The translations under genes were made by a program, and so were the position numbers. The notes under the pieces are model-generated. The model saw only the letters and a list, made by a program, of their open reading frames with translations, had not been told where the DNA came from and did not search any database. From Pseudomonas phage PaBG: a stretch of DNA of 64,000 bases. This document shows positions 1-64,000 of the stretch, piece by piece; the first letter of the stretch is position 1; every line of letters begins with the position of its first letter. The DNA lies in the sequence record KF147891.1. One strand, given 5' to 3'.

Positions 1-570
1 GCGCGCTTTATCGCTGAGTTCCCGCACTCTGACTTCTTCCTCTCGGAAGTTTCCGAGCCAATGCTGGCTGAAATGCACGAGCGCTTTGCTGATCTGCCGA
101 ACGTGTTTCCTGTGAGCTACGATCTGCGCAAGACGTCCGAGCAGATTGCCACAGCGATTCGTAATCCGAAGTTCGGCATGGCCCACGCTGGGCTGAACCC
201 TGTTGCGTCGCACACTACGCTGGTGCTGTCTATTCTCACCATGATCTTCGTGCCCATCAACTTCCGCCCGAGCATCTACAAGGGCGTGTACGACGGACTG
301 GCCCGCGGCGGCGCGTTCATCGTTGTCGAGAAGGTGCTTGGCAACTCCGCCGCCATGCAAGAGCTGCTGGTTGACGTGTACCACGAGTACAAGCACGACA
401 ACGGCTACAGCTGGGAAGCCATCGAGCGCAAACGCGCCGCCCTCGAAGGCGTGCAAGTACCTGTGAGCCATGAGACCAACATCGATATGTTGCGTGCCGC
501 TGGCTTCCGCAACGTCGAATCGTTCTGGCGCAACATGAATTTCGTGGCCTATCTGGCTATCAAGGATTAA
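1..570 (+). CDS. CmoA-family class I SAM-dependent methyltransferase-fold protein (carboxy-S-adenosyl-L-methionine synthase-like); 5' end lies upstream of the window
   Basis: The reading frame is open from nt 1 (no stop before the ATG at 61) and ends with TAA at 570. The C-terminal 170 aa align by eye with the E. coli CmoA C-terminus: GGAFIVVEK / GGALVLSEK, LLVDVYHEYKHDNGYS / LLFNMHHDFKRANGYS, EAIERKRAALEGV / EISQKRSMLENV, LRAAGF / LHKAGF, WRNMNFVAYLAIK / WFQCFNFGSLVALK. Confidence 0.6.
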   Translation, partial: ARFIAEFPHSDFFLSEVSEPMLAEMHERFADLPNVFPVSYDLRKTSEQIATAIRNPKFGMAHAGLNPVASHTTLVLSILTMIFVPINFRPSIYKGVYDGLARGGAFIVVEKVLGNSAAMQELLVDVYHEYKHDNGYSWEAIERKRAALEGVQVPVSHETNIDMLRAAGFRNVESFWRNMNFVAYLAIKD

Positions 571-572
571 CG

Positions 573-1025
573 ATGCGTGAACTCAAGCTACTCCGCAAGC
601 GCGTAAAGCAGGCTTGGGCGGCAGAAGCTGACCTGAGTCCGAATGAGCGAGAACTGCACCAGTGGCAGTTCCTGTCGATGCAGAGCAACGTGCCCTATGT
701 CGTCGGTAAGGGTGCCGCCAACACGTTCTTCTATCGTGTCGGTACTACTGGTGAAATGACCTACGTGATGCCAGACGAAATGTTTGCCATCATGGACAAG
801 TGGGTCAACTCTAGCTTTGCTTTGTTCGCCATCACCAAGACGCGCGACATCAAAGACGCCCCGTGCTCCACGGACATCAACGTCCTGCTGCAAAAGACGA
901 AGGACAAGTACGTCGGTTATTTCATTGTCGGTATCACACCCGACCAGCGTGTAGTTCGCCTGCATGTATTGAAAAGCGGACTCCGCAAAAACCAATGGGT
1001 GCCCTTCAAGCCGAAGAAACGGTAA
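573..1025 (+). CDS. hypothetical protein (150 aa)
   Basis: ATG start 3 nt after the upstream stop; compact operon context; no recognisable motif. Confidence 0.4.
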   Translation: MRELKLLRKRVKQAWAAEADLSPNERELHQWQFLSMQSNVPYVVGKGAANTFFYRVGTTGEMTYVMPDEMFAIMDKWVNSSFALFAITKTRDIKDAPCSTDINVLLQKTKDKYVGYFIVGITPDQRVVRLHVLKSGLRKNQWVPFKPKKR

Positions 1026-1034
1026 GGAAAGACA

Positions 1035-1859
1035 ATGGACCAGAAGACTCGTTCCAAGAAATTGCGCCGAGCGCTCGTTGCGCAGGCGAAGTCGGTGGGC
1101 GTCAAGAATGTAGCCGTTCCCATGAGCAGCGGTGTGGACAGTCACTGTGCGCTGTTCGCCTGCCTCGAAGCTGGGTTGAGCCCGCACGTCTACTCGTTCC
1201 ATCTGGACGGCGTTGAAAGCCGTGACGTGCGTGTCGCCGAGAAGACAGCGGAAGCCTTCGATCTGCCGTTCACCAAAGTGACGCTACCCAATGGCAAGAA
1301 GCAACTCATCAAGGACGTCATCGAGCTTGCCCGTTTCGGCTGCCGTAGCAAGACGGACTTCGAGTGCTTCTGGCCAATGTGGCACTTGCTGCCGAAGATC
1401 AAGCAGAAGGCTTTCTTCACCGGCCATGGTGCCGACAGCCTGTACTGCCTTAGCCGCAAAGCTGTTCAACACTACGCCGGCCGCGAAGATGAATTTCGTA
1501 GGCTGGCTTTCTCGTCCAACAAAGCCTTCCAGAAGGGCTTGATCGAGAAGTGGTGTGAGACTAAGGGCAAAGGCAAAATCTACTGCCCGATCTTCTTCAA
1601 CCAGCAGACGCTTGCAATCTTCCAAGGCGCCAAGCCTGCTGATCTGAACAAGCCGATCCAGAAAGCCGTGAGCCGCATGGCGTTCGAGGAATACTTCGAG
1701 CATGTGCGCGTCTACGTTCACCAACCTTTCCAGTTGGGTGACACCGGCATCAAGATCGGCTTCGAGCAGCATCTGCTGGACAGCGAACTCAACACCAAGT
1801 CCTACAAAAGCGTTGTCGGCATTTATAATGAGCTGGTGCGCAACTACGGGAAGAAGTGA
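1035..1859 (+). CDS. PP-loop ATP pyrophosphatase superfamily protein (PAPS-reductase / QueC / Asn-synthase-like fold)
   Basis: RBS AAGGAAAG 8 nt upstream. N-terminal strand-loop VAVPMSSGVDSHCALFACLEAG matches the SGGxDS PP-loop signature in its usual position. Confidence 0.5.
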   Translation: MDQKTRSKKLRRALVAQAKSVGVKNVAVPMSSGVDSHCALFACLEAGLSPHVYSFHLDGVESRDVRVAEKTAEAFDLPFTKVTLPNGKKQLIKDVIELARFGCRSKTDFECFWPMWHLLPKIKQKAFFTGHGADSLYCLSRKAVQHYAGREDEFRRLAFSSNKAFQKGLIEKWCETKGKGKIYCPIFFNQQTLAIFQGAKPADLNKPIQKAVSRMAFEEYFEHVRVYVHQPFQLGDTGIKIGFEQHLLDSELNTKSYKSVVGIYNELVRNYGKK

Positions 1860-1861
1860 CC

Positions 1862-2473
1862 ATGTTCATCCAAAACTATATCCACTACAAGACCGATCCC
1901 GCCTCGTGGGTGCTGAACACGCTGTTCCCGCTGACTGCGGAAGAGTACGGCGACCAGCAAGCTTGGCTCGATGCTGGAGCTCCAGACGAACCTCCGATGA
2001 CTCGCGTCCTGAATGCTGAGCAAGATCGACTGTTCAAGCTGGTACACAAGCACGCCAGTGACTACTACGCGCAGAACAAGCCGTACCTGAACTCCGTCGC
2101 AATCATGATGGCAATGACCGCGCTCTACGGTGAGCAGCAAGTTCTCGGCCATTCGTATCGCGGTGCATTCCTGTTTGCCGGCAACTGCGAAGCGATGTTC
2201 AGTCGTCTGGTGATGCAAGGTCAAGGTGCAATGGATTTCATGCGCTACAACCTTGCACAAGAAGTAACTGGTGACCCGATGCTCGCGGTAATTCGCGCCG
2301 AGCAACTGTGCCACAAGTACGGCCTGCGTAATCACCGCATGCCAACCGGTGACGGTACCGACATCGTGTTCAGCCTTGAGCCGATCGCCAACCCGGTGTT
2401 CGATAACGTCAAATACATTCCATCCGTCGCTGGCTACTATACCATCGTCGGCAAAGGTGCAGCGAGGGATTAA
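1862..2473 (+). CDS. hypothetical protein
   Basis: The ORF-track frame begins with GTG at 1856, overlapping the upstream stop. The first ATG is at 1862 (MFIQNY...). No recognisable motif. Confidence 0.4.
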   Translation: MFIQNYIHYKTDPASWVLNTLFPLTAEEYGDQQAWLDAGAPDEPPMTRVLNAEQDRLFKLVHKHASDYYAQNKPYLNSVAIMMAMTALYGEQQVLGHSYRGAFLFAGNCEAMFSRLVMQGQGAMDFMRYNLAQEVTGDPMLAVIRAEQLCHKYGLRNHRMPTGDGTDIVFSLEPIANPVFDNVKYIPSVAGYYTIVGKGAARD

Positions 2474-2475
2474 CC

Positions 2476-3537
2476 GTGGCCAAGAAAGACAAACTCAAGA
2501 AGAAAAAAGGTGATGTCAAGATCGATGTCACCGTCGAGAAGAAAAAGAAAAAGAAGGCGAAAGCCGAGGTAATGCCGATCGCGAAGGACAGCTACATCAT
2601 CGTTCGTGTCGGTAGCAAGCACAAGCTGGCACTCGCCATCAACCCGGAACGCGGTCGCGCTGTCATCGACGAAACTCTGGCGGACGACGAGCCACAGCAC
2701 ATCGAGTTCGACGAGAACAACCTGGTGTGCAACCTGGGCACCAAGCCCAAGGGTGGCGCTGCCTTCGGCGTGCGTATCGAACCCTACGTCTCCAGCGTCG
2801 AATCCAAGTACGGCCAGATGCACTTCTTCCGCGAGCTGGGTGACCTGGAGAAGAAAGCACTCAAGCGCGCACTGCGTCGCACCTACGACGGCATGCTGGA
2901 ACAGAACCTGAACGTCTTCCCGTTCACCCAGATGAAGATTACGCCGAAGCGCGGCAAGTACGCGGGTATGTATCTGTTCCGTCGCAAGTCTGGCGAGGTC
3001 TGGGATGCCGTTGTACTGCACCCGGAGACGTTCGAGGACACCAAGTTCAACGAGTACCTGCTGTACCACGAATACGGTCACGCTGTCTGGTACAAGATGA
3101 TCACTGCCAGCTACAAGGCCAAGTGGATCAAGCTCTACCACAAGCGCCTGGAGCTGATGAACATCCTGAAAGATCGTCTTGAGCCGATGCTGGACGAACT
3201 GCTCAAGTTCGCCGGCAGTCTCAAGGACTTCTACAAGGAACTCGAAGAGGAAGACCGCCTCGTGTTCCGTGAGGTGCTGTCGCACTACAAGCGCTACCAC
3301 AAGATGGATGGCTACTCGATGGACATCCTGCACATGGAAGACACTGAGAAGTTTGCTTCGATGTGGCCGAAGCGTGCAACTCTCGTTGAATCGCGCCCTG
3401 ACCTGAGCGAATATGCGATGGTCAAGCCTGAGGAGTTCTGGGCAGAAGCGTTTGCGTTCCACATGACTGGGCGCAAAATGCCCAAGGACATTACCAAAGC
3501 CATGGAGAAAACGCTGACTGCTTTGCAGAGCGTGTAG
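2476..3537 (+). CDS. putative zinc metalloprotease-like protein with a lysine-rich N-terminus (HExxH)
   Basis: GTG start with a good RBS (GAGGG, 7 nt spacing). Poly-K N-terminal segment (KKKKGDVKIDVTVEKKKKKKAKAE). HEYGH motif (YLLYHEYGHAVWY). A downstream EEFWAEAFAFH could supply the third zinc ligand or catalytic Glu. Confidence 0.45.
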   Translation: MAKKDKLKKKKGDVKIDVTVEKKKKKKAKAEVMPIAKDSYIIVRVGSKHKLALAINPERGRAVIDETLADDEPQHIEFDENNLVCNLGTKPKGGAAFGVRIEPYVSSVESKYGQMHFFRELGDLEKKALKRALRRTYDGMLEQNLNVFPFTQMKITPKRGKYAGMYLFRRKSGEVWDAVVLHPETFEDTKFNEYLLYHEYGHAVWYKMITASYKAKWIKLYHKRLELMNILKDRLEPMLDELLKFAGSLKDFYKELEEEDRLVFREVLSHYKRYHKMDGYSMDILHMEDTEKFASMWPKRATLVESRPDLSEYAMVKPEEFWAEAFAFHMTGRKMPKDITKAMEKTLTALQSV

Positions 3538-3547
3538 AGACTCCCAC

Positions 3548-4111
3548 ATGAACGACCTTGCGACGTTAAAGTCCCTAACCTCGATCAAGCCCATTGCTAC
3601 ATTGGGCAACACACCAGGCACCACCATGTTCAATCGTTTCTTCTTTGAGCGACTGAGCGCATTCGGCTCTGTGAAAAATGGCATCGTCCTGACGATTAAC
3701 GACGAAGCCTTTGAAGATGTAGAAGACTGGGGTGAGTTCATCCAGACCCCGATGGGTAACGTGACGGTTCGCCGTGCTGTTACCGAAGATGACCTGCAGA
3801 GTCTGAGTTTGCCGGGTATGGCCCATCTTCGTCATGCAGGCGTGCGCAATTTTGCTCGCCTGTTATCTGACGATGCCGTGATCTTTCGGTTTGAGACTGC
3901 GCGTTGGCAAGGCGTTGAGTATCCGATCGAGGAATTGAATCGGTACTTTGAAACCCTGCGTCGCGCTTATCACCTGAGTGACGAGGCTGGCATCATCGAC
4001 GTGCCGATTCAGCTCGGTAGTGTAAACCACCGATATACGACCAGAGCGCAGATTGAATCTGTCCTCTACCCAATGGCGTACTACTTTTTTCGAGAAGATA
4101 CGGAGCTCTAA
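3548..4111 (+). CDS. hypothetical protein (187 aa)
   Basis: ATG start; stop overlaps the RBS of the next gene; no motif. Confidence 0.4.
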   Translation: MNDLATLKSLTSIKPIATLGNTPGTTMFNRFFFERLSAFGSVKNGIVLTINDEAFEDVEDWGEFIQTPMGNVTVRRAVTEDDLQSLSLPGMAHLRHAGVRNFARLLSDDAVIFRFETARWQGVEYPIEELNRYFETLRRAYHLSDEAGIIDVPIQLGSVNHRYTTRAQIESVLYPMAYYFFREDTEL

Positions 4112-4112
4112 C

Positions 4113-4346
4113 ATGAACTTTGGTGAAGCGCTACACGTACTGGAACAAGGCGGCAAAGTCCAGCGCACCGGCTGGAATGGCAACGGCATGTGGCTCGAAC
4201 TCCAAGTGCCTGACGAACACAGCAAGATGACGCTACCGTACATCTTCCTGTCGTATCCTGCAGATGCCAAGAACACGCCCGGTGCGCGCGTACCCTGGGC
4301 TCCGTCGCAGACCGACGTTCTGGCGAAAGACTGGCAAGTGGTTTAA
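4113..4346 (+). CDS. DUF2829-family small protein (Tad2-like, candidate anti-Thoeris signal sponge)
   Basis: 77 aa. Starts MNFGEALHVLEQGGKVQRTGWNGNGMWLELQ and ends ...LAKDWQVV, matching my recollection of the DUF2829 consensus (M.FGEAL.ALK.GKKV.R.GWNGKGM...DWE). RBS GGAG 8 nt upstream. Confidence 0.55.
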   Translation: MNFGEALHVLEQGGKVQRTGWNGNGMWLELQVPDEHSKMTLPYIFLSYPADAKNTPGARVPWAPSQTDVLAKDWQVV

Positions 4347-4358
4347 CAGGAGCCCATC

Positions 4359-5498
4359 ATGGCAAAGAAAAAAGAGAAGGCACCGCTCCCGCAACCTTCT
4401 GCAACCGAATCCCTGGCGGTCAAGTATCGCCCACGCACGTTGAAGGACGTGAAAGGCCAAGACAATGCTGTCGCCGCTGTCAAAGGTATGATCAAGCAGC
4501 GCAAGTACCCGGGTGCCATCCTGATCACCGGGCCGAGCGGCACCGGCAAGACCACGCTTGCCCGCATCCTTGCCACGTACATGAATGCCGACGACCCGAA
4601 GAAAGTGAAGGAGTCGATGGCGTATCGTCTGGGCGAAAAGCACCCAGACATCCTGACGCTGAACGCTGGCACCAACGGCAAAGTCGAAGACATCCGTACG
4701 CTGGTCAAGGGCTCGCGCTCTGCTCCGATGTCCAACTACCGCGTCATCATCATCGACGAAGCACACAAGCTCACCGGCGCCTCTGCCGAAGCTCTGCTTG
4801 TTCCAATGGAAGAGCCGCCGAGTCGTACCATCTGGATTCTCTGCACGACCGACCCGGAGAAGCTGCTCGACACGATGCAGAACCGCTGTGTCAAGTTGCA
4901 CCTGAGTCCTGTGGAGCCCAACCACATCGTTGATCGTCTGGCAGAAGTTGCTGCCGCAGAAGGCGTCAAGATGGGCAAAGAGAAGGAAGCGAAGAAGGCG
5001 CTGAATGCCATCGCGCAACTTTCCGACGGCAGTATGCGCAACGCCATCTCCATTCTCGAAAACCTCATGTTCGCCGTTGCTGGTGGCTTGGATTTCTCGG
5101 CCGAGGGTGCCCTCAAGTCCTATGTCGAGTCCGGTGCTGCCGACCTAGACAAGGCAGCAGCCTCCATGGTGGCTGCGTCGCTCAATCTCGACCTGCCGGG
5201 CGCTGTCAGTATGATTCGTCGTGCTGAGAACCCGCGCGGTATCGTGTACAAGTCGCGTATGCTGGTCGATTTCCTGATCGGCGAAAAGACGAAGACTGCC
5301 AAGTTCCAACCGTACACTGGTCGCGTGTTCAAGCAGGTTGCCGAGAAGATGGGCATTAAGTACAGTCTGCGTGCCCTGCTGCTTCTCCAGACGACCATCA
5401 CGAACGTGGAGTTGCAAATGAACAGTTGCAGCATCGCCGAAGCCGTGCTGCTCCAAACCGCCATCGGCAATTTTATCATCGAGAACAAGAGCGAGTAA
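4359..5498 (+). CDS. AAA+ clamp-loader subunit (DnaX / RFC-like)
   Basis: RBS AGGAG. Starts with the RFC/DnaX box KYRPRTLKDVKGQDNAV. Walker A GPSGTGKTT, Walker B IIIDEAH, sensor region SRTIWILCTTD. Confidence 0.7.
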   Translation: MAKKKEKAPLPQPSATESLAVKYRPRTLKDVKGQDNAVAAVKGMIKQRKYPGAILITGPSGTGKTTLARILATYMNADDPKKVKESMAYRLGEKHPDILTLNAGTNGKVEDIRTLVKGSRSAPMSNYRVIIIDEAHKLTGASAEALLVPMEEPPSRTIWILCTTDPEKLLDTMQNRCVKLHLSPVEPNHIVDRLAEVAAAEGVKMGKEKEAKKALNAIAQLSDGSMRNAISILENLMFAVAGGLDFSAEGALKSYVESGAADLDKAAASMVAASLNLDLPGAVSMIRRAENPRGIVYKSRMLVDFLIGEKTKTAKFQPYTGRVFKQVAEKMGIKYSLRALLLLQTTITNVELQMNSCSIAEAVLLQTAIGNFIIENKSE

Positions 5499-5504
5499 TC
5501 GAAC

Positions 5505-7949
5505 ATGCTTGAAGGACTTGACGTTGAGCTAAACAACGTCGTCTATTTCAAGAACGCGAAACTGGACATTACCCGGCATCCGTTCACTGTCATCAGTGGG
5601 CACAACAAGGACAGCCGCATTTCCACAGAGACCAGTAACGGTGCAGGTAAGTCGCTGCTCTGGTCTGCTGTGCCAAACCTTCGTTATGAAGCAACGCCGC
5701 TTGCAACTCAGAAAAAGCGCAAGGACATCTTGGGCGCCTCCGACTCGTCAATCGCGTTTCGGTTCAAAGGCAACGACGGTAAAGTCTACCGTATCACCCA
5801 GACGCCCTCCAAGTTCGTTATTGAAAGAGACGGCAAAGACATCGAATGTCGAACCGTACCTCTACAGAAAAAGAAGATCGAGGAAATCTTCCCGATCACC
5901 GAAGATGAGTTCTACTCGTATGTGTACCTGCAATCGCAACGGCCGCTGCTGTTCCAGATAGCCAAGCCTACCGAGCGCCTGCAGTACATCACGTCCGTGT
6001 TCCGTTTGGACGTGTACGACCAGCTCAAGAAATACTTCACCAAGAAGCTTGGTGAAATCAAAAACAAGCAGGTCGAATTTGACGTGCTCAACACCCAGCT
6101 GGTGAAAGTCGATGGTCTCCTGTCGCGCCTTGACTGGAGCAAGGAGAAAGCCAAGGAACTGGAGAAGGCACAAGCCATCATCCGTACTCTTGGCGACGAC
6201 TCCAAGAAACTCCAGTCGTCCATCGAGCGGTACAAGGCGGCCATCGCGGCCAGCGAGCAGTATGCGAAGCTCAAGAAGCAACGCAAGAAGCTCAATCCTC
6301 CGATCAGCAGGAAAGAAGCCCTCGAACAGCAGGAGCTCCACGAAGCTCAGGCAGACTACCAATCTGACCTTAAGTCGTACCAAGCGCAGCGCAAGCAGCT
6401 CAAGCAACAACTGGATGAACTCGGCGACATCGAGTCTCTCCAGAAGCTGGAGAAGCGCCTCAAGAAACTCATCGACCATCAGGCAGGTGAAGAGGCTAGC
6501 TTGACCATGCTGCACGAGGCTCGCCAGGCCTACAAGCAGATCACTGCCGAACTCGACGAAGCCATTAGCGAGGCGAAATCCCTAGGCATCAAGCGTAAGG
6601 ACATCGACATCATCGTCGCCATCGGCCCTAAGGGGATGGAAGACGAAATCGCCAAGCACAGCGCCGTGTTGCAGCTTGAGTCGATTGTGTCTGACTGTGC
6701 TGATGGCGAATGCCCAACGTGCCAACAATCCGTAAATGTCAAGGCGTTCAAGAAGCAGATCGCTGCGGCAAAAGAAGCGGTGAAGAAACACAAGAAGGGG
6801 CTCGCCAAGTACGCTGCAAGCAAGGCAGTGTTTGACTTGCAGAAGAAAGCAAAGAAGCATGAGTTCAACGAAGCCAGCGAGCAGGAGTTTCTGGATCGCC
6901 GCTTGAAGTATCGGGAAACCGAAGAAAAGCTGGAGCAACTCCAAGAGCGTGTACGGGCCGCCAAGCAGGCTGACCGTATTCAGGCTAAGCTGAACGATCT
7001 GGAAAAGCCCAAAGCTCCGAAGAAAGAGCCAAGCTACTCGACCAAGCAGCTCAAGGAAATCCTTGAACAGCACTCCGAGCTGAAACGCATTGATAGCGTT
7101 CTGGCATCACTGGAAGAGCAGCACGGAACTATCGATGCAAAGGCGCTGTCTAATAAACTGGCCGATGCAGAAAAGCGCTACGCCAAGATTGAGTGTAAGT
7201 ACACCAGCGCTCAGGATGTGTGCAGCAATCTAGGTTCCAAGGCAAGTGAGTTCAAGGTCCTGCGCCGCGAGCGTAAGGATGTACTCGCACAGCTCGAAGC
7301 GATCAAGCCTATCATCGACCAGCGCGACCTGTACAAGTCCCTGGAGAAGGCATACTCCGCCAAAGGCCTCAAAGTGTTTGCGGCGAATCAGATTCTGGGT
7401 CAGATCGAACAGAACATGAATCGCTACGCCAATCTGATCTTCGCAGAACCCTTCAAGTTCAACCTGTTCGCCAAGGAAGACGGTGTGCATTGTATCGTCG
7501 ACCGCGGTAATGGGAAGAAGTCGGATGTCCGTATGCTCTCCGGAGCTGAATCGGATGCGTTCCGCCTTCTCTGGATGTGGGTAATGCTGATCATGGTTGA
7601 AGACGACCGTCGTACCAACTTCGCCGTTCTGGATGAGCCTGATTCGCACATGGACGAGACCACTCGTTCCTTGTTCATCGAGCGCTTCCTGCCGGCGCTG
7701 CGTTCGCTCGTTCCGCATGTGTTCTTGATCACTCCGTTGAGCAAGCACATGTACAGCGAGTGTGCGTACCTGACTGTCGTTAAACACAAAGGCGTTTCCC
7801 AACTGGTGGAGAATTTCGATGAGAGTAGCGGGCTTCGGATGCCACGCGCCGGACGAAGTTCTGGTGCGGCTGAACCGAGAAAACGGAGTAAGAAGAAGTC
7901 AGGTGCTCATGGTAGCGCCAGACGAAAAGCTGCCAAAGCGGCGGCCTAA
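5505..7949 (+). CDS. sbcC: SbcC / Rad50-like SMC-type recombination ATPase
   Basis: N-terminal Walker A NGAGKS. Long central lysine/glutamate-rich coiled coil with a CPTCQQ zinc-hook-like CxxC in the middle. C-terminal ABC signature and Walker B (RMLSGAESDAFRL ... FAVLDEPDSHMDE). Confidence 0.7.
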   Translation: MLEGLDVELNNVVYFKNAKLDITRHPFTVISGHNKDSRISTETSNGAGKSLLWSAVPNLRYEATPLATQKKRKDILGASDSSIAFRFKGNDGKVYRITQTPSKFVIERDGKDIECRTVPLQKKKIEEIFPITEDEFYSYVYLQSQRPLLFQIAKPTERLQYITSVFRLDVYDQLKKYFTKKLGEIKNKQVEFDVLNTQLVKVDGLLSRLDWSKEKAKELEKAQAIIRTLGDDSKKLQSSIERYKAAIAASEQYAKLKKQRKKLNPPISRKEALEQQELHEAQADYQSDLKSYQAQRKQLKQQLDELGDIESLQKLEKRLKKLIDHQAGEEASLTMLHEARQAYKQITAELDEAISEAKSLGIKRKDIDIIVAIGPKGMEDEIAKHSAVLQLESIVSDCADGECPTCQQSVNVKAFKKQIAAAKEAVKKHKKGLAKYAASKAVFDLQKKAKKHEFNEASEQEFLDRRLKYRETEEKLEQLQERVRAAKQADRIQAKLNDLEKPKAPKKEPSYSTKQLKEILEQHSELKRIDSVLASLEEQHGTIDAKALSNKLADAEKRYAKIECKYTSAQDVCSNLGSKASEFKVLRRERKDVLAQLEAIKPIIDQRDLYKSLEKAYSAKGLKVFAANQILGQIEQNMNRYANLIFAEPFKFNLFAKEDGVHCIVDRGNGKKSDVRMLSGAESDAFRLLWMWVMLIMVEDDRRTNFAVLDEPDSHMDETTRSLFIERFLPALRSLVPHVFLITPLSKHMYSECAYLTVVKHKGVSQLVENFDESSGLRMPRAGRSSGAAEPRKRSKKKSGAHGSARRKAAKAAA

Positions 7950-8547
7950 GGGAATCGATTACGTCATCATGTTCAGTGTCAAGGACATGCGGCGTAATCT
8001 GGATGCGCACCAGAGCTTTGAACCCGTGGTGTTCCTAGTGTTCGATACGCCAATCGCCCTCAGTGGTTACACGATCCAACACATGGACTTCAAGATCGGA
8101 AGCGACGTGCATATCGACGGGTTCGAGTGCATTCCACTGAATCTCAATTTAAGCATTGACTCCAAGCCGTTTGAGCGCAGCGGTCTCGACATCGTGCAAC
8201 TGTCCATCGAAGAGGTTAAGGCCCAGCGGACACTGCTCAACCAGTTGATGACCTTCATCTACTCCCTGCCAAGGGCGACACACCAACGACCAATCAACTC
8301 GGCGGTGTGTTCCTGGATGGGTAGCAAGACCACGCTCGTGAAGCTCAACAACGACTTGGCCAAGATGCGGGATAGTCCGCTGACCGCCAAGCAGCTCGCC
8401 AGACTGAACGACATCCTTTCATCCGAGACCGCAGTCCTCTATCGAGAGGCGATGCGTGAAGGTGGGGATTCCGAAGTCTTGGCTCGCCGCTATGGCATCA
8501 GCGCGTATGAAATCAACTATATGCGCGCGATTGCCGCAAGGAGCTAG
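7909..8547 (+). CDS. hypothetical protein (start uncertain: 7819, 7909 or 7969)
   Basis: ORF in a compact operon that overlaps the sbcC 3' end. The C-terminus (SEVLARRYGISAYEINYMRAIAA) is HTH-like. Confidence 0.3.
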   Translation: MVAPDEKLPKRRPKGIDYVIMFSVKDMRRNLDAHQSFEPVVFLVFDTPIALSGYTIQHMDFKIGSDVHIDGFECIPLNLNLSIDSKPFERSGLDIVQLSIEEVKAQRTLLNQLMTFIYSLPRATHQRPINSAVCSWMGSKTTLVKLNNDLAKMRDSPLTAKQLARLNDILSSETAVLYREAMREGGDSEVLARRYGISAYEINYMRAIAARS

Positions 8548-8551
8548 ACCC

Positions 8552-9403
8552 ATGGCAAAGGTAGTGCTGTACCACGCAGAGTGCAATGACGGGATCATGG
8601 CAGCAGCCATCGTCTCGTACTTCGAGAAAGACCCGACCATCATTTACCACCCTGTACACTACAACCGACCTTTGCCGGATATTCCAAAGGACTCCGATGT
8701 CATCGTTGCGGATTTCTGCCACGGTGATGTCGGGGCAATGTTTGCCCTGTTGGAGAACTCCAAGTCTCTGCTGGTAATTGATCATCATGCTGATGCAATC
8801 CCAGTGCTGGATGAGTTGCTGAAAGTCGATTCTCCGAAGCTCCAGGTCGTCTTCGACTCTGAGAACTCGGGCGCTGGTTGCACCTGGCGGCACTACACTG
8901 AGAAACAGGCACCCCTCGTTGTGCAGCGCGTTCGCGGTCATGACCTGTACAAGAACAAGGTGATCGATGACGATTACTTCTTCTACGGTGTGATGACGAA
9001 TCCGCAAACCATTTCCTACTGGGCGTCGTTGATCGATAACGACGCTGAGGTCACCAACCTTGTTGCGGCTGGTCGTCACATCTACAACTTCGTGATGAAC
9101 TCCGTGCTTCCGCAGATGCGGACCAAGGTGCGCTACACCAGCCATGCAGGTTACATCATTCCGATCGTGAACTGCAACCGTATCATCCAGCCGCTGATCC
9201 TTGATCGCCTGATCGAGATTGACTCTGTGGCTTTCGCGTATGAAGACATCGGCGGCGGAAAGCGTAAATGGAGCGTACGGTCCAGCACTTTCTGCAATGG
9301 TGCCGCCAAACGCATTGCCAACTCCTTTAACGGAGGCGGCCATCAGAACGCTGCCGGTTTCGTTACCGATGACACGTTCATGTTCCCGATCTTGGATACC
9401 TAA
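8552..9403 (+). CDS. DHH-family phosphoesterase (RecJ-like / nanoRNase-like)
   Basis: RBS AAGGAG. Motifs VLYHAECNDGIMAAAI (DHH motif I-like), LLVIDHHADAI (DHH) and GGGHQNAAGF (DHHA1 GGH motif). Confidence 0.65.
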   Translation: MAKVVLYHAECNDGIMAAAIVSYFEKDPTIIYHPVHYNRPLPDIPKDSDVIVADFCHGDVGAMFALLENSKSLLVIDHHADAIPVLDELLKVDSPKLQVVFDSENSGAGCTWRHYTEKQAPLVVQRVRGHDLYKNKVIDDDYFFYGVMTNPQTISYWASLIDNDAEVTNLVAAGRHIYNFVMNSVLPQMRTKVRYTSHAGYIIPIVNCNRIIQPLILDRLIEIDSVAFAYEDIGGGKRKWSVRSSTFCNGAAKRIANSFNGGGHQNAAGFVTDDTFMFPILDT

Positions 9404-9437
9404 GCATGTTGGAAGCCCTTTCGACCAGTGACTGGCA

Positions 9438-10262
9438 TTAGCCGATTACCGCTCGCCGAACCTGTGCTTTCGTCATGTTGTACCAACCACTTGGCAGGCT
9501 TCGCCTGTTCCCGCCTTTGTCCATGAGAAGAAGGGTGAAGTTATACCCAGCGGCGATTGCAGCCTTTGCCTTCGCCGCGTTCTTCTTGAACGGACCGCCG
9601 TCTTGCTTCCCGCTCAATCCTAGAGTCCAGACGCTCTTGACCTCGATCACGTTGTTCTTGGTAACGTGGTAGAAGTCAGGAATGAACGTCCGGACCTTGC
9701 CCTCGAAACGATACTTGATCGTAGGCTTCCCGTCACGCACTTCGGAGACGATGTTCTCTGGCTTGGCACCACGGGCGATCATGTATTGCAGTGCCGCAGG
9801 TTCAAAGCCTTGGAGCTTGCGCGTCACGCCCGCTATGACTACCTCTTTCCTCTCGAAGTAACCGTAACGCTGTTTATCTTTCGCACAGACGAAACAGCCA
9901 TGCCCCTTGATGATGTGATTTGGGAGCATCTTTCGTTCGCTCTTACATTCAAGGCAGACGTGCATGATTTTCTTCAGGCGGCCCCTGTAGTCTTCCAAAG
10001 GCCTGAGTGTGGAGTCGCGCTCTTTAAGTTCGGCGATATAGGCATCCGTAGTTGGCAACTGATAACAACACAACAACTTGCCACGAGACGTTTTGGAACT
10101 CATAACGACCCCAGGATGGCGGTCGCGGATATCGCCACATTTGGTGCATTGGTGTTTGATTGAAGTCTTGATATTGACGTACTGTTCCAGTACGATGAGG
10201 TCAGGCCCGTACTTTTGCCTAACTAAGGCCAAGTACTCCTGATGGGTGATGCGCTTAGGCAT
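9438..10262 (-). CDS. free-standing Zn-ribbon + PD-(D/E)xK-like nuclease (homing-endonuclease-like)
   Basis: Sole reverse-strand gene in a + strand operon, sitting between the DHH and sbcD genes. Several CxxC pairs (TKCG, CLECK, CFVCAK). FIPDFYHVTKNNVIEVKS fits a D...ExK restriction-endonuclease-like core. Locally looks less GC-rich than its neighbours (by eye). Confidence 0.4.
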   Translation of the reverse strand: MPKRITHQEYLALVRQKYGPDLIVLEQYVNIKTSIKHQCTKCGDIRDRHPGVVMSSKTSRGKLLCCYQLPTTDAYIAELKERDSTLRPLEDYRGRLKKIMHVCLECKSERKMLPNHIIKGHGCFVCAKDKQRYGYFERKEVVIAGVTRKLQGFEPAALQYMIARGAKPENIVSEVRDGKPTIKYRFEGKVRTFIPDFYHVTKNNVIEVKSVWTLGLSGKQDGGPFKKNAAKAKAAIAAGYNFTLLLMDKGGNRRSLPSGWYNMTKAQVRRAVIG

Positions 10263-10394
10263 GTGATACTCTCTGAAAGTAAGGTGAAGGTGCCCAGACG
10301 GTATCCGTATTCAGAGTACGGAAGGACTGGCCGGTCTTTTCCCGTCTGGACAAGTGTAAATTAGTCGCATACGGAACAGACTTTGGTGTTTACC
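10263..10394. promoter_or_regulatory. divergent intergenic region with nested inverted repeats
   Basis: CCAGACGG ... CCGTCTGG (8 bp) enclose the palindrome CCGTAttcagagTACGG. The minus strand carries GACTAATTTAC about 95 nt upstream of the nuclease start. The + strand sbcD start follows. Confidence 0.3.
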
Positions 10395-11462
10395 ATGTTA
10401 GAAGCAATCAGTACGTCAGATTTCCACCTCGAGGGAATGTTCAAGCATTTCGCCGATGCAACCGCGCGCCAGTTGCGTGAAATCGACAAGATTTACCAGT
10501 ACGGAATGAGCAAAGGCATTCGCCATGTCTTCATTCCGGGCGACATTTCCGATACGCCTCACATGAAGTTCGCCACGTACATGCAGTTGGTGATGTTCTT
10601 CAAGAAGTACGACGGCATCATCAACAGCTACTACATCGGAGGTAACCATGACCGTTCCGATGTCGAGTCCACGTCGTGTGACTTCCTCAAGATGATCGCG
10701 GATCACGGCTTCTTCAAGTCGTTCCGCATCTTCCTGCAACCTGAACAAGACCGCATCGATGGTACGCTCGTAAACTTCTGCGCATGGCCGTGCTACGAGA
10801 CCATGACCGAGAAGGAAGGTTGCCTGAACTTTGCCCACGTTGAATACAACGGCGCAATCGGTGATAACGGCCGACCGTTGAAGACCAAGCATGAGTTCCG
10901 CAGCCATGAGCGCGACTTCACCATCAGCGGTCACATCCACCAGTACCAGTATTTGAAGAACAAGCGTGCCATCTTCAATGGTAACCCGTACCAGAAGAAC
11001 TTCGGCGAGGCGTTGCCTAAGGGTTTCGTTCACTTCAAGGCCAGAACCAGTAAGAATACGGTTGACGTGAAGCACCGCTTCATCGACAACATGCCGAACT
11101 TTCGCCTGGAGACGGTCGTTGTGGAATCCCCGAAGGACTTCGCACGCCTGAAGGATGACAACAACATCCGCTACAAGCTGCTGGTGGCCCCTGATGTCCT
11201 GGTGCCCGCTGATCTGCGGCTCACCTACCCGAACATCACAGGTGGTATCTTCAACTCGGAAACCAAGAAGGCCGCCGCGAACGATGATTCGCCAATGGTC
11301 GAGCAACTCGGCCAGGTGGCTCAGATTAGCCGCGTGAAGCCTACCACCGGATTGAACAATTGGTTGGCTGGTGAGGGTTTCTCCAAGAAAGAAATCTCCA
11401 TGGCCAAAGGTATGGTCAAGGAGGCCATGAACGAACTCGGCATTTCCGTTGGAGAGTCCTAG
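10395..11462 (+). CDS. sbcD: SbcD / Mre11-like calcineurin-type phosphoesterase (nuclease)
   Basis: Metallophosphatase motifs in order: SDFHLEG (D-x-H), IPGDISD (GD), GGNHD (GNHD), ISGHIHQ (GH-x-H). Confidence 0.7.
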   Translation: MLEAISTSDFHLEGMFKHFADATARQLREIDKIYQYGMSKGIRHVFIPGDISDTPHMKFATYMQLVMFFKKYDGIINSYYIGGNHDRSDVESTSCDFLKMIADHGFFKSFRIFLQPEQDRIDGTLVNFCAWPCYETMTEKEGCLNFAHVEYNGAIGDNGRPLKTKHEFRSHERDFTISGHIHQYQYLKNKRAIFNGNPYQKNFGEALPKGFVHFKARTSKNTVDVKHRFIDNMPNFRLETVVVESPKDFARLKDDNNIRYKLLVAPDVLVPADLRLTYPNITGGIFNSETKKAAANDDSPMVEQLGQVAQISRVKPTTGLNNWLAGEGFSKKEISMAKGMVKEAMNELGISVGES

Positions 11463-11630
11463 GAAATCCTAGGCATTCCTCCTAAGTTTGCCAATGTCAT
11501 TCTGATGTCAGAGAAATACATAGCTAGAGAATGCTAATTTTTCTGCATCGAGTGACAAAGCACCTTGGCGCTAAGGTTGTACGTCGTCCTCGATGTTCAC
11601 AACCAAGCTCATTCCTAAGGAGACAAGGTC
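11463..11630 (+). promoter_or_regulatory. AT-richer intergenic region, candidate promoter for the H1-like gene
   Basis: 168 nt non-coding. Contains TGCTAATTT at about 11533-11541, roughly 95 nt upstream of the start. RBS AAGGAG just before 11631. Confidence 0.3.
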
Positions 11631-12629
11631 ATGGCGACCCGTACTCGTAACAAAGTGGTTGGCGGCAAAGTCGTCAAGCAAAAGGTAACGGTGGACAACT
11701 CCCCCGAGGCCAAAGCCAAGCGTAAGAAGGCGGCGCAGACTCGCAAGAAGACTGCTTCCAAGGACAACGCCAAGGCTCGCACCGAGCGCAAGTCGCGCAC
11801 CCCGCAAGAGAAGCTGGAAGCCGGCATCAAGCGTGCCATGCTCCGCGCCGCTCGCGAAGGCCGCGATCCGAAGAAGGCGAAGAAAGACTACATCGCCTGG
11901 CACAAGAAGCAGCAGTCCCACGGCGCTGCCAAGTCCAAGTCCAAGGAAGCCGCTGCCAAGGTGCGCGAAGCTCACAAGAAGCAGCGCGAAGCCCTGACTG
12001 CCAAGCGCAAGGCCATGGCCGACAGCTACAAGGCTGCCCGCGCCAAGCTGAAAGGCCTGCCGATCGAGAAGCGCAAGGCTCAAGGTGCCAAGCTGCGTGA
12101 CAAGTACAAGGCCAGCCTGGCCAAGCTGTCGCAAGCTCGCACCAAGCTGACCGCCGCCAAGAAGAAGAAGCTGGACGGCATCAAGTCCAAGCTGGCTGCC
12201 AAGAAGCCCGGCGCCAACCCGAACCGCAAGGTGAAGGCTGCTTCCGCTCCTGGCGTTACCGCTGCTCCGGCCAAGAAGCCGCGTAAGATGAAGACCACAC
12301 CGGAAAAAGCGAAAGCCCAATCCAAGACCCCGGCCAGCGGCGCTAAGGCTCCGGCCAAGAAAGCTGCAACCAAAGCTGCCAAGCCGGTAGCCAAGAAAGC
12401 AGCAGTCAAGGCCGCCAAGCCGGCAGCCAAGGCCGAAGCCAAGAAAGTGGCAACCAAGGTCGCTAAGACCGAGGCCAAGAAAGCCGCGACCAAAGCTGCC
12501 AAGCCGGTAGCCAAGAAAGCAGCCACCAAGGCCGCCAAGCCCGCCGCTAAGGCGACCGCGAAGAAAGAAGCTGCCAAGCCGACTACTCGCGCTCGCGCCA
12601 CCGGCAAAAAGGCTATCAAACGCGGCTAA
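11631..12629 (+). CDS. histone H1-like / AlgP-like lysine-alanine repeat DNA-binding protein
   Basis: 332 aa, extremely K/A-rich, with tandem AAKPxAKKAATK (KPAA-type) repeats in the C-terminal half. No hydrophobic core. Confidence 0.6.
   Translation: MATRTRNKVVGGKVVKQKVTVDNSPEAKAKRKKAAQTRKKTASKDNAKARTERKSRTPQEKLEAGIKRAMLRAAREGRDPKKAKKDYIAWHKKQQSHGAAKSKSKEAAAKVREAHKKQREALTAKRKAMADSYKAARAKLKGLPIEKRKAQGAKLRDKYKASLAKLSQARTKLTAAKKKKLDGIKSKLAAKKPGANPNRKVKAASAPGVTAAPAKKPRKMKTTPEKAKAQSKTPASGAKAPAKKAATKAAKPVAKKAAVKAAKPAAKAEAKKVATKVAKTEAKKAATKAAKPVAKKAATKAAKPAAKATAKKEAAKPTTRARATGKKAIKRG
12358..12580 (+). repeat. direct tandem DNA repeat (about 120-bp unit, 2 copies) inside the H1-like gene
   Basis: accaaagctgccaagccggtagccaagaaagcagc...aaggccgccaagcc recurs at about 12364 and about 12484. 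It encodes the KPVAKKAA(V/T)KAAKPAAKA repeats. Confidence 0.5.
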
Positions 12630-12657
12630 TCCCCGCACGGTAGTCTGACCTCAAAAA

Positions 12658-12694
12658 GGCCCGAGTCACTTCACTGTGGCTTGGGCCTTTTTGT
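12658..12694. terminator. rho-independent terminator
   Basis: GGCCCGAG ... CTTGGGCC stem followed by TTTTTG. The hairpin is flanked by an A-run on the 5' side, so it may act in both directions. Confidence 0.6.
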
Positions 12695-12752
12695 TTCTCC
12701 AGCCACCTGATCGCTAATTTATGAGCACGACACCTCTTGGCTGAGCATTACG

Positions 12753-13748
12753 ATGCAACTACAACCAAAATCTATCGACAGTAGCCAGAATGTCATCGAC
12801 ATTCGCAAGGCACGCAACGCCAATGAGCTTATAACGGTCATTGGCCGTATCAACACAGCATTACGGCAACAGCAATCCCAACACAAGACAGAGCGCACCA
12901 AAGTGAAATTTGGTCCTATGTCGAAGCTGTATGACGGCCTTCGTTGGGTGCTGCAAACACAAGGCGAACTGCTGGCTGCGTCTACCGTAGCTCAGAGCCT
13001 GAACGATGCTAAGCGCGAGCGCTGTGTTACTGCGTTGGATCACCTGAACGCCGACGTGCTCGCATTGAAGCGATCCCTGATTTCCCGCATCAACGCCGCA
13101 TCGAAGCCTATGGTCAGCGAGAAGCTTGGCCAGTATGCCGATGCCGTTCACGACTTTCTGCGTCCGCTGTGTGAGAAGTTGTACTCCATCAGCATGTACG
13201 ACGATTCCACGACCTACGTGGCATTCATCGCTCGGAACGTACAGACGGAAGGTTTTACCTCGCCGGAAGTGTGCTTGAAGCTGTCCGAGCGTGATGGTGT
13301 ACTCAAGGTCTCCATCCCGTACAGCCCGTTCGTGGATACTGAACAAGTCCCGCTGACCTCGTTGCGCGACCTGACCTACTTCCTTCAAGGTACGTTGAGC
13401 GTTCGCAAGACGGCTGCTCCGAAGCCGAAAGAAGAAAAGCTGCTACGCATCGAAGGTGTTACCGGAGTCGATGTTACCGATACCTTGAACCTGAATCTGG
13501 ATGCTGCCGTTCGTCCTGCTGACATCAACGGCATTCTGCGATTGGTCATTCCGATGATCCGCAAAGCCTTCTCTCCAGACCAGTTCGAGGTCTTGCATCG
13601 CTTCAACAACCAAAGCGATAAGAAGTGCCTGCAGTTCTGTGTATGCAAGCGCGCAGTTGTAGACCCGAGAGCATTGAGTCGTTTGACCCGCCTGCTGGGT
13701 ATGACCAAATCGCAGATCACTCAAATGACCGAACCGGAGACCCCATGA
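12753..13748 (+). CDS. hypothetical protein (331 aa)
   Basis: ATG start about 33 nt after a GCTAATTT element at about 12713-12720. First gene of a four-gene block of unknowns. Confidence 0.4.
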   Translation: MQLQPKSIDSSQNVIDIRKARNANELITVIGRINTALRQQQSQHKTERTKVKFGPMSKLYDGLRWVLQTQGELLAASTVAQSLNDAKRERCVTALDHLNADVLALKRSLISRINAASKPMVSEKLGQYADAVHDFLRPLCEKLYSISMYDDSTTYVAFIARNVQTEGFTSPEVCLKLSERDGVLKVSIPYSPFVDTEQVPLTSLRDLTYFLQGTLSVRKTAAPKPKEEKLLRIEGVTGVDVTDTLNLNLDAAVRPADINGILRLVIPMIRKAFSPDQFEVLHRFNNQSDKKCLQFCVCKRAVVDPRALSRLTRLLGMTKSQITQMTEPETP

Positions 13749-14788
13749 AACATCTCGAAAAATTGACCGAGGAACAACTGCTGGAGCACGCCAAGAAGCA
13801 GATGCCTCTGTATCGCCGCCTTCTGGCTCGCGCCACTTCCTTCCTCGGTGGGTTGTTCGGCAAGGGCCGCCAAGTGGCTACTGCCGCAGACGTTCAGATC
13901 AGCGTTGACGGCATGGGCGGTCGCCAAGTCGGTAAGCTCACCCTGAGCAACTTCAAGGCACCCAGCTTCAACAAGCTCAAGTCGCACGTCACTGCGCTAC
14001 AGGAAAGCGACGCCATCGACGAGCTGGACTATATCGTCAGCCGTCTGGCCAAGAGCGAAAATACCAAGATGAAGGCCGAGGCCAAGCGCATGTTGCCCAT
14101 GCTGGTAGCGATGCAAGAGGCCTTCAATGATGCGCATGAAGCGCTGGAGTCCATTGCGGACAAGCACTTGCCTGCCGAAGTAGGCAATGTATTCCAAGCG
14201 GCCGACAAGCATGTCACCGAGTTCATGCGTGAATATACCGGTGACGCCAAAGTCGAAGTCCCGGCGAACGTGTTGGTTGGTGCCGAAGACGACCACATCG
14301 ACTTCGTGCAATACTTTGAACTCACCGAGTTCGTCGAGCAGCGCATCTACCTGATGGTCACCTGTTCGCTGACCGCCGTGGGTAATGAGTACGTCATGTC
14401 CACGCACGTTACCTCGCAGGATCGCTTCCAAGGCCCTATGAGCTACGACATCGGCGAGGCGACACAAGACGTCGGCAAGGCCATGCGCCAAGAGCTGGCT
14501 GTTCAAGGTGTGATCGTCACGACCGGCGCCATCAAGCTCAAGGTGGACGAGAAGCGCGTCACCAATGCGCTCAAGCGCCTCCCATTCGTTACCGACGTTA
14601 AGGTAGCACCGAAAGCCATCAACGTCTGGGTGAAGGGCAACAAGCGCACGCACGATCAGGAGAAGGAAATCTTTGCGATTATCTCCTCCGATTCCGACGT
14701 CCGCACTCAGTTGGGCCGCAGTCGCCGCCTGGTGAGCAACTTCACCGAAGACAAGCACTGGCAGTTCACCGTCACCGCCCGGGGCTGA
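13745..14788 (+). CDS. hypothetical protein (347 aa)
   Basis: ATGA start/stop overlap with the upstream gene. RBS GGAG 5 nt upstream (MKHLEKL...). Confidence 0.4.
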   Translation: MKHLEKLTEEQLLEHAKKQMPLYRRLLARATSFLGGLFGKGRQVATAADVQISVDGMGGRQVGKLTLSNFKAPSFNKLKSHVTALQESDAIDELDYIVSRLAKSENTKMKAEAKRMLPMLVAMQEAFNDAHEALESIADKHLPAEVGNVFQAADKHVTEFMREYTGDAKVEVPANVLVGAEDDHIDFVQYFELTEFVEQRIYLMVTCSLTAVGNEYVMSTHVTSQDRFQGPMSYDIGEATQDVGKAMRQELAVQGVIVTTGAIKLKVDEKRVTNALKRLPFVTDVKVAPKAINVWVKGNKRTHDQEKEIFAIISSDSDVRTQLGRSRRLVSNFTEDKHWQFTVTARG

Positions 14789-14790
14789 CC

Positions 14791-15720
14791 ATGTACCAAT
14801 ACTTCCATGACCCGTTGTCGTTTCGGCTGTCAACGTGGCCGTGGGGTGGTGCGTCTTACATCAAGACGTTCAACTACCGCGTCCACAACATCCTGTTCAA
14901 ACCGCTGCTGGACTATCTCGCCGCTGAGCTGGACAAGAGCCCGACACTGAAAGTACGCAAGACCACGTTCACTCTGGTCAACGTCTACAGCGGGTTCACG
15001 GATATGAGCTACGGCTCAGGGCCTGCGCCGTATCGTTCCATTCGACGCGGTCCAATCGTTTTCACGTTCGCCATGACACGTCGCGAGGGAGGCTTCCAAT
15101 TCCCTCGCCACGTTATTTGGAACACAGGACACACCGCGCTCTGGGGTCCGAACCTGCAACGCGGACACGACTACCTGTCGATCAGCGTGCCGATCAACAT
15201 TGCCATGCAGTGTCGGTTGAACAACACGCTGCGCACGCAGATGGAGTGGCTGTACAAAATCGTTGGAGGCTGGAGCAAGTCGTATGCGATGAGCCGTGAT
15301 TCATTCACGCTGCGCAGCGACAGCAACAAGCTCACGCATGACCAGTTGTACTTCCGAACCATTCCGAAGACCATGTGGATGTTCCCGTGGCAGGACTGGA
15401 AGTACGTTCGAGAGTTCTGGGATCGCGGCGCCGATGTGCTGAATCTGGACAACCTGGACGTGCAGTTCGTGGATTACTTCTTGTCGTACCTGACACGGTA
15501 CTTCAACAAGGTCGACGACCCGAACGTGAAGCCTGCCTTTGAGTTCATCGAGCAGACCGTACGTTCCGGTATTCTGGATTGCGTACAGCGCACTTCGAGT
15601 GACCTGTCACGTCTGGTTGAACCGTACATCCCAATCGACATCAAGACACAGATGGTACAAGGCGAAGCGACCGATGTCGAATCGCTTGTTCGTGCCATTT
15701 GCAATGGGGACACCAAATGA
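14791..15720 (+). CDS. hypothetical protein (309 aa, W/Y/F-rich)
   Basis: ATG 3 nt after the upstream stop. Confidence 0.4.
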   Translation: MYQYFHDPLSFRLSTWPWGGASYIKTFNYRVHNILFKPLLDYLAAELDKSPTLKVRKTTFTLVNVYSGFTDMSYGSGPAPYRSIRRGPIVFTFAMTRREGGFQFPRHVIWNTGHTALWGPNLQRGHDYLSISVPINIAMQCRLNNTLRTQMEWLYKIVGGWSKSYAMSRDSFTLRSDSNKLTHDQLYFRTIPKTMWMFPWQDWKYVREFWDRGADVLNLDNLDVQFVDYFLSYLTRYFNKVDDPNVKPAFEFIEQTVRSGILDCVQRTSSDLSRLVEPYIPIDIKTQMVQGEATDVESLVRAICNGDTK

Positions 15721-16937
15721 GTTCCGTCCATAAGTGTGTCGAGGGTACCAACCTGGCCGTGATCGATGTCATCTTGGATGAGTTCGATCAGCCAGTCCAT
15801 CCTGCAGATAACGTCGCAGGCCCTCGCGTCCGTGTTTACGATACGGACAAATCAGTCATCTGCGAAGTCATCGCAACTGTCGATCCGAGCGAGCCCGGTG
15901 CTTGGCGTGCCGACCTCGCCATCCCCAAGATGGGGCTCAAGGATCGTGTTGATCTGCGCTGCGTGTGGCACCTGCGAGGCAACGACGGTGAGTCGTACAA
16001 GTCCACGCACGTCCTGCAGGTAAGTCCACAGACGGATGAGCGCACTGGCGACGTTATCGCCATGTACTCCCGCGATATGCACCTGACTGTGGCTCTGCCG
16101 TTCTCGTTCGATCCCGGCAAACCAAAGCAGCCTGCAAATCCTCAGAAAGGGCTGCCTGCTGTTCCAGGACGTCCCGGCGATATGCTGACCTTCAGCCTGT
16201 ATCGGAACAACGAACCTCTCATGGTCGATCTTCCGTTCAGCGATCCTGCCGTTGCGTATGAGCAATATGCGGACAAGACCGTTGTTCGGGTGCCGAACGT
16301 GGCTGGGTTGGCAAAGCTGGAGCCGCTGCTGTTGTACGTCCAGCACACCCGGAAAGATGCGTTCACTCCGACGATGTACACGTTCAAGGTGTGGATCATC
16401 ACGCCGCAAGTCCTAGTGGCCGCCAACAGCCTTGAGCAGTTCATCAACAAGGCGCGGGTGCAGAACGTGATCCCAGAGCTGGAGTACACGCAGAGCGACC
16501 TGTTGGAGTATCTGGCCCGCGGCTTGAACCTGTTCAACATGTTCCCACCGCAGCTCACTGCGTTCAACGGTACCAACATGCAGGGCCTGATCTACGACTG
16601 CTGGTTGCAGTGCAGTTCGTACTACGCTCTGGCTGCGCAGCTCCAAGCTGAAGGTGCCCTTGCGTTCGACTTCTCCGGTCAGAGCGTGTCGCTGAACGTG
16701 GATCGCACTCCCGCCATTGAGTCGGCCCTGGGTCGCGTGGAACAAGGCATCGAGCAGTATGTCAAACCCGCCAAGAAGCTGCTGGCTCGTGCAGGTGTCA
16801 ACTCTGGTGATGGTTCGCAAGGTGGCAAGTTCATCGATGGCAGTTCGCAGATCGGCGCTGTCGGACTTATCAACGCTCCGACTACACGTCTTCCATGGAC
16901 TGGTCGTGGCGCTACGTGGAGCCGCGGCTTCTTGTAA
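15717..16937 (+). CDS. hypothetical protein (406 aa)
   Basis: ATGA overlap with the upstream gene (MSSVHKC...). Confidence 0.4.
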   Translation: MSSVHKCVEGTNLAVIDVILDEFDQPVHPADNVAGPRVRVYDTDKSVICEVIATVDPSEPGAWRADLAIPKMGLKDRVDLRCVWHLRGNDGESYKSTHVLQVSPQTDERTGDVIAMYSRDMHLTVALPFSFDPGKPKQPANPQKGLPAVPGRPGDMLTFSLYRNNEPLMVDLPFSDPAVAYEQYADKTVVRVPNVAGLAKLEPLLLYVQHTRKDAFTPTMYTFKVWIITPQVLVAANSLEQFINKARVQNVIPELEYTQSDLLEYLARGLNLFNMFPPQLTAFNGTNMQGLIYDCWLQCSSYYALAAQLQAEGALAFDFSGQSVSLNVDRTPAIESALGRVEQGIEQYVKPAKKLLARAGVNSGDGSQGGKFIDGSSQIGAVGLINAPTTRLPWTGRGATWSRGFL

Positions 16938-16955
16938 TTTCATGTGGAGAGCAAC

Positions 16956-17396
16956 ATGACGCAACTCACGCAAAACTTCACGCTCGCCGAGTTCGAGCGC
17001 TCCGACACTGCACGCGCACAAGGGATCGACAACTCCGTCCCCAAGGCGTTGCTTCCCAATGTTCAGCGCCTCGCCGAGTTCCTGCAGGAACTGCGTGATG
17101 CTCTGGGCAAGCGTATCATCATCAGCTCCGGCTATCGTGGTGACGCGCTGAATCGCATGGTTGGTGGTGTCACGTCCTCTGCGCACACGCAGGGTCTGGC
17201 TGCCGACATCAGCGTTCCGGGCATGAGCCCTGAGGAGCTGTTCCAGGCGATCATCAAACTGGACCTCGGTTATGACCAAGTGATCCAGGAGTTCGACAAA
17301 TGGGTCCACGTCGGCCTGAGCGTCGGCAAACCGCGCAAGCAGCGTCTTCGCGCAACGAAAAACTCGGCCAAGAAAACGGTCTACACTCAAGTCTAA
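16956..17396 (+). CDS. peptidase M15-family (zinc D-Ala-D-Ala carboxypeptidase-like) peptidoglycan hydrolase; endolysin candidate
   Basis: RBS GGAGAG 4 nt upstream. FTLAEFERS ... IIISSGYRGDALNRMVGGVTSSAHTQGLAADI matches the SxHxxGxAxD arrangement typical of phage M15 endolysins. Confidence 0.6.
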   Translation: MTQLTQNFTLAEFERSDTARAQGIDNSVPKALLPNVQRLAEFLQELRDALGKRIIISSGYRGDALNRMVGGVTSSAHTQGLAADISVPGMSPEELFQAIIKLDLGYDQVIQEFDKWVHVGLSVGKPRKQRLRATKNSAKKTVYTQV

Positions 17397-17408
17397 ACGG
17401 AGACACTC

Positions 17409-18269
17409 ATGTCCAGTTTCGAGCATACTCGCCAGAACGTGACTCAGGCGCTGCGCAACCTGCAAGCCGAAGGCCCGTCCTTCCAAGTCCAGCGCGTCAC
17501 TCCCATCGGCGACAAGTTCGCCCGCATCCTCGGCACCATCACCGCCAGCGCCAGCCCGGAAGCCGTGCGTAACGCCGTCTCCAAGCTCAGCAACAAGGTC
17601 GTGCCTGTTGAGGGCAGCTTCGCAGCCATCGCCTCCAACGGCATCACCCAGACCGTCGAAGGTATCGTCGGTGTGCTGGAGCAGCGTGTAGTTCTCGACG
17701 AGAGCAACGCCAGCGGCTTCACTGCCATTGCCAACACCAACATGTACATGGACTCCGAAGAGCGCCTGTGGAGCCTGAACAAGACCGACGCCGGCGACAT
17801 CCTGATCAAGTCCCACGCGGGCGACGATCTGGAGATCATGAACAGCCTCATGGCCTGTGTCGCTTCCAACAGCGTCGGCATTCAGGAATCCATCCCTGCC
17901 AGTGATCGCGTCGCTCAACAGCGTATCGGTCTGCAAGGTGGTGACCTGATGGCGTATGTCAGCCCGTCGCTCGGTCGTACCGTCATGGGCTTCGCTGTCG
18001 CCAGCGTGGATGACGCTCACGGCAACGACACCGGCCTGCTGGCTGTGATCGACCGCGATGGTAACGTCGAGCAGGTGCACCGTGATCTGGTTATCGCCTC
18101 GGTGGCCAGCAACGACATCGAGTTCGACGACACTACCGAGATGGAAGCCGTCGCTGCTGGGAACTTCTCGCTGGAGTTCATCGCTGACTACTACCGCAAG
18201 ATGTTCATCCGCAGTCCGGAATACTTCGACAAGTTCTGGGCTCGCTTCAAGAGCCACGCTTTCATGTAA
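17409..18269 (+). CDS. hypothetical protein (286 aa)
   Basis: RBS GGAG; no motif. Confidence 0.4.
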   Translation: MSSFEHTRQNVTQALRNLQAEGPSFQVQRVTPIGDKFARILGTITASASPEAVRNAVSKLSNKVVPVEGSFAAIASNGITQTVEGIVGVLEQRVVLDESNASGFTAIANTNMYMDSEERLWSLNKTDAGDILIKSHAGDDLEIMNSLMACVASNSVGIQESIPASDRVAQQRIGLQGGDLMAYVSPSLGRTVMGFAVASVDDAHGNDTGLLAVIDRDGNVEQVHRDLVIASVASNDIEFDDTTEMEAVAAGNFSLEFIADYYRKMFIRSPEYFDKFWARFKSHAFM

Positions 18270-18296
18270 TCTGTGGCGCCATCCAGTAGTGAAGGA

Positions 18297-18322
18297 GGGG
18301 TGCCTTAGGGTGCCCCTTTTTT
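18297..18322 (+). terminator. rho-independent terminator
   Basis: GGGGTGCC tta GGGTGCCCC hairpin (two G-U wobble pairs) followed by TTTTTT. Confidence 0.5.
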
Positions 18323-18333
18323 AGGTCCGCGAT

Positions 18334-19146
18334 ATGCCAAAACTCAAGACGAAAACCAAAGGTGATCGACGCATAGACGTTAGCGGCGTTGACGTTGATG
18401 AGCGCGGTCGCCTCAGAAACAAGGATGTGCCAGATGACGCACGCCGTAGTTCTGGCGTGAAGAAAAAGAAACGCACGGATGACAGGAAGGCAAAACTCGC
18501 AACTCTGTCTGAGGAAGAACCCAAGAAGCGCAAGAAGAAACGCGCTCTGGATGAGGATGAACTTCCGAAGAAGAAAAAGCTGAAACAGGCTACGCTATCC
18601 ACTGAGGAGAAGCGAGCCAAGAAGAAGGACAAGCTGGAGCGAGAGCCCGCAACATCGAAGCAGCTTGCCAAGATGGAGCGACGCAAAGCTAAGCTGCTGG
18701 ACGACCTCGAAACTCTGCCGGTACCATCCGATCACGGAGACGAGTTCGATCACCAGTATCGCGGCATGTTCGATAACCTGCGGACCATCACGGCACTCTT
18801 CGAGGAGAAGATGCTGTCGAATCCAACGGGTCGTGACGTGTACGCCCTCTCCACGCTTTACTCGCAGATGCGAGAGGTGATTGCGGACATCCGTTCCGCG
18901 AAGGACGTAACCTCTCAAATTCATGAGCTGGAGTCCAAGGCCTATTCTTCGTTCCTGACCATGGTTGGCCAGACGTATATCGACACCTTCTTCAAGATGC
19001 AGAAGGACATCCGCATGTACGTCAAGGACACTGATGCCCAGTCGCAGCTCATCGCCTCGTTGCAGGGCGTTTGCAAAGACCAGGCAGACAAAATCCAGAT
19101 CGGTTACGGCGCAATGCTAGACCGTGTCCGTACGGTACTGATGTGA
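18334..19146 (+). CDS. hypothetical highly basic protein (K/R-rich N-terminal 120 aa)
   Basis: Poly-K/R N-terminal segment (KKKKRTDDRKAK ... KKRKKKRALDEDELPKKKKLK) followed by an alpha-helical C-terminal half. Its stop overlaps the HNH start. Confidence 0.4.
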   Translation: MPKLKTKTKGDRRIDVSGVDVDERGRLRNKDVPDDARRSSGVKKKKRTDDRKAKLATLSEEEPKKRKKKRALDEDELPKKKKLKQATLSTEEKRAKKKDKLEREPATSKQLAKMERRKAKLLDDLETLPVPSDHGDEFDHQYRGMFDNLRTITALFEEKMLSNPTGRDVYALSTLYSQMREVIADIRSAKDVTSQIHELESKAYSSFLTMVGQTYIDTFFKMQKDIRMYVKDTDAQSQLIASLQGVCKDQADKIQIGYGAMLDRVRTVLM

Positions 19147-19520
19147 TGAAACGACCCAAGGTCCACAAGTCGAAAGCGCGCCTCGTAACCGGCCCCAAGA
19201 AAGTAGGGACCGTTGCCAAGATACGCCGCACCAAAACGCAAGCGTACGGTGATCGGTGGACCTGGGCTGCGATGTGCGCCGAAGTAAAACGTCGTGCCGG
19301 ACATAAGTGCCAGAAGTGCGGTCGACCCGAATCCGAATACGGACTGCAGGTTGATCACATTGTCGAAGTTTCGCGCGGTGGGCAGACGGCCTTCTACAAC
19401 CTGAGGGCCCTATGTCCCATCTGTCACGCGAACCGACCCAGCCACAAATCCGCCAAGAATCTCATCCTACATGAAGCTAAGAATCGTGACCAACGTCGAG
19501 TTTCCAAGGGACGTAAGTGA
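19146..19520 (+). CDS. HNH endonuclease
   Basis: CQKCGRPE ... LQVDHIVEVSRGGQTAFYNLRALCPICHANR: a classic H-N-H core with flanking CxxC zinc ligands. Confidence 0.7.
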   Translation: MKRPKVHKSKARLVTGPKKVGTVAKIRRTKTQAYGDRWTWAAMCAEVKRRAGHKCQKCGRPESEYGLQVDHIVEVSRGGQTAFYNLRALCPICHANRPSHKSAKNLILHEAKNRDQRRVSKGRK

Positions 19521-19554
19521 AGACTACCGTCCTGTATGGGATGCGTTCCTTAAG

Positions 19555-20154
19555 ATGCGTGCCGTTACTCAGCTTCGGATGTTTGAGAATGCGGAGACGG
19601 CCGTACCGGAATGCTTTCGTTTGTTAATCAACCAGACTGGCGCCAAAGTCAAGCTGCTCCATACTGTAAAAGAGTGTATGCCGCTCGCCAAGCCCATCAA
19701 ACGCCTGAAGGATTTTCTTCGCAAAGGCGACGTGTTGGGTCACATGCGAATCGTGCGGCATTCGCAGTCTATGCGGTACCAAGAAGCTGGCTCTGTTTGC
19801 GCCCTCTATAACCCTGTCTTCCAGGGTATTGTCGTTTTACGGCCGATGCGATTCGACCTGAACTACATGGTCAACCGCATGCAGGGCTTGTTGTTCAAGC
19901 ACGTGCCGTACCAGATCAGCGACAAGATGCCGAACGGCAACCCGAAGAAGCAGAAGAAATTCGGTGCACTGCGCGACGCTGATTATGCGACCGTGCTTAG
20001 TACCACGGACCTCGTCGTCTACATGGCGCGAACCGAGAACGAACTTGTCTTGAAGTACGAAGTCAAGTTGGCAGCCATAGTGCCCCTTTACCAGCGGGTA
20101 GACGTTGCTCTAAAGAGTACATGGCGTAACGCAATCACAGGAGTCTTTGTATGA
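19555..20154 (+). CDS. hypothetical protein (start uncertain)
   Basis: The track ORF begins at 19471 and overlaps the HNH gene by 50 nt. The first ATG past the HNH stop is at 19555. Confidence 0.3.
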   Translation: MRAVTQLRMFENAETAVPECFRLLINQTGAKVKLLHTVKECMPLAKPIKRLKDFLRKGDVLGHMRIVRHSQSMRYQEAGSVCALYNPVFQGIVVLRPMRFDLNYMVNRMQGLLFKHVPYQISDKMPNGNPKKQKKFGALRDADYATVLSTTDLVVYMARTENELVLKYEVKLAAIVPLYQRVDVALKSTWRNAITGVFV

Positions 20155-20531
20155 GCGGCGATATGGACAATGTCCAACAGAAGCTGCAAGAACTTGCCGA
20201 TGGGCAGTCCAGCCCAGGCACCCTACAGATCATCGACAGTCTCAGCCGAGAGTTGGACAGTGCGCGATCTGAACTGCTGTACGAGCGCATGAGCGATGCT
20301 CAGGACGTGACCGACAAGGAGGTGACCGAGTTCAAGCGCAAAGTCTACGCCTCGCTCAAGACGGAGCGGGCCGCCGACCTTGCAATGCTTTACGGTCGCA
20401 AGTTCTTCGAGGCGCATACTCCTGCCGTGTGTCTGGCAGTAGCGCAGGCCCTCGTTACCATCGCAAACGAGCAGAAGGCCAAGACGCCAAAACTTTGGCA
20501 AGACCTTCTGGAATCTCGTGGTCACATTTGA
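20151..20531 (+). CDS. hypothetical protein (126 aa)
   Basis: RBS AGGAG; ATGA overlap with the upstream gene. Confidence 0.35.
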   Translation: MSGDMDNVQQKLQELADGQSSPGTLQIIDSLSRELDSARSELLYERMSDAQDVTDKEVTEFKRKVYASLKTERAADLAMLYGRKFFEAHTPAVCLAVAQALVTIANEQKAKTPKLWQDLLESRGHI

Positions 20532-20540
20532 GGACATATC

Positions 20541-23500
20541 ATGGGCTCTCTGTTTACGCTGAACAGCCTCTCTGCCGCAATCGACGCGGCGGTTGAGGAA
20601 GCATCGAAGACTCCCTTCAAGCGCGAAATCGATGCCATGTACGACGCGCTTGGTGCGTCCCTTTCCGGTGATGCTCCAGAGTACGTTTCGCTGGCTGCCG
20701 GCGCACCCGACCTGGTGAAGTCTTTGCAGCCGGTCTCTCTGGACCCTGAGCTGTATAAGGCTTACAACTCCTTCTTCTACAACAAGCGCCGCGCCTTCCT
20801 GGTCGAACTGTTCGATCAAGTCGCTGACGTTGCCAACTCCGTGAACTGCTTCTTCCTGTTCATGCGGGAAATGCTGCAACAAGGCCGCAGCCTGTTCGCA
20901 GCCGAATCCAATCGTACCGAATGGGATCGTCGCATTCAGGAGCTGGCTGAACGTGCTGTCAAGCAGCGCGATATGCTGCGTCAAGGCGACAAGTCGTCGG
21001 TCAACGAATCGATGTATCGCCTGCTGGGTGCGATGATGCACGGCGACAAGCACTCCATCCGAGCCTCAGAGGTCTACTCTGGCGGTGTCGATGTGATGCT
21101 GGCACGCTCCGCGCGTGACAAGGCACTGATGTGCTCCAACATCCAGTACGGCTATTTCCTGGCGTCCAATACGTCGCAGTTCGGTTATGAGAATGACCGC
21201 ATGCAGGCGTTCATGACAGAGACTTCGCTCAAGGTCAAAGAAGCCGCTCGTGAAATCCTGGAGTACCTGTTCGGCGCCGGCCACGAAGGCAGCAGCTACG
21301 AGCCGTACATGAAGTCGCTCCCGCTGACCACGGACTTCACCGAAATCCAGCGCATCTTCGAGAAGGTTGTGGGCGTCAAGCTGGGCGTCAACTTCTTCCA
21401 CAACATCACCTTCGGCACCGACAGCAAGTCCAAGGCTGAGCAGTTCTGCCGCGCCGTGTTGGTGCTGCACGCAGAGAAGTCGGCCGAAGCTGAACTCTCC
21501 AAGCAGTACAGCCGCGAAATCGCTCGCTCCGACATCGGCCCGGAGGGTTTGCTGTCTGTCGAAGCCCTCGTTAAGCAGCGCGTACAGCAGGACATCACCA
21601 CGGAAGCCGCCCTGCTCAACCGTGTTGTTGGCTCCACAATCGCGTTCACCTTCGACAAGCCCACGGCGCGATTCATCGCACAGGCAGAAGAAACCGAAGA
21701 CCTCAACTTCGCCAACTTCGACTCCTGGTTCAGTCTGTGGAGCACGCAGTTCCTGCGCAAGAAGGGCAGCACTGTCTCCAATGACCTCGTCAAAGGTCGT
21801 GTCAAGCTCGCCAACATCCCGCGCTACGTGCTGCCTGTGTCCAAGCTGGCCCAGATCACCAAGGCGCGTCAACGTCTCGGTATGTCTGTCGAGGCTACCC
21901 GCGCGAACGAAGACGGTCTGTACATCACGCCCCAGGGCACGCTCGCCTATCTGCCGACTGGCGAAGACCGTGACAAGCTGACGGCCATCAACGAGTTCGA
22001 GCGTCTGGGTGCTGCTGTGGCCAAGGTCTGCTCCGACTACGGCATCAACAACAGCATCCTCGCCGAGAGCTACGAGAAGGTTGCCCAGTACGGCATTCCG
22101 CACAGCGTCTACGCTGAGGCAAACGCCAACCTGAAACGCCTGACTGAGTTCCACGACTCCGTGCTGAGCTACGACTGGGACTACGGTCTGCGTGTCTACG
22201 GCTCCGAGCGCCCTGGTCTGGTTCGCTGTGAGGTGCAAATCGGCGCGGTGAAGCCTGATACGCTTACCATCGCTGATTACCTAGGCTATAACATGGCCAA
22301 GGAAGGTGAGGCGCCGTTGCAGAAGACGTTCGCCGACAGTCTGATGTTGATGACGCATGACAACCCGATTGCGTCCGACACGCATCCGCGCGACATCTAC
22401 GGTTCCACCATGGAGCCGGACAAGTTCGTCAAGACCGCCCAGTTCCGTTCGATCTTCGAGACGTATTTCTTCCACGTCTACAAGGGTGAGCTTCCTGGTC
22501 TGCAGGAGCTGGTGAAGCGTGCCATGTCGGAACTCTCCATCGAGAAGCTCGACAAGGAAACTCCGCGCGATCAGGGTCCGCTGTACACTGGTCTGATCAC
22601 CAGTGACGGTACCATGCGCGATGCTGGCCGTAATCAGGAAACTGACATCGAGCTGGCTGAGCGTCTTCTGGCAGCCACTGCGAACGCCACCAGCGGTAAG
22701 AACGGCACTTTCATCGCCCGCGAACTGGGCGAGGATATGCGCGACGCCTCGTACCAGGAAATGCAAGATGCCATTGCCGAGCACGAAGACTTCTTCGTTG
22801 CCGACAAGTCGCCTGCCCACCACTTTGCCCGCCTGTTCAACTTCATCGGCGGTAACGTGTTCAAGCAGATTCTCGACGGCATCAACAGCCTGAGCGTCGA
22901 GCAACTCACCGATGGCTCTCGCAGCCATGAAGTGGTCGAGCGTCTGCCATCTGCCGATGGCGGTCAGCCCATGGACGTGAAGCGCACCATCGTGCGTCCG
23001 AACTCCAATGAGCTGCTGAACACGGTCAAGCCTATCGCCATCATGTTCGGCAAGTACGCGCAGAACTATGAGGCGTTGGAAGCCGAGGCCGAAGAAGCCA
23101 TCAAGTCTATCGAGTACGATCCGGGCGTCGATGTGGAAGACATCCACTTCGCGGGTAGCAAAGAGTCGTTCTCTGTGTTCCCGCACCAGCTGGACACCCA
23201 TCGGTATCTGCGCAAGCCGCAGCCGCCGAAGTTCGCAGTGCTCGACATCAGCCCCGGTGGCGGTAAGACCTCGATCGGCCTCGGCGACATGGCTGCCATC
23301 GTCAAGGATATGCAGGGCTTGGGCAAGAAGATTCGCCCGCTGGTTCTCTGCCCTGATGGTCTGATCCGTAACTGGTGTAATGATATGAAGTCGTTCGCCG
23401 GTGACACCTGGAACATGATCCCGATTGACAAGAACGTGTTCAATCGTTGGGGCGCCGAGCGTCTCCAGCAGGTGATCGAACAGGCTCCGCCGAACACGAT

Positions 23501-26450
23501 CGTGGTTGCTGGTCTGAACTTCCTGCGGAACAACCGCATGTCCATCGTTATCGGCAACGCCGTAATGAACGTGGGCACCAACCTGGAGTTCATCAAGGCA
23601 TTCAAGTTCAACTACATCATCATCGACGAAAGCCACAAGCTCAAGGGCATCAACACCGCCAAGCACAAGGTCACGAAGCAGCTCACCACTGCGTCGTTCG
23701 TGGAGTACCTGCGCATCGCAACTGGTACCCTGATCGCCGACCGTGTGCGTGACATCGAAGGTCAAACGGCTCTGTACTCGCCGCACATCTTCCGTCAGGG
23801 CGAACTGTCCAGCAGCACGGTCACGCAGTCGCTGAACGACGAGCTGAAACTCGGTGACGAAACCGTCCAGTTGTGGAAGGTGAACACGCCGCAACGCGCA
23901 CGGCAACGTCTGTCGCGCTACGCCGCAGTCATCACCAAGAAGAAGAAAGAGTGGGCCTTCATGCTGCCCTCCCCGATCGAAAACTTCTATGGTATCAAGT
24001 TCGTCAACGAGGAAGGTACCGAGCAGGAGATTCGTGAAGGCGAACTGCACCGCCAGCTCTATGATCTGGTAGTGGACGAGTCCGTACAGGCCCTGCAGCA
24101 GTTGCTGTCGAAGGCCAAGGGCCGTGCTGCTGGTGAAGATGATGACGACGATGACGATGGTGACGGTGACGAAGACGCCGAAGGCAACGAAATCGACTTC
24201 GAGATGGACGAAGGGGATGAACTGGCTGCTCTCAGCCAAGCAGACCTCGACGCCTACCTGCAGCGGATCGAGCGCCTGATCATCGCACCCGAGTACGACC
24301 CTCTGTTCGAGCAGGTCTTCGGTGCGTACGGCATCAAGAGCTACACGTCGCGGAAAGCGAAGTTCATCGCCAATCTGGTTGATCGCCATTTCAATCCCAA
24401 GGAGTGGAGTAAGGGCGAAGTGTACACCGAGTACGATCTGGTAACCTTCGAAGGTGACCTGTATCTGGCTCGTAAGTACAACAAGGAATCGACCACTCGC
24501 GACCAACTGCCGCGCGATACCATCGGCAAGGACCCGAAGTCCAACCCGTCGATCTGGAAGAAAGAGCCTGAGGGCAAGGTCATCATCTTCTGCCGCTACA
24601 CCAACTCGGTGAACGCGGTGTACAACGCGCTCGCGCCGAAGTACCAGAAGATGGCGGTCAAGTTCACCGGCGAAGAAGTGGACAAGTGGTCGAACCTGGA
24701 TGCGTTCATCAGTGACCCGAACGTCAAGATCATCGTTGCCAACGAAATGGGTCTGTCGGAAGGTCACAACCTGCAGATGGCCTCGCGCATGATTCGCGTG
24801 GAGTCTCCGTGGGGTCCGGGTGAACTCGACCAGTCGGCTTCGCGTATCTTCCGTCCTGATCCGAAGGGTGCGGCTGCTGGTGAAATCTACCGTGAAGTCG
24901 TGTTCCTGGACTGGGTGCTCGCGGACAACTCGATGGAGGTGGCTAAGCAAGGTCGCTTGATCGCCAAAATCTTCAACAAGACCCGCTTTGACGAGGCCGA
25001 GAACCCGCGCTACGCCGACGTGTTGGCACACAACATGCTGGAAGAAGTCAGCATGTCCTTGGCGACTCTGCAGGAGCGTCCGAGCCTGTATGACTACGAC
25101 GAGTATATCTCGGCGTACAGCCAGCTCAACGGCATCCAGCGTGCCGAGTTCACGCACATGCGGGCGACCATGCCTACCTCGATGCTTGAGGTTCCGCAGA
25201 CCCCTGTTGTTGATGGGGCGCGGTCGATCAACACTCCGTTCGTTTCGTCTCAGGACATTCCTGACCCGAACGGCTGGAAGCCTGTTGTGTTGAAGAAGGT
25301 GCTGCGTGCGGAAGACGGCAAGCAGTATGTCGAAGACCCGGATCGTCTCGTTGGGCAGCCGGTTATTACCGACCGCGGCAACGGCATGATCGTCAGTGTC
25401 AAGACCCGCTACGTTGGTCTGGCGAAAGACGGTGTGGTCAACAAAGACCGTCCGATCAGCTCCGTGTTGGTCAAGCTGAAAGGCAGCAACGAAATCATCA
25501 GCATTGGTGACATGGGCCTGCTGTTCATGCCTACTGCTGCCAGCTCGAAGGTGATCCAGAAAGAGTTTGCTGTCGATCTGGCCTACCGCAAGGCGGACAT
25601 CAAGAAGCAGGAACGCTTGCAGCGCGATCAGGAGCTTCTGGAAGAGCAGGAAGAGAAGGAACGTGTGCGTCGGGAACGTCGCAGCACTCGCCAGGCTCGC
25701 GTGCGTACAACTTCCATCGATGCCGGTGAAAAGCGTAAACGCAACATCAAGGAAGGTAAGCCTGTTAACCAGGGTGTGACCTACACTCCGAACTTGAAGA
25801 TTCCGACTTCGGTGAAGCCGGACGCAGCAGAAGTTGAGGCAACTCCACTGGTGCTGTCGCCTGCTTACTACCACGGGTATCTGACGCTCGAATCCGACAA
25901 CATCGACTACGCCAAGGCGTTGAAGAAGCACGGGTTCAAGCAGATCGGGGAGTACGCTTTCATCGTAGTGTCGCGCCGTAATCAGGCGAACGCTGTGATG
26001 GACTACATCGAGGAGAAGTTCCACCTGTCCGATCAAACGGCCAACCGCCTCGGTGAAGTGTTCGCTGCCTTTGAGAAGGGCAAGCGTGGTTTGTACAATC
26101 TGGAGCTCCTGCCTCAGAACACGCTGCCGCACTTCTTCCAAGTCAGCAAGCGCATGGTAACCGATCGGAAAGAGGCTCGTTTCTTCCCGTTCTTCATGGA
26201 TGACAAGCTGATGATTGCTGTGGACGTTGCTACGTCGCCGATCATCAAGCGCCATATCGGCAAGGAGATTCCGGGTGCAAATACCAAGTGGCAACTGTCA
26301 CCTGGTGCTCTGGTGTGCTTCCTGCAGAACAAGGCTGCCATGAACAGCAAGGTCAAGGAGCTGAAAGACGCTGGCTTCACCATCGCATCGCCTGACGTGC
26401 TCAAGAAGGAGATTGCTGCAATCAACTTCAAGGCATCGAAGAAGAAGTGA
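20541..26450 (+). CDS. giant (1969 aa) protein with a central SNF2-family helicase core
   Basis: RBS GAGGA. Motif I region VLDISPGGGKTSIG (about aa 900). DExH box IIIDESHKLKG. Motif III ATGTLIAD. A long acidic tract DDDDDDDGDGDEDAEGNEIDFEMDEGDE splits the two RecA lobes. C-lobe motifs KVIIFCRYTNSV and LDQSASRIFRP (Q..R..R motif VI). About 880 aa N-terminal and about 500 aa C-terminal have no recognisable motif. Confidence 0.7.
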   Translation: MGSLFTLNSLSAAIDAAVEEASKTPFKREIDAMYDALGASLSGDAPEYVSLAAGAPDLVKSLQPVSLDPELYKAYNSFFYNKRRAFLVELFDQVADVANSVNCFFLFMREMLQQGRSLFAAESNRTEWDRRIQELAERAVKQRDMLRQGDKSSVNESMYRLLGAMMHGDKHSIRASEVYSGGVDVMLARSARDKALMCSNIQYGYFLASNTSQFGYENDRMQAFMTETSLKVKEAAREILEYLFGAGHEGSSYEPYMKSLPLTTDFTEIQRIFEKVVGVKLGVNFFHNITFGTDSKSKAEQFCRAVLVLHAEKSAEAELSKQYSREIARSDIGPEGLLSVEALVKQRVQQDITTEAALLNRVVGSTIAFTFDKPTARFIAQAEETEDLNFANFDSWFSLWSTQFLRKKGSTVSNDLVKGRVKLANIPRYVLPVSKLAQITKARQRLGMSVEATRANEDGLYITPQGTLAYLPTGEDRDKLTAINEFERLGAAVAKVCSDYGINNSILAESYEKVAQYGIPHSVYAEANANLKRLTEFHDSVLSYDWDYGLRVYGSERPGLVRCEVQIGAVKPDTLTIADYLGYNMAKEGEAPLQKTFADSLMLMTHDNPIASDTHPRDIYGSTMEPDKFVKTAQFRSIFETYFFHVYKGELPGLQELVKRAMSELSIEKLDKETPRDQGPLYTGLITSDGTMRDAGRNQETDIELAERLLAATANATSGKNGTFIARELGEDMRDASYQEMQDAIAEHEDFFVADKSPAHHFARLFNFIGGNVFKQILDGINSLSVEQLTDGSRSHEVVERLPSADGGQPMDVKRTIVRPNSNELLNTVKPIAIMFGKYAQNYEALEAEAEEAIKSIEYDPGVDVEDIHFAGSKESFSVFPHQLDTHRYLRKPQPPKFAVLDISPGGGKTSIGLGDMAAIVKDMQGLGKKIRPLVLCPDGLIRNWCNDMKSFAGDTWNMIPIDKNVFNRWGAERLQQVIEQAPPNTIVVAGLNFLRNNRMSIVIGNAVMNVGTNLEFIKAFKFNYIIIDESHKLKGINTAKHKVTKQLTTASFVEYLRIATGTLIADRVRDIEGQTALYSPHIFRQGELSSSTVTQSLNDELKLGDETVQLWKVNTPQRARQRLSRYAAVITKKKKEWAFMLPSPIENFYGIKFVNEEGTEQEIREGELHRQLYDLVVDESVQALQQLLSKAKGRAAGEDDDDDDDGDGDEDAEGNEIDFEMDEGDELAALSQADLDAYLQRIERLIIAPEYDPLFEQVFGAYGIKSYTSRKAKFIANLVDRHFNPKEWSKGEVYTEYDLVTFEGDLYLARKYNKESTTRDQLPRDTIGKDPKSNPSIWKKEPEGKVIIFCRYTNSVNAVYNALAPKYQKMAVKFTGEEVDKWSNLDAFISDPNVKIIVANEMGLSEGHNLQMASRMIRVESPWGPGELDQSASRIFRPDPKGAAAGEIYREVVFLDWVLADNSMEVAKQGRLIAKIFNKTRFDEAENPRYADVLAHNMLEEVSMSLATLQERPSLYDYDEYISAYSQLNGIQRAEFTHMRATMPTSMLEVPQTPVVDGARSINTPFVSSQDIPDPNGWKPVVLKKVLRAEDGKQYVEDPDRLVGQPVITDRGNGMIVSVKTRYVGLAKDGVVNKDRPISSVLVKLKGSNEIISIGDMGLLFMPTAASSKVIQKEFAVDLAYRKADIKKQERLQRDQELLEEQEEKERVRRERRSTRQARVRTTSIDAGEKRKRNIKEGKPVNQGVTYTPNLKIPTSVKPDAAEVEATPLVLSPAYYHGYLTLESDNIDYAKALKKHGFKQIGEYAFIVVSRRNQANAVMDYIEEKFHLSDQTANRLGEVFAAFEKGKRGLYNLELLPQNTLPHFFQVSKRMVTDRKEARFFPFFMDDKLMIAVDVATSPIIKRHIGKEIPGANTKWQLSPGALVCFLQNKAAMNSKVKELKDAGFTIASPDVLKKEIAAINFKASKKK

Positions 26451-26457
26451 TCCACAG

Positions 26458-26477
26458 GTGGGGAGGAAACTCCCCAC
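26458..26477 (+). other. stable hairpin with a GAAA loop immediately 3' of the giant gene
   Basis: GTGGGGAG gaaa CTCCCCAC, with no T-run after it. Candidate RNA processing or stability element rather than a canonical terminator. Confidence 0.3.
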
Positions 26478-26498
26478 TTCCTCAACGAGGGAATCTGA

Positions 26499-27011
26499 AT
26501 GCAAACCAGTAAAGAGAAACTGATGGCGCAGCAATTGGTGCTGTTCCATCTGGGCTTCTACAAAGGCCTGATCGATGGCATTTGGTCGACCGCCACCATC
26601 ACAGCCAAGAAGAAATTCGAGGCCGACATGAGCTTCTTGCCTGCCTATCCGAATCAAGGACTGCCCTTCGGTGAGCGCGACAAGTTGCCCAAGAACATGT
26701 ACTACGCCAACGGTCTCATCAAGCACCGTGAGCTGACGCCTGAACGCGAGAAGGAAATCATGGACGCCATGAAGGCGCGCATGGGTGCTGCCACGCGGGA
26801 AGAGCCGAAGGTCGAAGTCGGTATTACTGAGATCGACGGGGCAGGTCTCGTGGGTCCTGCCGGTGAAGCTGGTCAACCCGGCCCAGACTATCCAGCAGAC
26901 GGACAGCCCAACGCGTTGGCTGGTGCTGCAGGGCAGGAACAGAAGCCTGCACACCAGCAACAGGGCAAGCCACATCATCACGGCCATCGGCCCAAAGATC
27001 AACGGCGGTGA
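26499..27011 (+). CDS. hypothetical protein with a G/P/Q-rich C-terminal tail
   Basis: RBS GAGGG. C-terminus GPAGEAGQPGPDYPADGQPNALAGAAGQEQKPAHQQQGKPHHHGH. Confidence 0.35.
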   Translation: MQTSKEKLMAQQLVLFHLGFYKGLIDGIWSTATITAKKKFEADMSFLPAYPNQGLPFGERDKLPKNMYYANGLIKHRELTPEREKEIMDAMKARMGAATREEPKVEVGITEIDGAGLVGPAGEAGQPGPDYPADGQPNALAGAAGQEQKPAHQQQGKPHHHGHRPKDQRR

Positions 27012-27014
27012 CCT

Positions 27015-27524
27015 ATGAAGCATCCGGCTAAGCTCACTTACGCCGCGCTGCGACTCAATGGTGCCACCCGCCGCTACCTGTTCTGCACAACCCAAGAGAA
27101 GCCACACTTCGGTGACGAGTCTTTCGACTTCTTGGCGTACTTCGGGTTTGGTAGTGGTGAGTTTGAGGGCATGCACCCGCCCGAGTACGACAAGCTGCGC
27201 GTTCGCGTTGTTCAACTGCCGTCGTCTGATGTCGAGTACAACCTGGCCTTCATCGCCAAAACGATGAGCCAGCCGACAGACGAGTTTCGTGGCTTCTACA
27301 CGGAAGACGGCACTACGTTTCACATGCTCATGCCCGATCCCGATGGTGTGTCCCTGACTCATCTTTCGGCGTTCAACTGGCATTACTACACCGCAATCGG
27401 CGGCGACCAGCATACTGCGTTCTCGCACATCAAAGCGATGAACCGCAAGCATGTGCTGTTCGAGACCTACGCGGAGCAAAGTCGCTTGCTGCTCGGCTAC
27501 AGCGAACTCGCCCGTGTGATCTGA
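27015..27524 (+). CDS. hypothetical protein (169 aa)
   Basis: ATG 4 nt after the upstream stop; no motif. Confidence 0.35.
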   Translation: MKHPAKLTYAALRLNGATRRYLFCTTQEKPHFGDESFDFLAYFGFGSGEFEGMHPPEYDKLRVRVVQLPSSDVEYNLAFIAKTMSQPTDEFRGFYTEDGTTFHMLMPDPDGVSLTHLSAFNWHYYTAIGGDQHTAFSHIKAMNRKHVLFETYAEQSRLLLGYSELARVI

Positions 27525-27529
27525 CTATA

Positions 27530-27558
27530 GGCGGCCTTCGGGTCGCCTTTTCTTTTTC
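27530..27558 (+). terminator. rho-independent terminator
   Basis: GGCGGCC ttcg GGTCGCC (TTCG tetraloop) followed by TTTTCTTTTTCC. Confidence 0.55.
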
Positions 27559-27603
27559 CGCAAACTGTAAATGCTATCCAGACATGGATTAGAGGTGTTT
27601 GGT

Positions 27604-30600
27604 ATGCCTAAGTGCGATCATGTCGAGTTGGACTACAAATACTCCAAGAAGTTTCGCAGAGTCGAGAACAACTTCGGGTATGTCCGCTTGGCCAAATCGG
27701 TAGTCAAGAAGCCCAAGGGCAAGATTCTGTTTGTGTTGGACTACGTTCCGACCGAAGACCTGCGCAGTGGCCGTATGCTCAGCGGTGCCACTGGCCAACT
27801 GTTCGATAACGTCATCAAAGTAGCCGAGCAGTATTACAACAGCGACCACGAACTCGCCGATTATTCGTGGCTGGCAATATCGTTCCACGCGTTCAAGACG
27901 GCAGGCCAACCCGAGCAGTTTCGCTCTGACGCCAAGCTGGAGTTTGCGGAGCGCCTGAATTTCATCATCACCGAATACAAGCCAGATGTCGTAGTGACCT
28001 TCGGACAAGACCCGTACAAGGCACTGAACGGCGAGTTGATTGCCTCGAAGTACCGCGACCGAAAGGGTATCCACTACGAGCACTTCTACGGCGTACCAAT
28101 CGAGACGACCGTAAGCAAGGGTGAGAAGTCGCACACGTTCAAGCACGTTCCGACGCTCAGCCTGAACACCCTGGTAAACGCCAGCGGCAAAGGCGAGCCA
28201 ATGTACCTCGCTGGGTATGTTGCGCGTAACCTGATGACTGCGCTGTATGGCGGCGAGTTGCGGTACAAGATTCCTGAGTTGAAGTACAAGGTCAGGCTGG
28301 TCGACACTATCGACAAGTTTGACGAAATGCTCGACACGATCACCGAAGCCAAGGAAGTGGCAATCGACACGGAGACCAAGAACCTCATGCGGATCACAAA
28401 CCGCATGTTGACGATTCAGTTTGCCGTGGATGAAAAGGCTGCGTACATTCTGCCCATCGGACACAAGGACAGTCCTTGGTTGCCCGACGAGTTGAAGTAC
28501 ATCAAGAAGAAGTTGCGCCTGTACTTCGAGCGCAAGAACAAGAACAAGCAGCACATCTACGCCAACGCCGTGTTCGACCTGAACAGGATTCGCGTGGACC
28601 TTGGAGTTCGCCATTTCAAGAATGCTGTCTGGGACGTGTTCGCTGGTGAGTTCGGGCACGACGAAAACATGAAGGTGTTGGAGGGTATCACTGGCGGTAC
28701 CTACTACACCCTGCTCAACATTTGTATGCAGTACGGTTGTACCGCGTACTACGAGTCCGACTTCGGTAAGGACAAGCGGGCAACCATCGAACAGGCCGAC
28801 TTGGATAAGTCCCTGCTCAATTACTGCGCACTGGACGTCGTTACGCTCATCCACATCAAGCGCCTGCAGATTCAGCGCGGTAAGGACTACGGCTACAAGA
28901 AGTACCAGAGCATCGTGAAAGAGCAGATCAGTGATATGCTCCACGTGTTCTCGTGCCTTGAGGTCAACGGGTGCAAGACGGACATCAACTGGCTGTTCTA
29001 CCTGAAGTCCAAAGACAGCCCGATCTTGAAGCACCGTGCCGACGTCATCAAGGCACTCAACGAGACCAAGGGCGTACAGCGCGCCAACGCCAAGATGTCG
29101 AAGCAGTCTGGCGCGCCGCAACTCGGCCTGTTTGGAAAGACCAAGCTCAACATCTTCGACATCGGCAAGAAGGCACACTTGAACATGCTCATGTTCGACG
29201 TGCTCAAGCTCAAGCCGCTGTCTACGGGTAAGGGCGGTCAGGGCAACATCGACAAGGACTTCCAGAAGAAGTATGCGGACATACCGGAAGTGGCTCTGTA
29301 CAACGAGCTACAGAAGGTCAAGAAAATCTACAACAGCTATGTCAAGGCGTTTGTCAAGCAATGGGGTTCCGACTCCGACATGCGCTCCGACTCCTGCATT
29401 CGTCCGTTCTTCCAGTTCCGAGACGTGGTAACAGGCCGTACCTCGGCGAAGAAACCATCGCTGCACCAAATCCCAAGCAGAAACGAAATCACGGAGTTCA
29501 TCAAGAAGATGTTCCCCGGCCGTGCCGACTTGGGTAAGATCATCAAGCGCCTGTTCATTGCGGACAAGGGTCGCCTGATCTTGAAGATCGACTATGCGGC
29601 ACACGAAGTTCGTGGTTGGTCGATCATCACTGGTGACCAAGAAGTGGCAGACCTGTTCTGGCACGGCTTGCGTATGCGTAACCAGTACAAGCTCTACCCA
29701 ACGGAAGAGCTGGCGAAAAAGATTGACATGGAAGGTGACGTCCATAAGATCAACGCCGCGTACTTCTTCGGTATGAAGATCGAGGACGTAGATAAGCCGA
29801 AGCGTAACAGCGTTAAGCAGGTAATCTTCGGTCTGATTTACCAGCAGGGCATGGAGGGTGTTGCCAAGTCCACAGGGCAAACCCTTGAGGCGATCAAGTC
29901 TCTGGTCAAGGCGTTCTTCAAGCGCTTCCCGATCGGTGCTGGCTGGTTCGACAAGATCAAGGAGAAAGCTGCCAAGCAGTTGTATGTCGAATCGCCCCTG
30001 GGCCGTCGCCGTAACCTGTGGGCATTCCTGATCCCGAAAGATGCCAAGTCGTTCGAGGGTGTCTACGCTGCCACTGGCCGTCGTGCTGTGAACTCGCCAA
30101 TTCAGGGCATGGGTTCTGACTTCCTGGTGTCTGGCGCTCGGGAAATCGAGAACATGAAGTATGCCCACTACCGCGAGACTGGCCACTACCCGGACTTCTA
30201 CATGTGCAACTCTGTACACGACTCCTTGGAGTTTAGCGTTGCGTATGAGGACGTTTGGCTTGCGATTCGGATGATCGAACACGGCCTGACTTACGGCGTC
30301 ATGAGTGTCATGGAGAAACGTCATGGTCTGCGCTTCCCAGTGCCGCTGGAAATCGACTTTGAAATCGGCGCCAACATCCGTGACTGCAAAGGCTGGGATT
30401 ACAGCCTTGCCAATCTGGATGAGTTGATCGAAAAAGCTCTGGTACAGCAGCGCGATGAATTCGGCTACGAAGTGGACGTTGAGAAGACACTCAAGCAGAT
30501 CACCCGTGGTCAGTACGAGCACATGCCTGACTGGGCCAAGAAGCAAGCCTGGAACCTGAAACTCAAGATGAAGGGTATGAAGAAAGACCCGCGTGCCGCC

Positions 30601-30702
30601 GACGAAGTCTTCACAGCGAAGACTGCGAAAGCCGCCATCGAGAAATTCAACGCCAAGCCTAAGAAACCTGTGAAAGGCAAAGTCATGAAGGAGGCCGCAT
30701 GA
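27604..30702 (+). CDS. family A DNA polymerase with 3'-5' exonuclease domain and an N-terminal degenerate UDG-like domain
   Basis: RBS GAGG. Exo I VAIDTETK, Exo II NAVFDLNRI, Exo III YCALDVVTL. Pol motif A KIDYAAHEVRGW, motif B KQVIFGLIYQQG, motif C VHDSLEF. N-terminal 200 aa: LFVLDYVPTEDLRSGRMLSGATGQLFD resembles UDG-family-4 motif A with GEAPG replaced by LDYVP; HVPTLSLN resembles the HPSPL motif B. Confidence 0.8.
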   Translation: MPKCDHVELDYKYSKKFRRVENNFGYVRLAKSVVKKPKGKILFVLDYVPTEDLRSGRMLSGATGQLFDNVIKVAEQYYNSDHELADYSWLAISFHAFKTAGQPEQFRSDAKLEFAERLNFIITEYKPDVVVTFGQDPYKALNGELIASKYRDRKGIHYEHFYGVPIETTVSKGEKSHTFKHVPTLSLNTLVNASGKGEPMYLAGYVARNLMTALYGGELRYKIPELKYKVRLVDTIDKFDEMLDTITEAKEVAIDTETKNLMRITNRMLTIQFAVDEKAAYILPIGHKDSPWLPDELKYIKKKLRLYFERKNKNKQHIYANAVFDLNRIRVDLGVRHFKNAVWDVFAGEFGHDENMKVLEGITGGTYYTLLNICMQYGCTAYYESDFGKDKRATIEQADLDKSLLNYCALDVVTLIHIKRLQIQRGKDYGYKKYQSIVKEQISDMLHVFSCLEVNGCKTDINWLFYLKSKDSPILKHRADVIKALNETKGVQRANAKMSKQSGAPQLGLFGKTKLNIFDIGKKAHLNMLMFDVLKLKPLSTGKGGQGNIDKDFQKKYADIPEVALYNELQKVKKIYNSYVKAFVKQWGSDSDMRSDSCIRPFFQFRDVVTGRTSAKKPSLHQIPSRNEITEFIKKMFPGRADLGKIIKRLFIADKGRLILKIDYAAHEVRGWSIITGDQEVADLFWHGLRMRNQYKLYPTEELAKKIDMEGDVHKINAAYFFGMKIEDVDKPKRNSVKQVIFGLIYQQGMEGVAKSTGQTLEAIKSLVKAFFKRFPIGAGWFDKIKEKAAKQLYVESPLGRRRNLWAFLIPKDAKSFEGVYAATGRRAVNSPIQGMGSDFLVSGAREIENMKYAHYRETGHYPDFYMCNSVHDSLEFSVAYEDVWLAIRMIEHGLTYGVMSVMEKRHGLRFPVPLEIDFEIGANIRDCKGWDYSLANLDELIEKALVQQRDEFGYEVDVEKTLKQITRGQYEHMPDWAKKQAWNLKLKMKGMKKDPRAADEVFTAKTAKAAIEKFNAKPKKPVKGKVMKEAA

Positions 30703-31028
30703 GTGGTGACCTGCAACACGCCGTCGATCTTTTGAACGAGGCAGTGGCGCTTGATCCGAAACTCTGGTCGCTGTTTGACGTGATGGTCCCTACGGCTACC
30801 GTCGTAGGGCTATCAACGCCTATCGAGTTGATGCAGGTCAATGATCGACTCGCCATGGCGAACGTGCTCGGAGTCCTGAACGGACTTCTTGCACCCAGTG
30901 CAAACGAGCGTATCAGCATTATCGTGGAAAACAAAAATGGACACACCCAACGCAAATTTTGCGTCACCGGGCTTGAACATTCCGCCGTGGGCGATGCTCA
31001 GCACCAGGATGTCGAAGGGTCTGTATAA
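30699..31028 (+). CDS. hypothetical small protein
   Basis: ATGA overlap with the polymerase stop. Overlaps the next ORF by about 90 nt, so the true extent is uncertain. Confidence 0.25.
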   Translation: MSGDLQHAVDLLNEAVALDPKLWSLFDVMVPTATVVGLSTPIELMQVNDRLAMANVLGVLNGLLAPSANERISIIVENKNGHTQRKFCVTGLEHSAVGDAQHQDVEGSV

Positions 31029-31350
31029 GCGCATTCTTGCCAGCCAGACCATAAGCCTGTCCAAGGGCGAATTGCAGCAATGGTTCGTTGAGTCGTGGAA
31101 TGCAACCTACGCCAACTTCACGCAGGTTGCAATCGCAATGTGTGAAGACACTACGTCGGCAGAGATTCTGATGCGCGCTGCCCGCGCCGTGTTTCTGGAA
31201 ATGCAAGTGCGATTCCCAGGACTTCACCGTTCTGGATACAACATGTACATGGCAGTGTCACCTCGCGGTAGAACCTGCCGTCTCTATTTAGACGTTGCGC
31301 CCAAGGGCGTGATCGTGACAGACGCTCCTGTTAATTGGACTCTGCACTAA
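30937..31350 (+). CDS. hypothetical protein
   Basis: The track ORF begins at 30889; the first ATG is at 30937 (MDTPNANF...). Confidence 0.3.
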   Translation: MDTPNANFASPGLNIPPWAMLSTRMSKGLYKRILASQTISLSKGELQQWFVESWNATYANFTQVAIAMCEDTTSAEILMRAARAVFLEMQVRFPGLHRSGYNMYMAVSPRGRTCRLYLDVAPKGVIVTDAPVNWTLH

Positions 31351-31360
31351 GGAACGAAAG

Positions 31361-32506
31361 ATGAAGATTTCCCAGAAGCCAAACCTCTCTTTCACTGCAC
31401 ATGCCAAAGAACTGCAATCGGCAATCAGCAAGGTGCAGAGCATCACCCAGTTCGTCGATTGCCTTGACACCGAGCGCAAGCATGCCCTGATCGTCGCTGA
31501 TGGCAAAGCCTACGTTGCAGGTATCACACCTGATGCGTTTGCGTGCCTCCAGATTGCCGACAGTATGGCTGACGCTGAGGGTAGCCTGGTGTTCGATCCG
31601 CAGACGGTCAACGGCCTTATCAAAGGTCGTGATGTTCTGAGCGTCGAAGGCAGCAAAGCGCAAGTCACGTTCAGTGCCGTGAAAGGTAAGTACACCGCCA
31701 AGACCGAACTCGCCTTGTTCGATGACGCCGACATGGTGCGCGTCAAGTCCGTGTTCGAGGCTCCCAAGGCGAAGAAGCTCAAGAATGCCGTCATCAACGC
31801 AATTCGCGCAGGCATCAAAGCGGCCGAACTCACCAACTTCTACTCGGACGAAGTGATCCTCGCTTTCGTCAAGGTTGGTGAGAAAGGCGTCACCATCGAG
31901 TGCGCGGACAACTTCCACATTTCCTGCTACCAGGACAAGACACCGAGCGACGCCAAGTTTCGCTTTGCCATTCCTGCCAAGACTTTCGGCCTGATCGACA
32001 AGTTCATCGGCGACGAAGACGCGCAGTTCAGTCTCGACGGTAGCCAATTGCGTGTCCACGGCAAAGGCTTCACTGTGAGTCTGCCGGAAACTCAAGCCGA
32101 CGAAAGCTACTTCGATTTGGTTCCGCAGTATCTGAAAGCCCTCACCGAGCCGAAGACCAAGATCAAGTTCAAGACCGAGGCGTTGAAGACGGTCGACAAC
32201 ATGTTCGCCATCATTACCGAAGATACCAAGATGGCGTTCTCCGTCGGCAAGAAGGGTGTCGAGATTCGCATGACCACACGTAGCGGCGAAGTCAGCGATG
32301 AGTTCAAGGCGGCCGTTGATGGCGAGAAGCGCACTGCGCATATCGATCCGCGCATCCTGAATGACCTGCTCAAGAAAGCCAAGGGTGATGAGATTCCGAT
32401 GGAGTTTTACGTCGGCAAGAAAGGCACCTCGTCGTGCTTCAAGATCATTTCCAAGCAGAGTGACACTGCGCGCCTTACTCAGATTGGTACCTTCTATGAC
32501 GAATGA
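31361..32506 (+). CDS. putative sliding clamp (DNA polymerase III beta / DnaN-like)
   Basis: RBS AAGGA. 381 aa, the usual beta-clamp length. Alternating-strand composition. FTVSLPETQADESYFDLVP resembles the DnaN LP..eFP segment. Encoded near the polymerase, in the same genome as a clamp loader. Confidence 0.45.
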   Translation: MKISQKPNLSFTAHAKELQSAISKVQSITQFVDCLDTERKHALIVADGKAYVAGITPDAFACLQIADSMADAEGSLVFDPQTVNGLIKGRDVLSVEGSKAQVTFSAVKGKYTAKTELALFDDADMVRVKSVFEAPKAKKLKNAVINAIRAGIKAAELTNFYSDEVILAFVKVGEKGVTIECADNFHISCYQDKTPSDAKFRFAIPAKTFGLIDKFIGDEDAQFSLDGSQLRVHGKGFTVSLPETQADESYFDLVPQYLKALTEPKTKIKFKTEALKTVDNMFAIITEDTKMAFSVGKKGVEIRMTTRSGEVSDEFKAAVDGEKRTAHIDPRILNDLLKKAKGDEIPMEFYVGKKGTSSCFKIISKQSDTARLTQIGTFYDE

Positions 32507-32933
32507 TGTCAGCCCGATCTTTAGTATCGCGGATGACATTGAAATCACCAGCAAGGGTGTAAATACCTTTGAGCGGCTGGGTGCTGCGCATGACGGTTAT
32601 CACATAGCCGTCTTCTTTCGCCCAGTCGTGCAGGCGTCACTCCGCATCGACCACAAGAACCCGATCATCCTGAACCGATTCTGCACGATGTACAACTTCG
32701 TGAACAATCGTGGTACCGTGTACGGGCACCTGTTCGTAGTGAACGAGACCAAGCTGGAGATCATCGACAACCGCATGATTATCCGTTGCAACCAGCGCGA
32801 AAAGTACGACTTCGAGGCGCTGACCTTGAGCAACGAGAAGACCAAACTGCTGTTCTTCAAAAGCAGCTCAGGCTGCCTGCTGGTGCTCAGCGCTGGCAAC
32901 GAACAGTCCGAATACCTTATCAAGGAGGCGTAA
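32496..32933 (+). CDS. hypothetical protein
   Basis: The first ATG (MTNDVSPIF...) overlaps the clamp stop; the track ORF extends upstream to 32361. Confidence 0.3.
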   Translation: MTNDVSPIFSIADDIEITSKGVNTFERLGAAHDGYHIAVFFRPVVQASLRIDHKNPIILNRFCTMYNFVNNRGTVYGHLFVVNETKLEIIDNRMIIRCNQREKYDFEALTLSNEKTKLLFFKSSSGCLLVLSAGNEQSEYLIKEA

Positions 32934-33464
32934 ATGGACAAAGAGGATTTGGATCATCTGCGTCGAATCGTCAAGCGCGATGAGAAGTACAAGCGCTTCA
33001 AGGCCGCTGTCGATAAGAACCCGAACCTGCAATTGGCGTTCGAGGACCTGCACGATGAGATTGATCGGATGCAGCGCACGCGCTCCGTCCGCTCTCTGAA
33101 TCGCAAGGACAAGGACTTCACCAACTCCGTGATCGATGCGATGCTCATGGACGTTCGCTACCGGGGTCGCCTTGCTGAGATTCTTGCATCTTGTCTGGCT
33201 ATCACAGGAGGTTTTCAGGAGACGTTGCTTAACCTGCGTGATTACCTGCTGCTTGAGTACAGCGGCCGCCTTGGCAAGCATCGCACAACGAAAGACGAGC
33301 GGCGCAATTTCATGGAGAACGTCCTCCGTCCGTTCTTCCGTTACATCCACAAGGTGGAGCAACTGAAAGCCCACGCTGAGTTGATCGTCGCTGACATCGA
33401 CAAGACCAGCTATACCTACACCAACCTGGTAGCTGCCATCAAGCTGTTGGGGAAAGGCGAGTAA
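32934..33464 (+). CDS. hypothetical protein (176 aa)
   Basis: Strong RBS AGGAGG; ATG right after the upstream stop. Confidence 0.35.
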   Translation: MDKEDLDHLRRIVKRDEKYKRFKAAVDKNPNLQLAFEDLHDEIDRMQRTRSVRSLNRKDKDFTNSVIDAMLMDVRYRGRLAEILASCLAITGGFQETLLNLRDYLLLEYSGRLGKHRTTKDERRNFMENVLRPFFRYIHKVEQLKAHAELIVADIDKTSYTYTNLVAAIKLLGKGE

Positions 33465-33471
33465 CTCGAAC

Positions 33472-35067
33472 ATGGCTGACATTATTGTCCGTGAGCGCAT
33501 GTACATCCCCAGCTATCTGGTGGATGAGCGCGACGTGAAGAAAAGGTACGTCCATCGGTTTTACGAGGAGTCGGCCTGTCGAAAATGTGATAACCGTTCC
33601 GAGCGGCACAACTACGTCTGCCAGAAGTGCCCGGCGTACACTGGCAAGAACGTCACCGTCAATGAGAAGATCGTCGATGGCGTTCACTACTACGGCATCC
33701 CATTGGGTGAACGCAAGAACCTGAAAGCTCATCTTGGTATCAAACCCAAGCGCCATACCTTCATCGACCTGCGCACAAAAGCAAAGCGCCGCTACGATGT
33801 CCGCATGGTGAACTTCAAGCCGTTCGATTACCAAGAACCTGCTGTCGAAAAGCTCGGCGATGCAGGTTTTGGCATTCTCAAAGCGCCGCCACGTTCCGGT
33901 AAGACTCCGACCATGCTCTACACGGGCATCAAGAAGTTCCCGTACCGCATCTGCATCATCGCTGACCAGAAGGAGTTCCTCGATCAGTTTCTGGCACACG
34001 TCGAGGAATTTACCAACCTGCCGCAGCTGGAGAAGAAGTACAAGAAGAAACTCTATGGTTACGGCAAGAAGCCCGAGGACTTCAAGAACTTCGAGATTAT
34101 CGTCTGCACCTACCAGACGTTCCTGAGCGAGAAAGGCAAGAAGCTGCTCAAGCTCCTGAACAAGAACTACGGCACTGTGTTCGTGGACGAGGTGCATTCC
34201 TCAGGTGCATTGAAATACTCCGAGTTCCTGAATGAGCTGGCAATGCGTGTGCGTATCGGTGCGACCGGTACCGACGACCGCAAGGACGGCAAGTACAAGA
34301 TCGTCGAACAGATCATGGGGCCCGTCACTGCGCTGATCGAACGTGACCAGTTGCAGGCGCAAGTCTTCGTGCATCCGTTGGACTTCGTGAAGTCCAAGAG
34401 CCAGTACAAAGGCCGCGCTGGCTTCACCTATTGTGTGAACTTCCTGAGTAAACACAAGAAGCGCAACCAGTTCATCGTTGACTGGGTGATGAAAGACTTG
34501 GAGAAAGGGCACAACCTGTTGATCCCTGTGTTCCGTAAAGAGCACGTCTGGGAACTGGTCAAGATGATCAACGACGAGGCTGGCAAGAAGATTGCTGATG
34601 GCTTCGTTGGTGGTGCCAAGAACAAGAAGGACATCGAGCGCAGACGTGAGGTACTGGAGAAGGCCAAGTCCGGCAAGATTCGCGTGGTCATCGGCATTCG
34701 CTCGCTGATGCAACGCGGCCTGAACGTCCCTCGCTGGAGCATGATCTACGGCGTCATGCCTATCAACAACGAACCAAACTGGAAGCAAGAGTCGTCGCGT
34801 GTGCTCACCCCGTTCGAAGGTAAGCGCAAGCCCGGCATCCGGCTCTTTGTGGACGAGCACATTGGGTTGACCTTGGGTTGCTTTGCTGGCACGTACAAGC
34901 AATGCCTCAAGTTCAAGCACAAGCCAACTGAGGTGGCAAGTGAACGAGCAATCAAACTCTTGGAGAAGCACCAAAGCCGCCGCGGTGGACGAGGCGGTGA
35001 CTTCATGGAGGACACCAAAGCAGTGCGATCAACCCCGAGAGCACTCGGCCGTCCATTCGGAGATTAA
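33472..35067 (+). CDS. superfamily 2 DEAD/DEAH-box helicase with an N-terminal Zn-ribbon
   Basis: CRKC ... CQKC zinc ribbon. Walker A APPRSGKT. DEVH box VFVDEVHS. Motif III GATGT. Motif VI-like QRGLNVPRWS. Confidence 0.7.
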   Translation: MADIIVRERMYIPSYLVDERDVKKRYVHRFYEESACRKCDNRSERHNYVCQKCPAYTGKNVTVNEKIVDGVHYYGIPLGERKNLKAHLGIKPKRHTFIDLRTKAKRRYDVRMVNFKPFDYQEPAVEKLGDAGFGILKAPPRSGKTPTMLYTGIKKFPYRICIIADQKEFLDQFLAHVEEFTNLPQLEKKYKKKLYGYGKKPEDFKNFEIIVCTYQTFLSEKGKKLLKLLNKNYGTVFVDEVHSSGALKYSEFLNELAMRVRIGATGTDDRKDGKYKIVEQIMGPVTALIERDQLQAQVFVHPLDFVKSKSQYKGRAGFTYCVNFLSKHKKRNQFIVDWVMKDLEKGHNLLIPVFRKEHVWELVKMINDEAGKKIADGFVGGAKNKKDIERRREVLEKAKSGKIRVVIGIRSLMQRGLNVPRWSMIYGVMPINNEPNWKQESSRVLTPFEGKRKPGIRLFVDEHIGLTLGCFAGTYKQCLKFKHKPTEVASERAIKLLEKHQSRRGGRGGDFMEDTKAVRSTPRALGRPFGD

Positions 35068-35447
35068 GCTGGTAGTTCATGAGGCCAAGATTCATCTTGG
35101 GCCCTCAGGACTCAAAGAGTACCACGGTCGTCAAGAGACGGCCGTGCTTGCCGGCATACTGCACAAGTCCGCATGTCGGCATAAGGTCTGGCGCCGCGTA
35201 GTCGCCAACGCCGTCGAGACGGAAAACTCCGTGTTGCTGCTCGAAGGGCCTGAGGCCAGATTCGAGGCCGACAAGGTGTGCAAGTACGTCAAAGGTGATG
35301 TGGACGTGATGTCACCTGCTGAGTACCTGCAATCTGTAAACAGAGCAAAGATAGTCTTCTGTCCAGTCGCACCCAGTATGATCAAGGCATATCCAGACCT
35401 GATCAACGTGTTGCTGGACGCTAACGAATTGCATACGATACTCTCCT

Positions 35448-36257
35448 ATGACCAAGCGCAGGAAAGATTTCTTACAAGACTTAGACAACGAGCTGCAAAG
35501 CGTCGATCCCAAGTCTCTACGCTCATCTATCGCGAAGGAAGATGAGGTTGCCCTGAATTTCCGCTTCGATAACGTCCGCCAGAAGCTGCTCAAGTCGCGT
35601 GGTGTTGACGGCTACCCGTTCAGTCTGGCGCGTTCCCCGTTTGTGTTGGAGGATGCCCTGGTGCGGATCAAGCCGATCGTCCTCGACGTTCAGGCCCTCG
35701 CAAAGAAGACCCAGAACGAACAGCGCGACGCCGTTGCCCTGCTCCAGTCCAAGCACGCCATCACGTGGTTGCCGGAAGAGTTTGTGATGCGCAGCGTGTC
35801 GATCAAGAAGCAGCTCGCCAACATCCACAAGGTGATGGAGAACCCGCTTCGTGGTAGTTACACGATGGCGATTGGCAGTTATCCGAGCGACACTAGAGCC
35901 AAGCTGCTGGCGCTAAACTTCATGGATCGTGCGATTACGGCACAGCAAGCCGGCCAGCATCGTGGACGTGCGTACCCACTCTGGCACACTCTCTACGGTA
36001 ACCAGTGGGACAGCCTGCGCGACGCCCGCGAGGAAGAGCATTTCAGTATGCTCATCATCACCAACGTCGGCATGGACAGCAGCACAACCAAGCTGGAGAA
36101 GCTGCGCGACTTGCTGGTGAAGTACGGTAACGTGCCAAAGATCGTCGTCGTCAACGGCTGCGATCCCGTGACCTTCTTCGCTGAGAAGGTGCGCCTACCC
36201 CTCAACTATGCGTTCTACCTGTCGGCGGAACAAAAAGCCTCTATCATGGACATCTAA
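35448..36257 (+). CDS. hypothetical protein (269 aa)
   Basis: Track ORF. The 380 nt between the helicase stop and this start is covered only by an overlapping alternative-frame ORF (34883-35545), so gene assignment there is unresolved. Confidence 0.35.
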   Translation: MTKRRKDFLQDLDNELQSVDPKSLRSSIAKEDEVALNFRFDNVRQKLLKSRGVDGYPFSLARSPFVLEDALVRIKPIVLDVQALAKKTQNEQRDAVALLQSKHAITWLPEEFVMRSVSIKKQLANIHKVMENPLRGSYTMAIGSYPSDTRAKLLALNFMDRAITAQQAGQHRGRAYPLWHTLYGNQWDSLRDAREEEHFSMLIITNVGMDSSTTKLEKLRDLLVKYGNVPKIVVVNGCDPVTFFAEKVRLPLNYAFYLSAEQKASIMDI

Positions 36258-36259
36258 AC

Positions 36260-37093
36260 ATGGGACCACAAGCCACGCTCCTGGATGAAATCGACGAAAT
36301 GATCGATGCCATCAAGCAAACGCACTCCAACATGGAGCGCGTGTATGCCGTCTACCTTCCGCACTTCCCGGAGCAGTCCAAGGTCATCGATGATCTGAAC
36401 CAGTTGATCAACGCCGCCGACAGTCCTGATTCCACGCCAGTTGCGCGTCACGATAAGTCAGGCGCCCTGGTCAAAGTGGACAGTGGCCTGAACATCGCAC
36501 AAGATGTCCAGCGTATCCGCGAACAGCAGCAGACGGTAGAGGCTGAACAGCCGAAGGAAAAGACGCAGGAGGAAATGAAGGAAGAGTGGGGCAGCATGGC
36601 GTTGCGCACCCTGTTCCGAAAGATCAACCAGCTCTGCCATCCTGACAAGTGCAAACGGTTCAGTCACATTGAGGTGAAGAAACTCCGCGAGGTGTTTGAC
36701 GACGCTCATCGCGCCTACGCCGACCGTGATCGATATACGCTGAATCTGCTGTTCATCCGTGCCTGCTACATCCGCGGAGAACTGGATCGCCTGCCTCGTG
36801 AAGTGGTGCAGGACATCCAGAAGCGCCACACCGATCTGGTGCTGGACTTCCAGGCTCTCGCCATGCACCCGTTGTATCAGGTGCTGTTTGCCCACATGCA
36901 AGGACAGCACTACACGGCCAAGATCAAGTTCGGTGAGTTTCTGGTTACGCACATCCAGCGGTTGAACGATGAGCTGGAGCGTGTCCGTAAACTCAACGCC
37001 GCGACCAAGGCCATGTTTGATGAACTACATGCCGCCCACGAGGAGAAGAAATTCAAAGATACCGTGGACATGGTCGAATCCTCTGCCGATTAA
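36260..37093 (+). CDS. J-domain (DnaJ-like) containing protein
   Basis: Central segment LRTLFRKINQLCHPDKCKRFSHIEVKKLREVFDDAHRAYAD matches J-domain helix II, the HPD loop and helix III. Confidence 0.5.
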   Translation: MGPQATLLDEIDEMIDAIKQTHSNMERVYAVYLPHFPEQSKVIDDLNQLINAADSPDSTPVARHDKSGALVKVDSGLNIAQDVQRIREQQQTVEAEQPKEKTQEEMKEEWGSMALRTLFRKINQLCHPDKCKRFSHIEVKKLREVFDDAHRAYADRDRYTLNLLFIRACYIRGELDRLPREVVQDIQKRHTDLVLDFQALAMHPLYQVLFAHMQGQHYTAKIKFGEFLVTHIQRLNDELERVRKLNAATKAMFDELHAAHEEKKFKDTVDMVESSAD

Positions 37094-37096
37094 CCC

Positions 37097-37130
37097 AAAC
37101 GGAGCCCATTGCGGCTCCGTTTTTCGTTTC
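37097..37130 (+). terminator. rho-independent terminator
   Basis: ACGGAGCC cattgc GGCTCCGT followed by TTTTTCGTTTCC. Confidence 0.6.
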
Positions 37131-37255
37131 CGTCAACCAGTTCGTTGGTGTGCTAATTTACTCCGTACAATGTCAGTCATGGTTTCGTTGTACCATAGAC
37201 GGTTGTCCAGTGTTTCCATACCAACTATACGAGAAACTGTTGACGGAGACCTAAC
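37131..37255 (+). promoter_or_regulatory. structured leader and candidate promoter for the tail sheath gene
   Basis: GTGTGCTAATTTAC at about 37149-37162, roughly 95 nt upstream of the start. Followed by the inverted repeats GTACAA ... TTGTAC and GGTTG ... CCAAC. RBS GGAG. Confidence 0.3.
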
Positions 37256-38899
37256 ATGGTCAGTAAAGTTCATCCCAGTGCCGGTGTATATCCGAATGAA
37301 AAGGATATGTCCGTGCGCGCCGCCGCGGCCTCGACTTCCATTGTCGGTACCGTAGGTGAAGCCTCCATGGGCGCGGTCAATGTGATCGTGGACATCTTCG
37401 ACAACGAAGACCTGCGCTCCAAATTCGGCACGCCCAACGCGCAGAAGTACGGATTCGCTCTGTACTGTGCCGAACAGGCGCTTTCCCAAACCAAGGCCCT
37501 CAAGTTCATCCGTGTGGTAAACACCGATGCGCTGACTGCTGGTGCCTACCTAACCATTGACGACCCGGCTCAAACCATTCCGAACGTCCGTCTGAACGTC
37601 TTCGATGACGGCAGCAACAACCCTCGCGGTGTCTGGGACCCGGAAAACAACCTGGGCTTCACGGCAGATCAAGATGCCGTGGATCGCGTGCTCGGTTACT
37701 TCGCCGCAGCCAACCCGGGTGCGTGGAACGACCGCCTGAGCATCAAGGTACGTCCGTCGAATCCGAGCGGTGTTGACGTGAGCGACGAACGCCACTACAA
37801 CCCGTACCAGTTCTGGGTAGATGTTTACCTGGACTTCAAGAACGCCAACAGCCGTCCGGTGGAATCCTACCTGGTTAGCCGCGTTTACGAGCTGAACGGT
37901 GACGGCGATCAGATGTACTGGGAAGACGCGATCAACCTGCGTTCGCGCTATATCCGCGTCAAGAACAACCCGTTCTGCGGTCCGGTCAAGATCAAGAAGG
38001 AAGCCTTCGAGTTCCTGAAAGGCGGCAGCGATGGTACTCGCCCGACCGAGGCGCAGATCGCCGCAGCTTACGAGGAATTTGCCGATACCGAAACGGTTGA
38101 CGTGAACATCCTCATGAACTCCGGTTACACCACGCCGCTGGTTCAGCGCAAGATGGTGAGCATCTGTGAGAATCGCGGCGACGCGCTCGCAGTGCTGGAC
38201 GTACCGGATGCGGAACACGAAGCTGCCCGTGCCGTGAACTACGCCACGAACACGCTCAACGTGAACTCCAGCTACGCCGGTTTGTACACGCCGTTCGTGC
38301 AAATCCGCGATACGCACAACGACAAGACCCTGTTCATTCCGCCGTCTGGTCATGTGTGTGCTGCTATGGCGTACACCGACTACAACCGTGCCGTCTGGTT
38401 CGCACCTGCTGGTCTGTCTCGTGGTACCGTCAAGGTCCTGGGCATTCGCACCAAGTACAACCAAGGTGCACGCGATGCGCTCGACCGTGCCCACATCAAC
38501 CCGATTCGCAACATCCCGGGTCGTGGTTACGTCATCATGGGCCAAGAAACCCTGCAAGCGTTCGCGTCCGCATTCAGCAACATCAACGTCCGCCGTCTGG
38601 TCAACTTCGTCAAGAAGTCGCTGGCGTCTGCGTGTGCAGTCTCCAACTTCGATCCGAACGATTCGATCACACGCCTCAGCCTGAAAGGTATCTGCGACGA
38701 CTTCCTGCGTCCGATCCGACAGGGCCGCGGCCTGTATGCGTTCGAGATTGTGTGCGATATGCGCAACAACGACCCGGCAGACATCGCCAATGGCGACCTG
38801 GTGCTGGATGTCTACCTCGACCCGGTCATCCCGGCCAAGCGTGTCCATGTGACATCGCACATCATGCCGACCGGCACGTACTTCGACGAAAACAACTGA
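37256..38899 (+). CDS. contractile tail sheath protein (T4 gp18-like)
   Basis: C-terminal third aligns by eye with T4 gp18: WFAPAGLSRGTV / WMSPAGYNRGQI, INPIRNIPGRGYVIMGQETL / INPVTGTGGDGYVLYGDKT, NINVRRLVNFVKKSL / RINVRRLFNMLKTNI, LYAFEIVCDMRNND / IYEYRVVCDTTNNT, VLDVYLDPVIPAKRVHVT / VATFYIQPARSINYITLNF. N-terminus has VHPSAGVYPNE ... SIVGTVGEA, typical of sheath proteins. Confidence 0.85.
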   Translation: MVSKVHPSAGVYPNEKDMSVRAAAASTSIVGTVGEASMGAVNVIVDIFDNEDLRSKFGTPNAQKYGFALYCAEQALSQTKALKFIRVVNTDALTAGAYLTIDDPAQTIPNVRLNVFDDGSNNPRGVWDPENNLGFTADQDAVDRVLGYFAAANPGAWNDRLSIKVRPSNPSGVDVSDERHYNPYQFWVDVYLDFKNANSRPVESYLVSRVYELNGDGDQMYWEDAINLRSRYIRVKNNPFCGPVKIKKEAFEFLKGGSDGTRPTEAQIAAAYEEFADTETVDVNILMNSGYTTPLVQRKMVSICENRGDALAVLDVPDAEHEAARAVNYATNTLNVNSSYAGLYTPFVQIRDTHNDKTLFIPPSGHVCAAMAYTDYNRAVWFAPAGLSRGTVKVLGIRTKYNQGARDALDRAHINPIRNIPGRGYVIMGQETLQAFASAFSNINVRRLVNFVKKSLASACAVSNFDPNDSITRLSLKGICDDFLRPIRQGRGLYAFEIVCDMRNNDPADIANGDLVLDVYLDPVIPAKRVHVTSHIMPTGTYFDENN

Positions 38900-38909
38900 G
38901 AGGCGGAAA

Positions 38910-39554
38910 ATGTCTGAACTTCGTCTGGACCAACTGATTGACGATCTGGAGTCCATCTCCAATCTTCAAAACATGGACCCGCTGAACCCGATCGTGGTTC
39001 GCCTGTCCCACCCGACCAACCGTACCGTCACCGTAGTGGTGTGCGCGCAGAAAGAGCCCTCGCTGCTCATCCTGCCGCTGAACGTCACCTGGATCGACTT
39101 CGATCCGCTGTCGGCCAACTATCGCAAAGCACTGCGCCGCGTCTCCAAGGACGTGGATACCGTGCACGGTCGTGACCACACCTGGGAAATCATCGAGAAC
39201 TACAACGATGTCTTCGTCACCCAGTATTACGACGCCGAAGACACCGCTCAACTGACCACACAGAACCCGGTGCCGGCCGCCTCGCCGACCATCATGGGTG
39301 TGGCCCGTATCTCGGTTCCGGCCCAAGTGTCGAGCAACCCCGTCGTGGTAGCCGAAGGCGACCCGCGTCTGTCCGACGCTCGTCCGCCGACTGGCCACAC
39401 GCACGAAGAAGTGCCTGCAACCCAGATCAAAACGTCCACGGGTGTTGTCACCATCGGCGGCAGCGAAGCTCCCGTCGCCGGCGCTGCTCTCGTAGCAACC
39501 GGTCCGACTACCGCCGTATGGCGTAAGCTGACCACCTCGGACATCCAGAACTGA
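38910..39554 (+). CDS. structural protein (214 aa); its fold is duplicated at the N-terminus of the next gene (tail-tube or fibre-base candidate)
   Basis: Clear paralogy to the first 210 aa of the 39571 ORF: NPIVVRLSHPTNRTVTVVVCAQKEPSLLILPLNVTWIDFDPLSANYRKALRRVS versus NPIPVQLPLGNGENMTVVVSFMEPNNVTLPFNVSWIVVDPDSNDYLKVLRRTS, and PVVVAEGDPRLSDARPPTGHTH versus PLVVGSNDARMSNARTPLPHTH. Confidence 0.4.
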   Translation: MSELRLDQLIDDLESISNLQNMDPLNPIVVRLSHPTNRTVTVVVCAQKEPSLLILPLNVTWIDFDPLSANYRKALRRVSKDVDTVHGRDHTWEIIENYNDVFVTQYYDAEDTAQLTTQNPVPAASPTIMGVARISVPAQVSSNPVVVAEGDPRLSDARPPTGHTHEEVPATQIKTSTGVVTIGGSEAPVAGAALVATGPTTAVWRKLTTSDIQN

Positions 39555-39570
39555 TCGGAGAAGATCGAAT

Positions 39571-42500
39571 ATGGCAACCCTGGCCGAATTCATTCGTCAG
39601 GCGGTGGCACTGGCTGACTACCGGAACCTCGCAGTGGAGAACCCGATCCCTGTGCAGCTTCCGCTGGGCAACGGCGAGAACATGACTGTTGTGGTATCCT
39701 TCATGGAGCCCAACAACGTCACTCTGCCGTTCAACGTCAGCTGGATCGTCGTCGATCCTGATTCCAACGACTACCTGAAAGTGCTGCGCCGTACCTCTGC
39801 TCTTCCGATGCCGGGCTATCGCAACACCTGGGTGGAAATCACCACCATGGAAGACCTCATCGCAGAGCCTCAGTTCTGGGACCTCAGCAGCGGGTTCAAC
39901 CTCGGTGAAGTCGAAGCTCCCCAGCTCGGTGCCGCTACGATTGACGTGCGCGGCCTTGTGCAACTGAACCGCGAGTACGCTCCTGACCGCGATAACCCGC
40001 TGGTTGTCGGCAGCAACGACGCTCGTATGTCCAACGCCCGTACTCCGCTGCCGCATACGCACCCGAAGCTCCCCATCACCATGATGCGCGGCGCTACTGG
40101 GATCAATGCGTACACGGCCAAGATCGGCACCGCCAATTCGCCGAAAGCAGGCGAGATTCTGACCATCACTGGCCCGGGTGCTCAGCCCAATGAGTGGCTG
40201 GGCGAATGGCGTCGTCCGACTGCGGCCGATCTGGTATACGACGGTCCTACGTTCGATGACCTGATCATCAACGGCCCAGTTGGCAACACCATCGACGAAA
40301 CCATGCCGTTCACGTTCTCCGCTGACGCGGCATTCAGCGATGGTCAGACCATCGTTGGCGTTGCTGCTTCGTGGTCTGTGATCGGTAACGGCCAGTACGC
40401 CTCGATCGGTACCCTGACTGGTATCTTCCAGTCGCTGGACGTTGATCAGGACCAGACCGTGCGCGTCGAAGCTCGCTGGACTCACCCGGAATCGGGCGTA
40501 CAGCGCAGCAAGTTCGTGGACATCCTCGTGGTCGACCGTACCATCCAGGTCAACCTCGTCAGCATCGAACTGAACGGTCCGGACGAAATCGAAGAAAACA
40601 GCATCGCCACGTACACCGTGACGGCGCACTTCGACAACGGCACCAGCACTGGCGTAACCCCGACGACGTTCACTTCGTCCAACCCGGGTGCCGGTGAGTT
40701 CAACGCTGAGACCGGCGTATTGGAAGTTGGTGAACTCACCACCGACCAGACCACTACGATCAGCGCGACCTACAACTTCAATGGCGTTACTCGGGATGCT
40801 ACCTTGCAGGTTAGCTGCCTGGACACCACTGTCTATCCGGCCAATGCCGTGATCGTAGGTCCGAACACCGTTGACGAAAACACCACCGTGAACTTCGTGC
40901 TGCGTGTGACCTACACCAACGGCACTCAGGTGGACGTCGCTGCTTCCGACTGGGCTTCCAGCGACGAAGAAGCAGGTACTATCAACGCGACCACAGGCGA
41001 GTTCGTGGCTGCGACCAACCTGTTCGAGGACAAGCAGACCGTACTCACGGCCAGCTACACTCTGGAAGGTCGTACCGTCAATGCGTCCAAGCAAGTGCTG
41101 GTCAAGGACGTCACTGTGTACCCGCGCAGTGCCACGATCTTGGGCATGGCTTCGGTCAACGAAGGTACCATCGCGCAGTACCAGTTCCGCGTGACGTTCA
41201 GCGACGACACCTCGGCTGTTGTTTCCGTGTCCAACTGGGCACTCGACAACCCGGCCGTCGGCACCATCAACCCGACCACCGGTCAACTCGTTGCGGCTGC
41301 CGATGTCAGTGTGGACACTCTGGGCGTCATCAGCGCCTCGTACTCCGCCAACGGCCAGACTGTGAGCGCCACGTTCAACGTGACTGTCACCGACGAGACC
41401 AACTATCCGGCGTCCGCTCGCATCGTGGGCAACGCTCAGATGGATGAGAACTCGACCCAGACCGTGACGTTCGAGGTGACCTACACCGACGGTAGCAAGG
41501 TAATCGAGTCGATCACCAACTGGGCTTCGTCCAACACCAGCGCTGCAACCATCGGTGCCGCAAGTGGCCTGGTAACCGCTGCTGTGAACCTCACGGCGAA
41601 CGGCACCACTACGATCAGCGGCAGCTTCACCCGCGATGGTCGTACCGTGACGGCCGAACTGGCGTTGACTGTGCGTGACACCACGAACTATCCTGTGAGT
41701 GCTGTCATCAACGGTCCTGCAACCATCAACGAAGGCGGGCAGGCAGACTATACGCTGGCTGTTACCTTCACCGATGGCACTACGGCAAACCGTGCAGCCA
41801 ACTGGAGCATCACTGGTGGCAACGGCGCTACGATCAATACGTCGGGTCGCGTAACTGCACCTGCAAACGTGGACGCCAACACCGGCGCTACGATCAACGC
41901 CTCGTTCACTCTGGACGGTCGTACGGTCAACGCACCTGCACGTGCAATCCAGATCATCGATACGACTGTGTATCCGAGCACGGCGCGCATCATCGGCCCG
42001 AACTCGGTCCCGGAAAACACGTCGCAGACGTACCAGCTGGAAGTTACCTTCAGCGATGCCACCAAGGCTATCGTGCCGGTTACCAACTGGGCGTCCAGTG
42101 TGCCTACTACAGGTACCATTGACGCGAACACCGGCCTGTTCAGTGCTCTGGAAACCACCGGCAACAAGGTCACCAAAATCACCGCGTCGTACACTGCACA
42201 AGGCCGCACTGTCGGCAGCGAGCTGAACATCACTGTGGTTGACGCCACCAACTATCCGGTCTCGGCCGCGATTGAAGGTCCGGCTGTCGTGGCTGAGGAT
42301 GGCACTGCGCAGTACAACCTGCGGGTGACGTTCACCGATACCACGTCGTCTTTGGTGCCAGTCACTGACTGGGCATCGAGCAACGAGGGCGTTGGCGTCA
42401 TCAACCCGACCACTGGTGCGTTTGTCGCTGCTGCAAACCTGCTGGCCGATGGCACTACCACGATCAGCGCGTCGTACACGTCCGAAGGTATCCGCGTCGA

Positions 42501-44145
42501 TGCCCAGCTCACCGTTACCGTGGAAGACGAAACCGTCTATCCGGTTAGCGCTGTGATCACCGGTGCAGCCGTCGTGGACTCGCTGCAAACCTCGCAGTAT
42601 GAGCTGCGCGTGACCTTCGATGACAACTCGACCCTGGTAATGCAGGCTGATAGCTGGTCGTCGAGCAACACCACCACCGGCGGCACCATCGACGAGAACG
42701 GCCTGTTCACTGCTGTCGAGAACGTGTCTGGTTCCAACATCAACACGACTCTGACCGCGACCTACAGCCTGGATGGTCGTGAAGTCACCGCGACTCGCGT
42801 TATCGCCGTGCATGACGTGACGAACTATCCGGCAAGCGTCGCTATCAGCGGCCCGAACTCGGTGAACTCGTCCGTGAGTGATGGTCCTGGCACTGCGCAG
42901 TACACCGCGGAAGTGACGTATCTGGACGGTACCAAGAACACGCTACCCTCCGGTACGTGGTCTGTCGAAGGCGCTTCACAGTCCGATCCTGTGGGCACCA
43001 TCGATGCGGCCGGCCTGTTCACTGCCAACCAAACTCCGGGTGGCGGCAACCGCAACATTTCGATCAAGTTCAGCTACACCGAATTTGGTCGTACCGTCAA
43101 CGGCTCCAAGTCTGTGGCGTTCGTTGTTGTGCCGATTCCGCAGTCGCTGGCCATCAATGGTCCGAGCGAAGTGGCTTCGGATGTTTCGCAGCCGTACACT
43201 GCACGCCTGACGCTGAACAACGGTGGCACCATGGACGTACTCGCTACGTTCAGCACTACCGCAGCATCCAACATCGCGTCCATGTCGGCGGATGGTACTC
43301 TGGCTGTGCAACATCTGGCCGCAGATACTCCGATCGAACTGCACGCGACGTACACTGGCAATGGCATCACTGTCACCGCCGACCGCACCATCACTGGTAA
43401 GAAGGCGGTGGAACTCGATAGCATCACTGTATCGGGTCCGACCAACCTTGCCAGCGGTAACAGCGCGCAGTACACAGTCACTGCTCACTACGACAACGGA
43501 ACCACGGCTGATGTTACGGCCTCGGCTACGTTCTCCAGCAGTGTTCCTGCTGCCGGTACGTTCAGTGGCGTGACTCGCGGTCTGTTCCAGGCTGCAAACG
43601 TGCAGAGCGACACCGACACCGTGCTGACGTTCGGCTTCACTGCGAACGGCATCAGCCGATCCGCCACTGTCAACCTGCAGGTGGCTGCTCCGTTGCCAAC
43701 TGGTAGCAACTTGCCGCGCTACGGCGTAGCAATGTTCTCCGACACGGACTTCACCGGCGGTAAGACTGGCACTGACGTGAACTACGGTAATCCGTACACC
43801 CGTTGGTCCGGTATCCAGGACTTCGCCGATTCGGTGTTGACCAACCTGATGCCGAGCGCCAACAGCAGCGAGCAGTTCACGCTCAACATCGGCGAAGCCC
43901 AGTACGGCTACTTCATGCACTTGAAGTCGCTGTCCAACTACTGCGAGTTCACCGATCTTGCGATCAACGTGCCTGGCGGTATGGGCGGTATCACGTGGAC
44001 TCCGGAAGGTGAAATCGGCAGCACCTTCGATCCGATCGAAGTTACCTACGACTGTCACGATGGCAACGGCCCGCAACAGTGGCTGGTGTATCGTACCGAC
44101 TGGGATACCCTCGGCTCGATTACCTTCAGGGTTCGTTACACCTGA
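39571..44145 (+). CDS. giant (1524 aa) virion protein: N-terminal domain paralogous to the upstream gene, about 12 tandem Ig-like (Big_2-type) domains, and a C-terminal YRTD(F/W)D module
   Basis: RBS GGAG. Repeating approximately 95-aa units with the pattern (T/V)(V/N)YP.SA.I.GP..V.E......Y...VT(F/Y).DGT......W.SSN...GTI...TG...A......TTI.A.Y...G..V. The C-terminus shares a module with the ORF at 55281 and the protein starting at 61933. Confidence 0.6.
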   Translation: MATLAEFIRQAVALADYRNLAVENPIPVQLPLGNGENMTVVVSFMEPNNVTLPFNVSWIVVDPDSNDYLKVLRRTSALPMPGYRNTWVEITTMEDLIAEPQFWDLSSGFNLGEVEAPQLGAATIDVRGLVQLNREYAPDRDNPLVVGSNDARMSNARTPLPHTHPKLPITMMRGATGINAYTAKIGTANSPKAGEILTITGPGAQPNEWLGEWRRPTAADLVYDGPTFDDLIINGPVGNTIDETMPFTFSADAAFSDGQTIVGVAASWSVIGNGQYASIGTLTGIFQSLDVDQDQTVRVEARWTHPESGVQRSKFVDILVVDRTIQVNLVSIELNGPDEIEENSIATYTVTAHFDNGTSTGVTPTTFTSSNPGAGEFNAETGVLEVGELTTDQTTTISATYNFNGVTRDATLQVSCLDTTVYPANAVIVGPNTVDENTTVNFVLRVTYTNGTQVDVAASDWASSDEEAGTINATTGEFVAATNLFEDKQTVLTASYTLEGRTVNASKQVLVKDVTVYPRSATILGMASVNEGTIAQYQFRVTFSDDTSAVVSVSNWALDNPAVGTINPTTGQLVAAADVSVDTLGVISASYSANGQTVSATFNVTVTDETNYPASARIVGNAQMDENSTQTVTFEVTYTDGSKVIESITNWASSNTSAATIGAASGLVTAAVNLTANGTTTISGSFTRDGRTVTAELALTVRDTTNYPVSAVINGPATINEGGQADYTLAVTFTDGTTANRAANWSITGGNGATINTSGRVTAPANVDANTGATINASFTLDGRTVNAPARAIQIIDTTVYPSTARIIGPNSVPENTSQTYQLEVTFSDATKAIVPVTNWASSVPTTGTIDANTGLFSALETTGNKVTKITASYTAQGRTVGSELNITVVDATNYPVSAAIEGPAVVAEDGTAQYNLRVTFTDTTSSLVPVTDWASSNEGVGVINPTTGAFVAAANLLADGTTTISASYTSEGIRVDAQLTVTVEDETVYPVSAVITGAAVVDSLQTSQYELRVTFDDNSTLVMQADSWSSSNTTTGGTIDENGLFTAVENVSGSNINTTLTATYSLDGREVTATRVIAVHDVTNYPASVAISGPNSVNSSVSDGPGTAQYTAEVTYLDGTKNTLPSGTWSVEGASQSDPVGTIDAAGLFTANQTPGGGNRNISIKFSYTEFGRTVNGSKSVAFVVVPIPQSLAINGPSEVASDVSQPYTARLTLNNGGTMDVLATFSTTAASNIASMSADGTLAVQHLAADTPIELHATYTGNGITVTADRTITGKKAVELDSITVSGPTNLASGNSAQYTVTAHYDNGTTADVTASATFSSSVPAAGTFSGVTRGLFQAANVQSDTDTVLTFGFTANGISRSATVNLQVAAPLPTGSNLPRYGVAMFSDTDFTGGKTGTDVNYGNPYTRWSGIQDFADSVLTNLMPSANSSEQFTLNIGEAQYGYFMHLKSLSNYCEFTDLAINVPGGMGGITWTPEGEIGSTFDPIEVTYDCHDGNGPQQWLVYRTDWDTLGSITFRVRYT
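40230..43700 (+). repeat. array of about 12 divergent tandem Ig-like domain-coding repeats (about 285 nt each)
   Basis: Protein-level periodicity is visible by eye (VYPANAVIVGPNTVDENTT..., VYPRSATILGMASVNEGT..., NYPASARIVGNAQMDENST..., NYPVSAVINGPATINEGG..., and so on). The DNA units have diverged; they are not exact repeats. Confidence 0.55.
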
Positions 44146-44160
44146 TAGGTCAACCACTAA

Positions 44161-44188
44161 GGACGGGTCTTCGGGCCCGTCCGTTTTT
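44161..44188 (+). terminator. rho-independent terminator
   Basis: GGACGGG tcttcggg CCCGTCC followed by GTTTTTGG, 15 nt after the giant gene stop. Confidence 0.6.
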
Positions 44189-44199
44189 GGAGTTCTGCT

Positions 44200-45156
44200 A
44201 TGCCACTCTACGCATCTGCTTTTTTCGTGCCTACGAGTGCTGGTGTGCCGTACATTCTGGAGGATATTTATCTCCGTGGCGGCTACCGCTCCGTGGCAAC
44301 AATCGCGGATCGTGATGCAATCAAATCTGCTGCGCGTAAGCAAGGTGCGATTGTCTACGTCCGTGAAGACACAACTCTCTACTGGCTGCCCGATACGGCC
44401 GTCGCTGGGTCCGATGCTTGGAAGCCATTTGACGTGACCCGTTACGTCAACTTCGTCTGGGATGCACCGCTGTCTCTCGATACCGAGACGGAGCCGGGTA
44501 AGTTCCATGTGAAGATCGACGGGAAGCGCATTGTCCCAGTGATCTTGGAAGAACACGCAGGCTTCGTGCTGATCGTTGGCGAGGGCGGCAACCCTGTGTG
44601 GGCTAAGCTGGATGCCTTGCCTAATCGTGATGCTGCCGCTGCTGGCCATGCGCTGATCTTGGATGCCCAGAAGAATCCGATCTGGGGTGCCGTGTCCTCG
44701 CTCCCATCTACCGAAGGTGTTGCGCAGGGTTCCGCCCTTGTCGTCGATTCCGAAGGCGGTGCTGTTTGGGGCGAAGCTGCCAAGAAGGCGCGCATTACAC
44801 CTGAGCATTCCCCGGGTCCGATCATTGCGGCTGGCACTGCACAGTTTGAACTCACGCTGAACTCCCAGTTCGGTGCCGTGCTTCGTCTGGCTGTGTCGCA
44901 TCCTGATCTGGTTGTCGAACTGCATCGCGCAGAAACCTTCGACGACACCAACCCGTACACGTTCATTTCGTCTGTTGCCAAGCTCGAAGACGATGGCATC
45001 ACCGTCCTCGAAGGCGGCGAAATCCAGAAATCCCGTCGCTATGGGTTCTTCGAGGCTGCCACGGCCGTCGAGCCCAAGATGTACGTCAAGATCACCAACG
45101 AAGGACAGGACTCGGTCGAGCCTACTCTCTACCTGACGTTCCTGCCTATGGAGTAA
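44200..45156 (+). CDS. hypothetical protein (318 aa), likely virion-associated
   Basis: RBS GGAG. Gly/Ala-rich repeats (NPVWAKLDALP ... NPIWGAVSSLP ... GAVWGEAAKK). No enzymatic motif. Confidence 0.4.
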   Translation: MPLYASAFFVPTSAGVPYILEDIYLRGGYRSVATIADRDAIKSAARKQGAIVYVREDTTLYWLPDTAVAGSDAWKPFDVTRYVNFVWDAPLSLDTETEPGKFHVKIDGKRIVPVILEEHAGFVLIVGEGGNPVWAKLDALPNRDAAAAGHALILDAQKNPIWGAVSSLPSTEGVAQGSALVVDSEGGAVWGEAAKKARITPEHSPGPIIAAGTAQFELTLNSQFGAVLRLAVSHPDLVVELHRAETFDDTNPYTFISSVAKLEDDGITVLEGGEIQKSRRYGFFEAATAVEPKMYVKITNEGQDSVEPTLYLTFLPME

Positions 45157-45159
45157 GTC

Positions 45160-46350
45160 ATGCTGATGATCGCCGAAGCTAAAGTGAAGGACTTGGCGAC
45201 AATGTCCTGGTTTACCTACACCGGCGAGAAGGCGATCAAGCTCGGTACGGACAAACAGTTCAACCAGAAGCATCCACTCGTGGTGCGCCCAGGTGAACTG
45301 GTCGGTCTGAAAAAAGCTGCCCGTGGTCCAGGTGCTGGCAACTACCAAGTTGTGCTGGGCCACGCGGTGCATGTCCTCTTCCGCAACGTCACGCAGAAGA
45401 TGATCGATAAGATCGAGGGCAAGCTCAAGCCGTACAAGGGTAAGCCACCGGAGCATGGTCAACTTCAGGAAGGTAAGAAGCGCACCACGAAGGTGCGTAT
45501 CCGAGAAAAGGAAACCTCCGACAAGCTGGTTGCTGATCTGTTCAAACCCGAAGGGCCTGTGCGAGAGAACGCTACCTACAACAGGGAGAACTACCAATGG
45601 CGCCGTGTTGTTCACGCTGGCGTCGCGGTGAAATCCTTGAAGCAGGGTCGTTCCAAGTACAGTACCCAAGAAGGCGATGTCGTCGGTATGCGTTACATGA
45701 CCAAGGCGCGTGGTGGCTTCATCATCCTGCCAAACATGCAGCGCGTCAACATTGATCACGACACCTACATGAAGCTCATCGAGTCCACGCGCATCCAACC
45801 GTCCTCGAAGCAACAAAAAGGCATCGTGATTCTCGCCGACGTTAAGGCAACCCTGCCGAAAGAGACGCGCAATCGCAAGAAGAAGGAACCAGAACCGGAC
45901 GTTCGCATCCAGCGCGGTGAGCCCGAGAAAACGGCTGGCCGACGGATGCAACGTGACATCAAAGGCTTCACGCATGACCACGACATCCCAGACGTGGACA
46001 TTGAAGACGACGAACTGGAAGACGAAGCTCCATCGCAGGTGCCAGAAGCGCACCAGCCTGCGAAGGTGATCAGAGTCGGCTCGTTGCTCCAGAGCGCCAA
46101 GCGCCCTGACAACAAGTTTGCTGTCGTGGACGCCGAAGTACACGAAACGTACACCGAGTTCTCCCTCTACAGTCTGCGTACCAAGGATGTGCGTAAGCTG
46201 AGGATGTCCAACGATACCGACATGTCCAACACCAAGTCCGTTCTGGTGCTCGGTGATGTGTCCAAGTCGGAACTCGCCGCAGGTAAACGGGCTTTCAACA
46301 AGGCTGTAAAAGATAAGAAGTTTACCGTCGGCACCATTCATGACCAGTGA
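45160..46350 (+). CDS. hypothetical basic protein (396 aa)
   Basis: RBS GGAG. K/R-rich with an acidic DIEDDELEDE tract. Confidence 0.4.
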   Translation: MLMIAEAKVKDLATMSWFTYTGEKAIKLGTDKQFNQKHPLVVRPGELVGLKKAARGPGAGNYQVVLGHAVHVLFRNVTQKMIDKIEGKLKPYKGKPPEHGQLQEGKKRTTKVRIREKETSDKLVADLFKPEGPVRENATYNRENYQWRRVVHAGVAVKSLKQGRSKYSTQEGDVVGMRYMTKARGGFIILPNMQRVNIDHDTYMKLIESTRIQPSSKQQKGIVILADVKATLPKETRNRKKKEPEPDVRIQRGEPEKTAGRRMQRDIKGFTHDHDIPDVDIEDDELEDEAPSQVPEAHQPAKVIRVGSLLQSAKRPDNKFAVVDAEVHETYTEFSLYSLRTKDVRKLRMSNDTDMSNTKSVLVLGDVSKSELAAGKRAFNKAVKDKKFTVGTIHDQ

Positions 46351-48296
46351 GCATCATGGACAAGACTACTCTTTCTAAAATCAAACGGAATCCCAGAGGG
46401 TTTGCCGAGGGCTTGACCCTCGGTGAGCTCCGCAAAACACTGCAACACTTCGACTACGAATATCACGACAAGAACCAAAGCTCGGTCCCTGACCAGGTGT
46501 ATGACGTTCTCCGCGATGTTCACGATGAGCGCTCCAAGAAACCGTATTCCCGCGTGGGTGCCAAAAGCTCGCACGCGGCTCGTCGCGTCAAACTACCTGA
46601 ACCAATGGGTAGTCTTTCCAAGCTCAAGCCCGGCTCGTCCGGGCTTTTGGCGTTCCTGGACAAAGGCCCGTTCGTTGTTTCCGATAAGGAAGACGGCATT
46701 AGCCTGGAGCTGATCTACGAGAACCACGTGCTCTCGCGTGCGTTGCAGCGTGGTGACGGCAAGATCGGCACGGATTCCTCGGGCGTGATCCCTGCTCTCA
46801 AGGTTCCGCAGCGCGTCAAGGTACCTGAACTCATCGTTCGCGTTGAGTTCACCATGACCAAGCAGACATTTGACCGTCACTTCAACAGCGCCAAGGGCGG
46901 ACAATACGACACCGCGCGTAACGGTGCCGGCGGCCTGCTCAATCGTAACGAGCCGACGCAAGCCATCAGCAAGATCAAGTGTATCGCACACGAAATCATG
47001 CGTGGCCCGTTTGCCCGCAAGGCTCCGAGCAAGCAGTTCGCCTACTTGAAATCGCTGGGTTTCGACGTGGTACCGCATAAGGTATACCCGACGCTAAGCG
47101 AGAAGGTGCTGTCCAATCTGCTGGCTCTGCGCAAGGCTCGCTCCAAGCGCGAAATCGATGGCATCGTTGTTGCCCAAGATCGTCCGTACACCGTTGTGGG
47201 TAAGTACCCAAGCCACGCGTTCGCCTTCAAGATCAACGATCTGGAGTCGAGCGTCCTCGTCAAGGTCAAGGACGTTGAGTTCAACGAGTCTCGCTACGGT
47301 CGATTGGCTCCACGCATCCTGATCGAACCGACGAAGATCGGCGGCGTCATGGTCGAACACTTCACTGGCCACAATGGGTTCTACATCGAGCACGGCTACA
47401 CGTCGAAGCTCAAGGGCTCTCAGATTCCGTACGAGCCACGCCCGATCAACAAGGGCGCCACGATTCGTGCAGTACGGTCTGGTGACGTGATTCCGTACAT
47501 CGTGGAAGTCGTCAAGGCTGCCAAGAAACCTGCACAGCCTGATGTCCCGTTCGAGTCTGATGGTGTGCATTACTACGCCAAGCACGGCGGTGGCGATGAC
47601 CGTAAGGCCAAGTTGCTGCTCAACTTCTTCACGGCGTTGGAAGTGGATGGGATCAAGCGCGGCACTATCGACATTCTGATCGAGAACGGCTTCGACACCA
47701 TCAAGAAGATCATCACGGCTGAGGCTGCTGACTTCGAGGAGATTCCTCGTTTCGGCCATACTAAGGCAGTGACTCTGGAACGCAACATTCGCAACAGCCT
47801 AGCCAAGAACGCAACTCTAGCCAAGCTCGGTGCGGGTAGTGCCTTGTTCGGTGACAAGTTCGGGGAGTCCCGCCTGAATGAGCTGTTTAAGGCATTGCCG
47901 AACATCGTCTACTCGGATATGTCCCAGCGCCAGATGGTTGCAGCCATCCAAGAGATTCGCGGCTTCAAGGAGCTGGCGATCAAGGCGGCCGAGGCCATGC
48001 CGAAATTCCGCCTGTTCCTGAAGCGCCTAGGCGTCAAAGTTGTGCAGCCCAAAGTGCTGAAATCCAAGAGTGCTAAGCTGGCCGGTATGTCCATCCTGTT
48101 CACCTCGGTACGCGATAAAGAGCTGGCTGAGTGGATCGTGACGAACGGTGGTAAGCTGGCATCCAGCGTCAAGTCAGCTAATTTACTCATCGTGAAGGAC
48201 GAGTTCTCTACCAACAACAAGACCGAGTATGCCAATGCAAATGGCATCCCGGTTATGTCCCTGGATAAGTTCAGGGCCAAATACAAGGTGACGTGA
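46347..48296 (+). CDS. ligA: NAD-dependent DNA ligase (LigA-type)
   Basis: Adenylation motif VVSDKEDGISLELIY (KxDG). EIDGIVV. SGDVIPYIVEV (compare E. coli LigA SGDVIPQVV). Helix-hairpin-helix GIKRGTIDILIENGF ... IPRFGHTKA. C-terminal BRCT region LAGMSILFTSV ... GGKLASSVKSANLLIV ... ANANGIPVMS. Confidence 0.85.
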   Translation: MSIMDKTTLSKIKRNPRGFAEGLTLGELRKTLQHFDYEYHDKNQSSVPDQVYDVLRDVHDERSKKPYSRVGAKSSHAARRVKLPEPMGSLSKLKPGSSGLLAFLDKGPFVVSDKEDGISLELIYENHVLSRALQRGDGKIGTDSSGVIPALKVPQRVKVPELIVRVEFTMTKQTFDRHFNSAKGGQYDTARNGAGGLLNRNEPTQAISKIKCIAHEIMRGPFARKAPSKQFAYLKSLGFDVVPHKVYPTLSEKVLSNLLALRKARSKREIDGIVVAQDRPYTVVGKYPSHAFAFKINDLESSVLVKVKDVEFNESRYGRLAPRILIEPTKIGGVMVEHFTGHNGFYIEHGYTSKLKGSQIPYEPRPINKGATIRAVRSGDVIPYIVEVVKAAKKPAQPDVPFESDGVHYYAKHGGGDDRKAKLLLNFFTALEVDGIKRGTIDILIENGFDTIKKIITAEAADFEEIPRFGHTKAVTLERNIRNSLAKNATLAKLGAGSALFGDKFGESRLNELFKALPNIVYSDMSQRQMVAAIQEIRGFKELAIKAAEAMPKFRLFLKRLGVKVVQPKVLKSKSAKLAGMSILFTSVRDKELAEWIVTNGGKLASSVKSANLLIVKDEFSTNNKTEYANANGIPVMSLDKFRAKYKVT

Positions 48297-48721
48297 TGGC
48301 GGCAATCAAAATCAACCTCGCGGAAGCGGCTAATCGGGATGATCCTGATTTTGCCGCATTGCGTCAGCATCCGCGTTACGGTGATGCCGTGAAAATACTG
48401 CAGGCGCGTGGTTTGCGTCCGCAGGGCGTTCGCGGCTACCCAGCACTGCTCGACATTCTCAAGCAATTCGATGATGGAACGGTCGACGTTAAACGTGAGA
48501 GCGAGCCGCTGGCGCTTGCCAACCTGCGACGTGATCTTCCGCGTGAACTGGAAAAGCTGCGCGAACTTCAAGGCATCGTCAAGTCCATGCAGGATGAAGA
48601 TGTTGAACCCGAGGAGCTCGAAGCCGCACTTCAGGATGTCCAACACCAACTGCATCGTGTGGCAGGTTTGCGTAAGGCGATCACTCGCTTGTACGACCGC
48701 CATCGCAAACAAAAGAACTAG
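48296..48721 (+). CDS. hypothetical protein (141 aa)
   Basis: ATG overlapping the ligase stop (GTG at 48293 is an alternative start). A GCTAATTT element lies about 115 nt upstream, inside the ligase gene. Confidence 0.35.
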   Translation: MAAIKINLAEAANRDDPDFAALRQHPRYGDAVKILQARGLRPQGVRGYPALLDILKQFDDGTVDVKRESEPLALANLRRDLPRELEKLRELQGIVKSMQDEDVEPEELEAALQDVQHQLHRVAGLRKAITRLYDRHRKQKN

Positions 48722-48729
48722 GAGTTCTC

Positions 48730-49659
48730 ATGGCACTCATTCATATCAATGCTGACGGTTCTTTCGAGGCTGTTGCTGCTGGCAGTTCGTTCGATACTGC
48801 CTACAAGGAACTCAAGGCGAAAGTCACTGCGTTGAAGGCCGACATCGCCGCGGCTCGAAAAACGGTGAACCCGCTCAAGCGCATCGCCGGCCTGAAACTG
48901 CAATTGCAGCACGCCCAGCCCAAACGCGCAGCCAAGATCAAAGAAATGATCAACGGCCTGCGCACCAAATTCAACCTCAGTCCAAAAGCGACCATCGGCG
49001 GTACTCAACGCGCTGTTGACAAGATGGAGACGCAACTGGCCAAGGTCGAAGCGCGTATTGAAAAACTGCGCGAGAAGAACTCCAACCGTCTTCAACCAAA
49101 GACGCCTGCCAAGAAGGCAAGCCAGCCTACCGCCAAGAAAGCAGTGACCCGCAAAGTCAGCTTCGACACGGAAGCTCGTCGCGCCGCCCGTGAGACCACC
49201 ATGGGCATCAAGGGCAAGTTGCGTGAACTGGACGCCAAGTCCAAAGAGCCGACCAAGAAGAAGCCCGCCAAGGCAACAGTCAAGCATCCAGGCAGCGTAA
49301 GCACTGGCGCCAAAGCAACTGTGTTGGCTACGATCAAGCAGATCAAAGCTGACATCGCCAAGGGCCTGACGGGTCCGAAGCTGGCCCGTGCACAGGCTGA
49401 ACTCAAGAAGCAGCGCGCTGCTCTGCGGGAACTGCGTAAAGGCGAGTCTGCCAAGAACGCTGCTGCCGTAGCTCCGCGTGCCAAGGCTTCCAAAGCTGGT
49501 ATGGGCAGCGCCGACAAGAAGCCCTCCTCGAACGAGAAGCGCATCGAGTCGCTGCGTGCCAAGCTCAAGCCGCTGAAACCAGGCTCGCCCGAGTATCGTC
49601 AGATCATGACCAAGATCAAGACGCTGCAAGGCCGTTCTCCCGTCGGTGGCAACCGCTGA
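48730..49659 (+). CDS. hypothetical K/A-rich coiled-coil protein (309 aa)
   Basis: RBS AGGAG; lysine-rich and helical; no motif. Confidence 0.35.
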   Translation: MALIHINADGSFEAVAAGSSFDTAYKELKAKVTALKADIAAARKTVNPLKRIAGLKLQLQHAQPKRAAKIKEMINGLRTKFNLSPKATIGGTQRAVDKMETQLAKVEARIEKLREKNSNRLQPKTPAKKASQPTAKKAVTRKVSFDTEARRAARETTMGIKGKLRELDAKSKEPTKKKPAKATVKHPGSVSTGAKATVLATIKQIKADIAKGLTGPKLARAQAELKKQRAALRELRKGESAKNAAAVAPRAKASKAGMGSADKKPSSNEKRIESLRAKLKPLKPGSPEYRQIMTKIKTLQGRSPVGGNR

Positions 49660-49731
49660 TAAGCAACACCAGTACCGTGGCTCGGACTAACCATCCGAGT
49701 CGCGGTTTGTCCGCATCTACGGAGCACGTCA

Positions 49732-50082
49732 ATGCAGCTACTCATTGCCATGGCCTCTGCGGAGGACACGCTGAACGAACGTATCCGAGCGCAGCGGAAG
49801 AAGCTGCAGGACATACGTCGCCAGCTCCAACTGTTCAATCGTATTCGACCGTTGCGTGCGTCCATCAAACGCAACCTGACGACTGCGAAGAACACCAAAG
49901 ACGACAACACCTTGAAACGCCTTAAGGTAGAGCGGCGTAACGCTGCGGCGCGCATTGCAGTTCTGGAGAAGAGCCTGACATCCAAGTCGTCAGAGGCTCA
50001 ATTGAAGGAGCAGTTGAAGCGCCAATCGGAACGGCTCAATGACCTGAACACCAAGCTACGGGAGCTGCGCACTGCGGCCTAG
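49732..50082 (+). CDS. hypothetical coiled-coil protein (116 aa)
   Basis: Preceded by a weak hairpin (CTCGGA ... TCCGAG) at about 49678-49700. Confidence 0.3.
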   Translation: MQLLIAMASAEDTLNERIRAQRKKLQDIRRQLQLFNRIRPLRASIKRNLTTAKNTKDDNTLKRLKVERRNAAARIAVLEKSLTSKSSEAQLKEQLKRQSERLNDLNTKLRELRTAA

Positions 50083-50091
50083 GGAAACGTC

Positions 50092-50580
50092 TTGAAATTC
50101 CCCAAGAATCCACGGGACATCGCCAAGTTCATCGATTTCCTAAGAGTGCTGTGTGCGTCGATTAACGGTAAGCCCGAGGGCTTTATCGGCACTGCCAAAG
50201 GCGTGGAATCCGCACACTGTCACACGCGCGTCGCCAAGTTCCTGCAGACGCACGCATCCGAACAACCAAAAGCAATGGTCGTTATCCTGGGTACTCCAGG
50301 TAGTTACTACGCCGTTGCGCACTCGCTCGTGGTGAGTGCAGATGAATCTGCCATCATTGTGGATGCCTACACTGGGCACTTCCTCGAAGGGCAGTACATC
50401 ACCGACTTGCAGGGTCACAAGAAGCACTACCTGATCTACGCTGCGTACTACGCCGCCGACCTTGTCACCCTAGCCAAGGCAGACAACTTCGAGGAAGCGC
50501 TTGAGCATCTGCGCGTCGCACCATTCAAGGGTGACGACATCCCATCGATTGGTCATGCCAAGGTACAAATCAAGAAGTGA
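50092..50580 (+). CDS. hypothetical protein (TTG start per track)
   Basis: Track ORF only; no motif. Confidence 0.3.
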   Translation: MKFPKNPRDIAKFIDFLRVLCASINGKPEGFIGTAKGVESAHCHTRVAKFLQTHASEQPKAMVVILGTPGSYYAVAHSLVVSADESAIIVDAYTGHFLEGQYITDLQGHKKHYLIYAAYYAADLVTLAKADNFEEALEHLRVAPFKGDDIPSIGHAKVQIKK

Positions 50581-50629
50581 GTGGCAGGATGCCCTCCTAA
50601 CTCAAATGGAATCTAAACAGGAAGCGGAT

Positions 50630-51904
50630 ATGAAACTTGCAGTCTACGCCATTGCGAAGAACGAAGCCAAACACGTCGAGCGCTGGTACGAGTCGGTAAA
50701 AGACGCCGACGAAATCATCGTGCTGGACACCGGCTCCACCGATGGAACCCAGAAGCTACTGAGCGATCTGGGCGTGCGTGTTGCCTCGATGGCTTTTGAA
50801 CCTTTCCGATTCGACACCGCCCGAAACGCGGCACTGAATCTGGTGAGCCTCGACGCCGACTACTGCATGTTCATCGACTTGGATGAGACCATGCCCAAGG
50901 GTAGCATCGCTGCCATTCGCAAGGCCATCAACAAGACTCAGAAGGACATGTACGCCCTGCGCCTGGTCTTCAAGTTTGACCACAAACGCCAGCCGATCGT
51001 GTCGTACCCGCGCGAAGCCGTACACCGCCGCAACGCTTTCTACTGGAAGTACCCTGTACACGAACTGCTCGCCTGCCATCAGGGCGAATACTCGTATGAG
51101 GAGCTCAACGTCCAGGTGTTCCACGAGCCGGATGAAACGAAAGAGCGCTCCTCGTATCTGAGCCTGCTGGAAACAGCCGTCGAAGAAAACCCGAACGATC
51201 CGCGTCAGGCGCAGTATCTGGGCCGTGAGTACATGTACCAAGGCCGCCCGTTCGATGCTCAGATGTGGCTCAAGCGCCACATTCAAATGGAACCACACGG
51301 TCCGTTCCGTTCAGAGTCTGCGTCGTACATTGCCCAGTGTTTCCTGATGCTCGAAGGGCAAGTCGAAGAGGCTATCGACGAAGCTGAGGCTTGGTACTTC
51401 CGAGCCATCGCCGAGTTCAATAGTGCCCGTGAACCGTTCTGTGAACTGGCGGACCTTTACTTCAAGTGCCATGAGTTCGAGAGTGCCATCGGCATGTTGA
51501 AGTCGGCCATGCGTATTCCAGCGAAGCCGAATGTCGCCATGATCAGCCGAGACGAGTTCTACTCGCACTGGCCGCATCACATGCTCGCTGCCTGCTACTT
51601 CAACATCGGCAATCGCACGGCAGCAAAATACCACATCCAAGAAGCGATGAAGTCTGCTGGCACTCTCAGCGGTCACCTCGCAAACGACATCGTGAAAATT
51701 CTGGGGCTCGAAAATGCTACTCAGTCTCTCCTTGGCGTCGAAGCCAGCTCGGGTGTCGAAGGACACGTTCCTGAAGATGGGCCCGAGCAAACAGAAGCAG
51801 TATCTGACCCACTACCCTCGGAGCAGCCATCGCTTTCTTCTCGCCAAGAAAGCCAAAGCTCCGAAACCGGAAGTGCAGCCGCGTCGTCGCCTGTCTCGGA
51901 ATGA
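50630..51904 (+). CDS. family 2 glycosyltransferase (GT-A fold) with a C-terminal TPR-like region
   Basis: MKLAVYAIAKNEAKHVERW ... IIVLDTGSTDGT ... FIDLDE is a typical GT2 N-terminus with DxD. C-terminal half YLGREYMYQGRPFDAQMWLKRH ... FCELADLYFKCHEFESAIGML ... is TPR-like. The last 42 codons are low-complexity and overlap the next ORF. Confidence 0.6.
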   Translation: MKLAVYAIAKNEAKHVERWYESVKDADEIIVLDTGSTDGTQKLLSDLGVRVASMAFEPFRFDTARNAALNLVSLDADYCMFIDLDETMPKGSIAAIRKAINKTQKDMYALRLVFKFDHKRQPIVSYPREAVHRRNAFYWKYPVHELLACHQGEYSYEELNVQVFHEPDETKERSSYLSLLETAVEENPNDPRQAQYLGREYMYQGRPFDAQMWLKRHIQMEPHGPFRSESASYIAQCFLMLEGQVEEAIDEAEAWYFRAIAEFNSAREPFCELADLYFKCHEFESAIGMLKSAMRIPAKPNVAMISRDEFYSHWPHHMLAACYFNIGNRTAAKYHIQEAMKSAGTLSGHLANDIVKILGLENATQSLLGVEASSGVEGHVPEDGPEQTEAVSDPLPSEQPSLSSRQESQSSETGSAAASSPVSE

Positions 51905-53105
51905 GTACGAAGGGCTGACCAAGAAGCACAAGGCCAAGTACGATGAGCAGTTCCCCAAGAGCCGCCATCGTACAAAGCATAAGGCCTCGAAGCGTGCGAA
52001 AGGCGACTACAAGCACGACGCGCGGGAGACCAAGCGTCAGGCAGGCGCGCGCCGCAAAGCCAATCAGGTGGAAGTCGATAAGCAACGCAACGTCATTGTG
52101 GATGACGGTGCAGGCGTGATCAACCGAGAGAGCGTTAAAGCTCTTGGTCAAATCAAGTCCACCCACCTGCATCAGGCTGCTGCCAATATCGATAACAACC
52201 GCGACGAAGCGCACGACGTTATCGACATGCAGCTCAAGGACAAACCCAACCTGAAAGATCGTGGCCTAGAAGCGCTGCGTGAAATGATGGAAGGTGATGG
52301 GCTGCTTGAGGGCAAGCATGACGCCGAAGATGACGATGAGCGCCAAGCCGTAGACGACGAAGGTAATCCACTCTTCGGCGAAGACAACAAGGCCCTCACT
52401 GAGAAGGACAAGAAGGCACAAGATGCCGAGTCTGACGAGGAAGAGGAAGAACCCAAACCGAAGAAAAAGAAAAAGAACGACCGATCGCATCGAGACAGCA
52501 AGAAGTTCCGCGACGGTAAAGCCGTTCTCGGCATGATCGTCAAAGGCGCTCTTGTCGTAGGTGCCGTAGGGTTGATCGCCGTTGCTGCCGGTCCATTGTC
52601 TATGGTGATTGCTCGCGGCATGCTTGACCTGTACGGCGACATCCGTAGCCTATCGTCTTCCGCTGCCGATGAGCTTGCCAAGTCCAAGGACGAGCGCAAC
52701 TACGATACCATCGACGAACTCATCACACAGACGGTTAGCTACCTGCGCAACATGGACATGGACGATCTGCATGATCAGTCCAAAGAAATGTTTGCCGCCT
52801 TGGCTGCCCAGGACGTCGATGTTTATCAGGTGGCGTTCGATGCCATTCTACCACTTGTGCATGAACGTCCGCGTGGCCGCGTAGGCAAAAACTTCTTCGG
52901 GGGTACCTACGCCAACATGCAGACACTCGCCGACGCCATCGGCAAGGCCCTCGACCAGAAGGGTGTGCTCAAAGAGCATGAGTACCACAAGAGCGACATA
53001 GACGAGTGCCATCTGTTCTACTGCACAGATGCGAAACGCACGTTGGTCGCCCTTGGCATGAACGAAACCATCGGCATCTATCACGTTGCCTTACTGAATT
53101 GGTAG
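51777..53105 (+). CDS. hypothetical charged protein with an acidic tract and one predicted TM segment (start uncertain)
   Basis: The first ATG in frame (MGPSKQKQ...) overlaps the GT gene by 128 nt. Third-codon-position G+C in the overlap looks higher in this frame than in the GT frame. EEEEPKPKKKKKND tract. Hydrophobic AVLGMIVKGALVVGAVGLIAVAAGPLSMVIA. Confidence 0.3.
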   Translation: MGPSKQKQYLTHYPRSSHRFLLAKKAKAPKPEVQPRRRLSRNEYEGLTKKHKAKYDEQFPKSRHRTKHKASKRAKGDYKHDARETKRQAGARRKANQVEVDKQRNVIVDDGAGVINRESVKALGQIKSTHLHQAAANIDNNRDEAHDVIDMQLKDKPNLKDRGLEALREMMEGDGLLEGKHDAEDDDERQAVDDEGNPLFGEDNKALTEKDKKAQDAESDEEEEEPKPKKKKKNDRSHRDSKKFRDGKAVLGMIVKGALVVGAVGLIAVAAGPLSMVIARGMLDLYGDIRSLSSSAADELAKSKDERNYDTIDELITQTVSYLRNMDMDDLHDQSKEMFAALAAQDVDVYQVAFDAILPLVHERPRGRVGKNFFGGTYANMQTLADAIGKALDQKGVLKEHEYHKSDIDECHLFYCTDAKRTLVALGMNETIGIYHVALLNW

Positions 53106-53111
53106 GTTCGT

Positions 53112-53453
53112 ATGGAGCGTATCACCTACAAATGCGACAAGGCCGAGCACAAACTGCCTCTGGCTCAGCGCAAGAACTGGCACGTCTATCTCGGTGAGAA
53201 GTTGATTGCAACCATCGCCGCGACTGATGATGTCTCCAGTGACCGTAGCCATTCGCTGCGCATCTGGAAAGCTAAGATGTATCACACCGGCTTCGATCCG
53301 TTCGACTTCCCCCACCACAGTGAAGGGGATGAGGAAGAGAAGACCAAGCCGCACGTGGCCTTAGCTGACGGCAAGCCAGTGCTCATCAATCCTCAGCCCA
53401 TGACTATGCGTGAAGCTCGGTCGTGGGTTCGTCATGTAGTGCAGAGGGGCTAA
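53112..53453 (+). CDS. hypothetical protein (113 aa)
   Basis: ATG start; no motif. Confidence 0.35.
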   Translation: MERITYKCDKAEHKLPLAQRKNWHVYLGEKLIATIAATDDVSSDRSHSLRIWKAKMYHTGFDPFDFPHHSEGDEEEKTKPHVALADGKPVLINPQPMTMREARSWVRHVVQRG

Positions 53454-53458
53454 CTCGA

Positions 53459-54223
53459 ATGCAATTGGTTCTGAAAGGAAAAAGCGACCTGATGATGTCG
53501 CGCAGCTTCGCCATCGGCGCACCGCCTACCGAGCTGTCCAACGTCGAAAACACGAAACAAGGTCTGACCCTCACTGGTCAGCAAGCAGGCGGTGACGCTC
53601 GCATCCTCGACGCGCACATCTGGCTGCCGAAAGCCGCCAAGCACTATCGCCTGAGTGAAGACCTGCGCGACTACATCGTCGTTCCGGTGCCAAGCATCAT
53701 CACGTCGATCCCCAATACCAACGGGGACAGCGCCAGCTTCGCACAGCTCACGGAGTTCAATCCTGAGTATGGCATGATGGCGTATCGTACCTGGGTGGGC
53801 AAGCCCACGCACGTCGAGCACGACAACAAGGACATCACCAAAGCGAAAGGCGTCATTCTTGACACCTACCTGCGGCCGCTTCCACGTCATCCGAAGTTTG
53901 CCAAGCTGGTGAAGCTGATGGCTTTCGACCGCACCAAGGACTCGTTCCTCGTGAACAAAATCCTGCGCAATGAAGTCAGCACCTACTCCATGGGTATGTG
54001 GTATTCGTCCTACACCTGCCCGATCTGCGCTCAACGTGTAGGCAAGGGCATTGGCCAGCCGTGTGCGCATACTCGCCCGCGTCGTCCAACCTACCAACTG
54101 CCGGATGGTCGCCTGGCCTATCGCCAGTGTGAAGGCTTGATCGGCTTCGAGACTTCGGTTGTGATGGACCCTGCGTATGTCGTTGCGCAGTCGGACATCG
54201 TCTGGGACATTTCGAGGCTCTGA
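53459..54223 (+). CDS. hypothetical protein with a C-terminal Cys-rich (Zn-ribbon-like) segment
   Basis: The first ATG (MQLVLKGK...) is 6 nt after the upstream stop. CPICAQ ... CAHTRP ... YRQCEG. Confidence 0.35.
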   Translation: MQLVLKGKSDLMMSRSFAIGAPPTELSNVENTKQGLTLTGQQAGGDARILDAHIWLPKAAKHYRLSEDLRDYIVVPVPSIITSIPNTNGDSASFAQLTEFNPEYGMMAYRTWVGKPTHVEHDNKDITKAKGVILDTYLRPLPRHPKFAKLVKLMAFDRTKDSFLVNKILRNEVSTYSMGMWYSSYTCPICAQRVGKGIGQPCAHTRPRRPTYQLPDGRLAYRQCEGLIGFETSVVMDPAYVVAQSDIVWDISRL

Positions 54224-54224
54224 T

Positions 54225-54626
54225 ATGCGAAATCGCTGGGTGGATCAAACCACGTTTTATGATCCGGAAGCAAAGGGCGGCGGCAACTGTGCAGAGGCGT
54301 GCGTGGCGTCTCTGTTCAACATCCCGCTGGAAGACGTACCCACGTTTTTCGACAAAACCGATCCTGATCCTGCGTATCGCTACTGGCGCAATCTGGAAAA
54401 CTTCATGTTCTCCCGTGGCTACTGGCTACAGCGCGAGGACTGTGAGTACGTTTTCGAGGGCACGTATATGGTCAGCGGTCCGTCAGCACGTGGCTGCCTT
54501 CACATGGTAATCTACCAGAACGGCGAGTTGCTGCACGATCCGCACCCGTCCAGGAAGGGTGTCCAGAAAGTGACCCAGACGTGGCTGCTCATTCCACTGG
54601 ACCCAGCAAACTTCAAACGAGAGTAA
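54225..54626 (+). CDS. hypothetical protein (133 aa)
   Basis: ATG 2 nt after the upstream stop (MRNRWVDQ...). Confidence 0.35.
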   Translation: MRNRWVDQTTFYDPEAKGGGNCAEACVASLFNIPLEDVPTFFDKTDPDPAYRYWRNLENFMFSRGYWLQREDCEYVFEGTYMVSGPSARGCLHMVIYQNGELLHDPHPSRKGVQKVTQTWLLIPLDPANFKRE

Positions 54627-54631
54627 CTGCC

Positions 54632-55165
54632 ATGCAGATCAAGGTAGCTATGTATAGCGCAGAAGCAGCGAACAAGCTCAGCCATATCCCCTACACAGGA
54701 ACCAACGGCCTGTACTCCGCAGTGGTCCCGACTCCAGGGTCCATCGAAGCCATCATCAAGCTCGCGGACGAGCTGGAGCTGTCCCCGGAAGAGGATGCGC
54801 TGCACGCTACAGTGATCTACAGTAAGAAGGCGCCTGGGGATAACGTCGAGGCCGTGAAGCGAATCGCAGATTCCGATTACGCCTACCACGGCGTCATCAA
54901 CGCGGTAGAGCACTGGGTCGGCCACAACGGCAAGACCTATATAGTGCTCAAGCTGGTGAGTGCTGGCATCGTTCTCGCCAACGCCAGCTTGCAGCGCATG
55001 GGCGCCGAGCACACGTTCGTCCCGTTCTCTCCGCACATCACCTTGAGTGACGACGTTCCTGTAGACGAAGCCATGCAAGCCCGCATCGATTTCGTGAACA
55101 AGCGCCTGGCTTTCGACCCGATCGAGGTCAAGCTCATCAACCAGATCGTCGGTGACTTGGATTGA
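54632..55165 (+). CDS. 2H phosphoesterase superfamily protein (LigT / 2'-5' RNA ligase / cyclic phosphodiesterase-like)
   Basis: 177 aa. Two H-x-(T/S)-x motifs at the expected spacing: LHATVIYS and PHITLSD. Confidence 0.5.
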   Translation: MQIKVAMYSAEAANKLSHIPYTGTNGLYSAVVPTPGSIEAIIKLADELELSPEEDALHATVIYSKKAPGDNVEAVKRIADSDYAYHGVINAVEHWVGHNGKTYIVLKLVSAGIVLANASLQRMGAEHTFVPFSPHITLSDDVPVDEAMQARIDFVNKRLAFDPIEVKLINQIVGDLD

Positions 55166-55280
55166 AGAAGCCCAAGAAGCGCAAAGGTAAGAAGTCCGTG
55201 CGCATCAAGGTGCCTTTGTTCCCTAATCAAGGCACCCCTGCCGAGACGGATGTCGTTCAACTCCCACCAGAGAATCGCTT

Positions 55281-55700
55281 ATGAGTATGCTCTGTGCGTC
55301 TCCGTATCGCGCGCCGAAAGTCAGACCTCCGATTGAAACTGACTTGTGGCCGCGCTACGGACTGGGCCGCCTCGAAACCTACGACAACCAAGCGATGATG
55401 GACATCGCCTTGGCGACGGAGCACGAGGACCCGCTCAACAACCCAACTTTCGTCTTGCCTGCGATAGACGAAACCCTCTATTACTACTACATAGTCCCGC
55501 TTGCCTACGGTAACGCCACGTTCTACGGACCGAGCGGATTCGCAGGTGGCTGGGACGGGGCAAGCTGGCCGCTCGATGACGTAGGCGAGGAGTACGGTCC
55601 TGTCGAAATCACGTATCGCGGCAATCAGTATCTGCTCTATCGCACCGACTTCGGCGGCGGCCAGGGCGGTACGTACACCGTGACCTTCGCCAATGGCTAA
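55281..55700 (+). CDS. small protein (139 aa) carrying the shared YRTDF module
   Basis: FYGPSGFAGGWDGASWPLDDVGEEYGPVEITYRGNQYLLYRTDFGGGQGGTYTVTF is homologous to the C-terminus of the 1524-aa protein and to an internal segment of the protein starting at 61933. Confidence 0.4.
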   Translation: MSMLCASPYRAPKVRPPIETDLWPRYGLGRLETYDNQAMMDIALATEHEDPLNNPTFVLPAIDETLYYYYIVPLAYGNATFYGPSGFAGGWDGASWPLDDVGEEYGPVEITYRGNQYLLYRTDFGGGQGGTYTVTFANG

Positions 55701-55938
55701 GATCAAGGTGCAGCTCTGGGACCCACATCGACCGTACGACGGTGTGCGCGCCCCTAAGCATGAGGAGCCTGTGTATACGGACACTCCTGCCAAGAAAAAG
55801 AGTCGCCTGAGAGACAAGCGCAAGAAGCGCGAGCGCGATCAGATTCCTACTGCCACCCAGTCTCCGTCCCAGGAGAACACGTTCGTCTCCAAAGTCAATT
55901 GGTTGGGTAGGCGCGAACGCGGTATTGACCCGTACTAG
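55693..55938 (+). CDS. hypothetical basic protein (81 aa)
   Basis: ATG overlapping the upstream stop; K/R-rich centre. Confidence 0.3.
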   Translation: MAKIKVQLWDPHRPYDGVRAPKHEEPVYTDTPAKKKSRLRDKRKKRERDQIPTATQSPSQENTFVSKVNWLGRRERGIDPY

Positions 55939-56043
55939 GAGCAGCCATGAGTAAGCTCATCGGACTCTGGTTGGTAGCAGTCGCACCTGCTGTGATTCTA
56001 CCGATTTGGATTGGGTATCACGTACTGAACAAGGGACCAAAAG

Positions 56044-56358
56044 ATGCCACTACCATGTGCGTGCGGTAAGCCAGAGCCGTGCTACCAATCACCACCATGC
56101 ACCAATCTCGCCGTCAAGTCTCCGACGCAGCCCATTCTGGGTGCGAAACGGCTGCTGTCTTTCGATGAACTCGTTTGTCGGCTGACCACAGAAGGCGGCG
56201 CCATCGTGAACGCCACAAGCTGTTCCGCCTACGAGTTGACACAGGCACAAGTCGAGGGTCGCGTATACGTCGATGCCAAGGGTTTGGCGTATGTGCTGCT
56301 CGATGCTGACTGGCTTGCTCAAATGCGGAAGCTCGAAAAAGCTCATCCGCACGCCTAA
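56044..56358 (+). CDS. hypothetical protein (104 aa)
   Basis: Last + strand ORF before the strand switch. Overlaps a 40-aa TM mini-ORF (55947-56069) in another frame. Confidence 0.3.
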   Translation: MPLPCACGKPEPCYQSPPCTNLAVKSPTQPILGAKRLLSFDELVCRLTTEGGAIVNATSCSAYELTQAQVEGRVYVDAKGLAYVLLDADWLAQMRKLEKAHPHA

Positions 56359-56398
56359 AAAAGGGTCCCTAGTTTTCACTGGGGACCCTTTTTCTTTT
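56357..56398. terminator. bidirectional rho-independent terminator at the strand-switch point
   Basis: AAAAAA GGGTCCC tagttttcact GGGACCC TTTTTCTTTT: a hairpin flanked by an A-run and a T-run, sitting between convergent genes. Confidence 0.6.
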
Positions 56399-57077
56399 AC
56401 CGCTTGTATACCGCAACTCCGTGCAACAATGGATAGACGGACGTATCCGGCACCAATCTCTCCGTACGTTTGCGCACGCTGAACTGCCTGCCTTCCAGGA
56501 TTTTCCTGTTACTTGCCATATCGAAGGCATCAGTGAACACGACCTTGCCGTTCAGCACGCCGGCTACACCATCATCCATACGAACTGCACCATCCGTTCT
56601 CAGCATCGGTTCTATGCAGCCGATCAGCTCTTCCCAGCGCTCGCGGGACACCAACAAGAACAGCACGTCATCGCGCTGACTCTCTTCCCACAGGGCTTCA
56701 AAGGTTGGCTTGATTTCCGTGTACACACCATCATGCTTGACGAATATCGCAGCCGACAGCCAGTCGTCGTACTTGCGCACTGCAATGGTGTGTCCACTGG
56801 GCAGCGCAGGATTCGGCGCTTCGATCAGCGTGAACTTCGGAGCTTCACCTTGGAACAATGACCCGTCCGGTACGAAGCCCACAGGGTTCTCACACCAATC
56901 GATAGCCATCCAGCCCATACGACGCGCGCCCTTAGAGCCGAATCCGGCAAGCTCCGTTCCTTTGAACGCATCCGCATGGAATGGATCGCCGCTGCGTTCC
57001 CAGTAATCGACATTCTGAAAGCTCGGCGGTTGGGTCGGCCCTACTGTATACGACGCAACCAAATCTTCCTCAACCAT
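56397..57077 (-). CDS. hypothetical protein (226 aa)
   Basis: Reverse-strand ORF; no motif. Confidence 0.35.
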   Translation of the reverse strand: MVEEDLVASYTVGPTQPPSFQNVDYWERSGDPFHADAFKGTELAGFGSKGARRMGWMAIDWCENPVGFVPDGSLFQGEAPKFTLIEAPNPALPSGHTIAVRKYDDWLSAAIFVKHDGVYTEIKPTFEALWEESQRDDVLFLLVSRERWEELIGCIEPMLRTDGAVRMDDGVAGVLNGKVVFTDAFDMASNRKILEGRQFSVRKRTERLVPDTSVYPLLHGVAVYKR

Positions 57078-57078
57078 G

Positions 57079-57342
57079 TCACACCCCTACAGTGTTCCAG
57101 TAGCTCCTTGTCCGCGTATATCCGAGCGCCATAGCAGCAGTCTCATCCACGAGTTCTTGGATTTGAAACTCTTCGGCGCGCGTGAAGAACTGCTCGCGTC
57201 CACGTTCGTTGAAAGGAGCGAACAGCTTGATACGCTCCTCGATGGAGGCACTTGGGTCCTTATCCCAAGTGCTGTGGCCGATCTTCATGACCTCCTTGCG
57301 GTCATGGTTCACGGCGAAGATGCGGTGTCCTTGTTCGCTCAT
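57079..57342 (-). CDS. hypothetical protein (87 aa)
   Basis: Reverse-strand ORF, tightly packed. Confidence 0.3.
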   Translation of the reverse strand: MSEQGHRIFAVNHDRKEVMKIGHSTWDKDPSASIEERIKLFAPFNERGREQFFTRAEEFQIQELVDETAAMALGYTRTRSYWNTVGV

Positions 57343-57527
57343 ATGCGCGTGTACCCTTTCTCGAATGGTTCTTCCGGAGAGAACGAAGTGTGGCCGCTGT
57401 CGTACACGACAAAGTATCCGCCGGTTGTCGGTGCGTGGGTGTTGTACCAGTTGCGGGACACGGTGTGTTCCTTGCCGCCGTCCAGATGCAACGTCACCGG
57501 ATCGTAGTCACCGACATACGCGGACAT
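57339..57527 (-). CDS. hypothetical small protein (62 aa)
   Basis: ATGA overlap with the next gene in the reverse-strand operon. Confidence 0.25.
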   Translation of the reverse strand: MSAYVGDYDPVTLHLDGGKEHTVSRNWYNTHAPTTGGYFVVYDSGHTSFSPEEPFEKGYTRI

Positions 57528-57605
57528 CTGCTCGATCTTCGCAGCGTTGACGATCTTGTGGCATTGGTACGCCGGCAGATTCAGCCGTTCGTGTGGCGGT
57601 TTGAT

Positions 57606-57983
57606 CTAGGTGCCTACGTGGCTGACGATCTTGTTGTCGTGTATCCACGCGCCGATGAGAATGCGCCACGGGAGATTGCGACATTCGATCACAGGGTGCC
57701 CATTCAGCTCACCGATGATGTTGTTCTCCAGTGCCGACTGCCGATGCTCGTACTCGAACAAAGGGAACATCGGATGGCCAGACATCACGGACATCAGTTC
57801 TTCTGCCACAGATGGGCCTGCCAGATACACGAACTTACGATTCGGATAGTCTTCGCGCACCTGTTCGCTCGGCACACTCACCGCCTGCATGGTTTCCAGA
57901 TTGAAGTCACGGAAACCCCAGCGAATGACGTTGTAGCCGTTGACGCCGAACGCCAGCAGATTTTCGATATTGACGTGTTTCAT
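57606..57983 (-). CDS. hypothetical protein (125 aa)
   Basis: ATGA overlap with the ThyA-like stop. Contains VYLAGP, a weak hint of a Rossmann-like nucleoside-handling fold. Not called. Confidence 0.3.
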   Translation of the reverse strand: MKHVNIENLLAFGVNGYNVIRWGFRDFNLETMQAVSVPSEQVREDYPNRKFVYLAGPSVAEELMSVMSGHPMFPLFEYEHRQSALENNIIGELNGHPVIECRNLPWRILIGAWIHDNKIVSHVGT

Positions 57984-59107
57984 TTGGCCACCTTGGCTTT
58001 GATGAACGGATGGGATTTGTACCCGTCGATGTGGATGTCTTCTAGCTTGAACTCGGTAATGGACGAGTACAGCTCTGCGCGATCCAGACTCAACACAGGA
58101 TAGTTGTCTTCCATGATCGGCCGCTGTAGTTGCTGACGCACTTGGTTGACGTGGTTGGAGTAGATATGCGCGTCGCCGAACGTGTGGAACAGCTTGCCTG
58201 ATGCCAGGCCGAATGCCTGTGCCAGCATGTGCGTCATGATAGAGTAGAAGCCGAAGTTAAAAGGCACGCCGAGGAAGAAATCCCCGCTACGCTGATAGAG
58301 CTTGCAGTCCAGCGTCGGTTGCCCGTGAGCACCTTCGCGCACGCACCATTGCGAAAGCGTATGGCACGGCGGCAGCGCCATCTCATCCAGACGGCTCACG
58401 TTCCACGCACTCAGAATAATGCGGCGACTGTCGCGGTTCTTCGCCAGTGCGTGTTCGATTTGCGCCAGCTGGTCGATACGGCGCTGAATGACGATTTCGT
58501 CCTTGCGACCAACGACGGCGACATTGAAGCCGCGCTTTATCCAGCCGTCTGGATCAGCCGACCACTGATCTGCGGTGATGATGCGCGTGTCTTCTTGAGC
58601 CCGCCATTGTGCCCCGTACACCGGACCCAGCTCGCCGTCGAGCAACTGGTGAGCATGTACGCCCTTGCTTGTCAGCCAAGCATCTTGCGCGTCCAGATCA
58701 TCTGGGTTCTCCAGCGACTCACGGAACGCGCTGAACTCATCCAGAAAGCCCATGCGTTCGCACTCTCGGATACGCTCGCTCCACTCCAGCAGTCGGCCAA
58801 AGATTTCGGTGCCCGGAATGACCCACTCGTTCCAGATGTTGACGCCGTTGTCGAGCAAGAACTTGACGTTGCTCTGCCCGCTCAGCATCCACACCAGTTC
58901 CTTGATGTACTTGTCGTACAGTACCTTCTTGGTGCTCGGAATAGGAACCAGCAGACGACCTTGTTCGTCCGTAAGCTCAAACTCCATGTTGATTGCACCG
59001 AACACAGAAATGGTGCCGACCCCAGTACGATCTTTACGCTCCTGACCGTTCTTCAGGATATACAGCAGCGCCCGCAGGTACTGCTCCTCATTCTGCTTTT
59101 GAATCAT
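57980..59107 (-). CDS. thymidylate synthase family protein (ThyA-like; TS or dUMP hydroxymethylase) with two large insertions
   Basis: DRTGVGTISVFG; catalytic Cys in LPPCHTLSQW; SRRIILSAWNV; YQRSGDFFLGVPFN (Asn retained, so the pyrimidine is dUMP-type); GDAHIYSNH. 375 aa against about 265 for canonical ThyA, owing to an about 60-aa insert after WNEW and an about 30-aa insert before IDQL. Confidence 0.75.
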   Translation of the reverse strand: MIQKQNEEQYLRALLYILKNGQERKDRTGVGTISVFGAINMEFELTDEQGRLLVPIPSTKKVLYDKYIKELVWMLSGQSNVKFLLDNGVNIWNEWVIPGTEIFGRLLEWSERIRECERMGFLDEFSAFRESLENPDDLDAQDAWLTSKGVHAHQLLDGELGPVYGAQWRAQEDTRIITADQWSADPDGWIKRGFNVAVVGRKDEIVIQRRIDQLAQIEHALAKNRDSRRIILSAWNVSRLDEMALPPCHTLSQWCVREGAHGQPTLDCKLYQRSGDFFLGVPFNFGFYSIMTHMLAQAFGLASGKLFHTFGDAHIYSNHVNQVRQQLQRPIMEDNYPVLSLDRAELYSSITEFKLEDIHIDGYKSHPFIKAKVAK

Positions 59108-59636
59108 GCAATGCCTCCTCGATACCTTTCAGATTCTTCTTGATCCAATCGTTGTTGATTGGTCCCCAGTCTTTGACGTAAAGCGTGCGGTCGGCCCTGC
59201 GATCAACCGAAGCGCCCACAGACTTGGATAAGGTCATCAGCATCATTTCTACCGACTTCCTCGGCCAGCCCAGTTTGCTTACGAGCTGCAACTTGTCCAG
59301 CTTGTTGGTGTCTACCACATGCAGCAGATACATGCGCCGCAGGAATGGCGTGCTCGCTTGCGGTCCTTTCGGAACGTCAGCATTCGGAGCTTCTGCCAGA
59401 ATGGTTTCCCGTTCTCGGTCATTCATGTAGCGCCAGCGGAGAACACCCAACACCTCTTTCTTCACATGCAACGAGACGTGCTTGCCAAACGTCCACCATC
59501 CACTGCCGTCCCAGTATGCGTCCATGTACCAATCGCCATGTACGGTAGCGTCTTGTACGGCGTACCAACCGTGCTTTCGAGGAAGCCTGTCCTCAACGCT
59601 TGCCCACGGTCGAGTTTCGCCTTTCTTTGCAGCCAT
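59088..59636 (-). CDS. hypothetical protein (182 aa) with a Trp-rich N-terminus
   Basis: First gene of the reverse-strand operon. WASVEDRLPRKHGWYAV ... WYMDAYWDGSGWW resembles DUF551-type phage domains. Confidence 0.35.
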   Translation of the reverse strand: MAAKKGETRPWASVEDRLPRKHGWYAVQDATVHGDWYMDAYWDGSGWWTFGKHVSLHVKKEVLGVLRWRYMNDRERETILAEAPNADVPKGPQASTPFLRRMYLLHVVDTNKLDKLQLVSKLGWPRKSVEMMLMTLSKSVGASVDRRADRTLYVKDWGPINNDWIKKNLKGIEEALHDSKAE

Positions 59637-59731
59637 GTTAGTGGTTCCTTATTCATTGTCCCTCAGGTGTAGTTTACACTTCGGACCCACCGGTCAATAA
59701 TTTATACCCATTAGGAATCGAGGACAAACCC
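59637..59731. promoter_or_regulatory. divergent promoter region between the reverse-strand island and the baseplate operon
   Basis: 95-nt AT-richer spacer between divergent starts; RBS GAGGA before 59732. Confidence 0.35.
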
Positions 59732-60061
59732 ATGCGTAACAGCCTTGAACTTGTGCTGAACCTGAAGGGACAGTGCAATATCAGACTGGGTGTGGATGCT
59801 TCTACCGGACACGGGTGCTTCCCATCGACCATACCGGCATCCGCATCCATCACGGTCTTCACCGACCAGATCGCCGAAGTGCGTGTCTCTGACAAGTACG
59901 TTCCGCACTGCTGCCCGAATCAGGGCTGCCACGCTCCAGCTGTAGTCAGGGGCGCACGCATCACTTTCACCGACCAGCTGGCCACACACCGCAGTAGCGA
60001 CGTGCTATCTTGCGGTGATCGTGCTTCCAATGGGTCCATTACGACGTATTCGGGTAACTGA
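59732..60061 (+). CDS. PAAR-repeat-like spike tip protein
   Basis: 109 aa, Gly/Cys/His-rich with a repeated beta pattern: GHGCFPSTIP ... HCCPNQGCHAPAVVRGARITF ... SCGDRASNGSITTYSG. Sits directly upstream of the gp25-like and J-like baseplate genes. Confidence 0.4.
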   Translation: MRNSLELVLNLKGQCNIRLGVDASTGHGCFPSTIPASASITVFTDQIAEVRVSDKYVPHCCPNQGCHAPAVVRGARITFTDQLATHRSSDVLSCGDRASNGSITTYSGN

Positions 60062-60062
60062 T

Positions 60063-60461
60063 ATGGCGGACATGCGCAACAGCCCGCTCTACTCCGACAT
60101 CAACCTTTACGTCGGACGCTTCTCAAACAAAGAGCTGGTCTACGACAACGAAGCGATCAACCAAAACATCTTCCTGATCATCACGACACCCATTCGTACA
60201 AAGTGGTTCCGGATTCGCTACGGGTCGAACATCCCGGCGTACCTGTTTGAACCCATGGACGATATGACCGCGATGCGGATTCGCGGTGAGATTCAAACGC
60301 TGCTGACTCGGAACGAGGAACTGCGCGTTACCATCGTCAGCACGCGGGTTGTTCCTGATTACGTCAACCAGGTGTATGCTGTGGAAATCGTGTACACCGC
60401 ACCAGACATCAGTGACCGACCCTTCACCTTCCAGTTCGGTTTGAACAAGCAAGCCGCGTAG
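60063..60461 (+). CDS. baseplate wedge protein (T4 gp25 / P2 gpW-like, GPW_gp25 family)
   Basis: INQNIFLIITTPIRTKWFRIRYGSNIPAYLFEPMDD matches the I..SI..IL.T..GER...P.fG core of the gp25/GPW family. 133 aa, the typical size. Confidence 0.55.
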   Translation: MADMRNSPLYSDINLYVGRFSNKELVYDNEAINQNIFLIITTPIRTKWFRIRYGSNIPAYLFEPMDDMTAMRIRGEIQTLLTRNEELRVTIVSTRVVPDYVNQVYAVEIVYTAPDISDRPFTFQFGLNKQAA

Positions 60462-60469
60462 GATCAACC

Positions 60470-61933
60470 ATGACGCAACTTACCATCAGCAAAGTCGTCG
60501 TTGACGAACAGGACATCTATAACGAGCTGGCGCGGCGTCTCGCGGAAAAAGGCACATGGAAAGACCTACTGCCGACAAACGTAGGTTCGACCTTGATGAG
60601 CCTGGCGTCCGGTGCTGCGACTGTCAACCAGCACTATATCAACGTCAGCCTGCGCGAAGCGTTCCTCTCGACGGCGGTTCGTGATTCGTCCATCTTCCAC
60701 AATACGCGCAGCTTGGGTATCAAGATCAGCCGAAAGACTTCGGCGGGCGTTACCGTGCAGTTGCAAAACAACTTGGCGACAACCAAGTTCATCCCAGCGT
60801 ACAGTGCGTTCCTCGTGGGCAGCACCTACTTCTACAACCGCGAACAGTTGATGATTCCGCCTGGCGTGAGCATCGATGGGATCAACCTGTATCAAGGCGA
60901 AGTGCGGGAATATGAGTTCGACATCGACGCTCTTTCCGCGCAAGACCTGCAGACGTTCAAGCTCAATACTCCAGGCTTCATTGTCTCGGAGTACGATCTG
61001 GTCGTCTGGACAGAAGACAAGGTGAGCGGCAACACAACTGTCTGGGAACAAACGGATCAAGCGCTGTTTGAACTTGGTCCAACCGACCAGAAGTATTACG
61101 AGTTTACAGCGGGCGATGGCGACGTTGCATTCATGTTCGGCACTGGTGAGTACGGTGCACGTATCCCGTCGAACCACCTGTTGAAGATTCGCGCCATTAT
61201 CACCACTGGCACCAACGCAATCGGTATCAGCGGTGAGCGCGTTCGTATGGTGAGTCAGCCAGAAGTAAGTGGCTTCTCCACATCGAACGTAGCAGGCGGC
61301 AGTGACGAAAAGAGCGCCCTGTACTACAAGCTGTTCGCACCTACGATGTTCCGTTCCAATCGCAAGGCGATCAGCGCTACGGAAGTACGCGCCCACATCA
61401 TGAAGTATCCAGGCGTCGCCGATTGTCGGGTGTTCCCGCAGCGCGACATTGCACCGAATGACCCACGCTGGCAGAACGTCATGCGTGTGTGTATTCTGCC
61501 TGAGACGACTGATGACTGGGGTGGTGCAAACCCTAATCCGGTGAGTGCAGCCTGGGAACAGTTTGAACAGTGGTTGCTCGCACGTTGCCAAGCACTGGCG
61601 GAGATTCAGAAATGGAACCCGTCGAAGCTGTTCGTCAACGTGCAGGTGCTGCTCGCGGTTAATCCTGATGTGGACATCGAGGAAATGCGCATCGTCGTTA
61701 CGGAGCGTATCCTCAAGCTCTTCCAGCGCAAGCCCGGAATCCTGGGCCGTCGCCTGAGCTTGTCAGACATCGAAGGGGCGTGCCGCGTAGCTGGTGTGGA
61801 CTACATCGAAATCAAGTCCCCGACCGAAGAAATCATCCCGCCAGACCCAACGCAGTACGCGGTGCTTGACGGCTCCCCAATAGTCAACATCGTTTACTCA
61901 GAGCGCAAGGCTGGCACTGTTGGAGCCTTCTGA
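60470..61933 (+). CDS. baseplate J-like protein (P2 gpJ / T4 gp6 family)
   Basis: 487 aa, immediately after the gp25-like gene. Size and position match baseplate_J. Region FTAGDGDVAFMFGTGEYGARIPSNHLLKIRAIITTGTNAIGISGERV resembles the J-family core. Confidence 0.5.
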   Translation: MTQLTISKVVVDEQDIYNELARRLAEKGTWKDLLPTNVGSTLMSLASGAATVNQHYINVSLREAFLSTAVRDSSIFHNTRSLGIKISRKTSAGVTVQLQNNLATTKFIPAYSAFLVGSTYFYNREQLMIPPGVSIDGINLYQGEVREYEFDIDALSAQDLQTFKLNTPGFIVSEYDLVVWTEDKVSGNTTVWEQTDQALFELGPTDQKYYEFTAGDGDVAFMFGTGEYGARIPSNHLLKIRAIITTGTNAIGISGERVRMVSQPEVSGFSTSNVAGGSDEKSALYYKLFAPTMFRSNRKAISATEVRAHIMKYPGVADCRVFPQRDIAPNDPRWQNVMRVCILPETTDDWGGANPNPVSAAWEQFEQWLLARCQALAEIQKWNPSKLFVNVQVLLAVNPDVDIEEMRIVVTERILKLFQRKPGILGRRLSLSDIEGACRVAGVDYIEIKSPTEEIIPPDPTQYAVLDGSPIVNIVYSERKAGTVGAF

Positions 61934-64000
61934 TGGAAAAGCTCACATTCGATGGACTACAGCCTGAAATCTTTTTCTCGCAGCCGTGGTTCACCGACTT
62001 CACGGAAGTTTATGCGGACGTGCTGAATGATCGGATTCGCTATCCGATCTACCAGCTGGAGAACATCCGCAACGTACTGCAACTGGATGATCCTTACGTG
62101 GTCCTCCAGACGATCAAGCAGCTTGGTTTCGACTTGCCTAGCGACTTCATCCGCCATAACCTGAGCGTGTTGTCGCAGTCGATCCCGCAGCTGGCGTTGT
62201 ACGCTGAGCGCTCCGGCGCCAACGACTATGCCCGCTCCATGTCGTTCATCTTCGGGCGCAGCATCGACGCCACGCAACTGTTCACCGAAGACTACATCAA
62301 CTTCTACACGCAACCCTACGGGCCGTTGCTTGTCGATGGCGGCGAGTGGTACAAGACCACTCACATCGAACTTGGTATGCAGTATCTGGCGAGCGACTAC
62401 ACCCTGTTGCTCCCAAGAGGCAAGACGATCAAGGATCGTTTCCTTGACGCCTTCCACGAGTTTGCACCTTGGAACGTCGTGGTAGAACGCTTCTACTTCA
62501 TGGTGGACATCGAGATTCCTCTGTTCATCAGTGGTCGCATCGTCAAGCAGCCCAAGCGCTACATCGATGTTGGCGTGGGTGACTTGCACGTCGCCGACAT
62601 GAAGATCGTCGGCCCAGACGAAGTTTGGGAATCCAGCCAGCAGCGCTTTGAACTACAGGTCACCTTGCAGAACGGTACCGACGGCGGTGTTGATTACATC
62701 CCGCGTCGTCCGCTGCTGGGTACTGCACCGTGGAACGCATCGCTCTCGGACATCGCAGCATTCGAGGTGAAGTCGCTGGGCAACCAGATCATGGAGTTTA
62801 ATATTCCAGACGGTCACTTCGGTTATCTGTGCTACCCGAAAGCCATGGGTCTCGCCACTTTCACGGATACGAACCTCGGCATTCCCGGCGGCTGGGATGG
62901 TGCAAGCTGGCCAGAGGGTGACGTTGGCAGTACATTCGGCCCCATCGAAATTCAGCGTCAGGTTGGTGATACTGTCAGCACTTGGTACCTGTATCGGACA
63001 GACTTCGATAGTCTCGGCGATGTCAGCTATCAGGTTGACTTTGAAAACCCATTGGTCGATGAATCCGATGAGCAAACCACAGCCCAGTCTGACACGTTCG
63101 TTACACAGATCGTCACAGTCCCAGCCGAGTGGTTGAGCAACAAGACTGGCTTGGTGAATTGGGACGGCGGTTTGGCTTCGTTTGGTGCTGTTGGGTTGAA
63201 CACGGATGTGGTCATTTCCGCTGAATATCAAGGTCGCGCAGTGTCGAAAGCCGTGCGAGTGAAGAACAACGCAAGCAACATTCGCGCAATTCGCATTGAA
63301 GGTCCGGACGAAGTACGTGCGCAGGAATCCGCCATCTACGTGATCAAAGCCACGACCACTGGCGGCGAAGAGACCATAGACATTCCGATCACCACCAACT
63401 CTTTGCTCGGCTACATGCAAGGCAATGAGCTGACGGTGTACCAAATCGATGCCGATGGCTCGATCTTCCTGAGCGCTCTCTGCGAACTGCCTGATGGGCA
63501 GAAGCTGAAAGCCGTGAAGAAGGTTGCTGCCAAGTACGTCGATCCTGACGTATACATGACCTCGCTTGTCATCGACGGCCCAGCAGAGTTCTTCGAGAAT
63601 GAGGTGAAGCAGTATGCCTGCGTCGCCCATTACTCGGACGGCACGCAGAAAGGCGTTCTCGCAGTTTGGAACTCCGGCTGTGGTGGTGTGTACATCGCGC
63701 CCGATGGTGAGCTTCACGCAACGACTACCGAGCGCGACATCAAGCTCGTTCTGCGGGCCACGCACCAGCACAAAAAGACGGCGATGACGGCTGAGTTTCC
63801 TGTCACCTTCCGACGCCGCACTGTGTCGATTGTACACACGGAAATCCTCGGTCCGAACACCGTGATCGAGTTGACCCGAAACAAGTACGTCGTGGCTGCT
63901 CGATTCAGTGATGGCAGCAGCGGCTATGTCGATGCCGACTGGAGCTCCAATCGCTACTACGTCGATGATCGTGGTATTCTGGAAGTGGGTTCTGTAGGCA
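61933..64000 (+). CDS. baseplate / tail-fibre protein (gpI-like N-terminus, internal YRTDF module, then Ig-like repeats); 3'-truncated by the window end
   Basis: TGATG overlap with the J stop. The frame is open to the end of the window. Contains GIPGGWDGASWPEGDVGSTFGPIEIQRQVGDTVSTWYLYRTDFDSLGDVSYQV, followed by Ig-like repeats (IRIEGPDEVRAQESAIYVIKATT ..., LVIDGPAEFFENEVKQYACVAHYSDGT ..., EILGPNTVIELTRNKYVVAARFSDGS ...). Confidence 0.4.
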   Translation, partial: MEKLTFDGLQPEIFFSQPWFTDFTEVYADVLNDRIRYPIYQLENIRNVLQLDDPYVVLQTIKQLGFDLPSDFIRHNLSVLSQSIPQLALYAERSGANDYARSMSFIFGRSIDATQLFTEDYINFYTQPYGPLLVDGGEWYKTTHIELGMQYLASDYTLLLPRGKTIKDRFLDAFHEFAPWNVVVERFYFMVDIEIPLFISGRIVKQPKRYIDVGVGDLHVADMKIVGPDEVWESSQQRFELQVTLQNGTDGGVDYIPRRPLLGTAPWNASLSDIAAFEVKSLGNQIMEFNIPDGHFGYLCYPKAMGLATFTDTNLGIPGGWDGASWPEGDVGSTFGPIEIQRQVGDTVSTWYLYRTDFDSLGDVSYQVDFENPLVDESDEQTTAQSDTFVTQIVTVPAEWLSNKTGLVNWDGGLASFGAVGLNTDVVISAEYQGRAVSKAVRVKNNASNIRAIRIEGPDEVRAQESAIYVIKATTTGGEETIDIPITTNSLLGYMQGNELTVYQIDADGSIFLSALCELPDGQKLKAVKKVAAKYVDPDVYMTSLVIDGPAEFFENEVKQYACVAHYSDGTQKGVLAVWNSGCGGVYIAPDGELHATTTERDIKLVLRATHQHKKTAMTAEFPVTFRRRTVSIVHTEILGPNTVIELTRNKYVVAARFSDGSSGYVDADWSSNRYYVDDRGILEVGSVG

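Follow-up and report, generated by a model that had tools for sequence, protein, structure and literature searches.

The stretch of Pseudomonas phage PaBG DNA analysed here (64,000 nucleotides of record KF147891.1, hereafter the window) begins at PaBG nt 128001, with a constant offset of 128000 to the published annotation. In that annotation, a ParB-like gene (PaBG_00176) is followed by PaBG_00177, PaBG_00178, PaBG_00179 and PaBG_00180 (Table 1), with 81 nt between PaBG_00177 and PaBG_00178. The genes of this module are co-directional, the intergenic gaps in the window are only 2-9 nt, and no terminator-like site was found on the plus strand before nt 5071 of the window. Gene order is identical in six contigs sharing 88-97% nucleotide identity with the window, and the adjacency of cmoX and cmoA is seen in contigs L011-L016, L006 and L021. 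No CmoX gene lies within the 64-kb window; the link to CmoX comes from the published annotation of PaBG and from contigs of nearly identical sequence.

Table 1. Features of the PaBG locus and of other genes considered in this analysis. Coordinates are those of the window unless preceded by PaBG.
Feature	Coordinates	Strand	Remarks
PaBG_00177	PaBG 126705-127712		'DNA cytosine methylase' (published annotation); 3' end 288 nt upstream of window nt 1
PaBG_00178	PaBG 127794-128570		'tRNA (cmo5U34)-methyltransferase' (published annotation)
CmoA, putative carboxy-SAM synthase, C-terminal 189 aa (PaBG_00178, 258 aa full-length)	1..570	+	frame 1
CmoA motif GGAFIVVEK	307-333
Glu codon, E110 of ORF1	328..330	+	E. 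coli CmoA Glu164 (4GEK alignment)
CmoA motif HEYKHDNGYS	382-411
CmoA motif KRAALEGV	430-453
Arg codon, R145 of ORF1	433..435	+	E. coli CmoA Arg199 (4GEK alignment)
CmoA motif AGF	499-507
CmoA motif WRNMNFVAYLAIK	526-564
150-aa protein (PaBG_00179 / O152_gp307)	573..1025	+	starts 3 nt after cmoA stop codon
Predicted CmoY-type ATP-dependent amide ligase (PaBG_00180), 274 aa	1035..1859	+	asparagine-synthetase-like synthetase domain only
PP-loop ATP-pyrophosphatase motif SSGVDS of CmoY	1125..1142	+	starts at residue 31
203/205-aa ORF (PaBG_00181)	1862..2473	+
HExxH Zn-metalloprotease-like protein (PaBG_00182)	2476..3537	+	annotated start 2572
HExxH motif (HEYGH)	3067-3081
Tad2-like anti-defence gene	4113-4346		3.5 kb downstream
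GT2+TPR protein	50501-51904
ThyA gene	57980-59107	minus	Pfam E=5e-87

The first ORF of the window crosses its 5' edge, the first 69 codons lying upstream, and the fragment is identical to the published translation of PaBG_00178 and, over the overlap, to the CmoA of contig L015 (100% identity). A sequence-only reading of the window had recognised the C-terminal part of CmoA in this fragment, and the assignment was borne out: all of the motifs it quoted are present, and ORF1 matched TIGR00740 (CmoA) over profile positions 125-239 of 239 (E=1.5e-23, 83.8 bits), phrog_4752 (E=1e-45), and the crystal chains 4GEK, 4IWN and 1IM8 of the E. coli and H. influenzae enzymes (E about 1e-14, 34% identity over 118 aa). 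The NCBIfam trusted/equivalog cut-off for TIGR00740 (193.3 bits) was reached neither by the fragment nor by the full-length protein (130.5 bits for L015). However, SpCmoA, a biochemically validated phage enzyme, itself scored only 115.6 bits, showing that this cut-off fails to separate phage CmoAs.

Recovery of the upstream sequence, which the same reading had proposed together with a check of CmoA-specific residues, yielded the complete PaBG_00178 protein and the missing transferase gene, PaBG_00177. The equivalents of both Arg199 and Glu164 of E. coli CmoA are conserved. Arg199 forms a salt bridge to the carboxylate of carboxy-SAM (Cx-SAM) and sets CmoA apart from ordinary SAM methyltransferases, and Glu164 is highly conserved across the CmoA family (PMC3663124). 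The N-terminal SAM-binding residues (Tyr39; Asp62, Gly64, Ser66), located upstream of the window, correspond to PGY and IDLGAS in PaBG_00178 and L015, whereas Asn132 of the E. coli enzyme is replaced by Ile in both, and, compared to bacterial CmoA, the CmoA of the PaBG lineage has about 20 extra residues inserted mid-domain. The view that CmoA is not standard phage cargo did not hold, since 65 records of a phage collection contain a homologue and 4,257 homologues have been counted in phage contigs (PMC12783734).

The counterpart of PaBG_00177 in L015, a contig with 97% nucleotide identity, contains F27, E49, F50, D71, S97-P-P-C100 and R313, equivalent to F25, E47, F48, D69, S95-C98 and R350 of SpCmoX; all residues that contact Cx-SAM in the crystal structure of SpCmoX thus have a counterpart in this gene. 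In SpCmoX, R350 excludes SAM and is required for the use of Cx-SAM, and CmoX proteins were searched for as C5-cytosine methyltransferase homologues with the catalytic SPPC motif and an R350-equivalent Arg (PMC12783734), both of which the L015 protein carries. The CmoX of L006, a contig of a more remote relative in which gene order is the same, gave SpCmoX (8YF3) as its best PDB match (E=1e-57), followed by the HaeIII methylase (6e-23). The variable, target-recognition region of CmoX is about 37 aa shorter than in SpCmoX, suggesting that the GC target motif of SpCmoX may not carry over to PaBG.

The PP-loop gene that had been noticed two genes downstream of cmoA was also found, with its SSGVDS motif and a Pfam Asn_synthase match above the cut-off (E=4.9e-6, 26.9 bits against 21). 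Searches with PF01507 and PF06508, suggested by the same reading, gave no match to this protein at E<0.01. It matched phrog_26038 (E=6e-138) and the validated SpCmoY (33% identity, E=9e-28 to 1.5e-31), with which it has in common the PP-loop and about 40 invariant positions. Residues S31, G33, D35 and S36 were invariant in an alignment of five CmoY homologues including SpCmoY. Both proteins consist of the synthetase domain only, and the N-terminal Ntn glutaminase domain is absent from the PaBG protein. An identity as AsnB (TIGR01536) was rejected, as the score was 22.6 bits against a cut-off of 267.1 and only profile positions 234-368 of 517 were covered.

These gene assignments bear on a reading of the locus in terms of translation, in which the phage CmoA would raise Cx-SAM for the host CmoB, leading to cmo5U34 on phage or host tRNAs, the C5-methyltransferase would be a conventional 5mC methylase and the gene resembling asparagine synthetase would act in amino-acid metabolism, as annotated in 2020. 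The published names of PaBG_00178 and PaBG_00180 (asparagine synthase) agree with it, as does the role of bacterial CmoA in tRNA modification (PMC3663124). Genes for tRNA-Thr, Ala, Lys and Asp lie about 5 kb upstream of the cluster in the PaBG annotation, although no tRNA gene was found in the 64-kb window. In Gram-negative bacteria, tRNA-Thr and tRNA-Ala species carry cmo5U, and it is thus possible that CmoA contributes to tRNA modification via the host CmoB. As an account of the whole cluster, this reading appears very improbable: the PaBG annotation table lists one 'methyltransferase' (CmoA), one 'methylase' (CmoX) and no CmoB, the adjacent C5-methyltransferase has an Arg at the R350 position in L015, CmoY is without the glutaminase domain that asparagine synthesis requires and has a homologue with demonstrated ligase activity on DNA, and the three genes travel together in both cyanobacterial and proteobacterial phages. 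Indeed, in the cultured-phage collection, 48 Erwinia, 2 Dickeya and 1 Yersinia records each encode CmoA together with CmoY-like and CmoX-like proteins, and the three also co-occur in Synechococcus phages including S-B43.

The other genes that the sequence-only reading had gathered into one pathway for a non-canonical base, namely both small ORFs, the HExxH protein, ThyA and the GT2 glycosyltransferase, were also analyzed. All lie within the same 64-kb window, where the HExxH motif, a ThyA with a large insertion and a GT2 gene are present as described, and ThyA-family and glycosyltransferase enzymes participate in phage 5hmC and 5hmU hypermodification routes. However, so wide a pathway is extremely unlikely and is largely refuted by the distribution data. 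The HExxH protein (phrog_17197, E=1e-147) is a backbone gene of jumbo phages, outside the module: homologues are widespread in Pseudomonas, Burkholderia, Ralstonia, Xanthomonas and Vibrio jumbo phages without CmoA, and in Erwinia phages the homologue is about 165 kb away from cmoA. ThyA scored 277 bits on TIGR03284 against an equivalog cut-off of 108, in two stretches that indicate an insertion of about 100 aa, and by this score is probably a genuine thymidylate synthase that does not belong to the module. The GT2 protein is fused to TPR repeats and located 49 kb from the module, to which no link was found.

For the two small ORFs the outcome was divided. The 203/205-aa ORF had only 3 homologues among 5.8 billion proteins and is missing from related clusters, with other small ORFs in its place in L019 and L020 and partial conservation in L006 and L021; we judge that it is not a conserved part of the module. 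The 150-aa ORF, 100% identical to PaBG O152_gp307 and to BFVD entry S5VZM5, is usually found directly 3' of cmoA in the PaBG lineage and is possibly an accessory of the module. As to structure, the 150-aa protein has no recognisable enzyme fold, and the AF2 model of the 203/205-aa protein (pLDDT 48) was unusable.

Taken together, gene presence, signature residues and conserved linkage suggest that the ParB–CmoX–CmoA–(150-aa ORF)–CmoY cluster very probably hypermodifies cytosines in the phage's own DNA. By homology, CmoA would convert SAM and host prephenate to Cx-SAM. CmoX, which is homologous to C5-cytosine methyltransferases but has an Arg in place of the motif-X Asn, would then use Cx-SAM to place a carboxymethyl group on cytosine C5 in duplex DNA, giving 5-carboxymethylcytosine (5cxmC). 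Finally, the PP-loop enzyme CmoY would adenylate the carboxylate of 5cxmC and couple it to a free amine as an amide, the amine being glycine in the characterised homologue SpCmoY. The phage DNA would be expected to be shielded in this way from host restriction enzymes. The literature yielded no chemical analysis of PaBG DNA, and DNA modification is not addressed in the 2020 PaBG paper.

This pathway received its first experimental demonstration in December 2025 (Yang et al., Nat Commun 2025; PMC12783734), for the Synechococcus phage S-B43, in which CmoA makes Cx-SAM, CmoX forms 5cxmC in DNA and CmoY ligates glycine using ATP. Experiments established each of the three reactions (Cx-SAM synthesis, 5cxmC formation, glycine ligation) and showed that virion DNA contains 5gcxmdC, and the structure of the S-B43 CmoX was solved (PDB 8YF3) (PMC12783734). 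The earlier idea of a carboxymethyl group installed on DNA from Cx-SAM, followed by amidation by the PP-loop enzyme, thus essentially corresponds to what the homologous S-B43 genes do (PMC12783734). As to the proposed 'amidation', the amine in the characterised system is glycine and not ammonia.

Yang et al. also raised as an open possibility that CmoA acts mainly in anti-defence by draining SAM, like a phage SAM lyase, and reported a turnover of SpCmoA about 10 times that of the E. coli enzyme (PMC12783734). SAM-dependent host systems would then be crippled, with DNA modification secondary or absent, and the Tad2-like gene near the PaBG cluster would be in keeping with such a function. Nevertheless, this is a highly unlikely main role, as it does not account for the close and conserved association of the gene with a CmoX specific for Cx-SAM and with a CmoY ligase; moreover, SAM drainage is compatible with hypermodification of the phage DNA rather than an alternative to it.

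Within the hypermodification pathway, the amine used by the PaBG CmoY is not transferable by homology, as its identity to SpCmoY is 33% and the pairwise score falls far below the edge threshold of the published similarity network (E=1e-56; PMC12783734). We tentatively suggest, as a possibility that is somewhat unlikely, that the amine joined to 5cxmC by CmoY of the PaBG lineage may differ from glycine, in which case a Pseudomonas aeruginosa jumbo phage would carry a cytosine hypermodification so far undescribed. The 150-aa protein may likewise be an accessory factor peculiar to this lineage, with a part, for instance, in handling DNA or the cofactor.

Among known systems, the bacterial CmoA/CmoB pathway for tRNA cmo5U34 (E. 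coli 4GEK; H. influenzae YecO 1IM8) has in common with PaBG the CmoA fold, Arg199, Glu164, the Tyr39 of PGY, the DLGxS motif and, presumably, the conversion of SAM and prephenate to Cx-SAM. In PaBG, however, the CmoB partner is absent from the annotation, and the predicted acceptor enzyme is a DNA C5-methyltransferase homologue. A second point of comparison is M.MpeI N374K, an engineered C5-methyltransferase that can use Cx-SAM and form 5cxmC because its motif-X Asn is replaced by a basic residue (PMC12783734). It resembles CmoX in its scaffold and in the basic character of this residue, but is an engineered form of a bacterial enzyme, is specific for CpG and has no downstream ligase.

A putative module of this kind is also present in the Erwinia, Dickeya and Yersinia jumbo phages (Y3, Yoloswag, Alexandra, AD1, fHe-Yen9-02), with identities to PaBG of 42% for CmoA, up to 43% for CmoY and 45-50% for the CmoX-like protein. 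Their CmoY-like genes fall into at least 3 divergence classes relative to PaBG (about 43%, 35% and 25% identity). They also have the 150-aa ORF (32-34% identity), although it lies 2-5 kb off and cmoX is about 18 kb downstream of cmoA, not adjacent.

With respect to S-B43, the two phages differ in type, PaBG being a Pseudomonas aeruginosa jumbo myovirus and S-B43 a cyanomyovirus, and in gene order (ParB-X-A-o150-Y in PaBG, with the 150-aa ORF between cmoA and cmoY, versus A-Y-X). Identities are 29-36% for CmoA, 34-40% for CmoX and 33% for CmoY, and Arg199 is kept in PaBG CmoA, whereas the SpCmoA column of the MAFFT alignment holds a Glu flanked by Lys on both sides. Nevertheless, the same three enzyme families (CmoA, CmoX, CmoY) are present in both. 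The likeness extends to the SPPC motif, the R350-equivalent Arg and the other Cx-SAM contacts of the PaBG-lineage CmoX, to a CmoY with a synthetase domain only and a PP-loop, and to genes clustered on one strand beside replication genes. The PaBG cluster also has a ParB-domain neighbour, and an association of such gene sets with ParBc was noted for many contigs (PMC12783734). The PaBG cluster is thus a further example of a published system, the mechanism of which has already been described for S-B43.

At the start of the window (Table), a CmoA-type gene fragment and a PP-loop gene were both recovered, together with the CmoA motifs that the sequence-only reading had quoted, all of which are located in window ORF1. 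The genes that follow the fragment lie on the same strand and are tightly packed, and no terminator-like site was detected on the + strand of the window before nt 5071. The published re-annotation of PaBG (supplement of Evseev et al. 2020, PMC7412058), whose coordinates are converted to those of the window by subtracting a constant 128000, places a ParB-like gene and a cytosine methylase gene directly upstream. Given these upstream ParB-like and CmoX genes, the CmoA gene and a CmoY gene matching that of Synechococcus phage S-B43 (SpCmoY), PaBG carries the complete ParB–CmoX–CmoA–CmoY set. As judged from sequence comparison, PaBG and its relatives thus resolve into a putative new, so far unremarked member of the published CmoX–CmoA–CmoY system.

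Table. Positions of the module genes and of other features of PaBG mentioned in the text.
Feature	Window (nt)	PaBG (nt)	Strand	Description
tRNA cluster (Thr, Ala, Lys, Asp, Lys)	about 5-8 kb upstream of nt 1	120228-122843		Shortly upstream of ParB-CmoX-CmoA
PaBG_00176			 	'ParB-like domain nuclease' (published annotation); with PaBG_00177, directly upstream of cmoA
PaBG_00177	ends 288 nt before nt 1	126705-127712		'DNA cytosine methylase' (published annotation)
PaBG_00178 (CmoA), whole gene		127794-128570	+	'tRNA (cmo5U34)-methyltransferase'; printed translation ends with the exact window ORF1 sequence
CmoA C-terminal part (PaBG_00178)	1 to stop at 568-570		+	189 residues; frame 1 open, 5' part cut by window edge
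150-aa ORF (PaBG_00179)	573-1025	128573-129025	+	ORF
CmoY (PaBG_00180)	1035-1859	129035-129859	+	274 aa; 'putative asparagine synthase'; Pfam Asn_synthase above cut-off
PP-loop of CmoY	1125-1142		+	SSGVDS motif
203/205-aa ORF (PaBG_00181)	1862-2473		+	ORF
HExxH protein (PaBG_00182)	2476/2572-3537		+	'Zn-metalloprotease'; HEYGH at 3067-3081
Tad2-like small protein	4113-4346		+	Thoeris anti-defence 2 domain (PF11195, E=1.2e-23); just upstream of clamp-loader gene
PaBG_00189	9438-10262		-	MutH/Vsr/HJR-like (DUF7487-related) endonuclease; between DHH phosphoesterase and sbcD
GT2	50501-51904		+	Family-2 glycosyltransferase domain fused to C-terminal TPR repeats
ThyA	57980-59107		-	375 aa

In profile searches, window ORF1 hit TIGR00740, the equivalog model for CmoA, at E=1.5e-23 (positions 125-239 of a 239-position profile) and PHROG 4752 ('tRNA methyltransferase') at E=1e-45. 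Among crystal structures, it matched chains 4GEK and 4IWN of E. coli CmoA and 1IM8 of H. influenzae YecO at E about 1e-14, with 34% identity over 118 aa. The TIGR00740 scores of the fragment (83.8 bits) and of the full-length protein (130.5 bits) both missed the trusted cut-off set by NCBIfam (193.3 bits), a shortfall that does not discriminate, since the experimentally validated S-B43 enzyme (SpCmoA) scores only 115.6 bits. In CmoA, Arg199 is the residue that defines carboxy-SAM (Cx-SAM) binding, and Glu164 is conserved (PMC3663124). The equivalents of both, at nt 433-435 and 328-330, respectively, are kept in window ORF1, and the SAM-binding N-terminal residues are present in the part of PaBG_00178 upstream of the window. 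A check against Methyltransf_25, proposed in the sequence-only reading, was uninformative because neither the fragment nor the full-length protein hit any Pfam family. Depletion of SAM by CmoA as an anti-defence strategy, raised by Yang et al. (PMC12783734), is compatible with the DNA-modification model rather than an alternative to it.

No C5-methyltransferase match was found within the window by tblastn with SpCmoX, the S-B43 cytosine carboxymethyltransferase, or with the CmoX of the more distant related contig L006 (CmoA 70% and CmoY 82% identical). Upstream gene order was read in six metagenomic/SRA contigs that encode an identical 150-aa protein and whose DNA is 88-97% identical to the window; this protein is 100% identical to PaBG O152_gp307 (BFVD self-match S5VZM5). 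It was this match, together with the PaBG re-annotation, that assigned the window to PaBG. Megablast of window 1-6000 against a phage collection lacking PaBG gave no hit, exact 40-mers were absent from IMG/VR and the JGI metagenomes, and an exact-protein look-up of CmoY returned no record. All six contigs have the order ParB-like, DNA_methylase, CmoA, 150-aa ORF and Asn_synthase-like gene. In the closest contig, L015, whose CmoA matches the window fragment at 100% identity, the methyltransferase aligned with SpCmoX keeps all Cx-SAM contacts of the SpCmoX structure 8YF3 (F27, E49, F50, D71, S97-P-P-C100, and R313). R313 is the equivalent of SpCmoX R350, the Arg present in place of the motif-X Asn, through which the carboxymethyl group is bound (PMC12783734). 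The best PDB match of the L006 CmoX was likewise 8YF3 (E=1e-57, versus 6e-23 for the HaeIII methylase).

Several PaBG relatives carry an intein in cmoX (L011, L012, and L016 at 7006-9138; L019 at 2053-4353), the gene product then being 710 or 766 aa long versus 335 aa without it. In L011, the one intein-bearing copy that was aligned, the intein lies directly before the catalytic Cys of GSPP|C, so that the nucleophile of the methyltransferase is also the +1 residue of the extein. No intein interrupts cmoX in PaBG itself or in L013-L015.

Across 90% of its length, the window CmoY was 33% identical to the S-B43 cmoY locus (E=4e-27). It has the PP-loop in common with SpCmoY, along with about 40 invariant positions, and gave no sequence match to solved structures at E<0.01. 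The CmoY-like genes of otherwise similar Erwinia, Dickeya, and Yersinia phages fall into three divergence classes (~43%, 35%, and 25% identity to PaBG CmoY), which suggests that the attached amine may have diversified among these phages. All 51 CmoA-positive jumbo phage records of this set (for example KY984068 Y3, MH248138 Alexandra, and OR620964 fHe-Yen9-02) carry both a CmoY-like gene and a CmoX-like gene, the CmoX-like gene being ~18 kb downstream of cmoA.

CmoA may also act, as a side effect, in tRNA modification. In Gram-negative bacteria, the tRNA species that carry cmo5U include tRNA-Thr and tRNA-Ala, and PaBG has genes for both 5 kb upstream. However, such a role leaves the Arg-bearing CmoX and the DNA-type ligase unexplained, and the PaBG annotation contains no CmoB.

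The wider pathway first proposed, with the HExxH protein, ThyA, and GT2 as members, was rejected on distribution, ThyA score, and distance. Homologues of the HExxH protein occur in CmoA-less Pseudomonas, Burkholderia, Ralstonia, Xanthomonas, and Vibrio jumbo phages, and in Erwinia phages the protein is encoded ~165 kb away from cmoA; together with a 187-aa ORF and the clamp loader, it forms a conserved backbone synteny. ThyA scored 277 bits against a thymidylate-synthase equivalog cut-off of 108, and nothing ties it to the module. Its full profile was matched in two stretches, indicating an insertion of about 100 aa, and the insertion-bearing protein is probably a real dTMP synthase. GT2, 49 kb away, is likewise tied to the module by nothing, and was annotated in the PaBG paper as an LOS beta-1,4-glucosyltransferase (PMC7412058). 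The 205-aa ORF was also dismissed as a member: a search of 5.8 billion proteins yielded three homologues, and other ORFs take its place in related clusters. With these three homologues available, its structure model was unusable (pLDDT 48).

Membership of the 150-aa ORF is ambiguous. It lies 2-3 nt after cmoA in four sub-lineages, including contigs L019 and L020, where cmoY sits upstream of cmoA, and among cultured phages it was found in CmoA-positive jumbo phages only. Contig L017 encodes a 50% identical homologue with none of the three module genes inside 7 kb.

In the more distant relative represented by L019 and L020, a gene for a DUF1611 protein (359 aa; L019:4366-5445 and L020:1814-2893) lies inside the module, in the order ParB, CmoX (with intein), DUF1611 protein, CmoY, CmoA, and 150-aa ORF, and may hint at an altered or additional modification step. 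Between cmoY and the 205-aa ORF, L012 and L013 have a DUF723 endonuclease gene that runs on the opposite strand. PaBG_00189 looks like a mobile homing-endonuclease insertion, since window 9440-10430 is missing from the 97% identical L015. Besides the Tad2-like gene of the window, more such genes were seen nearby in related contigs.

Read jointly, the tRNA methyltransferase, DNA cytosine methylase, and asparagine synthase annotations of PaBG would describe one DNA hypermodification module. This reading would extend 5-carboxymethylcytosine (5cxmC) chemistry to a cultivable P. aeruginosa jumbo phage and its Erwinia, Dickeya, and Yersinia relatives, which offer a direct test ground for restriction evasion and attached-amine diversity. 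Hypermodified DNA of this kind may withstand restriction digestion and may upset nanopore base-calling.

The concept, the pathway structure, and its wide distribution are already known, and the pathway deduced in the sequence-only reading is essentially that published in December 2025 (Yang et al., Nat Commun 2025, PMC12783734). In S-B43, SpCmoA converts SAM and prephenate into Cx-SAM, SpCmoX carboxymethylates cytosine C5 in GC motifs of dsDNA, blocking HhaI, and SpCmoY, an asparagine-synthetase homologue with the ATP-binding domain only, uses ATP to couple glycine to 5cxmC; the glycine amide was found in virion DNA (PMC12783734). The same study counted 5,615 CmoX candidates (SPPC plus R350), 4,257 CmoA, 2,251 ligases, and 1,660 ParBc proteins in phage sequences, some ligase clusters having other predicted amine substrates (PMC12783734). 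The name PaBG did not occur in the accessible part of its supplements. Compared with the S-B43 enzyme, the PaBG CmoX, as read in L015, keeps SPPC and the R350-type Arg, whereas its variable region is ~37 aa shorter.
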